Positions 1 to 64,000 of a stretch of DNA of 64,000 nt are shown one piece after another. Location: NCBI GenBank assembly GCA_032372955.1, contig GCA_032372955.1_4725.1; one strand, written 5' to 3'. The stretch's first letter is position 1, and each line of letters starts with the position of its first letter. The position numbers and the translations under genes are program-made. The notes under the pieces are model-generated. The model did not search any database and was not told where the DNA came from. It worked only from the letters and a program-made list of their open reading frames with translations. The stretch comes from Escherichia coli (GTDB lineage Bacteria; Pseudomonadota; Gammaproteobacteria; Enterobacterales; Enterobacteriaceae).

Positions 1-1
1 T

Positions 2-715
2 GGTGGCGTAGACACGCTGAAAAGCAACATCGATACCTTCAATCAGATGTTCCTTAAATCAGATGGTTATTCGGTTATTGATGGTTTAGGATTAAACATC
101 ATCGACTTCCATTTAGATATGGTTGAAAAACTTCCCGTTGATTATCTGTCTTTCTTGCACGCTGTCAAATCGACACTGGAAAATCGCGGTTCCGTGGAAG
201 GTGCTGACGTTATCACCCCGACGGTTTCCGGAAAACGTATCCGCTACATCAACGGCGCAGTCTTCTTGAAAGAATTCGACGCATCAAAAGACAATATCAT
301 CGATGCGGTTAAACGTTACCTCGACTTGGATATTGTCGTTGACGATGTTGAATGGGATAACGATCCAGAAACGTACGTCCTACCGACACCTGACGATTTG
401 CGTAGCGTTCGACAACTGACGTTCGCGAAAGATCTGTTGATGGTAACAAAACGCGGACGCGCTTTCTCTGAGATATTCTCTCGCAATAAAATCCGTACCA
501 TGGAGCGCATCCAGGAAATCACCATGAAACGCTTCAACGAGCAGAATTTTGATGCGAGCTACCAACAGTACATCGAGATCTATCCTAAGCTCGTTAAGCG
601 TGCGATTCTGCTTTGCGGTAAAGAGAACCGTATTGAAAACCAATTCGCTTACCAATATCTTCGTGCATTGACCTCATTTATCAACACTCTCGTTAAAGCT
701 TATACCAAAGGTTAA
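2..715 (+). CDS. hypothetical protein, 5'-truncated at window edge
   Basis: Frame is open from nt 2 to the ATG at 47 with no stop, so the gene probably starts upstream of the window; stop at 713-715. Confidence 0.55.
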   Translation, partial: GGVDTLKSNIDTFNQMFLKSDGYSVIDGLGLNIIDFHLDMVEKLPVDYLSFLHAVKSTLENRGSVEGADVITPTVSGKRIRYINGAVFLKEFDASKDNIIDAVKRYLDLDIVVDDVEWDNDPETYVLPTPDDLRSVRQLTFAKDLLMVTKRGRAFSEIFSRNKIRTMERIQEITMKRFNEQNFDASYQQYIEIYPKLVKRAILLCGKENRIENQFAYQYLRALTSFINTLVKAYTKG

Positions 716-724
716 GGAACTAAC

Positions 725-2014
725 ATGGCCCGCATCTCTCTTTTTGATAACGTCAATAAAAACGCATTCGAACTCGCTTTGCTGAGCGCCGAAGATCTTC
801 TTGCGACAATTCCAGCGGAGCAAAATGATCCCAACGCAGAAATCGAAGAGGACGAAGTTGAGTTGGTGATTCGACGCACCGACGAGACGATCGATGAATC
901 CAGCGAACTGGCTGAAATTGCAGTGCGTACTTCAGCAACGCTGGAAGATACCGCATACATGATCGCACCTACGATCCCTGAAGCACGTGCGAGCGACATC
1001 GCCCTTATCCGTCAGATTGCTTCGACGTCAGCAGCTAACCTGGGGATGTCTGATGAAGACATGTTCCAAGCTGACGATCGTTTGGTGGAAGGGCAAGCTA
1101 TTGTGCTGGAAGGCTTTAAAGAACGCGCCGCGCAAGCGTTATACGCAGTTTGGGTAATCATTGCGAACATGGCTGAACAGTTATGTAAGCTGATTCAGCT
1201 GCTTTTCAAAAACCTTGCGGTAGCGTATAAAAAAATTACCGATGTTGCAACCGCTGTAAATAAAGGCGAGCGTCACATCAAACAACTAAATAAACCGACC
1301 GGGAATATGATTAGCATGTTCCCTAACGCAAAAACGGTTAACGCGTTGGAGATTCGTAAACATATTGAGCAGTTGGCGGCATCCACACAAGCATCCTCTT
1401 TTTTACTACTCCAAACCGACGACATTAACAAGAAAGTTAATAAACTAACTGATTTGACGACACTTGCCGATATTCTGGACGATTATATTTACGCTATCAA
1501 GCCTGCGTTAAAAGGACTCAAAATACCAGAAAGCGGTGGGAAACGTTACGTCGTTAAAGGTCTCGACGCTCTTATGGCTGAGAAAGATACCATTAAGGCC
1601 TGCGCGCTCGTGAAGAATATTCAGATCGAAGTGGAAGAAACCGCGACTGGTAGTATCGAAAACGCGAACATTTTCAATAACGACGACGAATTGAAAGCCG
1701 CACTGACCTCGTATCTTAACGTATTTCGTATTGTTGACCCTGCATATTTCCGCCAGACCGAAAGTTTAACGAGTACTGTCGAACGTACTGCTAAACTAAA
1801 CGGTATGAAAATTAAAACTAAATGGGACGGTATGCTCGACAATCTGCCGGAAGCAGATCGTGAAACCGTTCGTCCTTATATAAGCGCCATCTCAGAAATG
1901 GCGCGCTTGAGCGCGGTATTAGCAGCTAAGATCCTCCGTGTTGCTAACCGTCAATATGCGGATGCTGTATTTGCTGCTGCGAAATACTTCGATGCCGTAA
2001 CCGAAAAAGCATAA
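725..2014 (+). CDS. hypothetical protein, member 1 of left-end paralogue trio
   Basis: 429-aa ORF, AAGGAA RBS 6 nt upstream; shares IRQIASTSAANLGM and following helix with the next two ORFs. Confidence 0.7.
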   Translation: MARISLFDNVNKNAFELALLSAEDLLATIPAEQNDPNAEIEEDEVELVIRRTDETIDESSELAEIAVRTSATLEDTAYMIAPTIPEARASDIALIRQIASTSAANLGMSDEDMFQADDRLVEGQAIVLEGFKERAAQALYAVWVIIANMAEQLCKLIQLLFKNLAVAYKKITDVATAVNKGERHIKQLNKPTGNMISMFPNAKTVNALEIRKHIEQLAASTQASSFLLLQTDDINKKVNKLTDLTTLADILDDYIYAIKPALKGLKIPESGGKRYVVKGLDALMAEKDTIKACALVKNIQIEVEETATGSIENANIFNNDDELKAALTSYLNVFRIVDPAYFRQTESLTSTVERTAKLNGMKIKTKWDGMLDNLPEADRETVRPYISAISEMARLSAVLAAKILRVANRQYADAVFAAAKYFDAVTEKA

Positions 2015-2024
2015 CCACCATGTC

Positions 2025-2056
2025 CCTTCCTCCAACCCAACAGGGAAGGAGGAAGG
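2025..2056 (+). terminator. conserved CCTCC-armed hairpin element followed by TTTATG
   Basis: CCTTCCTCC-AA-CCC-AACA-GGG-AA-GGAGGAAGG, read from sequence. Confidence 0.5.
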
Positions 2057-2162
2057 TTTATGGCGTTGGTATCCGGTTATCTTTTGACTTCTGAATCAAC
2101 GGTTCAGAAGGTAAATGGCGGACATGATCACCCGCCAAGATTTTCCTACGTAGGAGTTCCAA

Positions 2163-3464
2163 ATGGAAAACGTGTTACAACAACCCATGACATCGTTGTT
2201 TCAAGGGATTGATGATGAACCTGTAGAATCGTTCGGTATCGCTGGCAACGTTCTCGATGCCAGTAATATTGAGAATCAGTTTCACTCAATCGACGAAACA
2301 AACACGGTGATGAAAGAAGGTGAACAACACCTTCAAACATTAAATAAACTCAGGCTGGATATTGTCCCAAACATGGCTGAAGTTGAAGAACGCGATATCA
2401 GCACCATCAAACATATCGCATCGACCGCAGCAGCCGGAATGGGAATGGACCCAAACCACATCATCGAGGGCCTGGAAGAGGAAACTTCCAGCGGGATGAG
2501 CTTGAACATGGAAAGTTTTGACAAGACCGCAAAAGAAGCAACCCGAGCATTATGGCTTTACATGAACGAATTGTACCGCTACGCGATCGATATCTGCAAT
2601 CGTTGTTATCGTCGATTCGTTCGTCAGGTGAAGCCGTTATTAAAGAAAGCGGCTGCGTTGAAAACTATTTCCGAATACGATGTTAATGAAGATAACGCAT
2701 TCTGGGAGAACTTTCCTTACAACTGGCGATATCTTCATCCGAAAGGCGGTGCGGTAAACAGTATTGCTGATCTACGGCAAACCGCAGAAAACATCGTAAT
2801 GAACACAGGAATCCTCGCAGCATGGCATCGTCAACTCGATCCGTTATTAATGCAGCTACTAAAAGCACCGTCAGTGGATAACAAAGAAGGTATCGCTGCA
2901 GAAAACGAAGCCTGTTGGGAGAATATTCTCGAGGTCATCAACGATGCGTTATGCGAGAAGCCGTTAAAGCCTACCGGAACAGACGATATCGTCGTTGACG
3001 TACCTGTTGGTGCTTCCTATCTTAAAGTACACAACATCGAAGACGCAACAGGAACGCAATTCAGCGTTGTGTGGGAAGCCGTATCTTTCCAATCGGCAAA
3101 AGATGGATTCCGTTTCTTACCGTTAAACGATGTTATCGACGGAACCAACGCGATCATCAACGCATTAAGTACGTTATGGTCTACGCTACGACAGTTGGAA
3201 TTTAAACGTTGTCTTGAAGCAAGCCTTGCCGACCAGGACGAATGGATTCAACCTTACGAGCGTTTGCTACAACAGATGGACAACAACGATACCGCATCAT
3301 CCGCTATCGTTCAACGTGTGGGTATCGCGCGTAACGTCGTCGGCTTCCAGGCGGTTGCTTTTGCCCGATTCCTGTTAACTGTCTGCGACGTCATCGACGG
3401 TCTTAACGATTATCTTGACGCGCATCTCGAACTTGAGGAAACCAGCAATGCTGCAGACCTATGA
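2163..3464 (+). CDS. hypothetical protein, member 2 of left-end paralogue trio
   Basis: 433-aa ORF, AGGAG RBS; IKHIASTAAAGMGM motif paralogous to the 725 ORF. Confidence 0.7.
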   Translation: MENVLQQPMTSLFQGIDDEPVESFGIAGNVLDASNIENQFHSIDETNTVMKEGEQHLQTLNKLRLDIVPNMAEVEERDISTIKHIASTAAAGMGMDPNHIIEGLEEETSSGMSLNMESFDKTAKEATRALWLYMNELYRYAIDICNRCYRRFVRQVKPLLKKAAALKTISEYDVNEDNAFWENFPYNWRYLHPKGGAVNSIADLRQTAENIVMNTGILAAWHRQLDPLLMQLLKAPSVDNKEGIAAENEACWENILEVINDALCEKPLKPTGTDDIVVDVPVGASYLKVHNIEDATGTQFSVVWEAVSFQSAKDGFRFLPLNDVIDGTNAIINALSTLWSTLRQLEFKRCLEASLADQDEWIQPYERLLQQMDNNDTASSAIVQRVGIARNVVGFQAVAFARFLLTVCDVIDGLNDYLDAHLELEETSNAADL

Positions 3465-4554
3465 TGGACAGATTCAAGCGTTAAGCTTGTTAAAAACATT
3501 ACCTGTGCCAGAGACAGCAACGCAACGACAAATTCACCAGCTTATTTATCAGCAGGCGGGCGGTATGCTGCCGACCAGTTATACCACAGAAAGTGCTGAT
3601 CTCCTCACGATGGAATCGTACAATCAGCTTGCGATGAAAATTATCAAAGCTATCATCGATGCGATCTGGACAACGTTGCGGAACATTACTGCGTTTATCG
3701 CCAGGTTTATCGATCGTAGTCGCGCACTACAGCTCGAACTCAGCAATATCCGTCGTCACTACACAAAAGCCGTTGGTCGTAAACCCATCGCGCAAAGCTT
3801 CGAAGCTTCGACGACGCTGGCCCCACACTTACGGTATGGGAACAGTTTTGGGTTCGATTTCACAACCGGGAATACGCTATACAAACAGAATTTAGCAATC
3901 GCTGAATATCTCTTGTCTTCGTCGTTCCGTGATGATTTCAAGCAGTTCGCTAATACGTTAGATAGAGCGCTCGACATTATCTTAAAACAGACGGATACCG
4001 CATTAATCGATGTGATTAACCGTGATGCGTACACGTTATTGCATAAAGTCTACAGTACGCTGAACGAATCGAGACTTGTCAATGTAACGTTACTGGGCAA
4101 CCGTACGCTACGACTCGATCAGGTTACCGCCTCAGGTTCCGGATCAATTCAACAGTCCCTCGCCATTCAATCTGCACGGTTTGAAGTCCAGGATGTACCG
4201 TCCATTGAACGGGATATGGTGGTTACAACGCCAACATTAGAACAAGTTGGTGTGCTACTCGAGTCTGTAAATACGGGTGTTGATTTGCTGGTTAGTTACC
4301 ATCGTAAAAAGTACGCCAACGAGTTACTCGAAATCGCAGGGAATCTACAAGCAAAACTTAACGACGTTTATCGTCAACAAGGTCAGTTGTCAGTTGCTAC
4401 TGCTTCTGATGATGCTATGGTAGCCCTTTCTCGATACCTTACAGCGTATACCGCGTGGATCAAGGTGCCGCTTGTGGGCTATGCCGAGTTCTTTACGAAT
4501 TCAACAGCGGCTATGCTTGATGTCTCTCGCGAGGCGCTGAAATATTACTTTTAA
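3448..4554 (+). CDS. hypothetical protein, possible third paralogue
   Basis: Start moved to ATG 3448 (GAGGA RBS); the track start at 3415 overlaps the upstream gene by 50 nt. Weak IHQLIYQQAGGM similarity to neighbours. Confidence 0.6.
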   Translation: MLQTYDGQIQALSLLKTLPVPETATQRQIHQLIYQQAGGMLPTSYTTESADLLTMESYNQLAMKIIKAIIDAIWTTLRNITAFIARFIDRSRALQLELSNIRRHYTKAVGRKPIAQSFEASTTLAPHLRYGNSFGFDFTTGNTLYKQNLAIAEYLLSSSFRDDFKQFANTLDRALDIILKQTDTALIDVINRDAYTLLHKVYSTLNESRLVNVTLLGNRTLRLDQVTASGSGSIQQSLAIQSARFEVQDVPSIERDMVVTTPTLEQVGVLLESVNTGVDLLVSYHRKKYANELLEIAGNLQAKLNDVYRQQGQLSVATASDDAMVALSRYLTAYTAWIKVPLVGYAEFFTNSTAAMLDVSREALKYYF

Positions 4555-4569
4555 GAGGAATAACGCTTT

Positions 4570-7500
4570 ATGAAAAAATCGTTAGCTGATCTGATGCGTA
4601 AGTCGCATCTTAACCTGGAAAGCGGCGATACACCTATCGAAGTCAAAGCAACGCTTTCTACCGATAAAGAAGAGCAAGTGATCGCATTACCTACAGCGGC
4701 ACGGCCAGACAGCATCGAAGCGACGATCGAATCAGATACGCTCGAGGAAGGGGCTACCGTTGATGACGCCGTTCGTGTGATTCGTAGCACGGATGAGAAC
4801 GGTGAGGATGTCGTACGTGCTGTTATTGTGACCCGTCCTATTGATGGTAGTTTACGAATTCGTTTCACACCGAGCAGCGGTGGTGTGACCATGGAAGACG
4901 GTAACGATGTTCAACCGTTCGTTCTGATCGCGGTACCGACCGCACCTGGCGAAGAGCCGAAGAACCCATATCCGGCAAACGCGCCAACCGAAACACCGGC
5001 ACCGAAAGTGACCAATGATCCGACCGTTAACGCTGACCGTGACAACCTGAAGAACAAGATTCAGGATGCGGCTAACGCCATCGACCCGACCAACCCAGCA
5101 CAAATCGAACAGGCAGCACAACCTGCGGAAACCACCGAAGGTGTTAAAGGTAACGTCGTCGAACCGGAAAAAGCAGAACCTGTTGCTGAAACAGCGGCTG
5201 CGGCAGCCGAGGTGACGCCAGAAACCAAAACAACGGAAGAACCCATCAAAGTCACCGTGATTAAACGTGTCGTGGAGAAAGTAGAAAAGGTTGAAGATAA
5301 CGTCGCTGACGAACAACCTGTTGTCGACGCTAATGACGGTAATACCGGTGAGCAGAAAGCCGAAGCAGTTGCCCAGGAAACAGAACTGCAAGGCGATGTT
5401 GAGGTCGATAACGCTGACGAAACACCCACCGAGGACAGCACCACCGAACCTGCGTCCGAAGAACCTGCTAACACCGACGCTGACGCTGGTACCACCGACG
5501 ACACAACCACCAAGGGTGATGAAAACACCAAAGGTGACGATGATGAAGACGACGAAAACGAAGAAGATGAAGATCTGAAACAAGAGTCGTTCGAAATTCA
5601 TCAAGAGCTGGAAGCCCGTGGTGTATTAGATGTTCCTGTTGTTGAACAGCGCGCATCGGTTATTCTCGGTGAAGGTGAAACAGATGTAACCGTCATTGAA
5701 ACAGAACAACCGTACATTCCTGGCACCATGGTGGTACGTCGTCTTGATGGGGATAAGAGTGTTATTGTTCGCCGTACTCGTTACGCTGAACGCTTTAACG
5801 CTGATGGTCAGGGTGAAGCGATCGCCATTGTCGACCCTACTCTGCAAGGCGAACTGAAAATGGAATTCCGTCCGGCTGAAGGTCCGATGGAAAGCTTCGA
5901 GATTCGTCCTGAAATCAAAGACGAATACATCATGGAATCGTACAAACAGCTTGATATCGCACTGAATAGCGATCTCAATCTGGAAGACGGGGAAAAGCAA
6001 CCAGGTCGCTTTAAACAGATTCTGAAATCGGTTTACGAAGCGGTCGCGAAGTTCTTAAAAGCCCTCGTGGCACGTTTGAAAAATCTCTTTGGTGTTAATA
6101 AGAAAAAAATCGAAGGGAAGGCCAACAAGCTGACCAAAGAACAACGCACAGCACCGGTGATGAAACTGCTTCCTCCGCCGAGTAATACTTCGGATGAAAA
6201 GAAAGTCAACGTCGAATGGAACAAACTCGATACGCTGCTTGCGAACGACGCTAAATCCGTCGATAAAATCGTAAACGCGGTAAAAGACAGCAAACGTATC
6301 GCTGAAGCATCCCGTAAGTTCTTCGACCAGCTGAAGGATCTTAAAGAAGGCGAAAGTCCAAACGCTGATACGGACATGCTGACAGCAACAACAATGTCTG
6401 GCGTGGCCGCGTTCGGACATAGCGCCGACGCCGCTTTAGACGGTATTCGTAAGTTCCGTGACGAACTTAGCGCCATGAAACAGCAGGATGATGCTGTACC
6501 GTCTAACGTTAGCGTTGATATGCTGATCGATGCGTCAACGAAACTGTTTAACGAAGACCTTCTGAAAGCAGCTACACAACTTCAGGAGACAGCTGAACGG
6601 CTAATCCGTGACCTCGATAAGAGCGGTAGCGATTATGATGTTGGCTACATCGTTAAACGCACGCGCACACTGATGAACTTTGCGACAACAGCATGCACCG
6701 TCTACGGATTCGCTGCGAAAGAACTCGGCGATGTTACCGTTCGTATACTCACCGCTGTTGCAGCGGCTGATAACGGCGATCTCAAACAGGAAGAGTACCA
6801 GGATGTTGCTGGTGAAAACGATCCGGTTGTAACCGTCGAGACATTGGAAGGCGATGCTGGTACTCGTGTTGTTGCTGAGGCGGAAATCGTTGACGATCCT
6901 GCGGTGGTGGAATTCGTTGAGCGTGCTGAAGAAGCGCAGCGAAATCTGGCTATCGGTCGCCATGCGGTGAGCGCGGTGGAAGGTATTCTGGTAGCGGCAC
7001 GCGAGATCGGTCCTGATAACTTCCAGGGTAACGTCGAAGCTACCGAAATTGCGATGGAAGGATTCATGGATACCGTTAAGAGTGCGGTCAACCGTATCGG
7101 TAACTGGATTGAAACCAACCACCGTTACTATACCGCCGCTACGGCTCCATGGGATAAGCTGTTCGCCGAAACGCAGCAAGCGCTGGCCAAAGCGCGTCGC
7201 GGTAACCCAGCAGCGGAACGGATTATTCTGAAACGTTTCATCCGTCATCTTACCATCGGTGGTGAACCTGTTACCGATGTGAAGAAGCTCATCGCTGCGT
7301 TGGGTGAAATCAAAATGCTTGGTAACATGACGCGTGAATTAATCGTTGCTATCGATCGTGAACTCAGCGAAGTGCGGAAGAGCAACCAGTCCGAAACATC
7401 CGCTGGATCGGTTGTTGGTCTGAAGCGTATTCCTATTCAGAAATGGGATAAGCTTATGGTCGCTACCGTACAGCCGTGGAAAGACAGCGATCGTAAAGGC

Positions 7501-7956
7501 GTTGGGTCTAAAGCGTATCTTGGTGAAACGCACATCGTGAAGGTGAGCGCGACCTATGCGACAACGCGTAACAACCCGAACGAGGAAGCAGCGAAACTGA
7601 TGCAGTGGATCTACACCGGTATCAATCGCCAGTTTACGGTTTCTGACGACCTCACCAGTGAGGAATTACCGGTAGCCACTATCAGTGAACTGGAGGCAGT
7701 GCTGCGTGCGGCTCGTGAAGCGCATGAAGCTTGGCTTATTGCTGACAACGCCATGCAGACCCTGCGTTCAATCGATAAATTCCTGGATAGCGAACTCAAC
7801 GTTGAGAACGATGTTAATAATGTCGTTAACTACGGTATTGTTCTCGGCCTGGAAGATTGGTTGTTCCATCCGGCATTGACGTTATGGCAACAGTTCAATA
7901 AACCGATGCAAGCGGTGCTTTTCCTTATCAAAGCCCATTGCGGTGCCTACAAGTAA
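4570..7956 (+). CDS. large hypothetical protein with acidic Thr/Pro/Glu-rich low-complexity region (virion or internal head protein candidate)
   Basis: 1128-aa ORF, AAGAGGAA RBS; residues ~120-340 are strongly acidic low complexity (…GDDDEDDENEEDEDL…). Confidence 0.7.
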   Translation: MKKSLADLMRKSHLNLESGDTPIEVKATLSTDKEEQVIALPTAARPDSIEATIESDTLEEGATVDDAVRVIRSTDENGEDVVRAVIVTRPIDGSLRIRFTPSSGGVTMEDGNDVQPFVLIAVPTAPGEEPKNPYPANAPTETPAPKVTNDPTVNADRDNLKNKIQDAANAIDPTNPAQIEQAAQPAETTEGVKGNVVEPEKAEPVAETAAAAAEVTPETKTTEEPIKVTVIKRVVEKVEKVEDNVADEQPVVDANDGNTGEQKAEAVAQETELQGDVEVDNADETPTEDSTTEPASEEPANTDADAGTTDDTTTKGDENTKGDDDEDDENEEDEDLKQESFEIHQELEARGVLDVPVVEQRASVILGEGETDVTVIETEQPYIPGTMVVRRLDGDKSVIVRRTRYAERFNADGQGEAIAIVDPTLQGELKMEFRPAEGPMESFEIRPEIKDEYIMESYKQLDIALNSDLNLEDGEKQPGRFKQILKSVYEAVAKFLKALVARLKNLFGVNKKKIEGKANKLTKEQRTAPVMKLLPPPSNTSDEKKVNVEWNKLDTLLANDAKSVDKIVNAVKDSKRIAEASRKFFDQLKDLKEGESPNADTDMLTATTMSGVAAFGHSADAALDGIRKFRDELSAMKQQDDAVPSNVSVDMLIDASTKLFNEDLLKAATQLQETAERLIRDLDKSGSDYDVGYIVKRTRTLMNFATTACTVYGFAAKELGDVTVRILTAVAAADNGDLKQEEYQDVAGENDPVVTVETLEGDAGTRVVAEAEIVDDPAVVEFVERAEEAQRNLAIGRHAVSAVEGILVAAREIGPDNFQGNVEATEIAMEGFMDTVKSAVNRIGNWIETNHRYYTAATAPWDKLFAETQQALAKARRGNPAAERIILKRFIRHLTIGGEPVTDVKKLIAALGEIKMLGNMTRELIVAIDRELSEVRKSNQSETSAGSVVGLKRIPIQKWDKLMVATVQPWKDSDRKGVGSKAYLGETHIVKVSATYATTRNNPNEEAAKLMQWIYTGINRQFTVSDDLTSEELPVATISELEAVLRAAREAHEAWLIADNAMQTLRSIDKFLDSELNVENDVNNVVNYGIVLGLEDWLFHPALTLWQQFNKPMQAVLFLIKAHCGAYK

Positions 7957-7971
7957 TCCGTGCACATAAAC

Positions 7972-7993
7972 AGCCCGCCCTTCGGGGTGGGCT
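7972..7993 (+). terminator. hairpin with TTCG loop followed by TTTATGCTG
   Basis: AGCCCGCCC-TTCG-GGGGTGGGCT, 16 nt after the stop of the 1128-aa gene. Confidence 0.5.
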
Positions 7994-8044
7994 TTATGCT
8001 GTCGACCATCATGTGATATCTTATCTTTCAAACAGGAATCTGCG

Positions 8045-8428
8045 ATGACACGTGAAGCAAAATTTCTTTCACTCGCACTTAACGGTGCGCAGCAACAGAC
8101 ATGCTTGGTAGCGGCGTGCCCGCGACATTCAGTACCCGGTATGTATATTTGCCGTATTAACCCACATACCGCACACGAAACCGTCGTGCAGATTCCTGTT
8201 GCGGCACTACCGGAAGGTACCATCAAACCAATCATCCAAGGATTGCCGTTAGAAGCGCTATACGCTGTTTTAAACAACGAAATAGAAACATTAATGGAAA
8301 CGTCCAATGAAACAGATAAAACGCGTCTAGGGCTTGTTAGAGAGCTTCTACATAGCAGTCTGATTCATTATACCGGATATCGACAACAAGGAGGTGAGGA
8401 AATTAGCGAGGACGACACCGATGCCTAA
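8045..8428 (+). CDS. hypothetical protein
   Basis: 127-aa ORF; stop overlaps the next start (ATGCCTAA). Confidence 0.5.
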   Translation: MTREAKFLSLALNGAQQQTCLVAACPRHSVPGMYICRINPHTAHETVVQIPVAALPEGTIKPIIQGLPLEALYAVLNNEIETLMETSNETDKTRLGLVRELLHSSLIHYTGYRQQGGEEISEDDTDA

Positions 8429-9986
8429 ACTTGATCGAAAAATCAATGACGTATACGCGACGGTAACACGTCCGGTTGCAATCGCGGTGTTACGGCAGAT
8501 CAGCGAGCTTTGCGGATGGGATTATAATCGGGAGAACATTCTTTTTCGAGGGGAAGCGCTTCACGCTAAAATGAGCGCTGCGAACGAGCAACCGCCGCAA
8601 GTTGTTGATCAGGATGTAAAAGGGCCTGCTGACGGGTTTATCCAAATTGAGCTTAATATTGTCCCTGAAGAACAGGCGTCTATGTACGATACCGTTTACA
8701 AACGAAACAGTCTTCCCGTATTCGAAGACCGTAACCTTGGCGTATCGTTAGTACCTGTTTACAGTACAATGGTTGCGACCATGCAGATCACCAAACGGTT
8801 CGAGGATCAGGTCACCGCCGAACGTTGGTGGTACGACATGAAACGTTTGCTGACAAGCCAGCACGTCGCTGCCTTTCTTAGCGCTGAATACAGCTATGCG
8901 ATCCCAACACAGTTTCTCATGCTGTTAAAAGTTATCCACACACACCGAGAAGCAATAGCGGGTTACGGGGATAAGTTCAGCGAATACCTTAGAGACGGGT
9001 TCGACAACCGTGCAACCACCATGACGACAGTTGCCGGTGACGGTAAGAGCGTTAAATTGGTTATCAGGGAAATGCAAGAAGAGATCTCTGGCCAATTTGA
9101 TTTCACCGACGCACCAAAACCCGAGAAGAATGAGAACAGTTCTTCGTACAACGCAACCTTCTCTTACCGTTACACGTACGACACACCAACACACATCGTA
9201 GCACGGTATCCTGTTCAAGTACACCAACAGATACTCCCCGAAGAGTACCTTTACAAACCGAGCCTCTCGGTGCGTGATAAATCCCGTGCGCGTCGTGGTG
9301 GTATGGTGGTGCAGTATCAGGACATTCTTCGTGATTCGTTCTTGCCGGAGCAGGGTGCGTCGATTCAAGCGTATCGGTATCCTGATCTGGATGAATGGCT
9401 ACCGCCATCGAGCGTGGAAACCGAGCTTCCATCATGTACGCTTTTCACCGCACTGCTTGCTATCGATCCCGAACAACCTAACCTGTTGGTGACGTTGGAC
9501 TCGTTAGCCGAAGAAGGTGAATTCCATCCCGATCTTGTTCGGTGGTTCCGCGAGTACCCGGAATGGTCAAAATGCCATTACCAATCTCCTTTTTTCCTTG
9601 AGGTTTGGAAGGGTAAATACCGCTACGCAAGAGACGCGTGGACATTAACCGACGTTGGCGATCTTGAAGCGAAAGATCCGTTAGACTTACGGAGTGATTA
9701 CCACGTTCGTCTGGCGATACTGTTAGATTTAAGTCAGTTACAGGTTGAAACACTTGAAGCGTTGTGTTGTTATCCCAATCTGGTGGATGAACTGTTTGCG
9801 GTATTAGGTTTAGATAAAAAGTACTGGCCTAAGAAGAACAGTCGGGGATGCTATACGCTAATCGGGCTTATCGAAGCCATCAAACGTATCCCAACAACCG
9901 CTTCGTGGTTCAAACATCGTAGTTTATTCGTGCCGAGAATTCTTGTCGGTACCATCGTAGGAGTGAAACGCTATGGCGCTCGCTAA
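8421..9986 (+). CDS. hypothetical protein
   Basis: Start chosen at ATG 8421 (MPKLDRK) with GAGGA RBS; 521 aa; first of four translationally coupled ORFs. Confidence 0.6.
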   Translation: MPKLDRKINDVYATVTRPVAIAVLRQISELCGWDYNRENILFRGEALHAKMSAANEQPPQVVDQDVKGPADGFIQIELNIVPEEQASMYDTVYKRNSLPVFEDRNLGVSLVPVYSTMVATMQITKRFEDQVTAERWWYDMKRLLTSQHVAAFLSAEYSYAIPTQFLMLLKVIHTHREAIAGYGDKFSEYLRDGFDNRATTMTTVAGDGKSVKLVIREMQEEISGQFDFTDAPKPEKNENSSSYNATFSYRYTYDTPTHIVARYPVQVHQQILPEEYLYKPSLSVRDKSRARRGGMVVQYQDILRDSFLPEQGASIQAYRYPDLDEWLPPSSVETELPSCTLFTALLAIDPEQPNLLVTLDSLAEEGEFHPDLVRWFREYPEWSKCHYQSPFFLEVWKGKYRYARDAWTLTDVGDLEAKDPLDLRSDYHVRLAILLDLSQLQVETLEALCCYPNLVDELFAVLGLDKKYWPKKNSRGCYTLIGLIEAIKRIPTTASWFKHRSLFVPRILVGTIVGVKRYGAR

Positions 9987-11289
9987 GAAGCCCGCGAAAC
10001 CCATCATCAACCCCCAACAACCCGCGAAGGCTCGCGACGATGTTTATCGTTCTGCGGTGGTGGATGAGCAATACAATAGTCAAATCGGGTTAGTGAATTA
10101 CGCATCCGGTTATTCCGTAGAATGTGATTATTACGAACAGATTCTCGGTCGCGATGATGAACAAAGCAGTTTTCAAGCTAACCGTGATATCGCTGAACAG
10201 CAGTACCGTCGCATCAGACATTACCCTATCAAGTTAATGTCGTCATTGACGCCGTCGTACGACAACGGTACCGCACGTTTTCAATCCGAGGGTACGTGTA
10301 TACTTCCGGCGGTATCGGTTCCTCTTTTAGGTAACATGCTGTTAATCTCCGGTCTCGATCATCGTATCGCGGTGTACACAATCACCCGAATCACGCCGAA
10401 GAACATCAGCTTAGCACCGGCTTACGAATGCGATATTTCCTTCCAACGTATTCTTGACGAAAAACAGCTTATCGAACTGGAAGCGAAAATCGTTGAAGAT
10501 ACGCTATACGACCAAGACCAGTTAAAGCACGGAAAACATCCCGTAATGGCAACGGAGAAATACAATCGTAAGTATGATTATCTCCGTCGTGCACTGGGAC
10601 TTTGTCACGCGTATTACCACGAATTTTACAGCCGTGAACTCAACACACTGCTTGTTCCTGGTCAGGATGCGGCAACCTACGATCCCTGGTGTGTTAACGC
10701 GTTTACGAAATTATGGTCGTCGCTTGAAGGAAAGCCATCATGGAACTTCGGACGTCTTAACGTAGACGACAGCCAGGAAGCGAATGCGATTTCTGTCTTT
10801 GAATGGGTCATGGACGGACGTCGGGAAGACGAAGCACGGTTGACGGTGAAATTCACACTGTTGTCAACAAAGCGTTTCTATCAATACCCGGCTGCAGGTG
10901 GGATTCGTTTTAGCGGGGCGCGGTTCTGTATGTGGCCTGCGACCACGTCGCTCGGTGATGACGTCGGTAAAGAGTTAGCCGTGCCTGAAAACACACCACC
11001 GACAAACCCGTTGGTGACCAACCTTACATCGATGGAGTATGATGGCGTTCCGTTGTTTCCATCGGTAGCGGACGATCCGTACTATGTTTTCACAGAGGCT
11101 TTCTATCGCAACCAAGCCCCGATGACGATCATTGAGAGTATGGTGCGTGATATGGTCGATGAGAAAGCAATCAGCCATCCAGCACTAAAACAGATGGTTG
11201 ATGCAATACCGTTGCTTTCTCCGCTAGATCGTTATTATTTCACACCGTTCGTTATTATGCTGTTACGAGCAGGAGCTATTGAACCATGA
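9973..11289 (+). CDS. hypothetical protein
   Basis: 438-aa ORF, GGAGTGA RBS; overlaps upstream gene by 14 nt. Confidence 0.65.
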   Translation: MALAKKPAKPIINPQQPAKARDDVYRSAVVDEQYNSQIGLVNYASGYSVECDYYEQILGRDDEQSSFQANRDIAEQQYRRIRHYPIKLMSSLTPSYDNGTARFQSEGTCILPAVSVPLLGNMLLISGLDHRIAVYTITRITPKNISLAPAYECDISFQRILDEKQLIELEAKIVEDTLYDQDQLKHGKHPVMATEKYNRKYDYLRRALGLCHAYYHEFYSRELNTLLVPGQDAATYDPWCVNAFTKLWSSLEGKPSWNFGRLNVDDSQEANAISVFEWVMDGRREDEARLTVKFTLLSTKRFYQYPAAGGIRFSGARFCMWPATTSLGDDVGKELAVPENTPPTNPLVTNLTSMEYDGVPLFPSVADDPYYVFTEAFYRNQAPMTIIESMVRDMVDEKAISHPALKQMVDAIPLLSPLDRYYFTPFVIMLLRAGAIEP

Positions 11290-11891
11290 GTCTACAACAC
11301 GTTAAAGATACCCCAACCAAACGTCTATTTGAACGTAAATTCGAATTCTGGATTCCCCGTAAATTCATGGTGGATAACTACACCAACGAGGTCAGCGGCG
11401 TCTACTCTTCAGGGGTTGCAGAAATCGACGATATGGCCATGAACGAAGAGGTGCCCGCACAGCTCACCGTACCGCAGGCTGCTGAAAAACATTCTCGTGG
11501 TGTCCCTATGCGTATTGCAAATCCTGACGTGAACGCCATGAAGATGTTCATGCTTCTTCTGGAACACACGGAATACGTTAAATACAATCTCGAAAACGAT
11601 CCTAACGCGCGCGTACCGTCTCTCGAAGCCAGTCGTATCCTCGAAGAGTTCATGGGTGGTCTGTGGAACGTTGCACGCGGTCGCATTAAAGACCCAACCG
11701 AAATGAGCGGATTATCTTCACGTTTACGTGAAATCGGTCAGCGTCGTAAAATCGGCATCAACCGCGCACGTCGCGGTGGTCTCAATGCAGGCCCAACCGT
11801 TGAAGAGCAACTGCAGGCGGTTCGTCACAGTGAATTCCGTGGTACGAAGATCGAAGAATTCATCATCCAACAACAACAACGGGGTCGTTAA
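11286..11891 (+). CDS. hypothetical protein with basic C-terminus
   Basis: 201-aa ORF; ATGA start/stop overlap with the upstream gene. Confidence 0.6.
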   Translation: MSLQHVKDTPTKRLFERKFEFWIPRKFMVDNYTNEVSGVYSSGVAEIDDMAMNEEVPAQLTVPQAAEKHSRGVPMRIANPDVNAMKMFMLLLEHTEYVKYNLENDPNARVPSLEASRILEEFMGGLWNVARGRIKDPTEMSGLSSRLREIGQRRKIGINRARRGGLNAGPTVEEQLQAVRHSEFRGTKIEEFIIQQQQRGR

Positions 11892-11893
11892 AC

Positions 11894-13261
11894 ATGGATT
11901 ACAAACAGACGCCGTTAGGACGGTATATCGGTACATTTGCGCAGGAAGCAGTTGCTGTTGCGTATAAAGTCACCGCGGAATTAATCACGCCGTCAATGAC
12001 GGTGTCTGTTCCTTTAGTGACTCAAGTCCACACGTATCGAGACTATGAACGTAACGCAGGAGATGAACTTTATATCTCTGTAAAGTTCCCGCCTGGCAGT
12101 TACGGAAAATACATCTTACCGTACCAACAACAACTTAAAATGCGTATCATCGTGCAGGCATACAGCCTGATGCGTGGACAACGCCAAACCGTAGACGATG
12201 CCGCACAAGCTTACGTCTACCGAGCGGTTTGTTTAACAACCGTAGACAGTCGTATGTCTGCTACCGACGAACGTACCGCAACAGATTCTTCGAAGAAAGA
12301 CTACGAACAAATGGTCGATCTTCAATTTCAACTGTTCGATCCTGTTCTTGAAAGCTTCATGCAATCAGAAACCGGTGAAAACTATACTGGGTCGAAAGTG
12401 TTGGATGTGTTGCGCCTTGAATTCAGCAAGATACTTTCTGCGGTTGAAGCCGACACCGGATTCAAAATGCAGGGCGTGGACATTGTTGCGCCGAATAACG
12501 ACAATCTGTTCAAGTTGCTTATTCTTCCGCACGGTACCAACGCAATGGATCTCGTAGACAAAATCCAGAACCAGGTCGGTATTTATTCAGCGGACGTAGG
12601 TTGTTATTATCAATCCCCGTATCTGTATATTTATCCTCTCTACGACGAAACCCGTTTCTCTGACGGTCGTCGCACGGCTATCTTTTACAACTACCCTGCC
12701 GATATGTTTCCAGGCATGGACAAGACCTGGATCAATCGTGACAAATACGTGGAAATTGCATGTACGAGAGGGGCGTCGGTAAGCGACATCAATAACGCGG
12801 CTTCGTTGTTAGGTAATGCGGGTGGGCGTTTTGTTTCGGCAAGTCAGATGAGTCAGGGAATGACATTATCAAAAGGAGGCGATACGATAATCAGTCGTAC
12901 TGTAAACGTTAGCGAGTACGTAACTGAAGAACGTAGCGATAACGTGAAGGTGGCGAAAGGGATGGGACGCGTAACCGATAACCGATGGCGTGAATTAAGT
13001 AATACTGCTGGATTACGCGGCAGGACAATGCAGTTGGTGTGGGAATACGCAAACATGGATATGTTGTATCCCGGCATGCCTGCTAAAGTTGTGTGGATGC
13101 AGGATAACAATCTCTGCGAAGCATACGGGGTTATCATGCGTACCGATTGTGCTGTTACGATGGCAGGTTCTTCTGTACGTGAACCACAGTGGACATGCCA
13201 TGGTACGGTCACGTTATGGCTTGCACCAGAAAAAGACAACACCGTTCGTCCAACCGTTTAA
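11894..13261 (+). CDS. hypothetical protein
   Basis: 455-aa ORF beginning 2 nt after the previous stop. Confidence 0.65.
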   Translation: MDYKQTPLGRYIGTFAQEAVAVAYKVTAELITPSMTVSVPLVTQVHTYRDYERNAGDELYISVKFPPGSYGKYILPYQQQLKMRIIVQAYSLMRGQRQTVDDAAQAYVYRAVCLTTVDSRMSATDERTATDSSKKDYEQMVDLQFQLFDPVLESFMQSETGENYTGSKVLDVLRLEFSKILSAVEADTGFKMQGVDIVAPNNDNLFKLLILPHGTNAMDLVDKIQNQVGIYSADVGCYYQSPYLYIYPLYDETRFSDGRRTAIFYNYPADMFPGMDKTWINRDKYVEIACTRGASVSDINNAASLLGNAGGRFVSASQMSQGMTLSKGGDTIISRTVNVSEYVTEERSDNVKVAKGMGRVTDNRWRELSNTAGLRGRTMQLVWEYANMDMLYPGMPAKVVWMQDNNLCEAYGVIMRTDCAVTMAGSSVREPQWTCHGTVTLWLAPEKDNTVRPTV

Positions 13262-13265
13262 TATT

Positions 13266-13297
13266 CCCTCTCCCTTCCCTTACGGGTTGGGAGAGGG
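13266..13297 (+). terminator. conserved CCTCC-armed hairpin element followed by CTTATGCTG
   Basis: CCCTCTCCC-TT-CCC-TTAC-GGG-TT-GGGAGAGGG. Confidence 0.5.
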
Positions 13298-13340
13298 CTT
13301 ATGCTGTCTTATTTCGCATTACTCCAGTTTATTTCGCGAC

Positions 13341-13356
13341 TACATTACCTAGGTGA
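13341..13356 (+). promoter_or_regulatory. conserved promoter-like motif TACATTACCTAGGTGA (copy A)
   Basis: Identical 16-mer recurs at 19821; related copies at 48000 and 60503; all intergenic, upstream of + strand genes. Confidence 0.45.
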
Positions 13357-13558
13357 TAAGAGCGGTTACTGTTGTCGCTGTAAATTTCTCTTAATAATCG
13401 AGGATACAGTCATGGCCTTATTAATACGCGACCCGTCAGCATACGAAAACACGCGTTATAACCATAACCAGTTCGGCAATAATTTCTAACAAAGAACGAT
13501 CAATCTATGCATTGATTCTTCTATCCGCAATCCACCTAACATAGAAAGGTAAAATACG

Positions 13559-14128
13559 ATGTTTAATCCAGAAATCATGATTCTTGATCCTTGGTACCTC
13601 AACAAACTTCCAGGAATCAAAATGCCAGGCGATCCTCACGCATTCGATTTGATGGTCGTTGCCGAAGTTACCAGCAATACGGTTAACACCATCGACGATG
13701 ATGAGGTTCCTGTTGAAGAGGTGTTCTCTGTTACGACGACATTACTGGAAAGTCGAGAGCTGACCGAAAACGGCAGCGCCGATGAAATCATTCCTATCGA
13801 TGGTGAGATGGAGATCATGTTAACACAGGTCGAGTTGCACCATCGTGTCGCACCAACAAAAGACACGCCTTATGACAATGAACCTGCAGAACAACCTGAT
13901 GAAAACGGTCGAGTGAAACTTGCTGACATCGACGACGATGCTCTTGAAGATATCGACGAAAACGAAGAAACGAACTTCTACCAAGCTGAAGCGAAAGAAG
14001 CGTTTGATAAAGCGGTTCAGCATGATCGACGTATCACCGAGAAGATGATCCAACAACAACTTATCGGTAAACGTCTTAAGCTCGAATTCGCAAGCGGGGT
14101 GCTTACTACCTGGTCACTCATCGTCTAA
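13559..14128 (+). CDS. highly acidic hypothetical protein
   Basis: 189-aa ORF, AAAGG RBS; large D/E excess; sits downstream of promoter-like motif at 13341. Confidence 0.6.
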   Translation: MFNPEIMILDPWYLNKLPGIKMPGDPHAFDLMVVAEVTSNTVNTIDDDEVPVEEVFSVTTTLLESRELTENGSADEIIPIDGEMEIMLTQVELHHRVAPTKDTPYDNEPAEQPDENGRVKLADIDDDALEDIDENEETNFYQAEAKEAFDKAVQHDRRITEKMIQQQLIGKRLKLEFASGVLTTWSLIV

Positions 14129-14197
14129 AACCGAAACAACGTTTTCATTTCCAATCACATACTCAACAATCTAAATCCAATTAAGAGGACAACATTT

Positions 14198-14599
14198 ATG
14201 TTTAATATTCTTAGTGTACCGCGTTCCCCTGTCAGTTCTTACTTCGGTATTATGACCAGTAAAGAACACAACGTGGAATATACTGTTATCGCTAAAGATC
14301 CATCACCGATCAACGTAACGTTTGCTGAAGGTACTACCGAACTCGTTCCGTTAAATGGTGAATTCAGTAAACCTGTTAACGGCGTCTACGAACTTATCAC
14401 TCGCGATCCGAATAACAACGCGACCTACCGTGTGGTGTGTGCGTTCAACAATAACAAATTGGTTATTGTTGCGGATAGCCGTGGGTTATCGTGGATGGCT
14501 GAGGAAGGCACACATCGTTACTACGAAGAATGCTTACGAACCGCAGGCATCTACGATCTGGTAATGGACGCCCGTGCTAAAAACGACCGGATGTTTTAA
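14198..14599 (+). CDS. hypothetical protein
   Basis: 133-aa ORF with AAGAGGA RBS. Confidence 0.55.
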   Translation: MFNILSVPRSPVSSYFGIMTSKEHNVEYTVIAKDPSPINVTFAEGTTELVPLNGEFSKPVNGVYELITRDPNNNATYRVVCAFNNNKLVIVADSRGLSWMAEEGTHRYYEECLRTAGIYDLVMDARAKNDRMF

Positions 14600-14605
14600 A
14601 TTATC

Positions 14606-14932
14606 ATGATTACTCGAGAAATCATTTACGACGCTATTATCGAATGCCGCCATCGCGTCATGCGTGGAACGGTGTATAACTACCACTTAAACAACATTAT
14701 CAGTGAATGTACGGCGGTGATGACTAGCGCGCTGGGTAAACCTAGCGCTATCGCACTCTATCCAAACATCACTGAACAGGAGCAAATCAATATCGAAAAC
14801 CAACGTCGAGTGAATCGCCAATACGATGTAACAGCCATGCACGCATGGCTTATCGTTGCAGCGAAACTCAACACGCTTCTCACTGAGAACGGCTGGAAAT
14901 TTTCACCTAATGAATTCATGACAATAAGTTAA
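14606..14932 (+). CDS. hypothetical protein
   Basis: 108-aa ORF 6 nt after the previous stop; no clear RBS. Confidence 0.45.
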   Translation: MITREIIYDAIIECRHRVMRGTVYNYHLNNIISECTAVMTSALGKPSAIALYPNITEQEQINIENQRRVNRQYDVTAMHAWLIVAAKLNTLLTENGWKFSPNEFMTIS

Positions 14933-14947
14933 TCAAAGCGGTCATAA

Positions 14948-15002
14948 CCCCTCCTCCTTCCCTTACGGGTTGGAGGAGGGAACCGCACAATCTTTTTTTT
15001 TT
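14948..15002. terminator. conserved hairpin element plus T-run between convergent genes
   Basis: CCCCTCCTCC-TT-CCC-TTAC-GGG-TT-GGAGGAGGG then 10 T at 14993-15002. Confidence 0.6.
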
Positions 15003-15006
15003 GCGT

Positions 15007-16617
15007 TTAAAATTCTAAATCAAATTGTAATTCATTACTCGGTGCTGCGTTTTCATCGAACTTGTTCCACGGACCTTTACCTCCCTCGGAGACAGGTTGT
15101 CCGCCAACCTTGCGGCAATATACTGCTTTCTTACCGTAATCATCAGGAAGCATCCCGATGGTTTGGAATGGCATCGCGAAATGTTTGTCTTCAGGTTTCG
15201 TTGAACCGTTATCCGGTTGACGGTCTTTCCCTAATGCAAAGACCTGCCAGCTTTGACGTTTGCCGGGTTCCTTAACGATATCAACAATCACTTCAAGGTC
15301 AATCTCGCGGTCAATCCCTTTACAACCATCCCAGTAACTTAAACCTGCGACCTGGTCAACGAACTCTTCATCGTTACCATCACGTGCACGCATCTTCGCA
15401 TCGGATGACAGCTGGTGTACGGTCATGCCTAAAATACGTTTAACGCTGCAGAGGTTACGGACTTTGTTAAAGAGTTCTTGGAGCCATGCGCCGGTCGGCC
15501 CATTTCTATCCAGCCCTTCCGATGAGAACATTTTCAGATAGTCAATGAACAACGCCATGACTTCATAACCCATGCGTTCGAAATGGTCGATGAGATTAGC
15601 GAGTTGTTTATAACTCATCCCATCAACACGACGCATACAAACAGAGAAACCCGCATCATTGAACACCTTCAACACATAACGTGATGCCTCGCGAGGGTCA
15701 ATCTTACGAATATCGACATATTCGCCCGTTTCCTGTTCTCGCATGTTCTTGTATATTTGAAGCGTGTTTTCTTCCACTTCGTTTTCTGTCGACAAATGAA
15801 TCAGTAATGCTTTCTTTGCTCGCTCCGGAAAAAAGAAATGGGGTTTATTGTACAGTGCCAGATGCGTGAACAGTTTTAACAACACACCTGACTTGTTCCG
15901 GTGCTGCATCGCACCAATCAGTCCTAAGGTACCGCGACGTAAAACACCGACCGACCCCAACATTTTATTAAAACCTTGCCAGCCGGTTACAAACCCACCT
16001 TCAGGACTGTTACGTTCCATCGCTTTGACGAACATACGTTCAACTTTCTCGATATCGTCTTCACTGTCAGCGATAAAGCCGTCAATCATACACGACATCT
16101 CTTCGGGATTTTCGGTATCCATTTCGATACTGTCTAGCGATAATTTCAAATTCGCCATCGCATCGAAAAATTCTTTATCCCCAAGTCGCCCGTTACTGAT
16201 ATCCATGTACGTGTTTCTAAAGGTTTCGAAAACACGACGACGGGTAATCAGATTACGTAATTCGTTGTAATAGAGTGAACAGACCTTACTGATATGAGCG
16301 TCGTCTTCGATATCGTACAGTCCGTCGGCGAGAATCTCGTAAAGATTGCTTTGCTCAAGGCAATCTAAACGTATCCTTTGTAACAACTGTTGTTTATCGA
16401 AAGGTTCCGATAATGGTTGTTCCAACATCCAATGAATGGTATTCATCAGGTTGTTGAAAACCTCTCTATCTACGTCTGTAGCGAGATGGTTTTTCGGGGG
16501 TTCGACTTTATCTAAGACGGATTTAACATGTTCGATCGTACTGGGATCGGGATGGTTCAATTGTGCATTACGAAACAGTAACGTAATAATCTTAATGGCT
16601 ATCTGTTTTGGGTCCAT
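15007..16617 (-). CDS. DnaB-family replicative helicase-like protein
   Basis: Start chosen at MDPKQ (AAAGGA RBS). RecA-like C-terminal domain: Walker B FIDYLKMF, HQLSS (cf. DnaB SQLNR), DGCKGIDREIDLEVIV (cf. ESGxIEQDADxV); P-loop looks degenerate (GAMQHRNKSG). Confidence 0.55.
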   Translation of the reverse strand: MDPKQIAIKIITLLFRNAQLNHPDPSTIEHVKSVLDKVEPPKNHLATDVDREVFNNLMNTIHWMLEQPLSEPFDKQQLLQRIRLDCLEQSNLYEILADGLYDIEDDAHISKVCSLYYNELRNLITRRRVFETFRNTYMDISNGRLGDKEFFDAMANLKLSLDSIEMDTENPEEMSCMIDGFIADSEDDIEKVERMFVKAMERNSPEGGFVTGWQGFNKMLGSVGVLRRGTLGLIGAMQHRNKSGVLLKLFTHLALYNKPHFFFPERAKKALLIHLSTENEVEENTLQIYKNMREQETGEYVDIRKIDPREASRYVLKVFNDAGFSVCMRRVDGMSYKQLANLIDHFERMGYEVMALFIDYLKMFSSEGLDRNGPTGAWLQELFNKVRNLCSVKRILGMTVHQLSSDAKMRARDGNDEEFVDQVAGLSYWDGCKGIDREIDLEVIVDIVKEPGKRQSWQVFALGKDRQPDNGSTKPEDKHFAMPFQTIGMLPDDYGKKAVYCRKVGGQPVSEGGKGPWNKFDENAAPSNELQFDLEF

Positions 16618-16656
16618 CGACTCAATCCTTTCGATACTTGCAAAGAGGTAATCATA

Positions 16657-17277
16657 ATGAAGGAACTCCGATATCTCGTCGTTCCGAATTGGGTAGAACA
16701 CGCGATTATTCGAAATGCGCGTGATGACTTACAGGTGTTATTAGATCCTAAAAGTCTTTTCGGCATACTATCGCCCAATGATGTAGGTTTTTATTTCGCA
16801 GCCCAGAACGTGCCTTTCTTCATCACGAAAGAACACGAACAAGCGAACCCTGCGGTTCATCTTAACAACCTGCTTGGTGGTATGTTTGCGTATCACTATG
16901 ACGAAACAGGTTTGCCGCCAGAGAAGAATGTTGATGTGCTGTGTGAGTACATCAATCGTTATGACAATGGTTATTACCATTTACTGACGAGCTATCCGCG
17001 TGATATTGAACGTCGTTTGGCGGATCCAACTTACAGCCCAGACAAACGTCCGTTGAGTGTTCGGGTGCGTTATGTTAATGAGGATGTGATCGCGATTGTT
17101 GTCGATTGTCTTCCTTTATTGGCAGAAGAGTTATTGAGCGATCGTATTGCTGATAACTACAGCGCCGTTATTGAACACCTGCGAATTAATATGAGTCTTG
17201 CGGAAGTTGCGCAATTGCCGCTGTTCCGTTCATATTGCACCAATCGTTCCATCCATTATCGCCTGCGTCGTTTGTGA
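16657..17277 (+). CDS. hypothetical protein
   Basis: 206-aa ORF, AGAGG RBS; divergent from the helicase gene across a 39-bp gap. Confidence 0.55.
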   Translation: MKELRYLVVPNWVEHAIIRNARDDLQVLLDPKSLFGILSPNDVGFYFAAQNVPFFITKEHEQANPAVHLNNLLGGMFAYHYDETGLPPEKNVDVLCEYINRYDNGYYHLLTSYPRDIERRLADPTYSPDKRPLSVRVRYVNEDVIAIVVDCLPLLAEELLSDRIADNYSAVIEHLRINMSLAEVAQLPLFRSYCTNRSIHYRLRRL

Positions 17278-17426
17278 CGTAGGGAAAAGTTATGCGGCAT
17301 TTTTAGTGTTGTATCACGACCTCAATAACGGTAAGTGTTTACTGATACTATAGTGGCGCATGCACGCGTGTACGCTATGGTCTATCGACCGACTTATATA
17401 AGTTAATTCTGTAAAGGATACTTTCA

Positions 17427-19649
17427 ATGAATGATAAAACCCTTCTTAGCCAACAGGTCGCGGCCACTCGCCAGTTCCTGACCGCTAATGGTAGCAAACC
17501 AGCAGACAAAGGTCTGGAGAACACCTTCCTGTCTATGGAATCTGCTTCTAAGGTTGATTTCAAATCCATGGACAAACTGGTTAACGAAATGGATGTTAAG
17601 AGCTTCAGCAGCGACATCCGTAAAGCAGAAGAACCGGTTCTGTCCATGCTGGGCTTCGAAACCACCACTCCGGAAGAGAAGCAGCGTATTGAAGAACAGC
17701 TGTTCACCATGAACGCACAGCAGGCTCGTGCAGCAGCACTGATCATGCTGGCTCATGGCAACCCGGTGGAATATGCTAAACAAGCACGTTCCATGAACAT
17801 CAGCACCACTCCGTCTGGCCGTGAAGTTGACAGCTCTAACTTCGTCATGATGGCCGCCGATTCCTGCGGTTGCGAATCTGAAGAACTGGTTCAGCTGTCC
17901 TACGACCAGAAAGAACTGCGTGACATGATGCCGTACTCCGTTGTGTTCAACGTGAAGGCTTCTCGTCTGAGCCGCATGGGTAACGAACTGTACAACACCA
18001 TCGTTCTGGCTCCGAACCAGATCGGTTACGACGTATCTTTCCGTCGTCCGCTGGTGTTCAACCACCTGCGTCGTAACGCTGACGGTACTCCGGCTGATTG
18101 GGTACGTCGTCCGCTGCTGGATGCGTTCATGTACAACGACGTTCTGTCCAACGACGTGACCGATCTGCATCCGATCTATCGTGCTGACGATGCTAACGCG
18201 CAGTACTTCGTTGACAAAACTATCGTTGCTCCGCGTGACATCGAAATTAAAGGCGTAACTTACAAAACGTCTTACCTGGCCGTTGATAAACTGATCGACA
18301 TGATCGGTATTGCTGAAGACGATAGCATCCTGGCTAACGGTTACAGCGACAACACCGACGCGCTGGACGCTCAGATCACGCTGACCAAAATCCTGGTGGA
18401 AATCAAATCCACCAAACACAGCAAAACCTCTTACGTACCGTTCGACGTATCTGGTCTGATCACCAACGGTTTCCAGAAATCCCTGGAAGGCGACTTCCGC
18501 AAAATGACCCTGGCGTTCGACACCCACTCCATCTTCGTTGATGAGAACACCGTTGACGTTAAAGGTGCACGAGCTGAAGCGCTGCAGGACATCATCGATT
18601 CGAAATCCGCTGCTCAGCTGGCAATCGAAGTTTACGGTTCTTCCAACGTAGAGAAAGCCGGTCTGCGTGTTAACGGCGCTAACGCTGAACTGTATCGTCT
18701 GGTCGATCGTGACAACATCGAACAACCGCGTAAGGGCGAAGAGTTCAAACAGCTGGCTGAAGACCTGAGCTTCAAACTGGTTGGTTACGAACTGCGTATC
18801 CGCCGTAACAACAGCAACCGTCGTGAGCGTGGTAAGCACCTTGACTTCAACATGAAGCAAGAACGTTACGCAATCGGCCTGCTGGCTCCGTTCTCCATTC
18901 CTCGTCCGCTGGATTGGGAAGAAAACGCTGCTGACCTGGACGTTCTGATCCAAGCTGCTAACGCACGTTTCGACAACCTGATGGTTGAGAAACTGTTCAG
19001 CTACAAAGACGCACTGAAAGCGGTTGCGACCTCTCGCTTCCGTCAGTTCGGCGACATCCAGATCGAAGGTTTCGGTCGTTACCTGATCCGTCCGTGGTTC
19101 GAAGAAATCAATCTGGACCTGGAGAAATCTGTTCAGGGTACCACCACTGCAGAACGTCGTGCTGAAGTGTCCGCTGCGATCATGAACGTGATTCGTGAGA
19201 TGGCATACCGCATGTACTCCGAGTCTGGTTATCAGCCAGCTCTGCAGCTGCTGTCTTCCAACGCTGATGAGAAACCGCGTTGCGTAGTAGCAACTGACAA
19301 CTACATCCCGCAGTTCCTGCAGACCGATGGCGATTTCCGTACCGTTGGTGTGAGCTTCAACTTCGTGGTTGTAGATAACCCGAACGTCATGCTGCGCGAT
19401 AAGATCTTCGTGACCCTGTCTCGTGGTATCCAGGGTTCTCCGGATCCGCTGACCTTCGGTATGTTCCTGTATGTACCGGAACTGGTATCTGTTGCTCAGG
19501 TTACCCGTAACGGTCAGGTTTCTAAAGAAACCATGGTTCAGCCGCGCTGCCGCTTCGTTAACAACTGCCCGCTGCTGGGTCTGATTAACGTTGTGAACCT
19601 GCGTAAGGTCTACACTGAAAACATCAAGCTGCCTGTTCAGACTAACTGA
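17427..19649 (+). CDS. abundant virion structural protein, probable major capsid protein
   Basis: 740-aa ORF, AAAGGA RBS. Extreme bias to high-expression codons (ctg, cgt, ggt, aac, ttc), unlike neighbours; size fits jumbo-phage capsid proteins. Identity not verified. Confidence 0.55.
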   Translation: MNDKTLLSQQVAATRQFLTANGSKPADKGLENTFLSMESASKVDFKSMDKLVNEMDVKSFSSDIRKAEEPVLSMLGFETTTPEEKQRIEEQLFTMNAQQARAAALIMLAHGNPVEYAKQARSMNISTTPSGREVDSSNFVMMAADSCGCESEELVQLSYDQKELRDMMPYSVVFNVKASRLSRMGNELYNTIVLAPNQIGYDVSFRRPLVFNHLRRNADGTPADWVRRPLLDAFMYNDVLSNDVTDLHPIYRADDANAQYFVDKTIVAPRDIEIKGVTYKTSYLAVDKLIDMIGIAEDDSILANGYSDNTDALDAQITLTKILVEIKSTKHSKTSYVPFDVSGLITNGFQKSLEGDFRKMTLAFDTHSIFVDENTVDVKGARAEALQDIIDSKSAAQLAIEVYGSSNVEKAGLRVNGANAELYRLVDRDNIEQPRKGEEFKQLAEDLSFKLVGYELRIRRNNSNRRERGKHLDFNMKQERYAIGLLAPFSIPRPLDWEENAADLDVLIQAANARFDNLMVEKLFSYKDALKAVATSRFRQFGDIQIEGFGRYLIRPWFEEINLDLEKSVQGTTTAERRAEVSAAIMNVIREMAYRMYSESGYQPALQLLSSNADEKPRCVVATDNYIPQFLQTDGDFRTVGVSFNFVVVDNPNVMLRDKIFVTLSRGIQGSPDPLTFGMFLYVPELVSVAQVTRNGQVSKETMVQPRCRFVNNCPLLGLINVVNLRKVYTENIKLPVQTN

Positions 19650-19736
19650 ACTACCGTAGCTGCTTCGTTGGACGATATTCTTGACGACAACGTTGCGGAT
19701 GGTTTCATTGCACCGGACATTCATCCGGCACCGTGA
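19650..19736 (+). other. in-frame 28-codon open extension after the capsid TGA stop
   Basis: No stop from 19650 to TGA at 19734-19736, same frame as capsid ORF; encodes TTVAASLDDILDDNVADGFIAPDIHPAP. Confidence 0.4.
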
Positions 19737-19748
19737 TACATAAGTCAG

Positions 19749-19778
19749 CCTCCCTCAGCCCGTAAGGGTTGGGGGAGG
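19749..19778 (+). terminator. conserved hairpin element variant followed by TTTCTATG
   Basis: CCTCCC-TCAG-CCC-GTAA-GGG-TTGG-GGGAGG, downstream of the capsid gene and its extension. Confidence 0.5.
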
Positions 19779-19820
19779 TTTCTATGCCGTTTACGTTGTG
19801 AATAGAAAAAATTTGACGCT

Positions 19821-19836
19821 TACATTACCTAGGTGA
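19821..19836 (+). promoter_or_regulatory. conserved promoter-like motif TACATTACCTAGGTGA (copy B)
   Basis: Exact repeat of copy A, ~150 nt upstream of the 19986 gene. Confidence 0.45.
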
Positions 19837-19985
19837 CAGACGCCTGCGATGAATAAGGCATAGACAACACGTAAGGTCGTTCTCGCGCTAGGAACGATGC
19901 TGAAACCGTCGGCTGTCGGCTCGATAAGAACAAGAAAAGGGAAATGCGTTATGCGTGATAGTTTTCAATCAGATGGAGGTTGACG

Positions 19986-21422
19986 ATGCCCTCCATGCCA
20001 ATATGTGATACCGCGTTCGAACCGTGGGATGGTACGCACGCTTATCGCATTGACGGTTATGCTGAACCGTTATATGACCTGGAATTAGGATGGGCATGTA
20101 TTAATGAATCTGGCCATACCGTGTTGGTGATCACCTCCGACAATATGTTCCAGTACATTCCTGGTAGGGTTGAGGACGGCAATACATTCAGGATCGTACG
20201 ACGTTCAAAATTTCGTAGTCCTGTAATAGTTGACAGCCATGACGTATCTAATGCGAATGGTGCATTCAGAAACTTCGTCTACGCGGGTAGACGTCGGGAT
20301 ATACTCCGTGTTAAAAACGGCACAGGTTACGCGATAAGGAAACCGCATATCCGTCGTATTGTTAACACAGAGAAAATGCCGCGTCTACTAGACCAGCAAG
20401 ACTGGTACGATACGCTGGATGAAATATGTCAAATTGACCTCAACACGTTGAACTTTAATCAACCCGCATATGTCGCGCAAATCAACGTGGCAATCGTAAA
20501 AGTTAAAGGAGAATACAAAAGCGCAGACCACGTTACGAAAGGGATTGATCACCCCTACATCGCAACGTGCGCGCGGAGCTTGACGGGAAAAACAGAGGGT
20601 TTCCGAATTCTCGGAACGCAACTCACTATCCATTGGACGCCACCCGACTTTCATAATCCGTATAGCTTATGGGTTAACGTGTTAGGGAAAGCGTTCGAAA
20701 TAAAACCAACGAATGGAGCAGGCGCGCCAGGTATGTTGGTTACCTTCGGGAATAATGACTCCATCTTCGTACCGGTCGAAGATTTGGAAAAAGAGATGTG
20801 GAAGTACAATGTTTTTCCGACACGTGAATCGGCATTGCATTGGCGCGACCCCGTCCAAAAAGAAGCCTACAAAAATGATTTCGACCAACGTAGCTACGAA
20901 CGTAAGGCATCGGAAGAAACCCTTAAAGGGGTGATGGCTGAAATGCGACGTATGGCGGATGAACACAAGGCAGTTATCGCACAGATGCATGAGGCGCATC
21001 GCGCCGACGCAAAGCTGCGCGATGAACAACATAAAGCCGAACTCGATCAGCTTAAAGACGAACAAAAACGTAGGATGGAACAACACCAAGCCGAAATGAA
21101 ACGTCAAGATGATCTACGTAAACAAATACACGAAGATTATCAAGCTGATTTAAAACGTCGTGATGATGAGGCTAAACGCAAACATGAAGAATTCGTCGCT
21201 GAACTTCGTCGTCGAGATGAAGAATCCAAACGTAAGCACGACGAGTTTGCTGCTGAGATACGCCGACGTGATGAAGAGGCAAAAAGACAACGTGAAGCGG
21301 AAGAAGCGCGACGTCAACGTAACGTCGATGTTTGGAAAGCCGCTGCGAGTATAACTGCGGCCGTTGTCGGTATAGGTATGACCTTTTTCAAGATTCTTGA
21401 GAAGGCGTCATCGAAAAAGTAA
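19986..21422 (+). CDS. hypothetical protein with charged helical repeats and C-terminal transmembrane anchor
   Basis: Start chosen at ATG 19986 (GGAGG RBS). C-terminal ~130 aa is E/R/K-rich with tandem RRRDEEAKRKHEEF repeats, then hydrophobic AAASITAAVVGIGMTFF. Confidence 0.65.
   Translation: MPSMPICDTAFEPWDGTHAYRIDGYAEPLYDLELGWACINESGHTVLVITSDNMFQYIPGRVEDGNTFRIVRRSKFRSPVIVDSHDVSNANGAFRNFVYAGRRRDILRVKNGTGYAIRKPHIRRIVNTEKMPRLLDQQDWYDTLDEICQIDLNTLNFNQPAYVAQINVAIVKVKGEYKSADHVTKGIDHPYIATCARSLTGKTEGFRILGTQLTIHWTPPDFHNPYSLWVNVLGKAFEIKPTNGAGAPGMLVTFGNNDSIFVPVEDLEKEMWKYNVFPTRESALHWRDPVQKEAYKNDFDQRSYERKASEETLKGVMAEMRRMADEHKAVIAQMHEAHRADAKLRDEQHKAELDQLKDEQKRRMEQHQAEMKRQDDLRKQIHEDYQADLKRRDDEAKRKHEEFVAELRRRDEESKRKHDEFAAEIRRRDEEAKRQREAEEARRQRNVDVWKAAASITAAVVGIGMTFFKILEKASSKK
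21153..21314 (+). repeat. tandem ~54-nt (18-aa) coding repeats
   Basis: KRRDDEAKRKHEEFVAEL / RRRDEESKRKHDEFAAEI / RRRDEEAKRQREAEEARR read directly from the translation. Confidence 0.6.
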
Positions 21423-21461
21423 CTTTAATCTGCTTAAGCAACTTTCTGAAAGGAGTGTGTG

Positions 21462-23258
21462 ATGGATCCTAGATTCTGCAAAGCTGTCGCTGAGCTTGCA
21501 CCGAAGATGAACGAGAAGATAGCACGCAACATCGTCGTCGATAAGATGCAAGATGTTGAGTCCTATGTTGATCGTCTTTGGCGGAACAGCAAAGATAGTT
21601 TACCTAAGGATCTGGTGTATCATGGCCTGCGTCGCTGCATGGCCCGCGAACAGTTCCACTACTTAAGCGGAGGAAAGAAAACCAAAGGGAAGGATAGCGG
21701 TAAGCTGACCTTCGACCTTGCGCCTTCCGATGTGTTTATGGTGATGCTGGAATTCCGCTGGTACGGCGCAATGGAATCAGGTGACCGTCGTGAACCAGGA
21801 AAGGACTACTGCATTATCCGACACCCTCTCCTATTGCCCGCGGTAGGTCAGGGTGGTAAAATGCGTCTACGTGGTGCGAACTTCATTCTCAGTGCGGTGC
21901 TCGCTGACCCTGTAATCAGTTACACGAAAGACATGGCGTTCATCATGCTTCCGCGTGACAAAATCACGGTTAAACGTACACCGTATCAGTTCCTGAGCAA
22001 TGATACACCGACCGGTATCGATTATCGTCATTACCTATCATTACCCTGGTCGCAAATCTATCATCTTACCAAACAAAGTAAAGTGAACGGTGACAACATC
22101 AACCACACCAGCGTAACCACACTGGGTCACTATCTCTTTGCGAAGTATGGGGTGGGTGAGTGTTTCCGACGTTTTGCAGGCGTCGAAGCCGTAACCGGAC
22201 GGAACCTTGCTGAACGTGATTTTCCGCGCGACCAATGGGTAATCTATCGCACCATGGGGGTTATTCCTAAAGGCTTTAGTATCAGCAAAAGCGGTAAAAG
22301 CCGTAGCGCTAGCGCTGTACGTTACAAGCATCCTGATATTCAAATTGCCGTAAGACGTGGAGGCACGGAACGTATTGTTCTTGGCCTTGTCGGCGCATTC
22401 TTGTATCTCATCGACCGTTATTACGATCGTTTTCCGGAAGACTATCCGGTTGAAGAGTTCGCGAATGCGCCAGACCATTGGCGTACATTACTCGGTTTGA
22501 TTATCTTTAATAACAACAATGCAGATGCGCGTTTGTTGCGTGATGTAAACCACCACATCGACAGTCTCGATCTTTACGTTGACGAGATTCAGCAGAAGAA
22601 GTTCAAACAGGAAAATATTCCTTGCGATGACTTCTACGAATTTATGGCGTATCTGATTGACAATGTTACTATCGAAATGAGTCGTGTTGATACCACGACG
22701 ATGTTCGGTAAGGAATTGATGGTGTTGGAATATGTCATGGAGGATGTGCGTAAGAGCATCTTTAAACTGGGGTTCCATCTTAAAACCACAGAACGTGGTA
22801 AACGACAGAACAACCGTAAAGAGATGACCAATCGCGATGTACAGAAGGCGTTGCGAAATCAAGTTGCGACGGAAGCGATTCTCAATATCCAGAGCAATCG
22901 TGATAAGCGTGAGAAAGTGGCAACATCGATTCAGTCACCTGGTGATTGCATGCTGTTCAAAGTGAGCACGCATGTTGTTCTCCAGAGCCAAAATGCAGGC
23001 GGTGCTGCATTGGCTGACGAGAGTCGTTTGGTTAGTGGTTCCATCCCGTTCTGTGCAAGCTATCTGAATCTTCCACACTCCGAACCAACCGGACGTCAGA
23101 AGTTCAGTATGTACGCACCTATCGACGAACGTGGTCGGTTAATCATTACCCCACAAATTGCAAATGACGTTGCAGCAACCAATGCAGGCTTGAAGAAAGA
23201 CGTCGGTCGATTCGATGAAGAAATTGTAGAAATTAACGATCACGACATAATCGATTGA
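21462..23258 (+). CDS. hypothetical protein
   Basis: Start chosen at ATG 21462 (AAAGGAG RBS, 6-nt spacer); 598 aa. Confidence 0.65.
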   Translation: MDPRFCKAVAELAPKMNEKIARNIVVDKMQDVESYVDRLWRNSKDSLPKDLVYHGLRRCMAREQFHYLSGGKKTKGKDSGKLTFDLAPSDVFMVMLEFRWYGAMESGDRREPGKDYCIIRHPLLLPAVGQGGKMRLRGANFILSAVLADPVISYTKDMAFIMLPRDKITVKRTPYQFLSNDTPTGIDYRHYLSLPWSQIYHLTKQSKVNGDNINHTSVTTLGHYLFAKYGVGECFRRFAGVEAVTGRNLAERDFPRDQWVIYRTMGVIPKGFSISKSGKSRSASAVRYKHPDIQIAVRRGGTERIVLGLVGAFLYLIDRYYDRFPEDYPVEEFANAPDHWRTLLGLIIFNNNNADARLLRDVNHHIDSLDLYVDEIQQKKFKQENIPCDDFYEFMAYLIDNVTIEMSRVDTTTMFGKELMVLEYVMEDVRKSIFKLGFHLKTTERGKRQNNRKEMTNRDVQKALRNQVATEAILNIQSNRDKREKVATSIQSPGDCMLFKVSTHVVLQSQNAGGAALADESRLVSGSIPFCASYLNLPHSEPTGRQKFSMYAPIDERGRLIITPQIANDVAATNAGLKKDVGRFDEEIVEINDHDIID

Positions 23259-23292
23259 CACATAACCGAATAAATAAAAAGGATCGTAAGAA

Positions 23293-25851
23293 ATGTATAA
23301 TGGCAGTAACAACATGTATCAACAAATGGGCTATAGCGAAAACCCTTATACGAGCACGGTTAATTATGCGGCTGAACAGGTTCGTCAGCAACAGTATCAG
23401 CAATCACCGTACGGCGCATATCCGAATAACGCCTATCAACCACCACAATACCAACAACCCTCATATCAGCAGAACTATAACTTCATCACCCAAGAAGCAA
23501 CGATCGTCAAAATCCGTCAAGCTATCTTTAATGTCCTGAAAGACTTCGCTCAGCAAGACAAAATACAAACCGAGTTCGTCGCACGTTATACCAATAACGA
23601 TATGATGATGGAATCGCTTGTTGAAGACTGTTGTTGGAACGTGTTCTCTTACATCAACCCGATGCCGCAGAACGCGTCCGACGACCAGATCGTCTCTGCT
23701 GCCGTGAGCACAGTTGCGCTGTATCATCTTGTAACGTGGCTCTTTGAACCGAATCAGTACCCGGAATATTATCGCGCGATTGAATTATCACGCATTAACC
23801 CGGAAGCCGCGAATAAGTACACGCAGCTGAATAAAAGCGGGAGCCTGGCACAAATCGCGCAGAAGTCACGTGGTTTGAAGCAGCAGGTGATGCAGATGGG
23901 GATGACTTATCGTGGCCCGCAAGCAAGCGCGATGGTTAGTGGCGGGTACGGTCAACCACAACAGCCAGCGTACGCCATGTATGGTGGAACCTATCCGCAA
24001 CCGCAATACCAGCCTAATCCGGCAGTTATGCGTGGTATGGCTCCAACAACGCCAGGATACGGCGCACAACCTCGGCCGACGGTTGTTCAACCACAAGCGC
24101 CATCGTACATCGATTCGAAGGATTGTGCGTTCAACCGTTTGTATGATGTTGGTGATGACGATCCTATCGTTGATGATGCACCTGCTGCTACAGCGCCGCG
24201 TTACGAGGCACCACAACCACGGATTTACTCGACAAATCCTGAAGGAGATATTGGTGGTATCAACGATATCTTTGCAGCGGCTGAACAGTTTGCTGAACAG
24301 TACGAAGAGCCAGAATGGCATGTTAAGGCTGGGCAGCAGAAACCCGTTCAACCTGAACCTGCGCAGGTGAAACCGGAACCCGTTCGTACGGCTCGTTCTG
24401 CTACGGTAACAAAGACCGTTAATCCAATTGATGCGACCGAAGATGCTAAGCGTTACGGTCGTGTTGTTCAACATGAAGAATTTATGCAGATGCGTCTGAA
24501 AGCCAAAGACTTTGCACCTAATAGTCGTTGGCCGACGTTGTATGACTTCAGACACTTCGCTCGTCGGGCACGTATCGACGAAAACGGAATTCTTCATGAA
24601 ACCATTGTTGACATTACATCCCTCACGGAGGAAGAAGTGGAATACATCGAACTTGAATCAGATCCAACCGCTCGTCGTATGGCAGAGCAGGAAATGGCAA
24701 AACTGGATCGTATCGCGCAAGCAGAAGTTGTTCGTGTTAGCCTTAACAAACCGGTTCAGCGTGAGCCAATCGTTGTCGGTGAGCAGCGCGAAATGAAACT
24801 GTTTACCGTCACCGACGCGATCGCAGCGTCAAGCGTTGAGGATGCTGAAACCAAAGCTGCGGTAGCGATCATCCAGCAGACCAACACCGACGTCAACCAA
24901 AACGACGCATTAGCATTCCTGGCTACCGTCAATTCCTATCTGGGAACCTATACCGACAAAGAGCTAGATGCAATCCATGAATTCCTGGATGCGTTGTCTA
25001 TTGATAAGGGTCGTAGCGACGATATCAAAGCTTATCGTCAGATCATGCAACAGTATCGTGATGTCATTCCTCTGCGTATTTGGCATTTCCTGAACGATAG
25101 CATGACCAAAGACGTTAACAAGCTGATCAAACGTATCGTACCGAAGAACTTCTCTGAAACCACCATCTCTAGCTTCGTTGATGATATCGGAGAACTGTCC
25201 GGTTGGCTGATTCACGATCTTAAAATGGACCAGAAGTTCATTGAAGATGAATTCTCCAATTGCTACTACACCTGGGTCAACATGCTGAAGTGTCTCTACT
25301 GCAATCGCGATGGCGAAGGTCAGTGGAACATTCGTCTTTCCATGGCTGAACTGTACAACATGCATGACTACCTGAAAGCCGCTCACGAAAAATCTGCAGC
25401 GAATCGTGAACGTCATCTGGTTGCCATGAGTGAGTATCGTGCAGAACTGGAGAAAGATGGCTCTCTGGATGCTGACGAAATCGAACGTCGTTTGGCGGAT
25501 GCGGCTATCGAGGATATGCGTGTTAATCCAGACATCGTTACCGACGAAGATAGCAACGATGCTTACTGGTTCAATCACAGCGTATTCGCGATGCGTCCGC
25601 ATGTTGTTGTTCGCGTACCGACCAACGCCAAGATTCTGAAGCTGAACCAGAGCGGTTACACTCACGCATCGGCTGCAACCAACCCAAGCATTGCTCGTAT
25701 GCTGGATCAGGTGTTCAAGACCTTCGAAACCAAAGTAAAAGGTCTGCAATCTGTTACTGTAATTCTGAGCGATGATACTCGTCTGAAAGCAGTACGTACG
25801 GTAAACGGTATTACCGCTTCCGAGTATCTGCTGGAACGTGAAGAGCAGTAA
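23293..25851 (+). CDS. hypothetical protein with Q/Y/P/G-rich low-complexity regions
   Basis: 852-aa ORF, AAAGGA RBS; N-terminal ~65 aa and residues ~190-270 are Q/Y/P/N/G-rich. Confidence 0.7.
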   Translation: MYNGSNNMYQQMGYSENPYTSTVNYAAEQVRQQQYQQSPYGAYPNNAYQPPQYQQPSYQQNYNFITQEATIVKIRQAIFNVLKDFAQQDKIQTEFVARYTNNDMMMESLVEDCCWNVFSYINPMPQNASDDQIVSAAVSTVALYHLVTWLFEPNQYPEYYRAIELSRINPEAANKYTQLNKSGSLAQIAQKSRGLKQQVMQMGMTYRGPQASAMVSGGYGQPQQPAYAMYGGTYPQPQYQPNPAVMRGMAPTTPGYGAQPRPTVVQPQAPSYIDSKDCAFNRLYDVGDDDPIVDDAPAATAPRYEAPQPRIYSTNPEGDIGGINDIFAAAEQFAEQYEEPEWHVKAGQQKPVQPEPAQVKPEPVRTARSATVTKTVNPIDATEDAKRYGRVVQHEEFMQMRLKAKDFAPNSRWPTLYDFRHFARRARIDENGILHETIVDITSLTEEEVEYIELESDPTARRMAEQEMAKLDRIAQAEVVRVSLNKPVQREPIVVGEQREMKLFTVTDAIAASSVEDAETKAAVAIIQQTNTDVNQNDALAFLATVNSYLGTYTDKELDAIHEFLDALSIDKGRSDDIKAYRQIMQQYRDVIPLRIWHFLNDSMTKDVNKLIKRIVPKNFSETTISSFVDDIGELSGWLIHDLKMDQKFIEDEFSNCYYTWVNMLKCLYCNRDGEGQWNIRLSMAELYNMHDYLKAAHEKSAANRERHLVAMSEYRAELEKDGSLDADEIERRLADAAIEDMRVNPDIVTDEDSNDAYWFNHSVFAMRPHVVVRVPTNAKILKLNQSGYTHASAATNPSIARMLDQVFKTFETKVKGLQSVTVILSDDTRLKAVRTVNGITASEYLLEREEQ

Positions 25852-25871
25852 TTAACTTATCGTCCGACGGC

Positions 25872-25893
25872 GGGTATTGTATTTGCAATACCC
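25872..25893 (+). terminator. intergenic hairpin
   Basis: GGGTATTG-tatttg-CAATACCC after the 852-aa gene; no T tract. Confidence 0.35.
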
Positions 25894-25912
25894 TAGTTGA
25901 TAAGGAAACCGT

Positions 25913-26185
25913 ATGAGTCAATATAAACTCATTACCGTCTCTGTGGATGCAAAGGACTTACGCGAAATTACGTTAGCAGCCAACGCAGTTCAACAGGACA
26001 GTGAACTGACGGCATATGAACGTTACCAGCTTTTCCTCTCGATAAGCGACACGGTAGCACGTATGCAACAGAAGTACCAGGTTCAGCTAACCGTAATCGA
26101 CAAAGGCGCTGTGATCCCACCACACCCTAGTTGGCGCGTACTGAGAAGCAAACTCACCACAATTGAATCGTGGTTAACCTCGTAA
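25913..26185 (+). CDS. hypothetical protein
   Basis: 90-aa ORF with AAGGAAA RBS. Confidence 0.5.
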   Translation: MSQYKLITVSVDAKDLREITLAANAVQQDSELTAYERYQLFLSISDTVARMQQKYQVQLTVIDKGAVIPPHPSWRVLRSKLTTIESWLTS

Positions 26186-26205
26186 TAAATTAAATAGCGC
26201 ATAGC

Positions 26206-26264
26206 CCTTCTCCCCTTCCCTCATCGGGTTGGGGAGAAGGTTAACTATGTGTTATTTTTTTTTT
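26206..26264. terminator. conserved hairpin element plus T-run between convergent genes
   Basis: CCTTCTCCCC-TT-CCC-TCATC-GGG-TT-GGGGAGAAGG, TTAACTATG, then 10 T at 26255-26264. Confidence 0.6.
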
Positions 26265-26272
26265 ACGTCCGT

Positions 26273-29182
26273 TTAGACAATGTCACCTGAAGTATCGTCT
26301 TCTGACGTTGTGTCGGTCGTCGTATCCTCAGATGTGGTTGTTTCTTCTGTTGAGGTTTCCTCCATCGTTTCGGTATCGAAATCGGTATCTCCGAAATCGT
26401 CACCGCCACCGAAGTCATCAGAAGAACCGGTATCGCTACTTGAATCGGATGACCAAGAACCATCAGATGAAACGCTGCCGTCCTGTGCTTGAGCTCCCAT
26501 CTTCTCTTCAATCTTCTTCGTCAGATTCTGAATATACAATGCAAAATCACCCATGCATTTACCCATGACTTCAATATGTTCCATGGACATACGTTTCCAA
26601 TCTTGCACGGCATTCTTCTTATCGTCAAGACTGAAGAGATCAGCCAACTCCTGATTGAAGTTGTTCTCTTTTGCCCACGTACGCATTGCGGTACCAATAA
26701 TGCATGCGCGGATCATCTGCAGTGTTGTTTCATCAACACCGCCCAGACCCATGACGTAATCAGGTGTTAAATAATCATCAAGTTGCGCAGTAATCGCTTC
26801 CTTGTACTGATTATATTCACGTACCTGATCTTCAAGGCGACGAGCATTGCTATCCGGTAAATGCACACTCAGGCTGTTTAAGAACATGGATACATAAGCA
26901 TCGGCAATAACTTCCTGGACTTCTGGTTTAGTGTAATCCAGATCCATTGTTGCTGATTGGTCGTCAATCTCCTGATAAGCGTTAACGTTACGGATAACAC
27001 CGTTTTCGAAATCGCTACCAAAAAGCTGCTGCAATTGTGCCTGGGAGAGCTTAGACATGTTCGCACGAACCGTGTTTCGTAACGACGTCAACAACACGGG
27101 ACTGTATGCCGTGTATTTCTTGATGTGGTCCGATAACCCATTCGTGATCACCTCGCGACAAACCGTGAACTGTTTCTCTTGCATCGCGTTAGCTGTAATC
27201 ACAGAAGCTGCGAATTCAGATTGGTAGGAAGTATCGATAATCTCCGGAGAAACGCCCAAGCCCATGAAATGGTCACGACGGTAACGATCCATCAGCTCAT
27301 TATCAGGAGACTGATAGTTACGCTGCTCAACACTGACGTCTGTATTCAATTTTGGGAAGCGTGGGTTATTCCCCTCAACCTTCAATCGAATCGAGCTTCG
27401 TTCATACGCGTTGATGATATCCATCGGGTTAGTTTCACCCAACGGGAAACCAGACTGGTAGACACGAGCGAAACTATGCAGTGCTTGTTCGACGGTATCG
27501 ACCGGGTTTCTGTCGGTGTCTTCAAGCATTACGCTTAGCGTCGTATAGTTCAACGAACTTTTGATTTTTGCCATCAGTTCTTGAACCATGAGCATGGCTC
27601 GTTGCGACGAGATCATCTTCGTACTTTCAAGCAGCGAACGACCGATACCGTATTTGTTGTATTCATAGGCGATGTAAGTCACCATTTCACGAGGAATAAA
27701 CAAAACACGGGTCTGTTTATGGGCCAAGCTACGAGCAAGCATCGACAGATAAAACGATGATGTCGCACCGATCTCCACCGCACTGCCAAGATAACCGTTG
27801 ACAATACGTTCAACGATGTAGCGTTGCATCAGCGATTCGTACGATGATACGAAGGCCGACATGTCTACCTGATTACATGACGTACCTTGGATCATGTTCT
27901 TGGCTGCACCAATCATCTCGCTCGCCATGCCGTTGCTTGAAGTCCCTGCGATATCTGCAGTGATCTTCGACAACCGACCTTCCAACTGCTTGTAATACGC
28001 CGCATCTTCAACCAAACGTACTGGATAACCAAACTCATCCAACTGAACCAAATACCCGATATGGTTCTCCGGATCACCTGGTGCGTGTACGGGTTCTAAT
28101 GCCTCAGGTGGTACGTGCATCACACCAGGATGACCGACACTTTGACGATCGAGCGTATCTGGGGTTGCCAACGCGTAAACCGGCGATACCTTGGTGTGAC
28201 GCTGGATGTTGAGTTTATTCCAGATCTCGTTAACCTGTTCTTGCGTCAGCTCACGTCGGTTAGCGGTTAGGGTTGGGTCACCTGACAGTGTTACCAAACC
28301 ACTACCACCTAACGTGTTCGCACGTAACGCACGTTGTACCGCGGTCGCTGCTCGACGTTGATGTAGAATAGGCATGCGGAGGATGTCTGGGTTATCGACA
28401 ACCGTAACCATATCCGGAATATCGATCTTCGCTTCAATGAATTTACCGTCCTTATCACGAAGCAGGGTATTGGTAAACTTAATGCTGTCTATGCGAACAA
28501 CAGGATCGTACGGTATGGTTTCATTAACGCCTGAGAAATAATCTTCCATCGAAACCGTCGCAGGTAATTGATTTTCGTGGCGTTTGCGACTGTCGTTACC
28601 TAGAAGCCCCCAACTTGCAAAATGGTTGTCTTTAAATCCGTATTCTTCAAGTTTCAGTTGACCGTTACCATTAATGGCGCGGTCGAGCGTGCTTTCTGGC
28701 AGAACAACGAAGTTATAACTGCCCTTGATAAAGAAGACGTCTTCGATGATACGAGGGATAAGCGTCTTTATTTTATAGATATTCTTAAAATGCGTGTCGA
28801 TGGTATCGATCATCGGCTGAACGATTTCTGCGACTCTGCCGGGGAAATCTTCGCTGTCGATAAACATCTCGACCGTCTTAAGATCGTTAGGGTTCGTCAA
28901 CGCGGCAACATAGATCTGCATCACGCGTTTAAGTTCAGGGAACAACTCGAGGATGTTTTTATTATCCTCGATGTTTGTCGCGGTCGCACGCGTAACCGTG
29001 TTCATCGTCATTTGGTCGGGAACAACTAACCCGAAACGACCGCTCGCTCCTTCCGCATCACGTGTATTATAAAGACGTGACTGCGGAGCAGGAGCGACAA
29101 ATTTGTTCATGAGTGCCTTCGCAACGTCATTATTACTCATTTGACGTTCGAGGGCGACGCGCCCTTTATTTATATCGTTCAT
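26273..29182 (-). CDS. large hypothetical protein with acidic Ser/Thr/Asp-rich C-terminal tail (portal-like size; unverified)
   Basis: 969-aa ORF, AAGGAG RBS 9 nt upstream; C-terminal ~65 aa extremely acidic. Portal assignment is a size-based guess only. Confidence 0.6.
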   Translation of the reverse strand: MNDINKGRVALERQMSNNDVAKALMNKFVAPAPQSRLYNTRDAEGASGRFGLVVPDQMTMNTVTRATATNIEDNKNILELFPELKRVMQIYVAALTNPNDLKTVEMFIDSEDFPGRVAEIVQPMIDTIDTHFKNIYKIKTLIPRIIEDVFFIKGSYNFVVLPESTLDRAINGNGQLKLEEYGFKDNHFASWGLLGNDSRKRHENQLPATVSMEDYFSGVNETIPYDPVVRIDSIKFTNTLLRDKDGKFIEAKIDIPDMVTVVDNPDILRMPILHQRRAATAVQRALRANTLGGSGLVTLSGDPTLTANRRELTQEQVNEIWNKLNIQRHTKVSPVYALATPDTLDRQSVGHPGVMHVPPEALEPVHAPGDPENHIGYLVQLDEFGYPVRLVEDAAYYKQLEGRLSKITADIAGTSSNGMASEMIGAAKNMIQGTSCNQVDMSAFVSSYESLMQRYIVERIVNGYLGSAVEIGATSSFYLSMLARSLAHKQTRVLFIPREMVTYIAYEYNKYGIGRSLLESTKMISSQRAMLMVQELMAKIKSSLNYTTLSVMLEDTDRNPVDTVEQALHSFARVYQSGFPLGETNPMDIINAYERSSIRLKVEGNNPRFPKLNTDVSVEQRNYQSPDNELMDRYRRDHFMGLGVSPEIIDTSYQSEFAASVITANAMQEKQFTVCREVITNGLSDHIKKYTAYSPVLLTSLRNTVRANMSKLSQAQLQQLFGSDFENGVIRNVNAYQEIDDQSATMDLDYTKPEVQEVIADAYVSMFLNSLSVHLPDSNARRLEDQVREYNQYKEAITAQLDDYLTPDYVMGLGGVDETTLQMIRACIIGTAMRTWAKENNFNQELADLFSLDDKKNAVQDWKRMSMEHIEVMGKCMGDFALYIQNLTKKIEEKMGAQAQDGSVSSDGSWSSDSSSDTGSSDDFGGGDDFGDTDFDTETMEETSTEETTTSEDTTTDTTSEDDTSGDIV

Positions 29183-29209
29183 TTACACTGGCTCCTTGGA
29201 GGACCGATC

Positions 29210-31621
29210 GTGTCCAACACTGACTATCAGCTTTATTCGGAAAGCGTGCAGCGTCTAACGGACACCCTGATTATTAAAAGCGACATCACGGCAGAACGGT
29301 TAAACCTCAAGGTTTCCGAAGTCTACCAGATGGCCGTCGGGGACGACCCACGCACGTGGTTATACTACATGAATCTCGCTGGCGAGTATCATCCTTGTCA
29401 GACAATGATGACCGTAAATTCCCTGGATACGCTCGAAGAGATCGAGTTCACCAAGGAAAACATGTTACGGCATCGCATGACAGCAAGGGAATACGCGTAT
29501 GGTGGAGATTATTTCAATCGTTTAATTGCGCGGTACCCGGAACAACGTATGTTGATCTTGGGTATCCTTAACCCCATCGATATCGAGAAAGCAATTGCGG
29601 CACGCAATCATGAGATTCTCTGGTACGATACACAAGAGGTTGAGTCGCGCGAGGCCAATCTTATTCCACGTTTACAGCAAGAAATCGACGATTACTTCAG
29701 ACGCTGGGAACATCCGGCATATGAGAGCGTCGATATGCTTCATTGGCCTGCGCTATACGCCATCCTATTCACACAAATACCTGAGATGATAAAAGGTATT
29801 CGTTGGGAAAACTGTCATACCCATTATGCCCATAGCTTCCATATCTGGAGTTATCTGGCAAGCCATCAAGGTCTTGATCGATTCAAGCGATACATGACCG
29901 AATCCCAAATGCTCTGGTTCTATCGTAACATCGCTTACATTGAAAGAAACATGGGCAGAACGGAAAACTACGATAAGCTCATTCAAAAGGTATTAACCGA
30001 TCGTGGGATTCCAATCGGTGCGTTCTCGATCAAACAAGACGCTTCCGAGATACCTCAGACGTTAAAACCCACAGTTTACATGGAGCGTAAACCGCTTAAC
30101 CTTCAAGAGATCGTCGGTAATGGCACGGTAAGACGTAAGGTCACTACCGTGATGCAACAACAGTTCCCTCTAGCGCGGGATAACGAAGCGGAGTATTATA
30201 CCGAGCTTAACCGCACGATAGAGAAGATGTCGATGCACGACAACAATACCTTAACGACCAAGGTGTTGGAAAGTGAAGCCGAAGACCTTACAGACAGTGA
30301 ACTGTATCCTAAGTATGATTTCCTACTGAACGAATGGATTCATCTTAGCGCGATAGGCATGTATCAGTCACGGTTGACAACAACCAACCCGGTGACGGGT
30401 GATACCATGACGATGTCGATGAAAGATGCATACAAGCTGTTCTTGTATTTGCTGAACTATTCGATGGGCATGACGCTGATTGAAGTACCTAAGATCCATG
30501 CTAACCACGTCAGGGTATTAACGCTACCGACATTCGACCATCTCCGTAGCATTACCGATCCTGCTATCATTCCCGATAAACTGATCTGGTGGTGTTTGGA
30601 TAAGCAAGTGACGCTGCGTGCGGTCGTCAGTACTGAAGAGTTTCTGAGCGCCGTTACCGAGATTTACCAGGGTTGGCGTCGCCATCAGTTCATGTATCAG
30701 CTCCAGGAACATTATCAAGCTCGAGGCATGGCTGAAGCAATCGTTGAAAACTTCTACATGGATGTTGGTGTCGACTTCGGTATTGGGCAGCTTTACAAGG
30801 AATGGTTCTTATCGATGGATTGGGAGCTTGACGCAATCAGTCAAGAAGAGGCGGGAATTCTGGCTCTCGATATCTTCACAAAGGCCACCGGTCAAGATTT
30901 GGAAGATGTCACCAGTCTTAAGGATATTCAATACGGAATGCTGCAGCTGCTTAAGACATTGAGCAGTTACACCATCCATTTTATCCAGACAATCAACAGC
31001 GATCCAATCAAACCGCTAAACAAAATTGCCATCCGTCTCGGCTCGAGTTTAGTAAGCGGTAGTGAAGAACTGTGGGAAGACTGGGCGCAAGCAAACGTTC
31101 ATGATACGGATAACCAGGCTACGGAAGTTATCAAATTCGTACATGATAACAACCCGATGACGAACTGGCGTGAATCGGCAGTTGAAAGTTTGGAAGCGCC
31201 TCCGAAACCAACCTGGTGTGATTGTAGTGGTTACGAGAACACCCAAACCGTTCGATTCAGTACGCAATATTGGGCACAAGTCATTAGCGATCCTGTCTCG
31301 TTGCGTTTCCGTAAAAATCCGCTCGACGGTTTGTGGCTTGCGCCGTTCCCAGGTCGGGCACCACGCGACCTTCGTGAACGTCTGCCGTCAGAGTCGTTGC
31401 GTGGGTTAACCGTAACCCCAATCAAACCGTTCGAACAACGTTTCCGTAAACGTGATCTTCGAGGTCTCTGGATAGAACCGATTTACAAACAGTTGAACGG
31501 TCGTTTCAGATCAGTGGCTCTAAGTGAGACGAATCATGTTGCGTATAAGCCTATCAGTATGCGTCTATCGAATCCGCTCAATCGTTTGATTGTTAAACCT
31601 TTGCCTATCGAGGACGTTTAA
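29210..31621 (+). CDS. hypothetical protein
   Basis: Start moved to GTG 29210 (GGAGGA RBS, 6-nt spacer); the track start at 29141 would overlap the divergent 969-aa gene. 803 aa, no NTPase motif seen. Confidence 0.55.
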   Translation: MSNTDYQLYSESVQRLTDTLIIKSDITAERLNLKVSEVYQMAVGDDPRTWLYYMNLAGEYHPCQTMMTVNSLDTLEEIEFTKENMLRHRMTAREYAYGGDYFNRLIARYPEQRMLILGILNPIDIEKAIAARNHEILWYDTQEVESREANLIPRLQQEIDDYFRRWEHPAYESVDMLHWPALYAILFTQIPEMIKGIRWENCHTHYAHSFHIWSYLASHQGLDRFKRYMTESQMLWFYRNIAYIERNMGRTENYDKLIQKVLTDRGIPIGAFSIKQDASEIPQTLKPTVYMERKPLNLQEIVGNGTVRRKVTTVMQQQFPLARDNEAEYYTELNRTIEKMSMHDNNTLTTKVLESEAEDLTDSELYPKYDFLLNEWIHLSAIGMYQSRLTTTNPVTGDTMTMSMKDAYKLFLYLLNYSMGMTLIEVPKIHANHVRVLTLPTFDHLRSITDPAIIPDKLIWWCLDKQVTLRAVVSTEEFLSAVTEIYQGWRRHQFMYQLQEHYQARGMAEAIVENFYMDVGVDFGIGQLYKEWFLSMDWELDAISQEEAGILALDIFTKATGQDLEDVTSLKDIQYGMLQLLKTLSSYTIHFIQTINSDPIKPLNKIAIRLGSSLVSGSEELWEDWAQANVHDTDNQATEVIKFVHDNNPMTNWRESAVESLEAPPKPTWCDCSGYENTQTVRFSTQYWAQVISDPVSLRFRKNPLDGLWLAPFPGRAPRDLRERLPSESLRGLTVTPIKPFEQRFRKRDLRGLWIEPIYKQLNGRFRSVALSETNHVAYKPISMRLSNPLNRLIVKPLPIEDV

Positions 31622-31680
31622 CGTGATAGCGCAGCAAATCGTAAAGTCTTTTTTATCTAATTCCCGGCGAGGAGGTCACC

Positions 31681-32616
31681 GTGAGTGATACGGTAACAAC
31701 TATTGACGACACCGAACTTTACCCGGTCGACGTCTCTTTACCCTCATCCGATCTCGTGTATGGTCTTATCAACCACGATAACCCACCTCAGAACGGAGAG
31801 CATGTTCTAACCCCTGAATTATTGGTTTTAGGAACACCAACCACCAACCAAAGCGCCTACGAGCGCGACACCCAGATTACGGCGACAGCAACCGCTAAGC
31901 TTACCGAGTTGGACGATTATGAAGGTTCGACGACGCTGTATTACGATCGTATTAACATCGGTGCGTATCTGCGTAACGTAGCGCCTATTCTTATCGATGC
32001 GCCAGACGCCGCCAAGATGCGTGATATCTGGCCTATCATCAAAGAACGTTTCGGTCTTGGCCTTACCGCGGAAGAAATCGTCAACGACGAACTTAACTGG
32101 GATACCGTTAACGGACAATTGCTTCGTGTCGCATCTAACTGCCTGGCTTGGACGGGGAGCGTTCGTATCTTGATGAAGTCGCGTGTACCGAATCTTGATG
32201 ATATTATCGCGATCAAGGAGCTGGACGGCCTTAAGTTCTTCGGTCAAGGCGTACGCGCTAGCGGCGAGATTTACAGTTACAGCCGTGATACTTCTGATTA
32301 CGGTGAACTGCTGGCTTCGCTGGTAACAGGTACCGTTATTAGCGATGTGGTGGTTGCCGATCTTCTGGCTGAAATGACTACCGATCGTTGGGTATTAGAC
32401 GACAACGCCGCACCGTATAACCTGTATAATGCTAAAGTGGCTTTCAACGGTGAGTTAGGCGGACGTATTCCAGCAAGAGCAGGTTACCAATACGGTATCG
32501 AGATCAGTCTGGATGAAAACTACTGTACTGCCGTTGGCGGTCCATTGATTTTCTATTACAATGTCGACGGACATACCGCAAGCCTCCAGGGTCGTTCTCC
32601 AGAAGAACAAGGCTAA
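31681..32616 (+). CDS. paralogue family protein (YYDRI / LAWTGSV motifs), member 1
   Basis: 311-aa ORF, GTG start with GAGGAGG RBS; motifs YYDRINIG, ERFGLGLT, LAWTGSV. Confidence 0.65.
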   Translation: MSDTVTTIDDTELYPVDVSLPSSDLVYGLINHDNPPQNGEHVLTPELLVLGTPTTNQSAYERDTQITATATAKLTELDDYEGSTTLYYDRINIGAYLRNVAPILIDAPDAAKMRDIWPIIKERFGLGLTAEEIVNDELNWDTVNGQLLRVASNCLAWTGSVRILMKSRVPNLDDIIAIKELDGLKFFGQGVRASGEIYSYSRDTSDYGELLASLVTGTVISDVVVADLLAEMTTDRWVLDDNAAPYNLYNAKVAFNGELGGRIPARAGYQYGIEISLDENYCTAVGGPLIFYYNVDGHTASLQGRSPEEQG

Positions 32617-32626
32617 GGAATAAACA

Positions 32627-33478
32627 ATGAGTCAGAAATTGTTAAACAAAAGTCCTAAAGTACTGGTCGCTGAACTTATTCAGGCAGCCAATCCTGACTT
32701 CGACTTTAACTTCGATGCAATTGATATCACGGATGTTGCTGAAAACGGAAACCACGCGTATAAACGGAACACGCGCGCTAAGGTATCGCCTTCGGCAACA
32801 GTAACACCAGCACAATACCGTGAAAGCAGCTACGTGTGGTACGATCGTATCCCTATCCAAGACTTCTTCTTGGGGATGGAACCGAAGCTTGCTATCGATG
32901 CCGGGGTTAAAACGACGCACGATCTTATCCCTCTGATTCAATCAACGTACGGAATCGTTATCGATCAGGATAGCTGCGTCGATTCTCCGATCGTACGAGG
33001 CGATGAATATCCGTTCCCGCACACCGTAGAATTGAAAACCACCGGATTGGCTTGGACGGGAAGTGTTACGTTCTATCTCCTCGATAGTGCCCACGATATT
33101 GCGGGGATGATGAAGACTTCGGTGATGACCGGTCTCAATTTCCCGTACTACACCGCAAATCGTATCCAGGCATTGGTCTACAGTTACGCCATAGACTGTA
33201 CAGCGATCCGTTCCGATCTCGCCGGATTAAAAGTTGGCGGTAACTTAAGCGCACTGGTTAGCTTATTCAACAACGTTGCGCCAACCCCGTGGGTTTATAA
33301 CGGCCGTGAAGACGAAAACAACCTTTACGGAGCCACCGTGCTTGCAACCGGTAAAACAACAGAACTTATCGCACAGGGTTATCCTGTTAACCCGGCGTTC
33401 GCTAACGCTGTCATCGTTACGCTTAGCCAAGATTACTGCACGAACTACGGCGGTATCCTGTTGATGCAATATAACTGA
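32627..33478 (+). CDS. paralogue family protein, member 2
   Basis: 283-aa ORF, AAGGAA RBS; motifs VWYDRIPI, STYGIVID, LAWTGSV. Confidence 0.65.
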   Translation: MSQKLLNKSPKVLVAELIQAANPDFDFNFDAIDITDVAENGNHAYKRNTRAKVSPSATVTPAQYRESSYVWYDRIPIQDFFLGMEPKLAIDAGVKTTHDLIPLIQSTYGIVIDQDSCVDSPIVRGDEYPFPHTVELKTTGLAWTGSVTFYLLDSAHDIAGMMKTSVMTGLNFPYYTANRIQALVYSYAIDCTAIRSDLAGLKVGGNLSALVSLFNNVAPTPWVYNGREDENNLYGATVLATGKTTELIAQGYPVNPAFANAVIVTLSQDYCTNYGGILLMQYN

Positions 33479-33494
33479 TTAAATAGGAAAAGAC

Positions 33495-34379
33495 ATGGCT
33501 TCTACACAAATCCGTGCTACCGATCGTATCGTCCGTACGATTATCGGCGGTCAAGTACAAACTAACCTTACGCTCGGTCTTCCTCATGCATGGGAAGAAC
33601 ACAGCACCTTGAATGAAAAGCTTCAGATTCAATCAAAGGTTTACCCCGAGGGTAATCCTGCTGTACGTTACTTCTGTATCGGCAACCAGGGTCACGAATT
33701 CATCCGCAACGCTAACGGTATCCCTTCCTCGATGCCGATCGCTCACGAAGCAAGCGATCTATCACCGTGGAAAATCAAACCTTTCGTAATGCGTGAAGTT
33801 GGTAACGACTTGACCACGGACGAACGCGCTAAATTTGGGTTACGTCGTATTGAGACACTGGAAAGCGGTAAAAAGTATATCTGTTATTACGGTCGTCGCA
33901 TCGATTTCGATAACGTTGTCCGCTCCATGCGTTATACCAAATACGTCGACGGTGTCGCTCAGACCATCGAATGGCATCCAACCGACGCGAACCTCAACCC
34001 CGCCCGACCAGATATTCCAACAACCGGAATTCTGGTAGCGACCGGGGAGTACTACGACTACAGCTGTAAAGTCTCTTTGGTTTGGACGCCATGGGATATT
34101 AACGAATATCTCAATGTGGCTAAACTCACCGAAGGTGGTGAAGAGTACGCGGTTATTTCTGAAATTGGGATGGTCTCTGCGGGCGATAAAATCGTTCGTG
34201 CTGATGATGGTCAAGGTTCGGCCTTCGACATGAACGAAATCGTCGGTGCGCAGGTTACCGATCTGATTTCGACTTACCACAACCTTTATACCACCAACGA
34301 TACGCTGACACTGAAATACGACCTTGGTGCGTTGGAAGCTCGTAAGGCAGGCCCGACGGGCGCAGAAATCCTACCGTAA
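33495..34379 (+). CDS. paralogue family protein, divergent member 3
   Basis: 294-aa ORF, AGGAAAA RBS; weaker motifs YYGRRIDF and LVWTPWD in the same order. Confidence 0.55.
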   Translation: MASTQIRATDRIVRTIIGGQVQTNLTLGLPHAWEEHSTLNEKLQIQSKVYPEGNPAVRYFCIGNQGHEFIRNANGIPSSMPIAHEASDLSPWKIKPFVMREVGNDLTTDERAKFGLRRIETLESGKKYICYYGRRIDFDNVVRSMRYTKYVDGVAQTIEWHPTDANLNPARPDIPTTGILVATGEYYDYSCKVSLVWTPWDINEYLNVAKLTEGGEEYAVISEIGMVSAGDKIVRADDGQGSAFDMNEIVGAQVTDLISTYHNLYTTNDTLTLKYDLGALEARKAGPTGAEILP

Positions 34380-34394
34380 CCTAAGGGGTGTTAA

Positions 34395-35300
34395 ATGGAG
34401 TACAGTGAAATCCTAGGGTTAGAATCGAAAGAAATCCTCTTTCGGCTGATTCGAAAGCATAGCGATTTCGATGCTCGAGGCGTAACGCTGGATAAACTGG
34501 TTATCGGTGAGGCTTCTGAAAGCACAGGGTACAAGCGTAACAGCAAGTTAACCGTGCATCCCCAGCCGGGTTCAGGGCTGGTGAACTCTGTCGACATCTA
34601 TTATAACCGCATCGATCTTGGTAAACTGGGTACTTGGCCTGGCGGACAGCACCACTGGCCCGTCGAGATCGAAACCTTAGATGCGCTAACCAAGGTCTCT
34701 GAGATCCTACCTGTCTTAGCATCGACGTACGGTATCCTTCTCAACAAAACCGAGATTGTCGACGCAGATCTGGATAAGTCCAAGTCACCGATACAGGTTG
34801 TGATAACACCTAAACCCGGTAACCAAGTATGGGTTGGTCAGTTACTTGTCGAGTTAACTTCAGGACATAATGACCTCAACAACCTCGTTCGCAACAATAT
34901 GTTGGCTGGGTTGAATTATATCATCGATCGAGATAGCAGTAAACTCCCGGGCGCTATTGTTTCGTACAACTGGTTCGTATCTGCTGGTGTTCTGGCGTCA
35001 CTTACCGATGGTTATACGTTAACCTCAGGTGATACGCAATCGGAGGCACTAATCGCAGAAATGAACATGCTGCAATTGGGTCTCTCTGAAGAGATCGACG
35101 GCCTTATGGTCAACGATCGCTGGGTATTGTCAGCAATACCTGGACCACTCAACTTGCAGAATGCGAGAGTAATAGCCGATCCAGAGCAATTCAAAACACT
35201 ACCGTTTGGCGTGCGTACGGATGTTAGTAAAGCCGTCGTACTTCAACTTAGTGTGATGAATACGCTCATCGATGGTTATCTAACGCTATATGTAGCATAA
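34395..35300 (+). CDS. paralogue family protein, member 4
   Basis: 301-aa ORF; motifs YYNRIDLG, STYGILLN, VWVGQL. Confidence 0.65.
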   Translation: MEYSEILGLESKEILFRLIRKHSDFDARGVTLDKLVIGEASESTGYKRNSKLTVHPQPGSGLVNSVDIYYNRIDLGKLGTWPGGQHHWPVEIETLDALTKVSEILPVLASTYGILLNKTEIVDADLDKSKSPIQVVITPKPGNQVWVGQLLVELTSGHNDLNNLVRNNMLAGLNYIIDRDSSKLPGAIVSYNWFVSAGVLASLTDGYTLTSGDTQSEALIAEMNMLQLGLSEEIDGLMVNDRWVLSAIPGPLNLQNARVIADPEQFKTLPFGVRTDVSKAVVLQLSVMNTLIDGYLTLYVA

Positions 35301-35308
35301 CAGCATAT

Positions 35309-35341
35309 CCCCTCCTCCTTCCCTGTTGGGTTGGAGGAGGG
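35309..35341. terminator. conserved hairpin element between convergent genes
   Basis: CCCCTCCTCC-TT-CCC-TGTT-GGG-TT-GGAGGAGGG followed by TTATG and T-rich sequence. Confidence 0.55.
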
Positions 35342-35351
35342 TTATGTTTGG

Positions 35352-36632
35352 TTATTTGTTTTTCTGACTGGAATCGATCAATTCGAGCTTGTGTACTGTC
35401 TGCAACGTCGCATGCGTTTCCAACCAGACCTGGTGAAGATAAGGCGTATCGTTAAGCCGCTTAACGCGCGTATGTTTGTACAACGTATTTTCAAACAACA
35501 TGTTCTTACGAAGTCCCCAGCGCGAGTGAAGTACCCATAACGGTTTTTCATAGGTCTGCACGTAAGCTGGTAACTCGCCGAGATCGGCTCGAATCAGTCC
35601 TTCCGGTTTCTTACCTAAGAAATACTGTCCTGGTACACCACTTCGTGGTAAAGGTTCTTGTGTAACCTGAATCGATGTTGCTTTGATGTACACCCAGAAA
35701 CTGCAAGGATGCGTCACCCACGCTTTCAATGCTTTATCAGACAATAAACGATTGGCAACAATGTCGGACTGTGGGTCTTCTTCGTTCAACAGAATACCAA
35801 GAGATGTTAGATCAAGGTATTTGCGGGAACGGAAGTATCTTTCATAGAGAAACATGTTAATGCAGTTTATTTTCGCTGTCGTGTCGCTAACGATCGTGTA
35901 ACAATCGTCAAGAAGATGTAAATATCCCCCGAACACCAGCGCGACGGTTTCATCTTCGGCGACCTTGCGCGGTAGCCGTAAATACATCTCGTCCTTATAC
36001 GGCAAGAGCTTCGTGGAATCAGCGATCATCTCTTCTGTGATAGCATGGATTTCCAAACTCCCGATACGGCTAAAATCAATCATACCGATATCGTTTTCTT
36101 GGCCACGCTGTGCTGTCTTGAACCCACCTTGGATATAGACACCAACGTCTTTACCGTAAACGTGAGGATGGACATAACCGCCTACGGTGAACAAGCAGTG
36201 TTTGCCGATATTTTCGTAATTCGTATTCGCTTTCGTCAACAGGATATCAGTGCGTTCCGACTCGGGAATCGCGTTGCTTGGATGATAGCCACTATTACCG
36301 ACTTTAGGGAGAAAGCCTACCGTAATAGCGTCATGACAATAAAGCTTGTGGGTTTTAATCGACAGCTCGCCAGGCTGTCCACGAAGGTTAGTATGCGCAT
36401 CCGATTTCGCTTTCAACCACGCATTGAGTGTATCACTGCTGTTTTGAAGCTCGGATTGAAATGTGTACAGATCAATAACTTGTTGCTGGTCAGCATAGCT
36501 TTCATGGACCTGGATCTTGAGTTTTTGATACGTTGAGAACAACGTACTCAGGACACTTTCACCCGCCTCAAGCGCTGTCCAGGCCGTGCCAGAACCCACG
36601 GGTAATCCGTAAGTTTTTACCAATGTATACAT
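35352..36632 (-). CDS. hypothetical protein (opposite-strand gene inside host-range module)
   Basis: 426-aa ORF, AAGGGGG RBS; divergent from the first tail-fibre gene. Confidence 0.65.
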   Translation of the reverse strand: MYTLVKTYGLPVGSGTAWTALEAGESVLSTLFSTYQKLKIQVHESYADQQQVIDLYTFQSELQNSSDTLNAWLKAKSDAHTNLRGQPGELSIKTHKLYCHDAITVGFLPKVGNSGYHPSNAIPESERTDILLTKANTNYENIGKHCLFTVGGYVHPHVYGKDVGVYIQGGFKTAQRGQENDIGMIDFSRIGSLEIHAITEEMIADSTKLLPYKDEMYLRLPRKVAEDETVALVFGGYLHLLDDCYTIVSDTTAKINCINMFLYERYFRSRKYLDLTSLGILLNEEDPQSDIVANRLLSDKALKAWVTHPCSFWVYIKATSIQVTQEPLPRSGVPGQYFLGKKPEGLIRADLGELPAYVQTYEKPLWVLHSRWGLRKNMLFENTLYKHTRVKRLNDTPYLHQVWLETHATLQTVHKLELIDSSQKNK

Positions 36633-36686
36633 GGGAGAGGCCCCCTTATTTTATAGTTACAGTAATATTTTACCGCTGTTAACACA

Positions 36687-36704
36687 GGATACCCCAGGGT
36701 ATCC
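36687..36704. promoter_or_regulatory. 18-bp perfect palindrome in divergent promoter region (operator candidate)
   Basis: GGATACCC-CA-GGGTATCC between - gene start 36632 and + gene start 36737. Confidence 0.4.
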
Positions 36705-36736
36705 CATACTTACTAACAACTTGTAAAGGGCGCATC

Positions 36737-38890
36737 ATGACAGATGAAATTAAACGCCTTCCGTATAACCCGCAGGGGAATTTGGATGGCGCATGGGTTC
36801 CAGAAGAACCCGTCACTGTCCGTCCTTCCACGGGGACCGGATTTAACTTTCTCGTTCCTAAATACGCGCCATATTTTCGTAATGGGTTAAAGATCTACAA
36901 CCCTGAAACAAACGCGTATCTGGAAGAAGGCGTTGACTTTTTATGCACTCACCCCTTCCGTGCCATGGCTGCGCTGACCGGCCTGGAATTATACGGTTCC
37001 ATCATGCTGTTGGACACCGCATTCAGTGGACAGTTGCAACTGAACTACTATTCACTGGGGGGTGAGTTTACACTTGATCAACAACAAATTCTTAACGTTT
37101 TAGCCAACAACCTCTACGACCCCCGCGTTACGTTCTGGGAAAAGGTTGCTGACGTTCCTTCCGTATTCCCGCCAATCAACCACCAACATAATGTCGAAAC
37201 CGACACAATGACGTGGGACGATGTGGTGGCGGCAATCGAATCATTGAAAGAACCGCTTGAAGAAGGGTTCAATAAAGCAATGACCGCATTGCTGCAGCAC
37301 GAGAATCGTCGCGATAACCCCCATGGCGTAACCAAGGCTCAAGTTGGATTGGGGAATGTTCAGAACTTCACAACGGCGACCGAGAGCGATCTGGAAACCA
37401 TCGGTGAAAATCTGTACATGACGTTGGCGATGACGCGTAAGATGATCGCTAACCTGAGTGGTGATAGTGCTGCTGCACACATCAGCAACTACAACAACCC
37501 ACACAAGGTAACTAAAGCCCAGGTGGGACTCGGAAACGTTGAGAACTACGGTACAGCCGATAGTAATGCAACCATTACCGGTACGGCCACAAATCTGTAC
37601 ACAACACCAGCGGGTGTACGTGCGGCAATCAAGGCGATCACGGACGGCTTAAGTACGCGCATCGATCATGTCAACGCTGCGTTAACAACCCATACCGGGG
37701 ATAATAACAACCCTCACGCTGTTACGAAAGCACAGGTAGGACTGGGGGACGTACAGAACTACGGTGTGGCGTCTAATGGGGAAGCCGGTGCAGGTGTTGC
37801 TAACAACAAATACATGACGCCCGCAACCACAGCAGCCGCCATCGCAGCGTTAATCACCCCAACCGTAACCGAACATATCGGTAACACCAACAACCCACAT
37901 GGGGTGACCAAAGCCCAAGTCGGTCTGGGAAGCGTGCAGAACTTTGGGGTTGCTACTACCCAAGAAGCTATCGACGGTCAGGCTAACAACAAGTACATGA
38001 CACCAATACTTGTTCGTTACGCGATCGAGCAAATGGCTGGTCAAGGGTTCAGTAGTCACATCGCAAATACCGAGAACCCGCACCAAGTATCTAAAGCACA
38101 GGTAGGGTTGGGGAGTGTTGAAAACTATCCTGTCGCTTCTGATGTGGAAGCACAAACAGGTGTAGCGACCAACCGCTATATGACACCGGCTGCGACAAAA
38201 GCGGCAATCATCGCTTTAGCGGGTGATGGTTTTGCGGCACACGTTGTCGATAAGAGCAACCCGCATGAAGTAACAAAATCTCAAGTTGGGTTAGGGAACG
38301 TACAGGACTTTGCTGTCGCCACCGACACGCAAGCTGCCGACAAGACTAACCAGACGACGTACATGACACCGTACTCGACTTACAAGTCAATTGCGGCGTT
38401 TGCGGCGTTAGCCGATCATACGCACACAGCCGAACAAGTCGGTGCGCTCCCCATCAATGGGGGTAAGTTAACCGGACCAATCGATCTTTCAGCAACGTCT
38501 ATCACGGGTACCGGACTCGGTATCGATGGTGCTAATGGTTCAATCAACGTCAATAAGTTGACCATCAACCAGCTTCTGGAAGCTTACGGTGGCATTGAAT
38601 CCAGTGATACGATTAAAATCCTGAACGACGATGAGACGCCCGCTAACTTCCTTGCCGATGGCGATCTCGAAGGGATCAAATGGGTTAACATCAACAGCCA
38701 AGAACCTGGAGAGAACCAAGACGGCGAGAAGATGCAGAAGATCGGTAAGCTGAGCGATTACCTTAAGAACGATTATTTAACCAGCTTGAAGACGAACACA
38801 GCGTTCCGTGATGTCTTCCAAGCACTGCTTAGGGAATTCCTTGCTAACTTCAACGCGGTTATCAAAGCAACCGACTTCGAGACGTTATAA
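36737..38890 (+). CDS. tail fibre protein with T4-type repeats
   Basis: 717-aa ORF, AAAGGG RBS; six copies of NPHxVTKAQVGLGNVxNY spaced ~60 aa apart. Confidence 0.8.
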   Translation: MTDEIKRLPYNPQGNLDGAWVPEEPVTVRPSTGTGFNFLVPKYAPYFRNGLKIYNPETNAYLEEGVDFLCTHPFRAMAALTGLELYGSIMLLDTAFSGQLQLNYYSLGGEFTLDQQQILNVLANNLYDPRVTFWEKVADVPSVFPPINHQHNVETDTMTWDDVVAAIESLKEPLEEGFNKAMTALLQHENRRDNPHGVTKAQVGLGNVQNFTTATESDLETIGENLYMTLAMTRKMIANLSGDSAAAHISNYNNPHKVTKAQVGLGNVENYGTADSNATITGTATNLYTTPAGVRAAIKAITDGLSTRIDHVNAALTTHTGDNNNPHAVTKAQVGLGDVQNYGVASNGEAGAGVANNKYMTPATTAAAIAALITPTVTEHIGNTNNPHGVTKAQVGLGSVQNFGVATTQEAIDGQANNKYMTPILVRYAIEQMAGQGFSSHIANTENPHQVSKAQVGLGSVENYPVASDVEAQTGVATNRYMTPAATKAAIIALAGDGFAAHVVDKSNPHEVTKSQVGLGNVQDFAVATDTQAADKTNQTTYMTPYSTYKSIAAFAALADHTHTAEQVGALPINGGKLTGPIDLSATSITGTGLGIDGANGSINVNKLTINQLLEAYGGIESSDTIKILNDDETPANFLADGDLEGIKWVNINSQEPGENQDGEKMQKIGKLSDYLKNDYLTSLKTNTAFRDVFQALLREFLANFNAVIKATDFETL

Positions 38891-38895
38891 CGGAT

Positions 38896-38932
38896 GGGTG
38901 GGTTCTACCCACCTTTCCTTCTTTTTATTTTT
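38896..38932 (+). terminator. rho-independent terminator after tail-fibre gene
   Basis: GGGTGGG-TTCTA-CCCACC followed by TTTCCTTCTTTTTATTTTT. Confidence 0.6.
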
Positions 38933-38947
38933 CGATAGGATGTGAAA

Positions 38948-39457
38948 ATGGGCACAAAAATGAGTGAATTGGGTGCTCGCATGACGGCATGGTACGCAAG
39001 GAAGGATAACCCTAACCAAGTCACCGCAGCACAAATCGACGCACCCGATAAAAACACGATCGATACGAGAATCGGCAAAAAGCTCCCTAAGGGGATACTC
39101 CCCGTAGCGTATTTCGGTGATTGTACTGATATCCGTAGCGAACGCATCAGCAACGTTACCGCCAGCGGTACGGTAATCTCGTATCCTGAAATACCCGTCA
39201 TGATCGCCGGTACCGACTATATTCTGGCGAAGGGAACGCTAGACATCAAAAAACTTACTTCCGACTGGGCGAACAAAACCGGTTATCTTTTCATTCGTCA
39301 GAAAGACGGATCGATCGATTGGATCTGGCAGAGTAGTGCTGGGGTCGATACGTCAACAGCAATTCGCGTCGGGCAGGTGAGCTGTAACGCAACAGGAATC
39401 ACTTCGGTGGTCTTTAACAAAGTCTTCATCCTCGGCCAAAAACGTTACATGGGGTAA
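38948..39457 (+). CDS. tail-fibre-associated protein
   Basis: Start chosen at ATG 38948 (AGGA RBS); N-terminal NPNQVTAAQIDAPDK resembles the fibre repeat. Confidence 0.5.
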   Translation: MGTKMSELGARMTAWYARKDNPNQVTAAQIDAPDKNTIDTRIGKKLPKGILPVAYFGDCTDIRSERISNVTASGTVISYPEIPVMIAGTDYILAKGTLDIKKLTSDWANKTGYLFIRQKDGSIDWIWQSSAGVDTSTAIRVGQVSCNATGITSVVFNKVFILGQKRYMG

Positions 39458-39461
39458 CCGC

Positions 39462-39947
39462 ATGAAGCTATCAACACTGCTTTCTGAATGGGGGACGTAT
39501 CTTACCCAAAAGAACCCTCACGAGGTAACGCCAACACAAACAGATGTCTACGTTAAGACCGAAGTGGCTTCTAAACTTGCACCGCTTGTTACCCAGTGTT
39601 ACCTTCCCTTTCTTTTTTTCAGTCGCGATCGTATCGTACCGTCTGGTTCTTACAACAACGGAAGAATAAGTTTGTCGGAAGGTGTTGCCGAATACAATAC
39701 CAAAGAGGGTGTTGTTCCTGCAACGACGTTGGATGTGTCTGGTGTAAGTGAATCTGTTGGCTGGGTTTATCTTGCTGTCACCGATAGCGGTTTCGCCTAT
39801 ACGTTAACGGATAGCAACAGTAGTTACAAAAACGTGATGCGTATCGGGACATGGAACAAAGTTCAGGGTACCGTGCACCTCGCGGCAACACGTAAGATCG
39901 GCACCGTTGAAATCGACGACGGACAGCTTCCTGACTCGCCTATTTAA
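39462..39947 (+). CDS. tail-fibre-associated protein
   Basis: 161-aa ORF; N-terminal KNPHEVTPTQTDV motif; follows previous gene by 4 nt. Confidence 0.5.
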   Translation: MKLSTLLSEWGTYLTQKNPHEVTPTQTDVYVKTEVASKLAPLVTQCYLPFLFFSRDRIVPSGSYNNGRISLSEGVAEYNTKEGVVPATTLDVSGVSESVGWVYLAVTDSGFAYTLTDSNSSYKNVMRIGTWNKVQGTVHLAATRKIGTVEIDDGQLPDSPI

Positions 39948-39959
39948 TCGAGGTGAATA

Positions 39960-42563
39960 ATGGCAATGAAAAAGTTCAGCGAACTGGTGAATAGCGTTAC
40001 TACGCGTATCGCCAGTCGCAACAATCCAACAGGACTAAACGCGAGCGATCTCGGTGCCTACAGTACCGCTGAGTTCAACACTGAGATGGAAAAATACATC
40101 GATATTGGCGTAACCGATATCGAACAGGTTGGGGACCAAAGTTATTTTCCTCTGGCAATCGAAGGCTCCGCTGACGGTGCTATCTCCCTAAACGACAGAT
40201 ACCGTCGTTACGGCGTATGTCGTGAATCAGACGGTACTATCGTGTTATTGCGTTCAGCAACGAACAGCGTAAAGAAAGGGGTTTACTACGTTATCTGTAA
40301 AACAGATCAAAACGGGCAAATCACCGAAGTTATCCCAACCAGTCGTCGTTATGAACCCGCGACGCTCGACCGTATTCCTACGGCGATATACTGTCACCAG
40401 AACGGTATCATGTTAGGTCAAGCTGCTTTTGAAGACGGTAGCAGCCCTAAAATGTTTATCGCGTTGACAGACGGAACGTTTGACGCATCCAAACATGTCG
40501 CCATGTATCTTGATGGTAGTCTTGCCAACTTTGTTGATACATCACCGCATATCTGCTGTTGGGAAATTAACGGTAAAATCTACATCGCTATCGCTGGCAC
40601 TAACAGTTATAAACTCTACTTAAATGTTTATACCGTAACTAAATCTTCCATCGGTCCCAGCGGTGGCAGCGTAGCGGCTACGCAGCTTACGAATATTAGC
40701 GGTAGAACGATAGAAGGAACAGCGATAAGCAACAGTGCCGAGATGATTGTCTGCAACCGCATATCTGCGAACGATTTCCCTTCTGACGGGATCGGTCAAA
40801 TCGTCTGGCGCGCTCAGATTCGTCTGCATGCGGCAACCAAAGGCACGAAAGCACGTATTCTGATTGCTTCGTCGTGGTGGACAAACAACCGCAAAAATCA
40901 GCAAAAGAACGGGGTACATCAGTTCTATCTGGATTTTGAAACCACCAACAACAGTTATAGCATGAATCCAGGCGCTGGACAATCCACGTACGTGTCAACC
41001 GATAGCGGAATAGACTGGGTAGGACCTTCCAACACAACGGCGGGGACAAGCGGGTATAACGACGGTTTCTGGCAGTGGGGTTCGGGTAACAGTACGGGAA
41101 ATATTGAAATCGATGAACGTGGTCAAGTCGCTGTGATTCAAAACGACAACTTATCCGCTCCCTACGCACGATCGTACACTATCAGAGGTTTCTCTGGAAA
41201 CGTGTTTGACGAACTTGCCAAACTTGGTCCAACCAGTGGAATACAGCACGACTCAAACTGGAAAAGCGTTGACGATCGTGTCGTTGGTGCACTTGCGTCC
41301 CATGGTTACCTGGGTTTCTTTGCTAAAAACAAGGTTTTCGTTAACTCGCGTACGGCTGGTGGGCAAGGTAATTTCGAAGCCCGTTTGGTGACTTACGATT
41401 GGAACCTTAGCTATCGTTATCGAGGTGAGGGTATAGACGTTTACGGTTTTCCACCTTCCAACAACGTGGTGGTTAGCGCAGGTCAACTATCGCGACCTTT
41501 CCTAACCGTACATTTAAGCGATGACAATACGGTAGTTAGCGGGTCTTATTTAACTGATTCAAACTTATCCGGTAAAATCGGATACGACGCCACCAAACTC
41601 GCACCTTCCGGTGAAGACATCAGTATAACCGCAGCCAACCTGCAAGCGGGCGGACAGCTCGTGTGGAACGCGTATACTGGAACCAAGGTGTCTGGTGTTA
41701 GTCAGTGGCAGCATGCGTTAGCCGTACCTCCAGATGGTACAAACGCACCCTGTATTCTGTTTGTTGCTGGCTGTAATAACAGCACGCGCGTACATGGACG
41801 AATCGCTGCGGAAGTTACCGTATCCGCACGTAAAGGTGCTATTACGGTGACGGGCGTAACCAAACTGCTGGGTTATGTCGAGGAAGCCGATACAACAACT
41901 ATCGGTAGTCAGTATGCTGCCTGGGGTGCATTAGCTTACAAGAAGGTGAGTGATGGATGGCTTGTTGCGGGACATGTTCCGTACTCCCGTCAGTCTGCAG
42001 GGAACCAGAACACCTATCAGTTCCGAGCTGGACGACAAAACGATGGGAACTGGACAACCATCGCATTTGAAGGTATGTATGCTTACCTACAGACAAGCGG
42101 CTGGCGCTGGAACGTGCATCCGGTGTGGGGAATCGGTTATGTTGATACCGCAGTCTCTACGGTGATGGGTAATGGCGGTCAAGTCTTTAGCGCTGTCGGT
42201 AATTCCGTTGCGGAATATAAAGCTCTCGCTGTTAAAAACCGTTACATGGTTTCTACGGTCGTTGCTGCTTCCGGTTACGATATCTACATCAACGAAGACA
42301 TCACTTGCTTGTTTGCCGGTAAAGTCATGACCCTACCTAAAGGCCATTATAACCTAAAAGACTATAATAGCTCACCAGGTAATAAAACATGGTACGTTTC
42401 CGTTGTTCCTAATGGCGACCAGTTAGAACTGGAGTTAACCATCTACAAGCAAGAGGATGATAAAGGACAGCGCGTTAATATCGGAACGATTACGACCAGC
42501 GATACCCAGATCTCTGTCATTAATCTCAATAAGACAACCAAATTAGGTACAGTCACGTTATAA
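39960..42563 (+). CDS. large tail fibre/tail spike protein
   Basis: 867-aa ORF, GAGGTGA RBS; N-terminal NNPTGLNASDLGAYS adaptor-like motif; sits within fibre module. Confidence 0.6.
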   Translation: MAMKKFSELVNSVTTRIASRNNPTGLNASDLGAYSTAEFNTEMEKYIDIGVTDIEQVGDQSYFPLAIEGSADGAISLNDRYRRYGVCRESDGTIVLLRSATNSVKKGVYYVICKTDQNGQITEVIPTSRRYEPATLDRIPTAIYCHQNGIMLGQAAFEDGSSPKMFIALTDGTFDASKHVAMYLDGSLANFVDTSPHICCWEINGKIYIAIAGTNSYKLYLNVYTVTKSSIGPSGGSVAATQLTNISGRTIEGTAISNSAEMIVCNRISANDFPSDGIGQIVWRAQIRLHAATKGTKARILIASSWWTNNRKNQQKNGVHQFYLDFETTNNSYSMNPGAGQSTYVSTDSGIDWVGPSNTTAGTSGYNDGFWQWGSGNSTGNIEIDERGQVAVIQNDNLSAPYARSYTIRGFSGNVFDELAKLGPTSGIQHDSNWKSVDDRVVGALASHGYLGFFAKNKVFVNSRTAGGQGNFEARLVTYDWNLSYRYRGEGIDVYGFPPSNNVVVSAGQLSRPFLTVHLSDDNTVVSGSYLTDSNLSGKIGYDATKLAPSGEDISITAANLQAGGQLVWNAYTGTKVSGVSQWQHALAVPPDGTNAPCILFVAGCNNSTRVHGRIAAEVTVSARKGAITVTGVTKLLGYVEEADTTTIGSQYAAWGALAYKKVSDGWLVAGHVPYSRQSAGNQNTYQFRAGRQNDGNWTTIAFEGMYAYLQTSGWRWNVHPVWGIGYVDTAVSTVMGNGGQVFSAVGNSVAEYKALAVKNRYMVSTVVAASGYDIYINEDITCLFAGKVMTLPKGHYNLKDYNSSPGNKTWYVSVVPNGDQLELELTIYKQEDDKGQRVNIGTITTSDTQISVINLNKTTKLGTVTL

Positions 42564-42576
42564 GGACCTCCAGGTT

Positions 42577-44625
42577 ATGTCGACACCAATTACCCTGAAG
42601 TACCCCGAGGACTGGACCGGTACACTCGCCAGCAACCACATCGTTGGTGAAGAGCATACCGTTCCACGAACCGAGAATAAATGTTACGCCCTTGATGGCG
42701 GACCGTTCTTCACCGAAAGTCTGGTCATCACTGAAAAGCTTACCGGTAAGACACTGGTACGAGGCGTGGATTATAAACCCATTTTCTTGTATCAGGATGC
42801 AACGCTTTACGCAGGTAAAGAAATCTGTGCAGCCATCGCCATCATCAACGATGATATCGAGGGGACATTAGTTAACGACTATTGTATCATCGGTGGTGTT
42901 TACGTAAGTCTTATTGACGCGTTATATCAGGCTATCGAAGAACTCAAACTTGACGATCGTCCGATCAACTGGGACGACATCAAGAACAAACCGGAACTTT
43001 ATCCGCCTGAACCACACATCCACCACGTTAGCGCCATCTACGGTACCGAACATCTTTGCTTAGCGATCTATTCACTGAAAGCCGCAATACTTATCGGTGA
43101 TGCTGCGTCCGATAACCGTCTCTGGGCAGCAATCGATCAGTTACGCAAAGACATGCAAGCAGCGGATAAAGATCTGACCGATCTGCATTACGCTCACGCT
43201 AACCGTACCGATAACCCGCACGAAACCACAAAAGCCCAAGTCGGACTAGGTAACGTACAGAACTATCCTACCGCAAACAAGGCGGAGGCAGAAGCCGGTA
43301 CTGCACCTGACCGATACATGACCGCACAAACGGTTGGTTGGGCGATTGCTAAACTGGCGGGCGATCTAGTCGATGCGCACGCTAACCGTCGGGATAACCC
43401 GCACAGCGTCACCAAAGCGCAGGTTAACCTTGGGAACGTTGATAACTTCCCGACCGCTTCGGATGATGAGGCGAAAGCCGGGACAGCGAACAACCGTTTC
43501 ATGACGCCGCTACGTACCGTTGCCGCGATCGAACAGTTCGCGTTGATTCCACTTAACGCGCATAAAGCCGATTATAACAACCCACACAGGGTAACGAAAG
43601 CCCAGGTGGGATTAGGGAATGTGCAAGACTATCCGATGGCTTCTGAAGAAGAAGCGCGTGCCGGTGTTGCAGCTAACCGATTAATGGCACCGAACACAAC
43701 CAAAGCGTCCATTGAGACCTTTGCGTTAGTTCCGCTTAATGCACACATCGCTGACAAGAATAACCCACACCAAGTGTCTAAAGCACAAGTAGGGTTAGGA
43801 AGTGTTGAGAACTACCCAACCGCTAACCAAGCTGAGGCGCAAGGTGGTTCTGCGACGAACCGTTACATGACGCCACAGTCTACCAACTGGGCAATTCAGA
43901 AATTAGCGGGTGATCTGGTTAACGCTCACGCTAACCGTCGAGACAACCCGCACGCTGTTACGAAAGCGCAGGTAGGGTTAGGGAACGTACAGAACTATGG
44001 TATCGCTTCCGATGCGCATGCGCAGCAAGATGTTAACACCGTGTATTCTACACCACGTAACGCCCGTCTCGCTGCAACGCACATCATCGACACACGCTTG
44101 TTCTGGGGTTCTTACAGCGGAAACAAACTGGTCTTCGTTGATGGTAATGGTGGTACGCGTTTAGGTAAACATGTCATCATCACGGAGAATGGCGGCGGTG
44201 AGATCACACGCTTCTATTGGGGGAACTCTGCGGGCGGTGGTAGTGCGCTATACTTCAACAGCAATATCGATGTTCCTAACGCTTACATTCGCTCGGATGA
44301 GCGTAGTAAACACGACATCCGTTATCTGAAAGACCATCCAGAATCTCTCAGTGAACGTTTACGTGAAATGGCGCGCAATGGGCTTGCCCGCTTCCGTCAC
44401 AACTACGATCCTGATGTCGAGAAGATCGGTGTTATCGCACAGCGTGTTCAAGAACAGTTCCCTGAAATGATCAACGTATCAGATAAAGGACTGTTAAGTC
44501 TTGACACCATGGTGTATAGCGGGGTTCTGTTAGGCGGTTGGTACGAACACGACCAACAGCTTCGTGCTCTGCGTGCAATGGTTGAAGAAATTGCACATCA
44601 CGTGAAAGGAACCAAGGGTATTTAA
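42577..44625 (+). CDS. tail fibre protein with C-terminal S74-type intramolecular chaperone
   Basis: 682-aa ORF; eight NPHxVTKAQVGLGNV repeats; last 110 aa begin SDERSKHDIRYL and contain IGVIAQRVQEQFPEM. Confidence 0.8.
   Translation: MSTPITLKYPEDWTGTLASNHIVGEEHTVPRTENKCYALDGGPFFTESLVITEKLTGKTLVRGVDYKPIFLYQDATLYAGKEICAAIAIINDDIEGTLVNDYCIIGGVYVSLIDALYQAIEELKLDDRPINWDDIKNKPELYPPEPHIHHVSAIYGTEHLCLAIYSLKAAILIGDAASDNRLWAAIDQLRKDMQAADKDLTDLHYAHANRTDNPHETTKAQVGLGNVQNYPTANKAEAEAGTAPDRYMTAQTVGWAIAKLAGDLVDAHANRRDNPHSVTKAQVNLGNVDNFPTASDDEAKAGTANNRFMTPLRTVAAIEQFALIPLNAHKADYNNPHRVTKAQVGLGNVQDYPMASEEEARAGVAANRLMAPNTTKASIETFALVPLNAHIADKNNPHQVSKAQVGLGSVENYPTANQAEAQGGSATNRYMTPQSTNWAIQKLAGDLVNAHANRRDNPHAVTKAQVGLGNVQNYGIASDAHAQQDVNTVYSTPRNARLAATHIIDTRLFWGSYSGNKLVFVDGNGGTRLGKHVIITENGGGEITRFYWGNSAGGGSALYFNSNIDVPNAYIRSDERSKHDIRYLKDHPESLSERLREMARNGLARFRHNYDPDVEKIGVIAQRVQEQFPEMINVSDKGLLSLDTMVYSGVLLGGWYEHDQQLRALRAMVEEIAHHVKGTKGI
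44293..44622 (+). other. S74-type autoproteolytic intramolecular-chaperone domain
   Basis: Residues 573-682 of the 42577 ORF; Ser of SDERSK would be the autocleavage nucleophile by analogy with endosialidase/T5 L-shaped fibre domains. Confidence 0.6.
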
Positions 44626-44630
44626 TTCAA

Positions 44631-44709
44631 CGTTCTAGAACGCGTTGTAACGCTTCGAAAAGTTTAACCTGGGGTTTGCCTGGATTAAATCGTTTATCGC
44701 GTTCTAGAC
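44631..44709. promoter_or_regulatory. pair of GTTCTAGA-containing palindromic sites upstream of endolysin gene
   Basis: CGTTCTAGAACG at 44631-44642 and GCGTTCTAGAC at 44699-44709. Confidence 0.3.
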
Positions 44710-44752
44710 CCTTCCTTGTTCCTCTAAATCGTTATTCCGACGAGGAGTTCTA

Positions 44753-45388
44753 ATGGCTAAGATTACTGAAAAAGATTTTACCTGCGAATTCATCATTCGC
44801 GACAAAACCGATGTTGAAGGTGGGTATATTGATGACCCGGATGACAGCGGGAAATGTACAAACCACGGCATCACGCAAGCGCTTGCTAATCAATACAAAA
44901 CCACGCTGAAAACGAAATTCGGCTGGAACGGTAACATGCGTAACCTTACCACGGAAATGGCGTTCTTTATCTACAAGACTCATTTCTGGGATAAGATGAA
45001 GCTTGACGAAGTCATGAAACGTTCTGTGTTCTTAGCTGACCGTCTCTTTGACCTGGGTATCAATGCAGGTAAAACGGTTGCGGTTAAGAACCTTCAGCGT
45101 TACCTGAACGTCATGAACAACCGTCAAACTTACTGGAAAGATATCAACGCCGACGGTTTGATGGGACCTGCGACGTTAGGCGTACTCGACGCTTACATCG
45201 CTAAACGCGGAGAAACCGGTAAAGATTATCTCATCGACGCGATGCTAGATATGCAGAGCACTTACTACATCGAATTAGCTGAACGTCGTGAGAAAGACGA
45301 GAAGTTCATTTACGGTTGGCAGGCACGTAAACGTCGTGAGCGTAAGCGTTATGAAGCGATCATCTTGAACGGGTTCAGTGCTGAGTAA
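44753..45388 (+). CDS. endolysin, GH108-type muramidase with peptidoglycan-binding C-terminus
   Basis: 211-aa ORF, GAGGAG RBS; N-terminal EGGYIDDPDDSGKCTNHGIT matches the GH108 motif. Confidence 0.75.
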   Translation: MAKITEKDFTCEFIIRDKTDVEGGYIDDPDDSGKCTNHGITQALANQYKTTLKTKFGWNGNMRNLTTEMAFFIYKTHFWDKMKLDEVMKRSVFLADRLFDLGINAGKTVAVKNLQRYLNVMNNRQTYWKDINADGLMGPATLGVLDAYIAKRGETGKDYLIDAMLDMQSTYYIELAERREKDEKFIYGWQARKRRERKRYEAIILNGFSAE

Positions 45389-45451
45389 AACCCTGCCGTA
45401 AACCGTCATAAAACGCTCCAGAACGAACGGAACGCATAAAGACGTATAAGA

Positions 45452-45483
45452 CCCCTCCTCACCCAATAACGGATGAGGAGGGG
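45452..45483 (+). terminator. CCTCC-armed hairpin with different loop
   Basis: CCCCTCCTCA-CCCAATAACGGA-TGAGGAGGGG, perfect 10-bp stem after the endolysin gene. Confidence 0.45.
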
Positions 45484-45631
45484 CTTAACAGGTGTTCGTG
45501 TTTATTCAGGTTGGTCTGGGTCCCTGGCCGCTTGAGGAGATCCACAACCCTTTCAACACCACGCTTCATACGAAGCGCTCAATGAGAAAGATAAGCGTGC
45601 AACCACGCAGATTGTTACAACCAAATTGTAG

Positions 45632-45678
45632 AAGAGCAATAGCCGAGCTGTACAAAACCCATACTATTGCTCTTTATG
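45632..45678. terminator. hairpin followed by TATG at the 3' end of the - strand abundant gene
   Basis: AAGAGCAATAG ... CTATTGCTCTT (11-bp stem, 21-nt loop) then TATGCTT. Confidence 0.4.
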
Positions 45679-45682
45679 CTTA

Positions 45683-46225
45683 TTAGCCAACAACGCTAAC
45701 GGTCGGTTTCACGAAGCCATCAGCTACGTTATCCGCCAGAACGGTTGCCAGGTCATCTTTCGGTGCAGCTGCGTAGGTCAGTGCAACCTGCAGAGTGCCG
45801 GTATATACCAGGCCATTCTCGATCGCATTCAGAGTTACCTGACCAACAGTACCTGCAGACAGCTGGAAGGTTTCTTCATTGATTTCACCGGTCAGGGAAG
45901 CCAGACCGAATTTGGTGACCAGCTTGCTTACCAGCTCGGAAGCCTTAATGCTGTCGGTACCGTGCGGCAGTTCGAAAGTAACATCGCCAGTTACATCAGC
46001 GAAAACTTCGGACAGAGCCAGACGATCGTAGTAGAACTGCTGAGTACCCTGCAGGTTAGCTGCTTCAGCTGCAGCATCCAGCTGAATAACGGTGTTCTTT
46101 TCATGTTCGGAAGACGTCTGCGGAGTACCGAACTGCAGTTCTTCTTCGGTCAGCGTGCGGGTTGCTTTGGTGTTGATAAGATCAAGCAGAAGGGATTTCG
46201 CTGCTTTGTTAAAGTCTAAGGCCAT
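45683..46225 (-). CDS. abundant small protein, short member of the YYDR/LxYTG paralogue family
   Basis: Start chosen at internal ATG (MALDFNK) with GAGGACA RBS; high-expression codon usage like the capsid gene; motifs FYYDRLAL, TKFGLASLT, LVYTGTLQV. Confidence 0.65.
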   Translation of the reverse strand: MALDFNKAAKSLLLDLINTKATRTLTEEELQFGTPQTSSEHEKNTVIQLDAAAEAANLQGTQQFYYDRLALSEVFADVTGDVTFELPHGTDSIKASELVSKLVTKFGLASLTGEINEETFQLSAGTVGQVTLNAIENGLVYTGTLQVALTYAAAPKDDLATVLADNVADGFVKPTVSVVG

Positions 46226-46366
46226 GATAATGTGTCCTCTGATTTTTGATGGTCGAAAAGGAGATTCGGAGTCGTTCTCCATAATATTTACATTAATATA
46301 AAATATATTAATTTCTGTAAACACTTACATCTTTTGAGAGTGATGTAACAACCATAGAGGTAGAAA

Positions 46367-47260
46367 ATGGCAACTCAAGTTTCGCTTACTTTAAAAACAC
46401 CTTGGCAACTTATCGTTGATGAGATTAACAAACTCAACGCCGACACTGGTGCCAGCTTCCAATACACCGACCTTAAATACGTTCTTAAAGAAAAGAATCC
46501 TTCTGCTCCAGAAGCAACTTTAACGCTTAGCCCTGGTGATGGTACCCCTTACTTCAATAACCGTGATGTTACCTACCATCGTCTGGATCTGGCTAAATGG
46601 TTCCAGAAAATCGCTGTACGTGTTAACGTTACTGCTGACACCACCATCGGTGATGTGGTTGACCTTGTAGCTCAACGCTACGGTATGATCACACCGACCG
46701 GTGAGAAGTTCCTGGATAAAGATAAAGACATCAAAGCCGATACGTTATCTAATCCGGTTACCTTCAACGAGCATGGTATCCAGACGATCACCCTGGAAGC
46801 TAAAGAAGATTCGTTGGCGTGGTACGGCTCTGTTCAAGTTAAAGTTTATAACACCACGCTGGATCTGGCTAACATCATCAAGGTTACCAATCTGGGTAAC
46901 TTAACCTACGTTGATGAAGGCGACGGCACCAAAACGTCAGCACGTCTGTTAACCTATCCGTTAGACTTCAGTACTTACACCGCAGGTTTACAAGCTATTA
47001 CCAGCAACGATACCAAGATCGATGCAGGCTTAGCAGGTAACCTGACTACCCTGATCAAAGAGCAGACTGGTGTAAGTGATGATATCATCAATGAACTGAA
47101 AACCAATCTGCAAACAGCTACCTTTGTCTATAACGGTGCTACCACCGGGTCTACTGACAAAGGTGTTAACGCTACGTACAGCAATGTGCTGGTGCTGTCG
47201 TTAGCTGACGGTACTCACACCTACGGTAAAGCAGTATTCGGTTATAACGTTTCCGAATAA
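46367..47260 (+). CDS. paralogue family protein, member 5
   Basis: 297-aa ORF, AGAGG RBS; motifs VTYHRLDLA, QRYGMITP, LAWYGSVQV; divergent from the 45683 gene. Confidence 0.65.
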   Translation: MATQVSLTLKTPWQLIVDEINKLNADTGASFQYTDLKYVLKEKNPSAPEATLTLSPGDGTPYFNNRDVTYHRLDLAKWFQKIAVRVNVTADTTIGDVVDLVAQRYGMITPTGEKFLDKDKDIKADTLSNPVTFNEHGIQTITLEAKEDSLAWYGSVQVKVYNTTLDLANIIKVTNLGNLTYVDEGDGTKTSARLLTYPLDFSTYTAGLQAITSNDTKIDAGLAGNLTTLIKEQTGVSDDIINELKTNLQTATFVYNGATTGSTDKGVNATYSNVLVLSLADGTHTYGKAVFGYNVSE

Positions 47261-47276
47261 TTTTAATTAATCTCTC

Positions 47277-47308
47277 CCTTCCTCCTTCCCTGTTGGGTTG
47301 GAGGAAGG
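47277..47308 (+). terminator. conserved hairpin element followed by TTTATG
   Basis: CCTTCCTCC-TT-CCC-TGTT-GGG-TT-GGAGGAAGG. Confidence 0.55.
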
Positions 47309-48097
47309 TTTATGTTTGTGATTATTCTTCTCTTTTATAATTTCTAATGATAAGATTAAGTACCTGGAGTAAAAGTTTACAGATGTTGTAAATGTATTTG
47401 GAAAGTAAAATTTCCACGACCTCGGCCCCTTCGGGGGACGGGGGAGGAGCGAAGTCCTTTAGAGACGAGCAACAGGATAACTCTAAGAAAAAGAAAAACT
47501 AAACGAGCGAAGCGAGTTTATGTTTTTATCCTTAGAGTTATCAAGCTATAAGCGTAGCGTTAGCGTATAACGGTTATGTCGTATACGAATGCAATGAGTA
47601 TAGACGAGATACTCTGATGAACAACGTGAAGAAGAGTATCACAAATGTTTTTTGAGTTATCCGGATTTAACTAGCATGTAACGAAGTGTAATGCACAGAT
47701 GACATGTGTTACCGTTAAGGTAGTAAACACATGTTATCCATTGTTTTGAAGATAAGCTTATTAACTTACTTTTAAATCAATTTAAATATACAAACAACTT
47801 AAACATACCAAGATAAAACAATTGAACCTAAGATAAACAAGATAACTTAGACAATACACTTTTAACGAATACAGATAACATCTTACTTAAATCAAAATAC
47901 CTATCCTCGTTTACCTTCCTTGCTTGCAACACCTCTTCTAAATCCATCCCTTCTTAAGAAACAACAAAACCCTTACTGTAACACAAATCCTTTCACGACT
48001 ATATTACCTAAGTGATGCGTACGTACGATGTTCGTATTGCGTCAAATAGAACTCAATACGTTGTTTAATTAACGTGAAAAACAGAGGAACTTTTTAA
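47309..48097. other. 789-bp AT-rich non-coding region with inverted and direct repeats
   Basis: No ORF of 60 aa or more; 12-bp inverted repeat 47476-47487 / 47531-47542; five AGATAA copies 47750-47880; direct repeat CTTACTT(TT)AAATCAA at 47765 and 47882. Confidence 0.6.
48000..48015 (+). promoter_or_regulatory. conserved promoter-like motif TATATTACCTAAGTGA (copy C)
   Basis: Preceded by TTTCACGAC as in copy D; ~80 nt upstream of the 48098 gene cluster. Confidence 0.45.
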
Positions 48098-48880
48098 ATG
48101 AACGATGAAATCATTTTTGATACCATGTTTACTGGAGATGAATACCTGGCGTTACCGAGCGATGTTCAAAACGAATGCGTGAAGGTAGCATGCTACAGCG
48201 GCGGTCAGGCTGGGATGCGTGTACGTTGCGTTGACGGGACGAACGGGAAAGTTGTTTGGCGTGGTGCTCACACGTACCCTTACCTGCTTACCGGCAACAA
48301 GAATTGGTACGCTCATCGCAGCCAGCATCCTGCACGGATGAGCGCGAGCGGATTCGTGGTACGTGGTGCGTTGGATGAACGGGTGGAACGCATCGAGATC
48401 ACCGATCGCGCGTTCATCGATCAGCTTGCACAGGTTGCTTACGATGAGGGACGTGCAACAGGGCGATACGGTTGGTTGAAGGTGAACAGCGATACGCAAT
48501 TACAGGTAGGATTCCATCACGCGCTTCCTGGGTGGGCGAACCATACCGTTGGAACGTATTACACCAAAAAGCTTACCATGGTGAAACCTTACATGGCGGA
48601 TGCGAGCTTGGAGGCAACGGATCAGATGCATCAATTGCTTCGCATGTATTATCCACGGGTGGTGCATCCACTTGGGTTCGCTTGGGTCAGCGAAGTGCGC
48701 TACAACCCACGCAAGAAACGCGTTGAAGCGAAGGTGCTTAACGAACGTTGGTTACCGGTTGTGCAACCAGGGCTTGACGATGAATCCATCATGATGCGGG
48801 TAAGCCGAAGCCGGTTCGTACAATGGGATGCTACCATGCTACAACGCCCACAACACGTTACAGGAGAAACGTTCGCATGA
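48098..48880 (+). CDS. hypothetical protein
   Basis: 260-aa ORF, AGAGGAA RBS; first gene after the AT-rich region and promoter-like motif. Confidence 0.6.
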   Translation: MNDEIIFDTMFTGDEYLALPSDVQNECVKVACYSGGQAGMRVRCVDGTNGKVVWRGAHTYPYLLTGNKNWYAHRSQHPARMSASGFVVRGALDERVERIEITDRAFIDQLAQVAYDEGRATGRYGWLKVNSDTQLQVGFHHALPGWANHTVGTYYTKKLTMVKPYMADASLEATDQMHQLLRMYYPRVVHPLGFAWVSEVRYNPRKKRVEAKVLNERWLPVVQPGLDDESIMMRVSRSRFVQWDATMLQRPQHVTGETFA

Positions 48881-49176
48881 TACGCGCAACAGGATACGAA
48901 AACAAAGGCAAGAACAGCGTGCAGCGTTACGTTGCCGACGAGGAAGGGAAAGCAGAATACCTGGATTGGTTCAACCGTTACAGCGCAAGCAAGGTACGTG
49001 ATCCTAGCATCCTGAGGTTACAGAGCAGTTTCCAATGGCAGGCTTCCGAACAACGCTGGTACATCACGTTGGAAATCGGAACGGTACGGGAAGACCAGCT
49101 TCCTGCATACTTAAAAGAACAACGGGAGCAGATCAACACATTACTCGCACAACACAAAACGGAACCTAAACCTTAA
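48877..49176 (+). CDS. hypothetical protein
   Basis: Start chosen at ATG 48877 (CAGGAGAAA RBS), ATGA overlap with upstream stop. Confidence 0.5.
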   Translation: MIRATGYENKGKNSVQRYVADEEGKAEYLDWFNRYSASKVRDPSILRLQSSFQWQASEQRWYITLEIGTVREDQLPAYLKEQREQINTLLAQHKTEPKP

Positions 49177-49216
49177 TCCAACACCAACAAGCGAAAAGGA
49201 AAGTACAACAGAAATC

Positions 49217-49492
49217 ATGTTGATGAAACCGACAGCAAAGAACAAGGTTTATAAAGCAATCTACGCGTCAGACACAGTCAGCCTGACGAAGATCATCAAA
49301 TACAAACTTGAGAAGGTGCTACGTGTTGAACCGAGCATAGGCTTAGTCCGTTATCGCCTGATTACCGAGAACGGTGAAGGGTATTACGCACCGTCGTCTC
49401 GAAGCGATAACGCCGTTGTGTTAACCCGGGATGTGGTTGAAGCAATCAACAACGGAACGAAGGCGTTCTACGCGCACAGAAAAGCCGTATAA
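49217..49492 (+). CDS. hypothetical protein
   Basis: 91-aa ORF; RBS weak. Confidence 0.45.
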   Translation: MLMKPTAKNKVYKAIYASDTVSLTKIIKYKLEKVLRVEPSIGLVRYRLITENGEGYYAPSSRSDNAVVLTRDVVEAINNGTKAFYAHRKAV

Positions 49493-49569
49493 CGCAATAA
49501 ACGAATCCAAAGAAGGGAAACTATACCTTAACTTAAAACGACGCTTAGAGAGCGTTACAGGAGCTTAGA

Positions 49570-49977
49570 ATGCAACATGATCAAACGAACACCACCGCAA
49601 CGTCAATAGCCCTTGCCGATGCCGTCCAGGCGTGGAACGAGAACCCAGCCTGTCGAGCAAAGATGGAATTGGTGTACGAAGGATCAACCCGTGTCAGGAC
49701 GGCTGATGATGTTCTGGTCGTACGAGGTGAATTCTTCGCCTTAGGTGTCACGGACCGTGGTCCGTTAGATGCGCTTTGGATCGAGTTACAAACCTGCCCG
49801 CAGAGACCACGCTACGTGACCCGTGACCATCGTCCTGAGAACGCGTTGGTCGGAACCGGTTCCGTGGATATTTTCATCTGGCAGGATACCCTCGACAACA
49901 TGAACAAGATGATCGACGTTGAGAACATCGTTGCAAATAAGTTAACCCAACTTAAAGAACGTCTGATGCCGCTATAA
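49570..49977 (+). CDS. hypothetical protein
   Basis: 135-aa ORF, AGGAG RBS. Confidence 0.55.
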   Translation: MQHDQTNTTATSIALADAVQAWNENPACRAKMELVYEGSTRVRTADDVLVVRGEFFALGVTDRGPLDALWIELQTCPQRPRYVTRDHRPENALVGTGSVDIFIWQDTLDNMNKMIDVENIVANKLTQLKERLMPL

Positions 49978-50089
49978 CGCATCAACATCACCCGCCTGTA
50001 CCTCATCGTGTTCGGGCGGGGCAATAAGAAACCAAGGGGACATCGCCGTCCCCGTTACTATCATCAACCACTATCAAGAGGAACCTACC

Positions 50090-50533
50090 ATGGAAATTAA
50101 ATTCTGTAAATCGATCGCGATTGTACCTGAACAACCTGCGGATGATCTCGAAAAGCTCGATCATCCCACACTGCAACATGCGCTGGAACGTTTAGCCTCT
50201 TTTGCGCCGTTAGAGAATCATCTTCACTGCGTTAATCTTGAAGCATCCGACTTCGACGTGAAGCTTGGGTTCGTGTTTTCACAAACGGGGAAGGATGTGT
50301 TAGAAAACATATTCTGGTCTGCTGAGCATAAGGCGAGAAATGTGATGACGAAGTTAGTTTATAACGTTAGCCTTAGTGAAGACGGCACCTATTGGACGTC
50401 AGAGGCTTGCTGGACGATTTCTGCGATTTCACGAATGGACAAAATACACTATTTGCATCGTGTTGCTGATAGCATTGTACACCAACTGGATCGTTTTGAT
50501 ACCACCCGCTTATCGAATGGAACACAGTGTTAA
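50090..50533 (+). CDS. hypothetical protein
   Basis: 147-aa ORF, AGAGGAA RBS. Confidence 0.55.
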   Translation: MEIKFCKSIAIVPEQPADDLEKLDHPTLQHALERLASFAPLENHLHCVNLEASDFDVKLGFVFSQTGKDVLENIFWSAEHKARNVMTKLVYNVSLSEDGTYWTSEACWTISAISRMDKIHYLHRVADSIVHQLDRFDTTRLSNGTQC

Positions 50534-50548
50534 TACGAGGAATCGAAC

Positions 50549-50977
50549 ATGCAAATTAAATGGCCTGAATCAGCAGTAACTGCAGCGCGCGTTGGTCTTT
50601 ATCATTCGCTGGTTGCTCAGCATACCAGCTTACATCGCACCCTATCACTTTTACGCGAAGACGAAAAACTACGTGAACACATTCAGCCGATCTCAGCATC
50701 AATGAATGCGAACACGTTGTCTATGCGTTGCGTTCGATTGACTTTTGTGTGTACCACGTTAGGAAAGACGTTGCTTGAGGCTGCCTATCTTCGTTGTTGC
50801 GAAAGCACGACGTTCACCGACGATATGGTGTTGTCGATCGAGATGTATTGTCAGACAAATGGAATACGTCAACCGCAGATAGTTTGGAAAATATACGGAT
50901 TGACACCAAAAGTAATCAGCACGAAGTTAGATGCGGTTGCTAATAGCCTTAATGAAATTTTGAAAGAAGGAATTTGA
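50549..50977 (+). CDS. hypothetical protein
   Basis: 142-aa ORF, GAGGAA RBS. Confidence 0.55.
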   Translation: MQIKWPESAVTAARVGLYHSLVAQHTSLHRTLSLLREDEKLREHIQPISASMNANTLSMRCVRLTFVCTTLGKTLLEAAYLRCCESTTFTDDMVLSIEMYCQTNGIRQPQIVWKIYGLTPKVISTKLDAVANSLNEILKEGI

Positions 50978-50978
50978 T

Positions 50979-51341
50979 ATGCAACAACGTATCGGTTTAT
51001 CGCTCGCCATTGACCGACTGATCAAAGTCTCATCGTTACGAAGTGAATTTGTTGGCGTCCGTGAAGAAGCGGCGAATAACCGCTGTATTTTAACGTTTAC
51101 GTGTACCAAGAAAGGCGTGACGGTTATCCGTGATGTTTGGGACGCTGTGAACAAACGTGAACCCCGCTGCTCGGTATCTGTCGTTGATTACAAAAACCTG
51201 GATAATACTTACACTATCCGTTTAGAATGGGAGCATCGCCTCAGGACATTCGTTGAAGTTCGGTCGAAGCTGTTAGCTGAATTGTTGAACGAAGCCTGTT
51301 TACGTGACGAGAACGCTACAGAACTCTTCAGAACGCTTTAA
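50979..51341 (+). CDS. hypothetical protein
   Basis: 120-aa ORF, AAGGAA RBS; starts 2 nt after the previous stop. Confidence 0.55.
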   Translation: MQQRIGLSLAIDRLIKVSSLRSEFVGVREEAANNRCILTFTCTKKGVTVIRDVWDAVNKREPRCSVSVVDYKNLDNTYTIRLEWEHRLRTFVEVRSKLLAELLNEACLRDENATELFRTL

Positions 51342-51447
51342 TTCAATCTTAGATAAGGAAACCCCTTAGAAATTAAAACAAACCGTTATACGTCGTTCTG
51401 TGACGTTTAAGCTATACATTGAACTCATGGCAATCGAGGAAAGAAAA

Positions 51448-51837
51448 ATGTTAAATTCAACTTTTACCCACTATCTCCACACCTATGCAAAATTATGCTG
51501 CGTTGACATGGAAGAGCTCGCGAACGATAATACTGTTCGCGATTGTGAGATGCTTCCTAAGCGACAAGGTTTTCTACCCGGTTCGCGGTCAGCGGCGTTC
51601 TTCTTAATCGCTTACTTCATCGTTAGTCATAGTGCGGCGCTGTTGAGCCAAACCAAGAAACAGCGAAAGGATTACGCTACCGCAATCACTCAAGTTTATT
51701 TCGATCGTCTTCACGGACGTGCAGTGAGTATCGATACCGCGTTAACGACCGCGTTTCGTCATCGAGGCGCAACCGCGGTACAGCTACCTGCTTTGGTTAA
51801 GATCGGAAAAGAAATCATCCAGAATGCAACGCGTTAA
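51448..51837 (+). CDS. hypothetical protein
   Basis: Start chosen at ATG 51448 (GAGGAAAG RBS); 129 aa. Confidence 0.5.
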   Translation: MLNSTFTHYLHTYAKLCCVDMEELANDNTVRDCEMLPKRQGFLPGSRSAAFFLIAYFIVSHSAALLSQTKKQRKDYATAITQVYFDRLHGRAVSIDTALTTAFRHRGATAVQLPALVKIGKEIIQNATR

Positions 51838-51852
51838 TAAATAAACCATAAA

Positions 51853-51909
51853 CCTTCCTTCCCCGGCCTTTACGGCTAGGGAAGGAGGTTGTATAGCATT
51901 TCTTTTTTT
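51853..51909. terminator. imperfect member of hairpin family plus T-run between convergent genes
   Basis: CCTTCCTTCCCCGGCC-TTTAC-GGCTAGGGAAGGAGG then TCTTTTTTTATT. Confidence 0.45.
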
Positions 51910-52996
51910 ATTGGAACGGGTCTGTACGACCGCTGCCACGATCTACACCACCGTGATCGTGGGTGTATACGTTTGTTCCGGTTGGTGAACGCCAAGAGCC
52001 TGCGATGTGTATGAAGTTCCCATTCAACGTCATCGTGTTCCCGTCTTCACCTGTGAAGCTTACAGCTCCAGTGAATACCGTATTAGGACATTTGAACGTG
52101 GTCTGTCCTGATACTTGCGCGGTGTAGCGATCACACTTCAAAGAAACATTCTGGCTCGTAACGCTTTCTGTTTTACTGGTACGCTCGAAGTTCTCACATT
52201 CGGTATAAATGTTTTTTGCTTTCATTCGGATATCGTTCTTAGCAATTGCTTTGAGCGTATCCTCGCATTGGAATGTGATGTTCTTTTTTGTCACGTCGAT
52301 GATGCTGTCGTCCTGGTTTTGATAACGCAGCATATGCTCGACAAAATGGAGTAACAGCAGATTTTGATGGACGCTGTCCGCAACCTGTAGGTAACCCTCG
52401 TCCAGATTAAGTTCCATGTAGACTTGGGTAACTTCACCAAGCTGTGCGCTGGTGCCGATAACCGCTTTCTTGAGGAAAGTATCAACCATTAGGTAATAGC
52501 AGTCTTCCGTTGAAATCGATTTACGGTCCTTCTTGGCGCTAGGACGTGCGCTGATGGTGAGGATAACCGATTCCATGGTCATCAGCTCGCTATCCCCTCC
52601 TTTGGGCTGCCAGTATAGCTGTTCTTCATCGGCGGTACGCCAGACCACCACACGCTGACCTTTCCTCAAGTTAGGTGCTGTCATCCGGTTACTGCCGAAG
52701 GGTAACCAGTAACACTGTACGCTGGTTGTTGTTGCCGCTTTCGCCGTATAACTGTTCCCTTGAGCGTCTGTTGCACTGACTTCTTTCACGCTTCCCGCCG
52801 CTTCAACTTTCCCGTCAGCACCTGACATCATCTCATCAAGAAAGACCTCCAGCGCCTGGTTAGGATCTTCTTCCAGACTTTTATTGGAAAAGTCGGCAGC
52901 AACAGTACCCAAGGCAAAGATACGGAAAACGCTTACGTTGTTGTCTGGAGCTAGCTGACTCCCTTTTGTGCGATTGTCTGTTGCCAGATCGCTCAT
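51908..52996 (-). CDS. hypothetical protein with His/Gly-rich C-terminus (possible baseplate spike-like; unverified)
   Basis: 362-aa ORF, AGGAG RBS; C-terminal VYTHDHGGVDRGSGRTDP. Confidence 0.55.
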   Translation of the reverse strand: MSDLATDNRTKGSQLAPDNNVSVFRIFALGTVAADFSNKSLEEDPNQALEVFLDEMMSGADGKVEAAGSVKEVSATDAQGNSYTAKAATTTSVQCYWLPFGSNRMTAPNLRKGQRVVVWRTADEEQLYWQPKGGDSELMTMESVILTISARPSAKKDRKSISTEDCYYLMVDTFLKKAVIGTSAQLGEVTQVYMELNLDEGYLQVADSVHQNLLLLHFVEHMLRYQNQDDSIIDVTKKNITFQCEDTLKAIAKNDIRMKAKNIYTECENFERTSKTESVTSQNVSLKCDRYTAQVSGQTTFKCPNTVFTGAVSFTGEDGNTMTLNGNFIHIAGSWRSPTGTNVYTHDHGGVDRGSGRTDPFQ

Positions 52997-53039
52997 GCTG
53001 TAATCTCCTACTGATTTAAATAACGATATAGAAAATAAC

Positions 53040-53083
53040 GCTGAAGTATGGCTTCAGCTTCGCATTCTGAACCCGTGGTTCAG
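53040..53083. promoter_or_regulatory. two adjacent inverted repeats upstream of the Rad50-like gene
   Basis: GCTGAAG-TATGG-CTTCAGC (53040-53058) and CTGAACC-CGT-GGTTCAG (53067-53083). Confidence 0.35.
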
Positions 53084-53110
53084 AAGGTATCGAAGAAGGA
53101 TTATCATAGC

Positions 53111-55567
53111 ATGCGATGCACCTATCTCCACTTACGTGGATTCAATCGTTTTGATACCGGGATGATTCGGGAGCTGGTCATCCGGCCAGATAATCCCGTA
53201 CAACTCATTTTAGGCAGTAATGGTTCCGGTAAGAGTAGTCTACTGCCTTTGCTGTATCCAACCGTTCCTGAGCGTGCCGATTTTGATAAAGATGGGTATT
53301 ACGAGTACCGCTGCGAACACCGTAATAAGCAATACCGTCTTATCAGTCGTTTAGAAAAAGGGTTTAAGCACGAGTTCTACGTTAACGATAGCGAGAACCT
53401 GAATGGTGGTGGTACACAACCAGCCCAGTGGAAACTAATCGAGGAACATTTTGAACTTAATGACGACACCATTCGTTTGTTGTTAGGTTACGAAACGGCT
53501 TACCAGTTCACCGAAATGGGGCCGATGAAACGTCGCGAACGATTAACGCAGATATGTCCGGTTAACGTCGATTATGCGCTTGAGTTGTTTCAGGTGGTTA
53601 AGCAACAAGTACGTTCACTGAAAGCGGTGAATGAACATACACTGAATAAGTTGGTTGAAACATCACAGCGCATTGAAGCGAAATACACCGGCACCGACCA
53701 CCAGGGATTGGAAGCAGAGTTAAAGCAGCAACGCTCAGCGCTCGAAGCGATGATGGGGTTGCCGTTATTCGATAGTGATGTCGATCAACGACAGCTTCTG
53801 GAATCCGCACAACGTGCCCATCATTTTAATCGCGAGCTTCTTCGTGCGGTTGTTCGTTACCAAGGAGGAACATCGCAACAAGAACAGCAGAATCTGGCTG
53901 GACTAAGAGAACAACTCGCGAATGCGAATGCAAAACTCGAAAGTCAGGTTGACGAGCTGTTGGGTATCGATAACATTCTTGACCAGTTGAAACAGTCTGG
54001 AGAAGGTGATATCGATCAAATTAAAGCCCGCATTGCACGTTTGGACGAACAACTTCAGCAAGATCATCCAGGTGAGCTTTTAACAATGAATCTGGACGCT
54101 GCGGTTTGTTTACAACAGCTCATGCAAGTTCAGGCTCCGTTAACGGAATTGCTGCAAGAATGGATTGATACCGACAACACCTATCACGTCTACGATGCTG
54201 AAGCTTACATCAAGGAGGAAGAGGCGGCAAGAATGCGTTTGCGTAACGCGAAACATGCGTTAGCCGATTTGGAAGCGCATCTCGACCATCTTAACCATCA
54301 ACCCCAGACCAGCTGTCCAAAATGCAATTATCGCTTTCACGTTGGTGAAACGGAAAAGACCAGCAAAGCGAGTATTGAACAGCGTATTCAGAAAGGCCGT
54401 GCTTGGGTTGAAGAACAAGAGAAATCGTTAGCTGAGCTTAGCGAGAAGGTTCAGCGCTATACGCTCTGGATGGAACAGCATCGTCAGTTAACACGTTGGA
54501 CGAAGGATTATTACGCCATTAAACCCATGTGGGACAATCTGCTGGAAGAAGGACGTAAAAACGGTTTAGGATTCCGCAGCATTGGAATCATTAACGACTG
54601 GTTGCTTGCGTTTGAGAAACTTGCGCGTTACACACAAGCCGAGCAAGAACGGAAGCATCTTCAAGGCATGCTCGAACGTGTACAAGCGGTTGATGTTGAA
54701 CCGTTACAGCAACGTCGAGAATTGCTTTATAAGAACAGGACAGAGTTGTTAACAACCGTTGAGCGGTTAACACAAGCCATCACAGCTACGGAAGGCAGAT
54801 TGGAAACCATTACGACGATTATGGAAGATCAGGTGCGTTCTGATAACAGCGATAAAGCGTTAACGCAACTGTGGTTAGAGTATCTGCAACACCTCTACAC
54901 GAAATCGTTACGTGCTGCGATGTCTGATACGGTTCGCCGAATAAGTCATGTCGAACAGCAACTACAGGAAGCTAAAACCGACCAGCAGCTTCTGGCTCAG
55001 TTGGAAACGACACAAAAAGAGGTGGAAGAACAGCTCAGTTACGCACAACTTGTTTTGGATGAGTTGAGTCCATCCAACGGATTGATTGCCGAAACAATTG
55101 CTGGCCCAATCAACGCATTCGTTGAATACATGAACGGTATCATTTCGAGTATTTGGGAATACCAACTTCAGATACTCCCGTGTGCTATCGACGCGCAAGG
55201 ATTGAACTATCGTTTTCCGCTTTTAACTGAGAAGTATCCGACACCGCGAAAAGATATTGTTTATGGGAGTAAGGGACAAAAGGAAATTATCAACATCGCG
55301 TTCATCATCGCGATGATGCATTACAAAGGGTTTACGGATTATCCGTTGATGTTAGATGAATTCGCATCAACATTCGATCCGCAGCACCAATCTAATGCCA
55401 TGGATTTTGTTCGTCGTCTGGTTGATGGTCACCGCGTAAGCCAGGTGTGGTTTATCAGTCACTATGTAATCAACCATGCATCATTCCGTAAAGCCGAGTG
55501 TATGGTTCTTGATAAAACGAACATCATTCTCCCTGAAACATATAACGAACACGTCACGATTATTTAA
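53111..55567 (+). CDS. SMC/Rad50/SbcC-family ATPase
   Basis: Start chosen at MRCTYLHLRGFNRF (typical family N-terminus). Walker A LILGSNGSGKSSLL, long Q/E/L-rich coiled coil, signature-like GSKGQKE, Walker B PLMLDEF, H-loop WFISHY. Confidence 0.7.
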   Translation: MRCTYLHLRGFNRFDTGMIRELVIRPDNPVQLILGSNGSGKSSLLPLLYPTVPERADFDKDGYYEYRCEHRNKQYRLISRLEKGFKHEFYVNDSENLNGGGTQPAQWKLIEEHFELNDDTIRLLLGYETAYQFTEMGPMKRRERLTQICPVNVDYALELFQVVKQQVRSLKAVNEHTLNKLVETSQRIEAKYTGTDHQGLEAELKQQRSALEAMMGLPLFDSDVDQRQLLESAQRAHHFNRELLRAVVRYQGGTSQQEQQNLAGLREQLANANAKLESQVDELLGIDNILDQLKQSGEGDIDQIKARIARLDEQLQQDHPGELLTMNLDAAVCLQQLMQVQAPLTELLQEWIDTDNTYHVYDAEAYIKEEEAARMRLRNAKHALADLEAHLDHLNHQPQTSCPKCNYRFHVGETEKTSKASIEQRIQKGRAWVEEQEKSLAELSEKVQRYTLWMEQHRQLTRWTKDYYAIKPMWDNLLEEGRKNGLGFRSIGIINDWLLAFEKLARYTQAEQERKHLQGMLERVQAVDVEPLQQRRELLYKNRTELLTTVERLTQAITATEGRLETITTIMEDQVRSDNSDKALTQLWLEYLQHLYTKSLRAAMSDTVRRISHVEQQLQEAKTDQQLLAQLETTQKEVEEQLSYAQLVLDELSPSNGLIAETIAGPINAFVEYMNGIISSIWEYQLQILPCAIDAQGLNYRFPLLTEKYPTPRKDIVYGSKGQKEIINIAFIIAMMHYKGFTDYPLMLDEFASTFDPQHQSNAMDFVRRLVDGHRVSQVWFISHYVINHASFRKAECMVLDKTNIILPETYNEHVTII

Positions 55568-55588
55568 GACAAATAAGGATTTCTGTTG

Positions 55589-56401
55589 ATGAAAAAGCCC
55601 ATGAAGAAGCTAGGCCATGCACGCAAGCATCGCTATTCCGATCTGGAGAAAATGTTTTTAACGCAGCAGCCGTTTCTCCAGACTTATTTTAACGGGATGG
55701 CGAAGAAGTTAGCCGATGAGTACCAGGAGCGTGGTACGCCAGCACGAATTACAATCACCGTAATTCCAACGTTCGCTGAAAAGATCTATAACGTCATGAC
55801 GGAGATTATTCCCGAAGACGCAAAATCCCAGGATGAAGTTCTGCGATTAACACGCTACATCCGTTTTAAAGAACATCTGGACGCACAAGCCACCATCATT
55901 CTGGAAAACGAAAAACCTGAACCCGACGTTGAGCTTATTGCTTCTCTCCTCCCTGACCGTTTATTACACGATTTTGTTACCGTGAAACGTATCGACGAAC
56001 AAGGAAAAGAGGTTGAGGTTCAGCTACGCCAAGAAACCGTGGTTGCGTTGGATTGGATTGAAGACCGTTGTAAAGCGCTGAGCAAGCTTCTGGATGATGA
56101 AGGGACGAATGCTCGTGTCGCTATCGATTTCGGTTATGAACCGGATGATGCAGTAACCATGATGCGCGTGCTGTACGATCCTAAGGTTAATGACCACGCG
56201 ATCATCGTTAAACGCGAAGGCGTTAAAGGCGAAGTTAGCCTGGTTAAAGACCTGGGTCCTATTCACACGGTAGGTTTAACCGAAGACCAAACGCCGTTCG
56301 AAAAGCTTTCGGTGTATGAGCAATCGGAAGTTGAACGCTTCCTGGAAGGTGTTGTTGCGAAAACCTTCCCATGGTCAGTAGAGGCTGTTGTAACATCATG
56401 A
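55589..56401 (+). CDS. hypothetical protein
   Basis: 270-aa ORF, AAGGA RBS; no phosphoesterase (Mre11/SbcD) motifs seen. Confidence 0.55.
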   Translation: MKKPMKKLGHARKHRYSDLEKMFLTQQPFLQTYFNGMAKKLADEYQERGTPARITITVIPTFAEKIYNVMTEIIPEDAKSQDEVLRLTRYIRFKEHLDAQATIILENEKPEPDVELIASLLPDRLLHDFVTVKRIDEQGKEVEVQLRQETVVALDWIEDRCKALSKLLDDEGTNARVAIDFGYEPDDAVTMMRVLYDPKVNDHAIIVKREGVKGEVSLVKDLGPIHTVGLTEDQTPFEKLSVYEQSEVERFLEGVVAKTFPWSVEAVVTS

Positions 56402-57012
56402 TCCCACCAGAATACGCTTACGATATTCTGGCAATCGACCCTGGCACCGATACACTCGGTGCGTCGTTACTACGTTTGGACGTGCGTGTCGAAGATATTG
56501 AACTGCTGTATGCGGGGACATGGCACGCCTCACGTCGATACGATCCCGATGGCGATATTGCGCTTGGATACGGTAATCGTGCCGCGCGTATCCAAGAACA
56601 CCGTCGTTCGCTGACAACGTTATTGCAAGAGTACCAGCCGCAAGCGGTTGCTTGTGAGACACCGTTCATCGGTCGTTTCAAGCAAAGCGGTATGGCGCTC
56701 AGCGAGCTGTTTTCAGCGATTCAGACAACGGTTATCGACTTTGATCCTACGGTATCTTTCTTAGGGGTTGATAACCGAAGCGCAAAACGCGCTGTTGGGA
56801 TTATGACGTCCCGTGTTGGTAAGGACGATGTTCGCCAGAAAGTGCTGAACCTCATGAACATCACACCCAGAAACGGTGTCGTGTTAGCGAATCTTGATGA
56901 GCATGCGATAGACAGCATCGCCGTGGGTTATTTCGCAGCTGAACTCCTGTTCGAAGAATGGCGTATTCTTGATGACCATCGAAACGGGAAGGTCGGTACA
57001 AAACGCCGTTAG
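56398..57012 (+). CDS. RuvC-like Holliday junction resolvase
   Basis: Start at MIPPEY (ATGA overlap). ILAIDPGTDTLG N-terminal Asp motif, VACETPF Glu, NLDEHAIDSIAVGYF (DxxD/A pattern of RuvC). Confidence 0.7.
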   Translation: MIPPEYAYDILAIDPGTDTLGASLLRLDVRVEDIELLYAGTWHASRRYDPDGDIALGYGNRAARIQEHRRSLTTLLQEYQPQAVACETPFIGRFKQSGMALSELFSAIQTTVIDFDPTVSFLGVDNRSAKRAVGIMTSRVGKDDVRQKVLNLMNITPRNGVVLANLDEHAIDSIAVGYFAAELLFEEWRILDDHRNGKVGTKRR

Positions 57013-57044
57013 CAACTCGTACAAAACCCAAGAAGGAAAACGTT

Positions 57045-58226
57045 ATGAATACGGTTGAATGGGGCCTAGTTGATTATTGTCCTCAAGTCCCGGTTATCTG
57101 TGGTGCAGAGAAATACAGCGAAGATCGTTTTATCGTACCGTTGGTCAGTACGACGACAAAACGTCCGGTTAGTGAAGGTGCAATAACCGGTCTGTTGGCG
57201 CATCTTAACGACGGTAAGGTGCCCGTCATTAGCAGTAAAATCGAAGCGGTGCTTGATGGCGCTGAAGTGCTCTTCCCGATTCGTGACGTGAACGATATCG
57301 TCGGTCGCGTTTTAACAGGATGGTTGGAAGACGACGGTGTGGTAAAAGCCTTGATTCATATTGACCGCGATACTCCTAATGCGGAACGTGTGAAACAGGC
57401 ATTGAATTCGGATGCTACGCGTTTGCAGATCACCGTCATGGACGTTGGTGCTGAAAACAAGTATTTAGTTGAATACTTCGTTCCCATGGTGTCCATCGAA
57501 CCTTTTGACCGCATTGTTGAGCAACCTGAACCTACCGCAGATAAAATAGTGACGCCAGCGGTAATGCGAAGTATCACTGCAGACAACTCGGTATTGAACA
57601 ATGAATCTATCATCCTACGTGGTATTGTTCCTACCGGATACAACGGTGAAGCATTATTAGTCAGAATTCCGGAACTTAATAACCGTCGTGTGTTTATCGG
57701 ATGTGTTGGGTATGAAGTTCTGTACTTCGACGCCGAAGGTCGTGCTGTGATTGCGACAAAATCAAAGTTATTTAACCAGCATAAAGCGCAAGCGTCCGCA
57801 ACCCAACCGTACCGGCTGGTGTATTCCGAAGATAAAGTAACGATCTGGTTCGTGAATGGAAACGATACCCTTAATAGTGCTTTTCCAGAGAAAACATTCA
57901 AACCAGTGACATTAATAGAAATGTTCGGTGGTGAGGCATACGTAGCTAATTGTGTTAATGGTCAGTTCCGTCTACCCTCCTGTTGTGAATTCAAGACGGA
58001 TGACACCATTACCGTAAACAATGTGCGTGTAAGTCTAATAAGAATCGACGCTAGTTCCGGTTTTGCGGTGTTTGAACCCCACGGCATGATTCTCGAAAAT
58101 CTTAAAGAGGCTTGTAAGGTCTCAGAACCATTCGGTGATGAACGCAGCCTTATCATCGTTAAACGTACCGATGTTGATCGGGTGGAGATTACAGTATCGC
58201 AGCCGATGTCGGCGAAAACGAAGTAG
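57045..58226 (+). CDS. hypothetical protein
   Basis: 393-aa ORF, AAGGAAAA RBS. Confidence 0.6.
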   Translation: MNTVEWGLVDYCPQVPVICGAEKYSEDRFIVPLVSTTTKRPVSEGAITGLLAHLNDGKVPVISSKIEAVLDGAEVLFPIRDVNDIVGRVLTGWLEDDGVVKALIHIDRDTPNAERVKQALNSDATRLQITVMDVGAENKYLVEYFVPMVSIEPFDRIVEQPEPTADKIVTPAVMRSITADNSVLNNESIILRGIVPTGYNGEALLVRIPELNNRRVFIGCVGYEVLYFDAEGRAVIATKSKLFNQHKAQASATQPYRLVYSEDKVTIWFVNGNDTLNSAFPEKTFKPVTLIEMFGGEAYVANCVNGQFRLPSCCEFKTDDTITVNNVRVSLIRIDASSGFAVFEPHGMILENLKEACKVSEPFGDERSLIIVKRTDVDRVEITVSQPMSAKTK

Positions 58227-58242
58227 TTAATTGGAGCGGGGA

Positions 58243-64000: not shown

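What the first reader, a model, noticed from the sequence alone, without database searches (positions are those of the whole stretch)
53040..55567. Rad50/SbcC-like ATPase without an adjacent Mre11/SbcD nuclease, preceded by two small inverted repeats
The 818-aa ATPase has Walker A, coiled coil, signature-like motif, Walker B and H-loop in the canonical order, but neither flanking gene shows phosphoesterase motifs (DxH, GNHD/E), unlike the usual paired arrangement in T4 and bacteria. Just upstream, GCTGAAG-TATGG-CTTCAGC (53040-53058) and CTGAACC-CGT-GGTTCAG (53067-53083) may be regulatory. The protein could act with a distant nuclease or serve an SMC-like role.
Basis: partly seen in the sequence, partly recalled or inferred. 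Interest (0 to 1): 0.5.

Follow-up and report, generated by a model that had tools for sequence, protein, structure and literature searches.

The report
Jumbo-phage Rad50/SbcC ATPase, nuclease partner unlinked
This is the already annotated Rad50/SbcC-type DNA-repair ATPase of a Goslar-like nucleus-forming jumbo phage; its Mre11/SbcD nuclease partner exists but is encoded 80-150 kb away, as in this whole phage family, so the "orphan" arrangement is ordinary.

Summary
The window is 96% identical to E. coli jumbo phage Goslar (Chimalliviridae). The ORF 53111-55567 (818 aa) is Goslar gp12, "putative SbcC-like protein", the orthologue of phiKZ gp165. It is a genuine Rad50/SbcC ATPase. It has a Walker A motif, a long coiled coil with a central CPKC zinc hook, a divergent signature motif, and Walker B, D-loop and H-loop motifs. 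Solved Rad50 structures are the best sequence and fold matches.

However, Goslar encodes exactly one SbcD-like metallophosphoesterase, gp178, labelled "hypothetical" in the record. It lies about 153 kb away (81 kb the other way round). In the 20 phiKZ-like genomes for which both positions were listed, the two genes were at least 80 kb apart. In phiKZ, antisense knock-down of either gene impairs the phage. The "distant nuclease" reading is therefore right and already known. The SMC-like reading is not supported.

Both inverted repeats exist. Hairpin 1 is unremarkable. Hairpin 2 is really a 9-bp stem. It belongs to a small element, TTCTGAR-N7-TTCAGAAGGTA, with three copies per Goslar-type genome. 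This is a minor new lead of unknown function.

The parts
53111..55567 (+). Rad50/SbcC-like ABC ATPase gene (818 aa plus stop). Orthologue of Goslar gp12 and phiKZ gp165.
   Evidence: phrog_77 'SbcC-like', 3e-74. 99.1% aa identity to Goslar 'putative SbcC-like protein'. 25% identity, E 1e-75, full length, to PHIKZ165. Profile against the PDB: P. furiosus Rad50, 5e-14. Foldseek top hit: C. thermophilum Rad50, 2.7e-15.
53213..53236 (+). Walker A / P-loop, GSNGSGKS (aa 35-42).
   Evidence: Invariant G35 N37 G38 G40 K41 S42 S43 in 45 homologues.
54314..54325 (+). CPKC zinc-hook motif (aa 402-405) at the apex of the coiled coil.
   Evidence: C402 in 44/45 and C405 in 45/45 homologues. The profile matches the Rad50 hook structure 1l8d at E 5e-4. 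The AF2 model has a short non-helical turn at 396-418 between the two long helical arms.
55268..55279 (+). Divergent signature motif, S720-K-G-Q.
   Evidence: S720 is invariant. The family pattern is S-x-(G/S)-(M/Q)-K-E, against canonical LSGG(Q/E).
55346..55378 (+). Walker B (LMLDE, aa 746-750) and D-loop (D756).
   Evidence: D749, E750, D756 and H759 are invariant. This stretch aligns to the Rad50 C-lobe.
55457..55462 (+). H-loop, S783-H784.
   Evidence: H784 is present in 44/45 homologues.
53040..53058 (.). Hairpin 1, GCTGAAG-TATGG-CTTCAGC (7 bp).
   Evidence: On the minus strand it scores as terminator-like (tail GTTATTTTCT). Goslar annotates it that way. It is absent from the two relatives at 50% identity. 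Taken alone it is not rarer than chance.
53065..53089 (+). Hairpin 2 element, copy 1: TTCTGAACC-CGT-GGTTCAGAA followed by GGTA. It ends 21 nt before the start codon (53089 to 53111).
   Evidence: The RNA fold of 53036-53120 keeps both hairpins (z = -3.7). Goslar has the loop reverse-complemented.
2089..2113 (+). Hairpin 2 element, copy 2: TTCTGAATC-AAC-GGTTCAGAA followed by GGTA. It ends 49 nt before ATG 2163 (2113 to 2163).
53096..53100 (+). Shine-Dalgarno-like AAGGA, 10 nt before ATG 53111.
   Evidence: Read directly from the sequence. The block AAGGAT..TCATAGCATG is conserved in L011.
51908..52996 (-). Divergently transcribed baseplate assembly protein gene.
   Evidence: phrog_3216, 5.8e-61. 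The same divergent pairing (PHIKZ164/PHIKZ165) exists in phiKZ.
55589..56401 (+). 270-aa protein of unknown function. It sits directly downstream of the ATPase gene only in Goslar-like phages.
56398..57012 (+). RuvC-like Holliday junction resolvase gene, in the same gene string.
   Evidence: Pfam RuvC 9.3e-6 and phrog_159 1.6e-21. Goslar annotation.

Best explanation
The gene encodes the Rad50/SbcC subunit of the phage's own Mre11-Rad50-type DNA-end-processing machine.

Shown here:
- The ATPase has intact nucleotide-binding motifs.
- It has a roughly 230-residue antiparallel coiled coil on each side of a CxxC zinc hook.
- A catalytically intact Mre11/SbcD-type phosphoesterase (Goslar gp178, phiKZ gp65) is encoded in the same genomes at an unlinked, syntenic locus.

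Inferred by analogy with E. coli SbcCD, archaeal and eukaryotic Mre11-Rad50, and T4 gp46/gp47:
- Two ATPase heads engage on ATP. Each coiled-coil base binds one nuclease subunit, giving an M2R2 complex. The hooks join or close the arms.
- ATP hydrolysis drives exonucleolytic and endonucleolytic cutting of DNA ends and hairpins.
- The resected ends feed recombination-dependent replication and break repair of the 237-kb genome inside the phage nucleus.
- The RuvC-like resolvase encoded two genes downstream resolves the resulting junctions.

The two small inverted repeats lie in a 114-nt divergent intergenic region. Hairpin 2 most likely forms in the 5' leader RNA of the ATPase message. It is one of three copies of a lineage-specific element. 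What it controls is unknown.
For: Identity:
- Megablast gives 96.2% identity to Goslar, where the match is annotated 'putative SbcC-like protein'.
- phrog_77, 3e-74.
- 45-member family with invariant Walker A, CxxC, S720, DE, D756 and H759.
- The profile hits Rad50 N-lobe, C-lobe and hook structures.
- AF2 model pLDDT 85.8. Foldseek top hit is Rad50.

Partner:
- Goslar gp178 matches phrog_100 'SbcD-like' at 1.8e-40.
- It is 32% identical (E 2e-59) to RP12 'nuclease SbcCD D subunit'.
- The phosphoesterase residues D20 H22 / G56 D57 / H100 D101 / H172 / G209 H210 H212 are invariant.
- Fifteen of the sixteen PDB profile hits with E below 0.01 are Mre11 or SbcD, led by T. maritima at 2.2e-9. The sixteenth, 1s8e_A, is labelled only 'exonuclease putative'.
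- It is the only such ORF in Goslar (E 1.7e-134, next best 0.23).

Co-occurrence:
- The ATPase is found in 285 phage records and the nuclease in 302. Counts per host genus nearly match: identical for Pseudomonas 81, Serratia 21, Aeromonas 19, Klebsiella 16, Ralstonia 13 and Escherichia 4; off by one or two for Erwinia 61/62, Salmonella 24/23 and Vibrio 21/23.
- The two genes are at least 80 kb apart in each of the 20 records where both positions were listed.
- phiKZ has gp65 at 55066-56229 and gp165 at 169093-171585.

Literature:
- In RP12, SbcC is ORF69 and SbcD is ORF282 (PMC5468394).
- SbcC and SbcD are practically universal in jumbo phages (PMC7824862).
- phiKZ orf165 took no transposon insertions (PMC12676376).
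- Antisense knock-down of phiKZ 065 ('nuclease') and 165 both reduce phage yield (PMC12571901).

Hairpins.
Against: - No experiment or complex prediction here shows that the two proteins bind each other.
- The window's own genome beyond 64 kb was not available. The exact ATPase protein was found only on contigs of about 7 kb. The partner is therefore inferred from a relative at 96% identity.
- The canonical Q-loop glutamine is not conserved at the expected position (K/R/T at position 132).
- The signature motif is divergent.
- For the hairpins, covariation rests on only four sequences and is statistically indistinguishable from shuffles (249/500).
- No transcription start site is known for this region.
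Confidence: 0.82

Rival explanations
1. The ATPase works without a nuclease, as an SMC-like DNA organiser or tether inside the phage nucleus.
For: SMC5/6, condensin and MukB are the next-best fold matches. Pfam only gives SMC_N, below threshold. No nuclease is adjacent.
Against: The apex is a CxxC hook of about 20 residues, not a hinge domain. Rad50 is the top hit by both sequence and fold. An Mre11-type gene co-occurs in the same genomes. Both genes matter for phiKZ growth (PMC12571901).
Confidence: 0.06
2. The ATPase has swapped partners and works with a neighbouring gene product, either the 270-aa orphan protein or the RuvC-like resolvase, instead of Mre11/SbcD.
For: The order ATPase, 270-aa protein, RuvC, thymidylate kinase is conserved in relatives at 50% identity.
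Against: The 270-aa protein is confined to Goslar-like phages. The 275-aa ORF in the same position in another chimallivirus is unrelated. In phiKZ and L008 the downstream genes differ, whereas the ATPase itself is family-wide. No nuclease fold was found in the 270-aa protein.
Confidence: 0.06
3. The inverted repeats act at the DNA level. They could be operator sites (CTGAA-N7-TTCAG, two in tandem with centres 26 bp apart) for a dimeric regulator. Alternatively, hairpin 1 could be a minus-strand terminator that shields the baseplate gene from antisense read-through.
For: Both repeats share the CTGAA-N7-TTCAG form with identical spacing. It occurs 4 times in the window against 0.03 expected. Hairpin 1 has a terminator-like T-rich tail on the minus strand, and Goslar annotates it as a terminator.
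Against: In copies 2 and 3 the stem keeps full pairing only through G-U wobbles on the gene-sense strand, which favours RNA. No minus-strand gene ends upstream of hairpin 1. Other spacings of the same half-sites also occur about once each, so the background is higher than the Markov estimate.
Confidence: 0.25
4. The inverted repeats have no function. They would be a neutral remnant of a small repeated insertion.
For: They are absent from the relatives at 50% identity, whose intergenic regions are 67 and 58 nt against 114 nt here. Hairpins with 7-bp stems are common.
Against: Three copies are all intergenic, all oriented with the downstream gene, and have maintained pairing.
Confidence: 0.25

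Closest known systems
phiKZ gp165 (PHIKZ165) and Goslar gp12, the chimallivirus SbcC-like core protein
   Same: Full-length orthologue: 99% identical to Goslar gp12, and 25% identical (E 1e-75) to phiKZ gp165. Same length, same motifs, and the same divergent pairing with a baseplate gene.
   Different: Nothing of substance. About 1% amino-acid difference from Goslar.
T4 gp46/gp47 and E. coli SbcC/SbcD
   Same: ABC ATPase heads, coiled coil and CxxC hook. A five-motif Mre11-type phosphoesterase partner exists in the genome.
   Different: The genes are not adjacent or co-transcribed here; they lie 81-153 kb apart in Goslar. The signature motif is divergent and the Q-loop glutamine was not recognisable. 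In the partner, motif III reads GT..HD rather than GNHD/E.
Archaeal and eukaryotic Rad50 (P. furiosus; C. thermophilum MRN)
   Same: These are the best solved-structure matches by sequence profile, including the hook structure 1l8d, and by fold.
   Different: Identity is only about 12-14% over the fold alignment. No Nbs1-like third subunit is known.
SMC proteins (condensin, Smc5/6, MukB, JetC)
   Same: Same head fold and a long coiled coil. They are the next-best fold hits.
   Different: The phage protein has a zinc hook in place of a hinge domain. No kleisin-type partner was identified.

Membership tests
Rad50/SbcC ABC ATPase | N-terminal Walker A P-loop | tested here: met
   GSNGSGKS at aa 35-42, invariant across 45 homologues.
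Rad50/SbcC ABC ATPase | C-terminal lobe with Walker B (hhhhDE), D-loop and H-loop | tested here: met
   LMLDE at 746-750, D756 and H784. This stretch aligns to the P. furiosus Rad50 C-lobe.
Rad50/SbcC ABC ATPase | Signature motif (LSGG-type) | tested here: inconclusive
   An invariant serine (S720) sits in S-K-G-Q. The family pattern S-x-(G/S)-(M/Q) departs from the canonical motif.
Rad50/SbcC ABC ATPase | Q-loop glutamine | tested here: inconclusive
   Q132 in this protein is K/R/T in most homologues. The conserved block is F-T-x-M-S...R141. No structure-based alignment was made.
Rad50/SbcC ABC ATPase | Long antiparallel coiled coil with a central CxxC zinc hook | tested here: met
   CPKC at 402-405 is conserved in 44-45 of 45 homologues. 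Helical arms run 154-395 and 419-652 in the AF2 model. The profile hits the hook structure 1l8d.
Rad50/SbcC ABC ATPase | Similarity to solved Rad50 or SbcC exceeds that to other SMC-type ATPases | tested here: met
   The top five sequence-profile hits and the top two Foldseek hits are Rad50.
Rad50/SbcC ABC ATPase | Mre11/SbcD partner encoded in the same genome | tested here: inconclusive
   Absent from the 64-kb window. Present once in Goslar, which is 96% identical at the nucleotide level, and in 302 related phage records. The rest of this phage's own genome was not available.
Rad50/SbcC ABC ATPase | Forms an M2R2 complex with ATP-dependent nuclease activity | not testable with these tools
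   Needs biochemistry or a multimer prediction.
Mre11/SbcD nuclease (for Goslar gp178, the proposed partner) | Five calcineurin-like phosphoesterase motifs with metal-binding Asp and His residues | tested here: met
   D20-x-H22, G56-D57, G96-T-x-x-H100-D101, H172 and G209-H210-x-H212 are invariant in 38 sequences. The PDB profile hits with E below 0.01 are Mre11/SbcD, apart from one chain labelled only 'exonuclease putative'. phrog_100, 1.8e-40. Pfam Metallophos scores only 0.04, below its cut-off.
SMC proper (condensin-like) | Globular hinge dimerisation domain at the coiled-coil apex | tested here: not met
   Only about 20 residues, carrying the CxxC, separate the two arms.
Intrinsic terminator (hairpin 1) | GC-rich stem followed by a T-run, placed at the 3' end of a transcription unit | tested here: inconclusive
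   The pattern is met on the minus strand. However, no minus-strand gene ends upstream of it; the nearest is more than 5.8 kb away.
Rfam RNA families (hairpin region) | Match to a curated covariance model | tested here: not met
   No match with E of 1 or below in 52800-53300.

The most novel reading that the evidence does not exclude
The 9-bp hairpin upstream of the ATPase gene would be one of three copies of a Goslar-lineage cis-regulatory leader element, UUCUGAR-N7-UUCAGAAGGUA. The element would co-regulate the Rad50-like ATPase gene, the gene for the phiKZ gp68-like subunit of the non-virion RNA polymerase (Goslar gp175), and gp55. It could act through RNA stability, RNA processing or a phage RNA-binding protein. 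The flipped loop in Goslar would show that the palindrome actually extrudes or recombines in vivo.
Probability: 0.25. Interest if true: 0.35.

Novelty: already known. Interest (0 to 1): 0.15.

Why it matters
The result removes an apparent anomaly. The phage does not have an orphan Rad50. It has a split-locus Mre11-Rad50 system that is a conserved and functionally important core module of nucleus-forming jumbo phages.

Two practical gains follow. First, Goslar gp178 and its counterpart in this phage should be annotated as the SbcD/Mre11-like subunit rather than "hypothetical protein". Second, a small three-copy hairpin element has been identified that could be tested as a regulatory signal in a phage group whose middle and late transcription signals are poorly defined.

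Tried and rejected
- The 839-aa reading from ATG 53048 was rejected. It has no ribosome-binding site, homologues start at the 53111 equivalent, and the extension is not conserved in L011 or L012.
- The 275-aa ORF downstream of the ATPase in a distant chimallivirus is not homologous to it.
- Goslar gp157, a 185-aa metallophosphoesterase, matches Metallophos_2 and phrog_547, a generic phosphoesterase. It is not SbcD.
- I tried to tie the window to a full genome through the exact ATPase protein. Only contigs of about 7 kb carry it.
- The first IMG/VR pattern scan used a wrong degenerate base and found nothing. The corrected pattern found only Goslar-type genomes and one unrelated coding hit.
- Rfam found nothing.
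- The phiKZ-type early promoter motif is absent upstream of the ATPase gene. The late-type TATG in the loop of hairpin 1 is too short to evaluate.
- PHROG searches of the genes downstream of element copies 2 and 3 gave no function.
Full report
**What the window is.** Megablast of 52000-57100 against the phage collection finds only Escherichia phage vB_EcoM_Goslar. The match has 96.2% identity over 100% of the query. Goslar is a 237-kb nucleus-forming jumbo phage. In its record the ORF under study is Goslar_00012, "putative SbcC-like protein". To one side lies a minus-strand structural (baseplate) gene. To the other lie a hypothetical protein, a RuvC-like resolvase, another hypothetical protein and thymidylate kinase. 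Family scans of the window's own ORFs agree:
- phrog_77, "SbcC-like", 3e-74.
- phrog_3216, baseplate, 5.8e-61.
- RuvC, by Pfam (9.3e-6) and phrog_159 (1.6e-21).
- Thymidylate kinase.

**Checking the observation: the ORF.** The mechanical ORF begins at ATG 53048 (839 aa). The real start is ATG 53111 (818 aa), for four reasons:
- AAGGA lies 10 nt upstream.
- Goslar annotates this start.
- All 44 homologues recovered from 5.8 billion proteins are about 800-860 aa and share the N-terminus.
- The two relatives at 50% identity start at the same M-(R/K)-C-T-Y, with unrelated sequence upstream.

**Checking the observation: the motifs.**
- Walker A, aa 35-42.
- CPKC, aa 402-405.
- S720-K-G-Q, signature-like.
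- Walker B, aa 746-750.
- D756, D-loop.
- H784, H-loop.

A profile of the family hits P. furiosus Rad50 best (5e-14). It matches both lobes and, separately, the Rad50 zinc-hook structure 1l8d (5e-4). The AlphaFold2 model is confident (pLDDT 85.8). It shows two long helical arms joined by a short turn that carries the CxxC. Low-confidence breaks at 294-299 and 526-531 sit roughly opposite each other on the two arms. Foldseek ranks C. thermophilum Rad50 first (2.7e-15), ahead of Smc5/6, condensin, MukB and JetC.

Two features are atypical. The signature motif is divergent. The canonical Q-loop glutamine is not conserved at the expected place.

**Is a nuclease partner missing?** It is missing locally.
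- The upstream neighbour is a baseplate protein.
- The downstream 270-aa protein has no credible family match (only a sub-threshold Pfam hit).
- That protein is confined to four protein clusters of Goslar-like phages.
- An HMM built from the phage SbcD family finds nothing in the six-frame translation of the window (best E 0.15).

**The partner in the genome.** It is not missing at the genome level. A paper on Ralstonia phage RP12 lists SbcC as ORF69 and SbcD as ORF282 (PMC5468394). I fetched ORF282. Its syntenic Goslar counterpart is gp178, annotated "hypothetical protein". The evidence that gp178 is the SbcD/Mre11 subunit is as follows:
- gp178 is 32% identical to ORF282 (E 2e-59).
- It matches phrog_100, "SbcD-like subunit", at 1.8e-40. 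Pfam Metallophos reaches only 0.04, which explains the missing annotation.
- Thirty-eight family members keep all the phosphoesterase residues invariant: D-x-H, G-D, G-T-x-x-H-D, H and G-H-x-H.
- The family profile hits T. maritima Mre11/SbcD (2.2e-9), P. furiosus Mre11 and E. coli SbcD. Fifteen of the sixteen hits with E below 0.01 are Mre11 or SbcD; the other is labelled only "exonuclease putative".
- It is the only such ORF in Goslar (1.7e-134, next best 0.23).

gp178 lies at 162609-163751. The ATPase gene lies at 7499-9955. The separation is therefore about 153 kb, or about 81 kb the other way round. By alignment to Goslar, this is about 73 kb beyond one end of the window and about 100 kb beyond the other.

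**The split arrangement is the family norm.** tblastn finds the ATPase in 285 phage records and the nuclease in 302. The per-genus counts nearly match: identical for Pseudomonas 81, Serratia 21, Aeromonas 19, Klebsiella 16, Ralstonia 13 and Escherichia 4, and off by one or two for Erwinia (61/62), Salmonella (24/23) and Vibrio (21/23). In each of the 20 records where both positions were listed, the genes are at least 80 kb apart.

In phiKZ the nuclease is gp65 (55066-56229). RefSeq already names it "SbcD-like subunit of palindrome specific endonuclease". The ATPase is gp165 (169093-171585), again divergent from a baseplate gene. The window protein aligns with gp165 over its full length (E 1e-75).

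The literature agrees on four points:
- SbcC and SbcD are "practically universally conserved" in jumbo phages (PMC7824862).
- phiKZ orf165 tolerated no transposon insertions (PMC12676376).
- Antisense knock-down of phiKZ 065 and of 165 each reduced phage yield (PMC12571901).
- Both genes are listed in the core genome (PMC12571901).

**Mechanism.**

Shown here:
- An intact Rad50-type ATPase with a hook.
- An intact Mre11-type nuclease in the same genomes.
- Strict co-occurrence of the two genes.

Inferred from E. coli SbcCD, Mre11-Rad50 and T4 gp46/47:
- The two proteins form an M2R2 complex.
- ATP binding and hydrolysis gate nucleolytic processing of ends and hairpins.
- The resected ends supply recombination-dependent replication and repair.
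- Junctions are resolved by the RuvC-like enzyme encoded two genes downstream.

I give this about 0.8 confidence. A nuclease-free SMC-like role is unlikely. A partner swap to a neighbouring gene product is also unlikely.

**The inverted repeats: what is there.** Both exist. Perfect hairpins with stems of 7 bp or more are frequent. There are 36 maximal ones in the window, and a count that includes nested versions gives 45 against 25 +/- 5 in shuffles. Hairpin 1 is therefore not significant alone. On the minus strand it looks terminator-like, and Goslar annotates it so. However, no minus-strand gene ends near it.

Hairpin 2 is really a 9-bp stem with a 3-nt loop (53065-53085), followed by GGTA. 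The same unit recurs at two other places:
- Window 2089-2113, ending 49 nt before ATG 2163.
- The Goslar gp176/gp175 spacer.

Goslar gp175 is the orthologue of phiKZ gp68 (E 2e-37), which PMC12571901 lists as "sigma factor". By my recollection, not checked here, gp68 is a subunit of the non-virion RNA polymerase.

Copies 1 and 3 also share upstream sequence, GCTT(C/T)AGC(T/A)TCGCA.

**The inverted repeats: RNA or DNA, and origin.** All nine pairs hold in all four distinct sequences. There is one compensatory change (C-G to U-A) and two G-U wobbles, which pair only on the gene-sense strand. This hints at an RNA hairpin. With four sequences it is not statistically distinguishable from shuffles.

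The RNA fold of 53036-53120 keeps both hairpins (z = -3.7). It also pairs UCGCAU (53060-53065) with the start-codon region AUGCGA.

A scan of IMG/VR finds the element only in Goslar-type genomes, with up to three copies each (three in Goslar itself), plus one unrelated coding match. The relatives at 50% identity lack both hairpins. Their intergenic regions are shorter (67 and 58 nt against 114 nt). They share a TAAC-N-(A)TATAGA block with the window. The hairpin pair is therefore a lineage-specific insertion of about 50 nt.

Across 221 aligned nucleotides, the only difference between the window and Goslar is the hairpin 2 loop. It reads CGT here and ACG in Goslar, which is its reverse complement. 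This is the signature of an inversion across the palindrome. Rfam has no match. The function is unknown. I favour a leader-RNA role but hold that loosely.

**Verdict.** The main feature is already known and annotated. The useful by-products are a corrected annotation for the SbcD-like gene and a small repeated hairpin element worth a transcript-mapping experiment.

Noticed in passing
window 53065-53089 and 2089-2113; Goslar L004 minus strand 37913-37889: A three-copy intergenic element, TTCTGAR-N7-TTCAGAAGGTA, with a 9-bp stem and 3-nt loop. Each copy is oriented with the downstream gene: the SbcC-like gene, Goslar gp55, and the phiKZ gp68-like gene gp175. In IMG/VR it occurs only in Goslar-type genomes, apart from one unrelated coding match.
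   Followed up: partly
window 53074-53076 vs Goslar L001 13075-13077: The loop of hairpin 2 is CGT here (and in L013, L015, L017) but ACG in Goslar, which is its reverse complement. It is the only difference in 221 aligned nt. This suggests an inversion across the palindrome.
   Followed up: partly
window 47991-48015 and 60494-60518: Two near-identical 25-mers, TTTCACG(A/G)CTATATTAC(C/T)TAAGTGA. Both are intergenic and lie ahead of plus-strand genes. They match the published phiKZ-group promoter consensus (phiKZ TATATTAC; 201phi2-1 TTTRARR.BTATATTAC...GTG; PMC7058600 Table 2), so they are likely virion-RNA-polymerase early promoters. The motif is absent upstream of the SbcC-like gene.
   Followed up: partly
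Goslar NC_048170 162609-163751 (L004:39610-40752, minus strand): gp178 is annotated 'hypothetical protein' in both GenBank and RefSeq, but it is the SbcD/Mre11-like nuclease (phrog_100 1.8e-40; invariant phosphoesterase motifs; PDB profile hits to Mre11/SbcD).
   Followed up: yes
window 53060-53065 with 53111-53116: The minimum-energy RNA fold pairs UCGCAU, just 5' of hairpin 2, with AUGCGA at the start codon. That pairing would enclose the ribosome-binding site and start codon. An alternative lower stem, CUUCG 53058-53062 with CGAAG 53091-53095, is also possible.
   Followed up: no
Goslar L004 minus strand, about 37885-37830 (gp176/gp175 spacer); also L014 8866-8925: Downstream of element copy 3 there is a further strong stem, TGCAAGG...CTCGC-TTCG-GCGGG...CCTTGCA, with a UUCG-type loop, inside a 204-nt spacer. 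It could be a structured RNA or a terminator.
   Followed up: no
window 53024-53039; L011 9957-9972; L012 4243-4262: A conserved TAAC-N-(A)TATAGA(-N)-TAAC block in the baseplate/SbcC divergent intergenic region, shared by relatives at 50% identity. It is a candidate promoter of a non-early class.
   Followed up: no
window 17878-17894: A fourth CTGAA-N7-TTCAG palindrome lies inside the major capsid protein gene. It is probably coincidental.
   Followed up: no
window 55589-56401: A 270-aa protein with a basic N-terminus. It is conserved directly downstream of the SbcC-like gene only in Goslar-like phages (four clusters). Residues 15-160 are modelled confidently. No solved-structure fold match was found.
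   Followed up: partly
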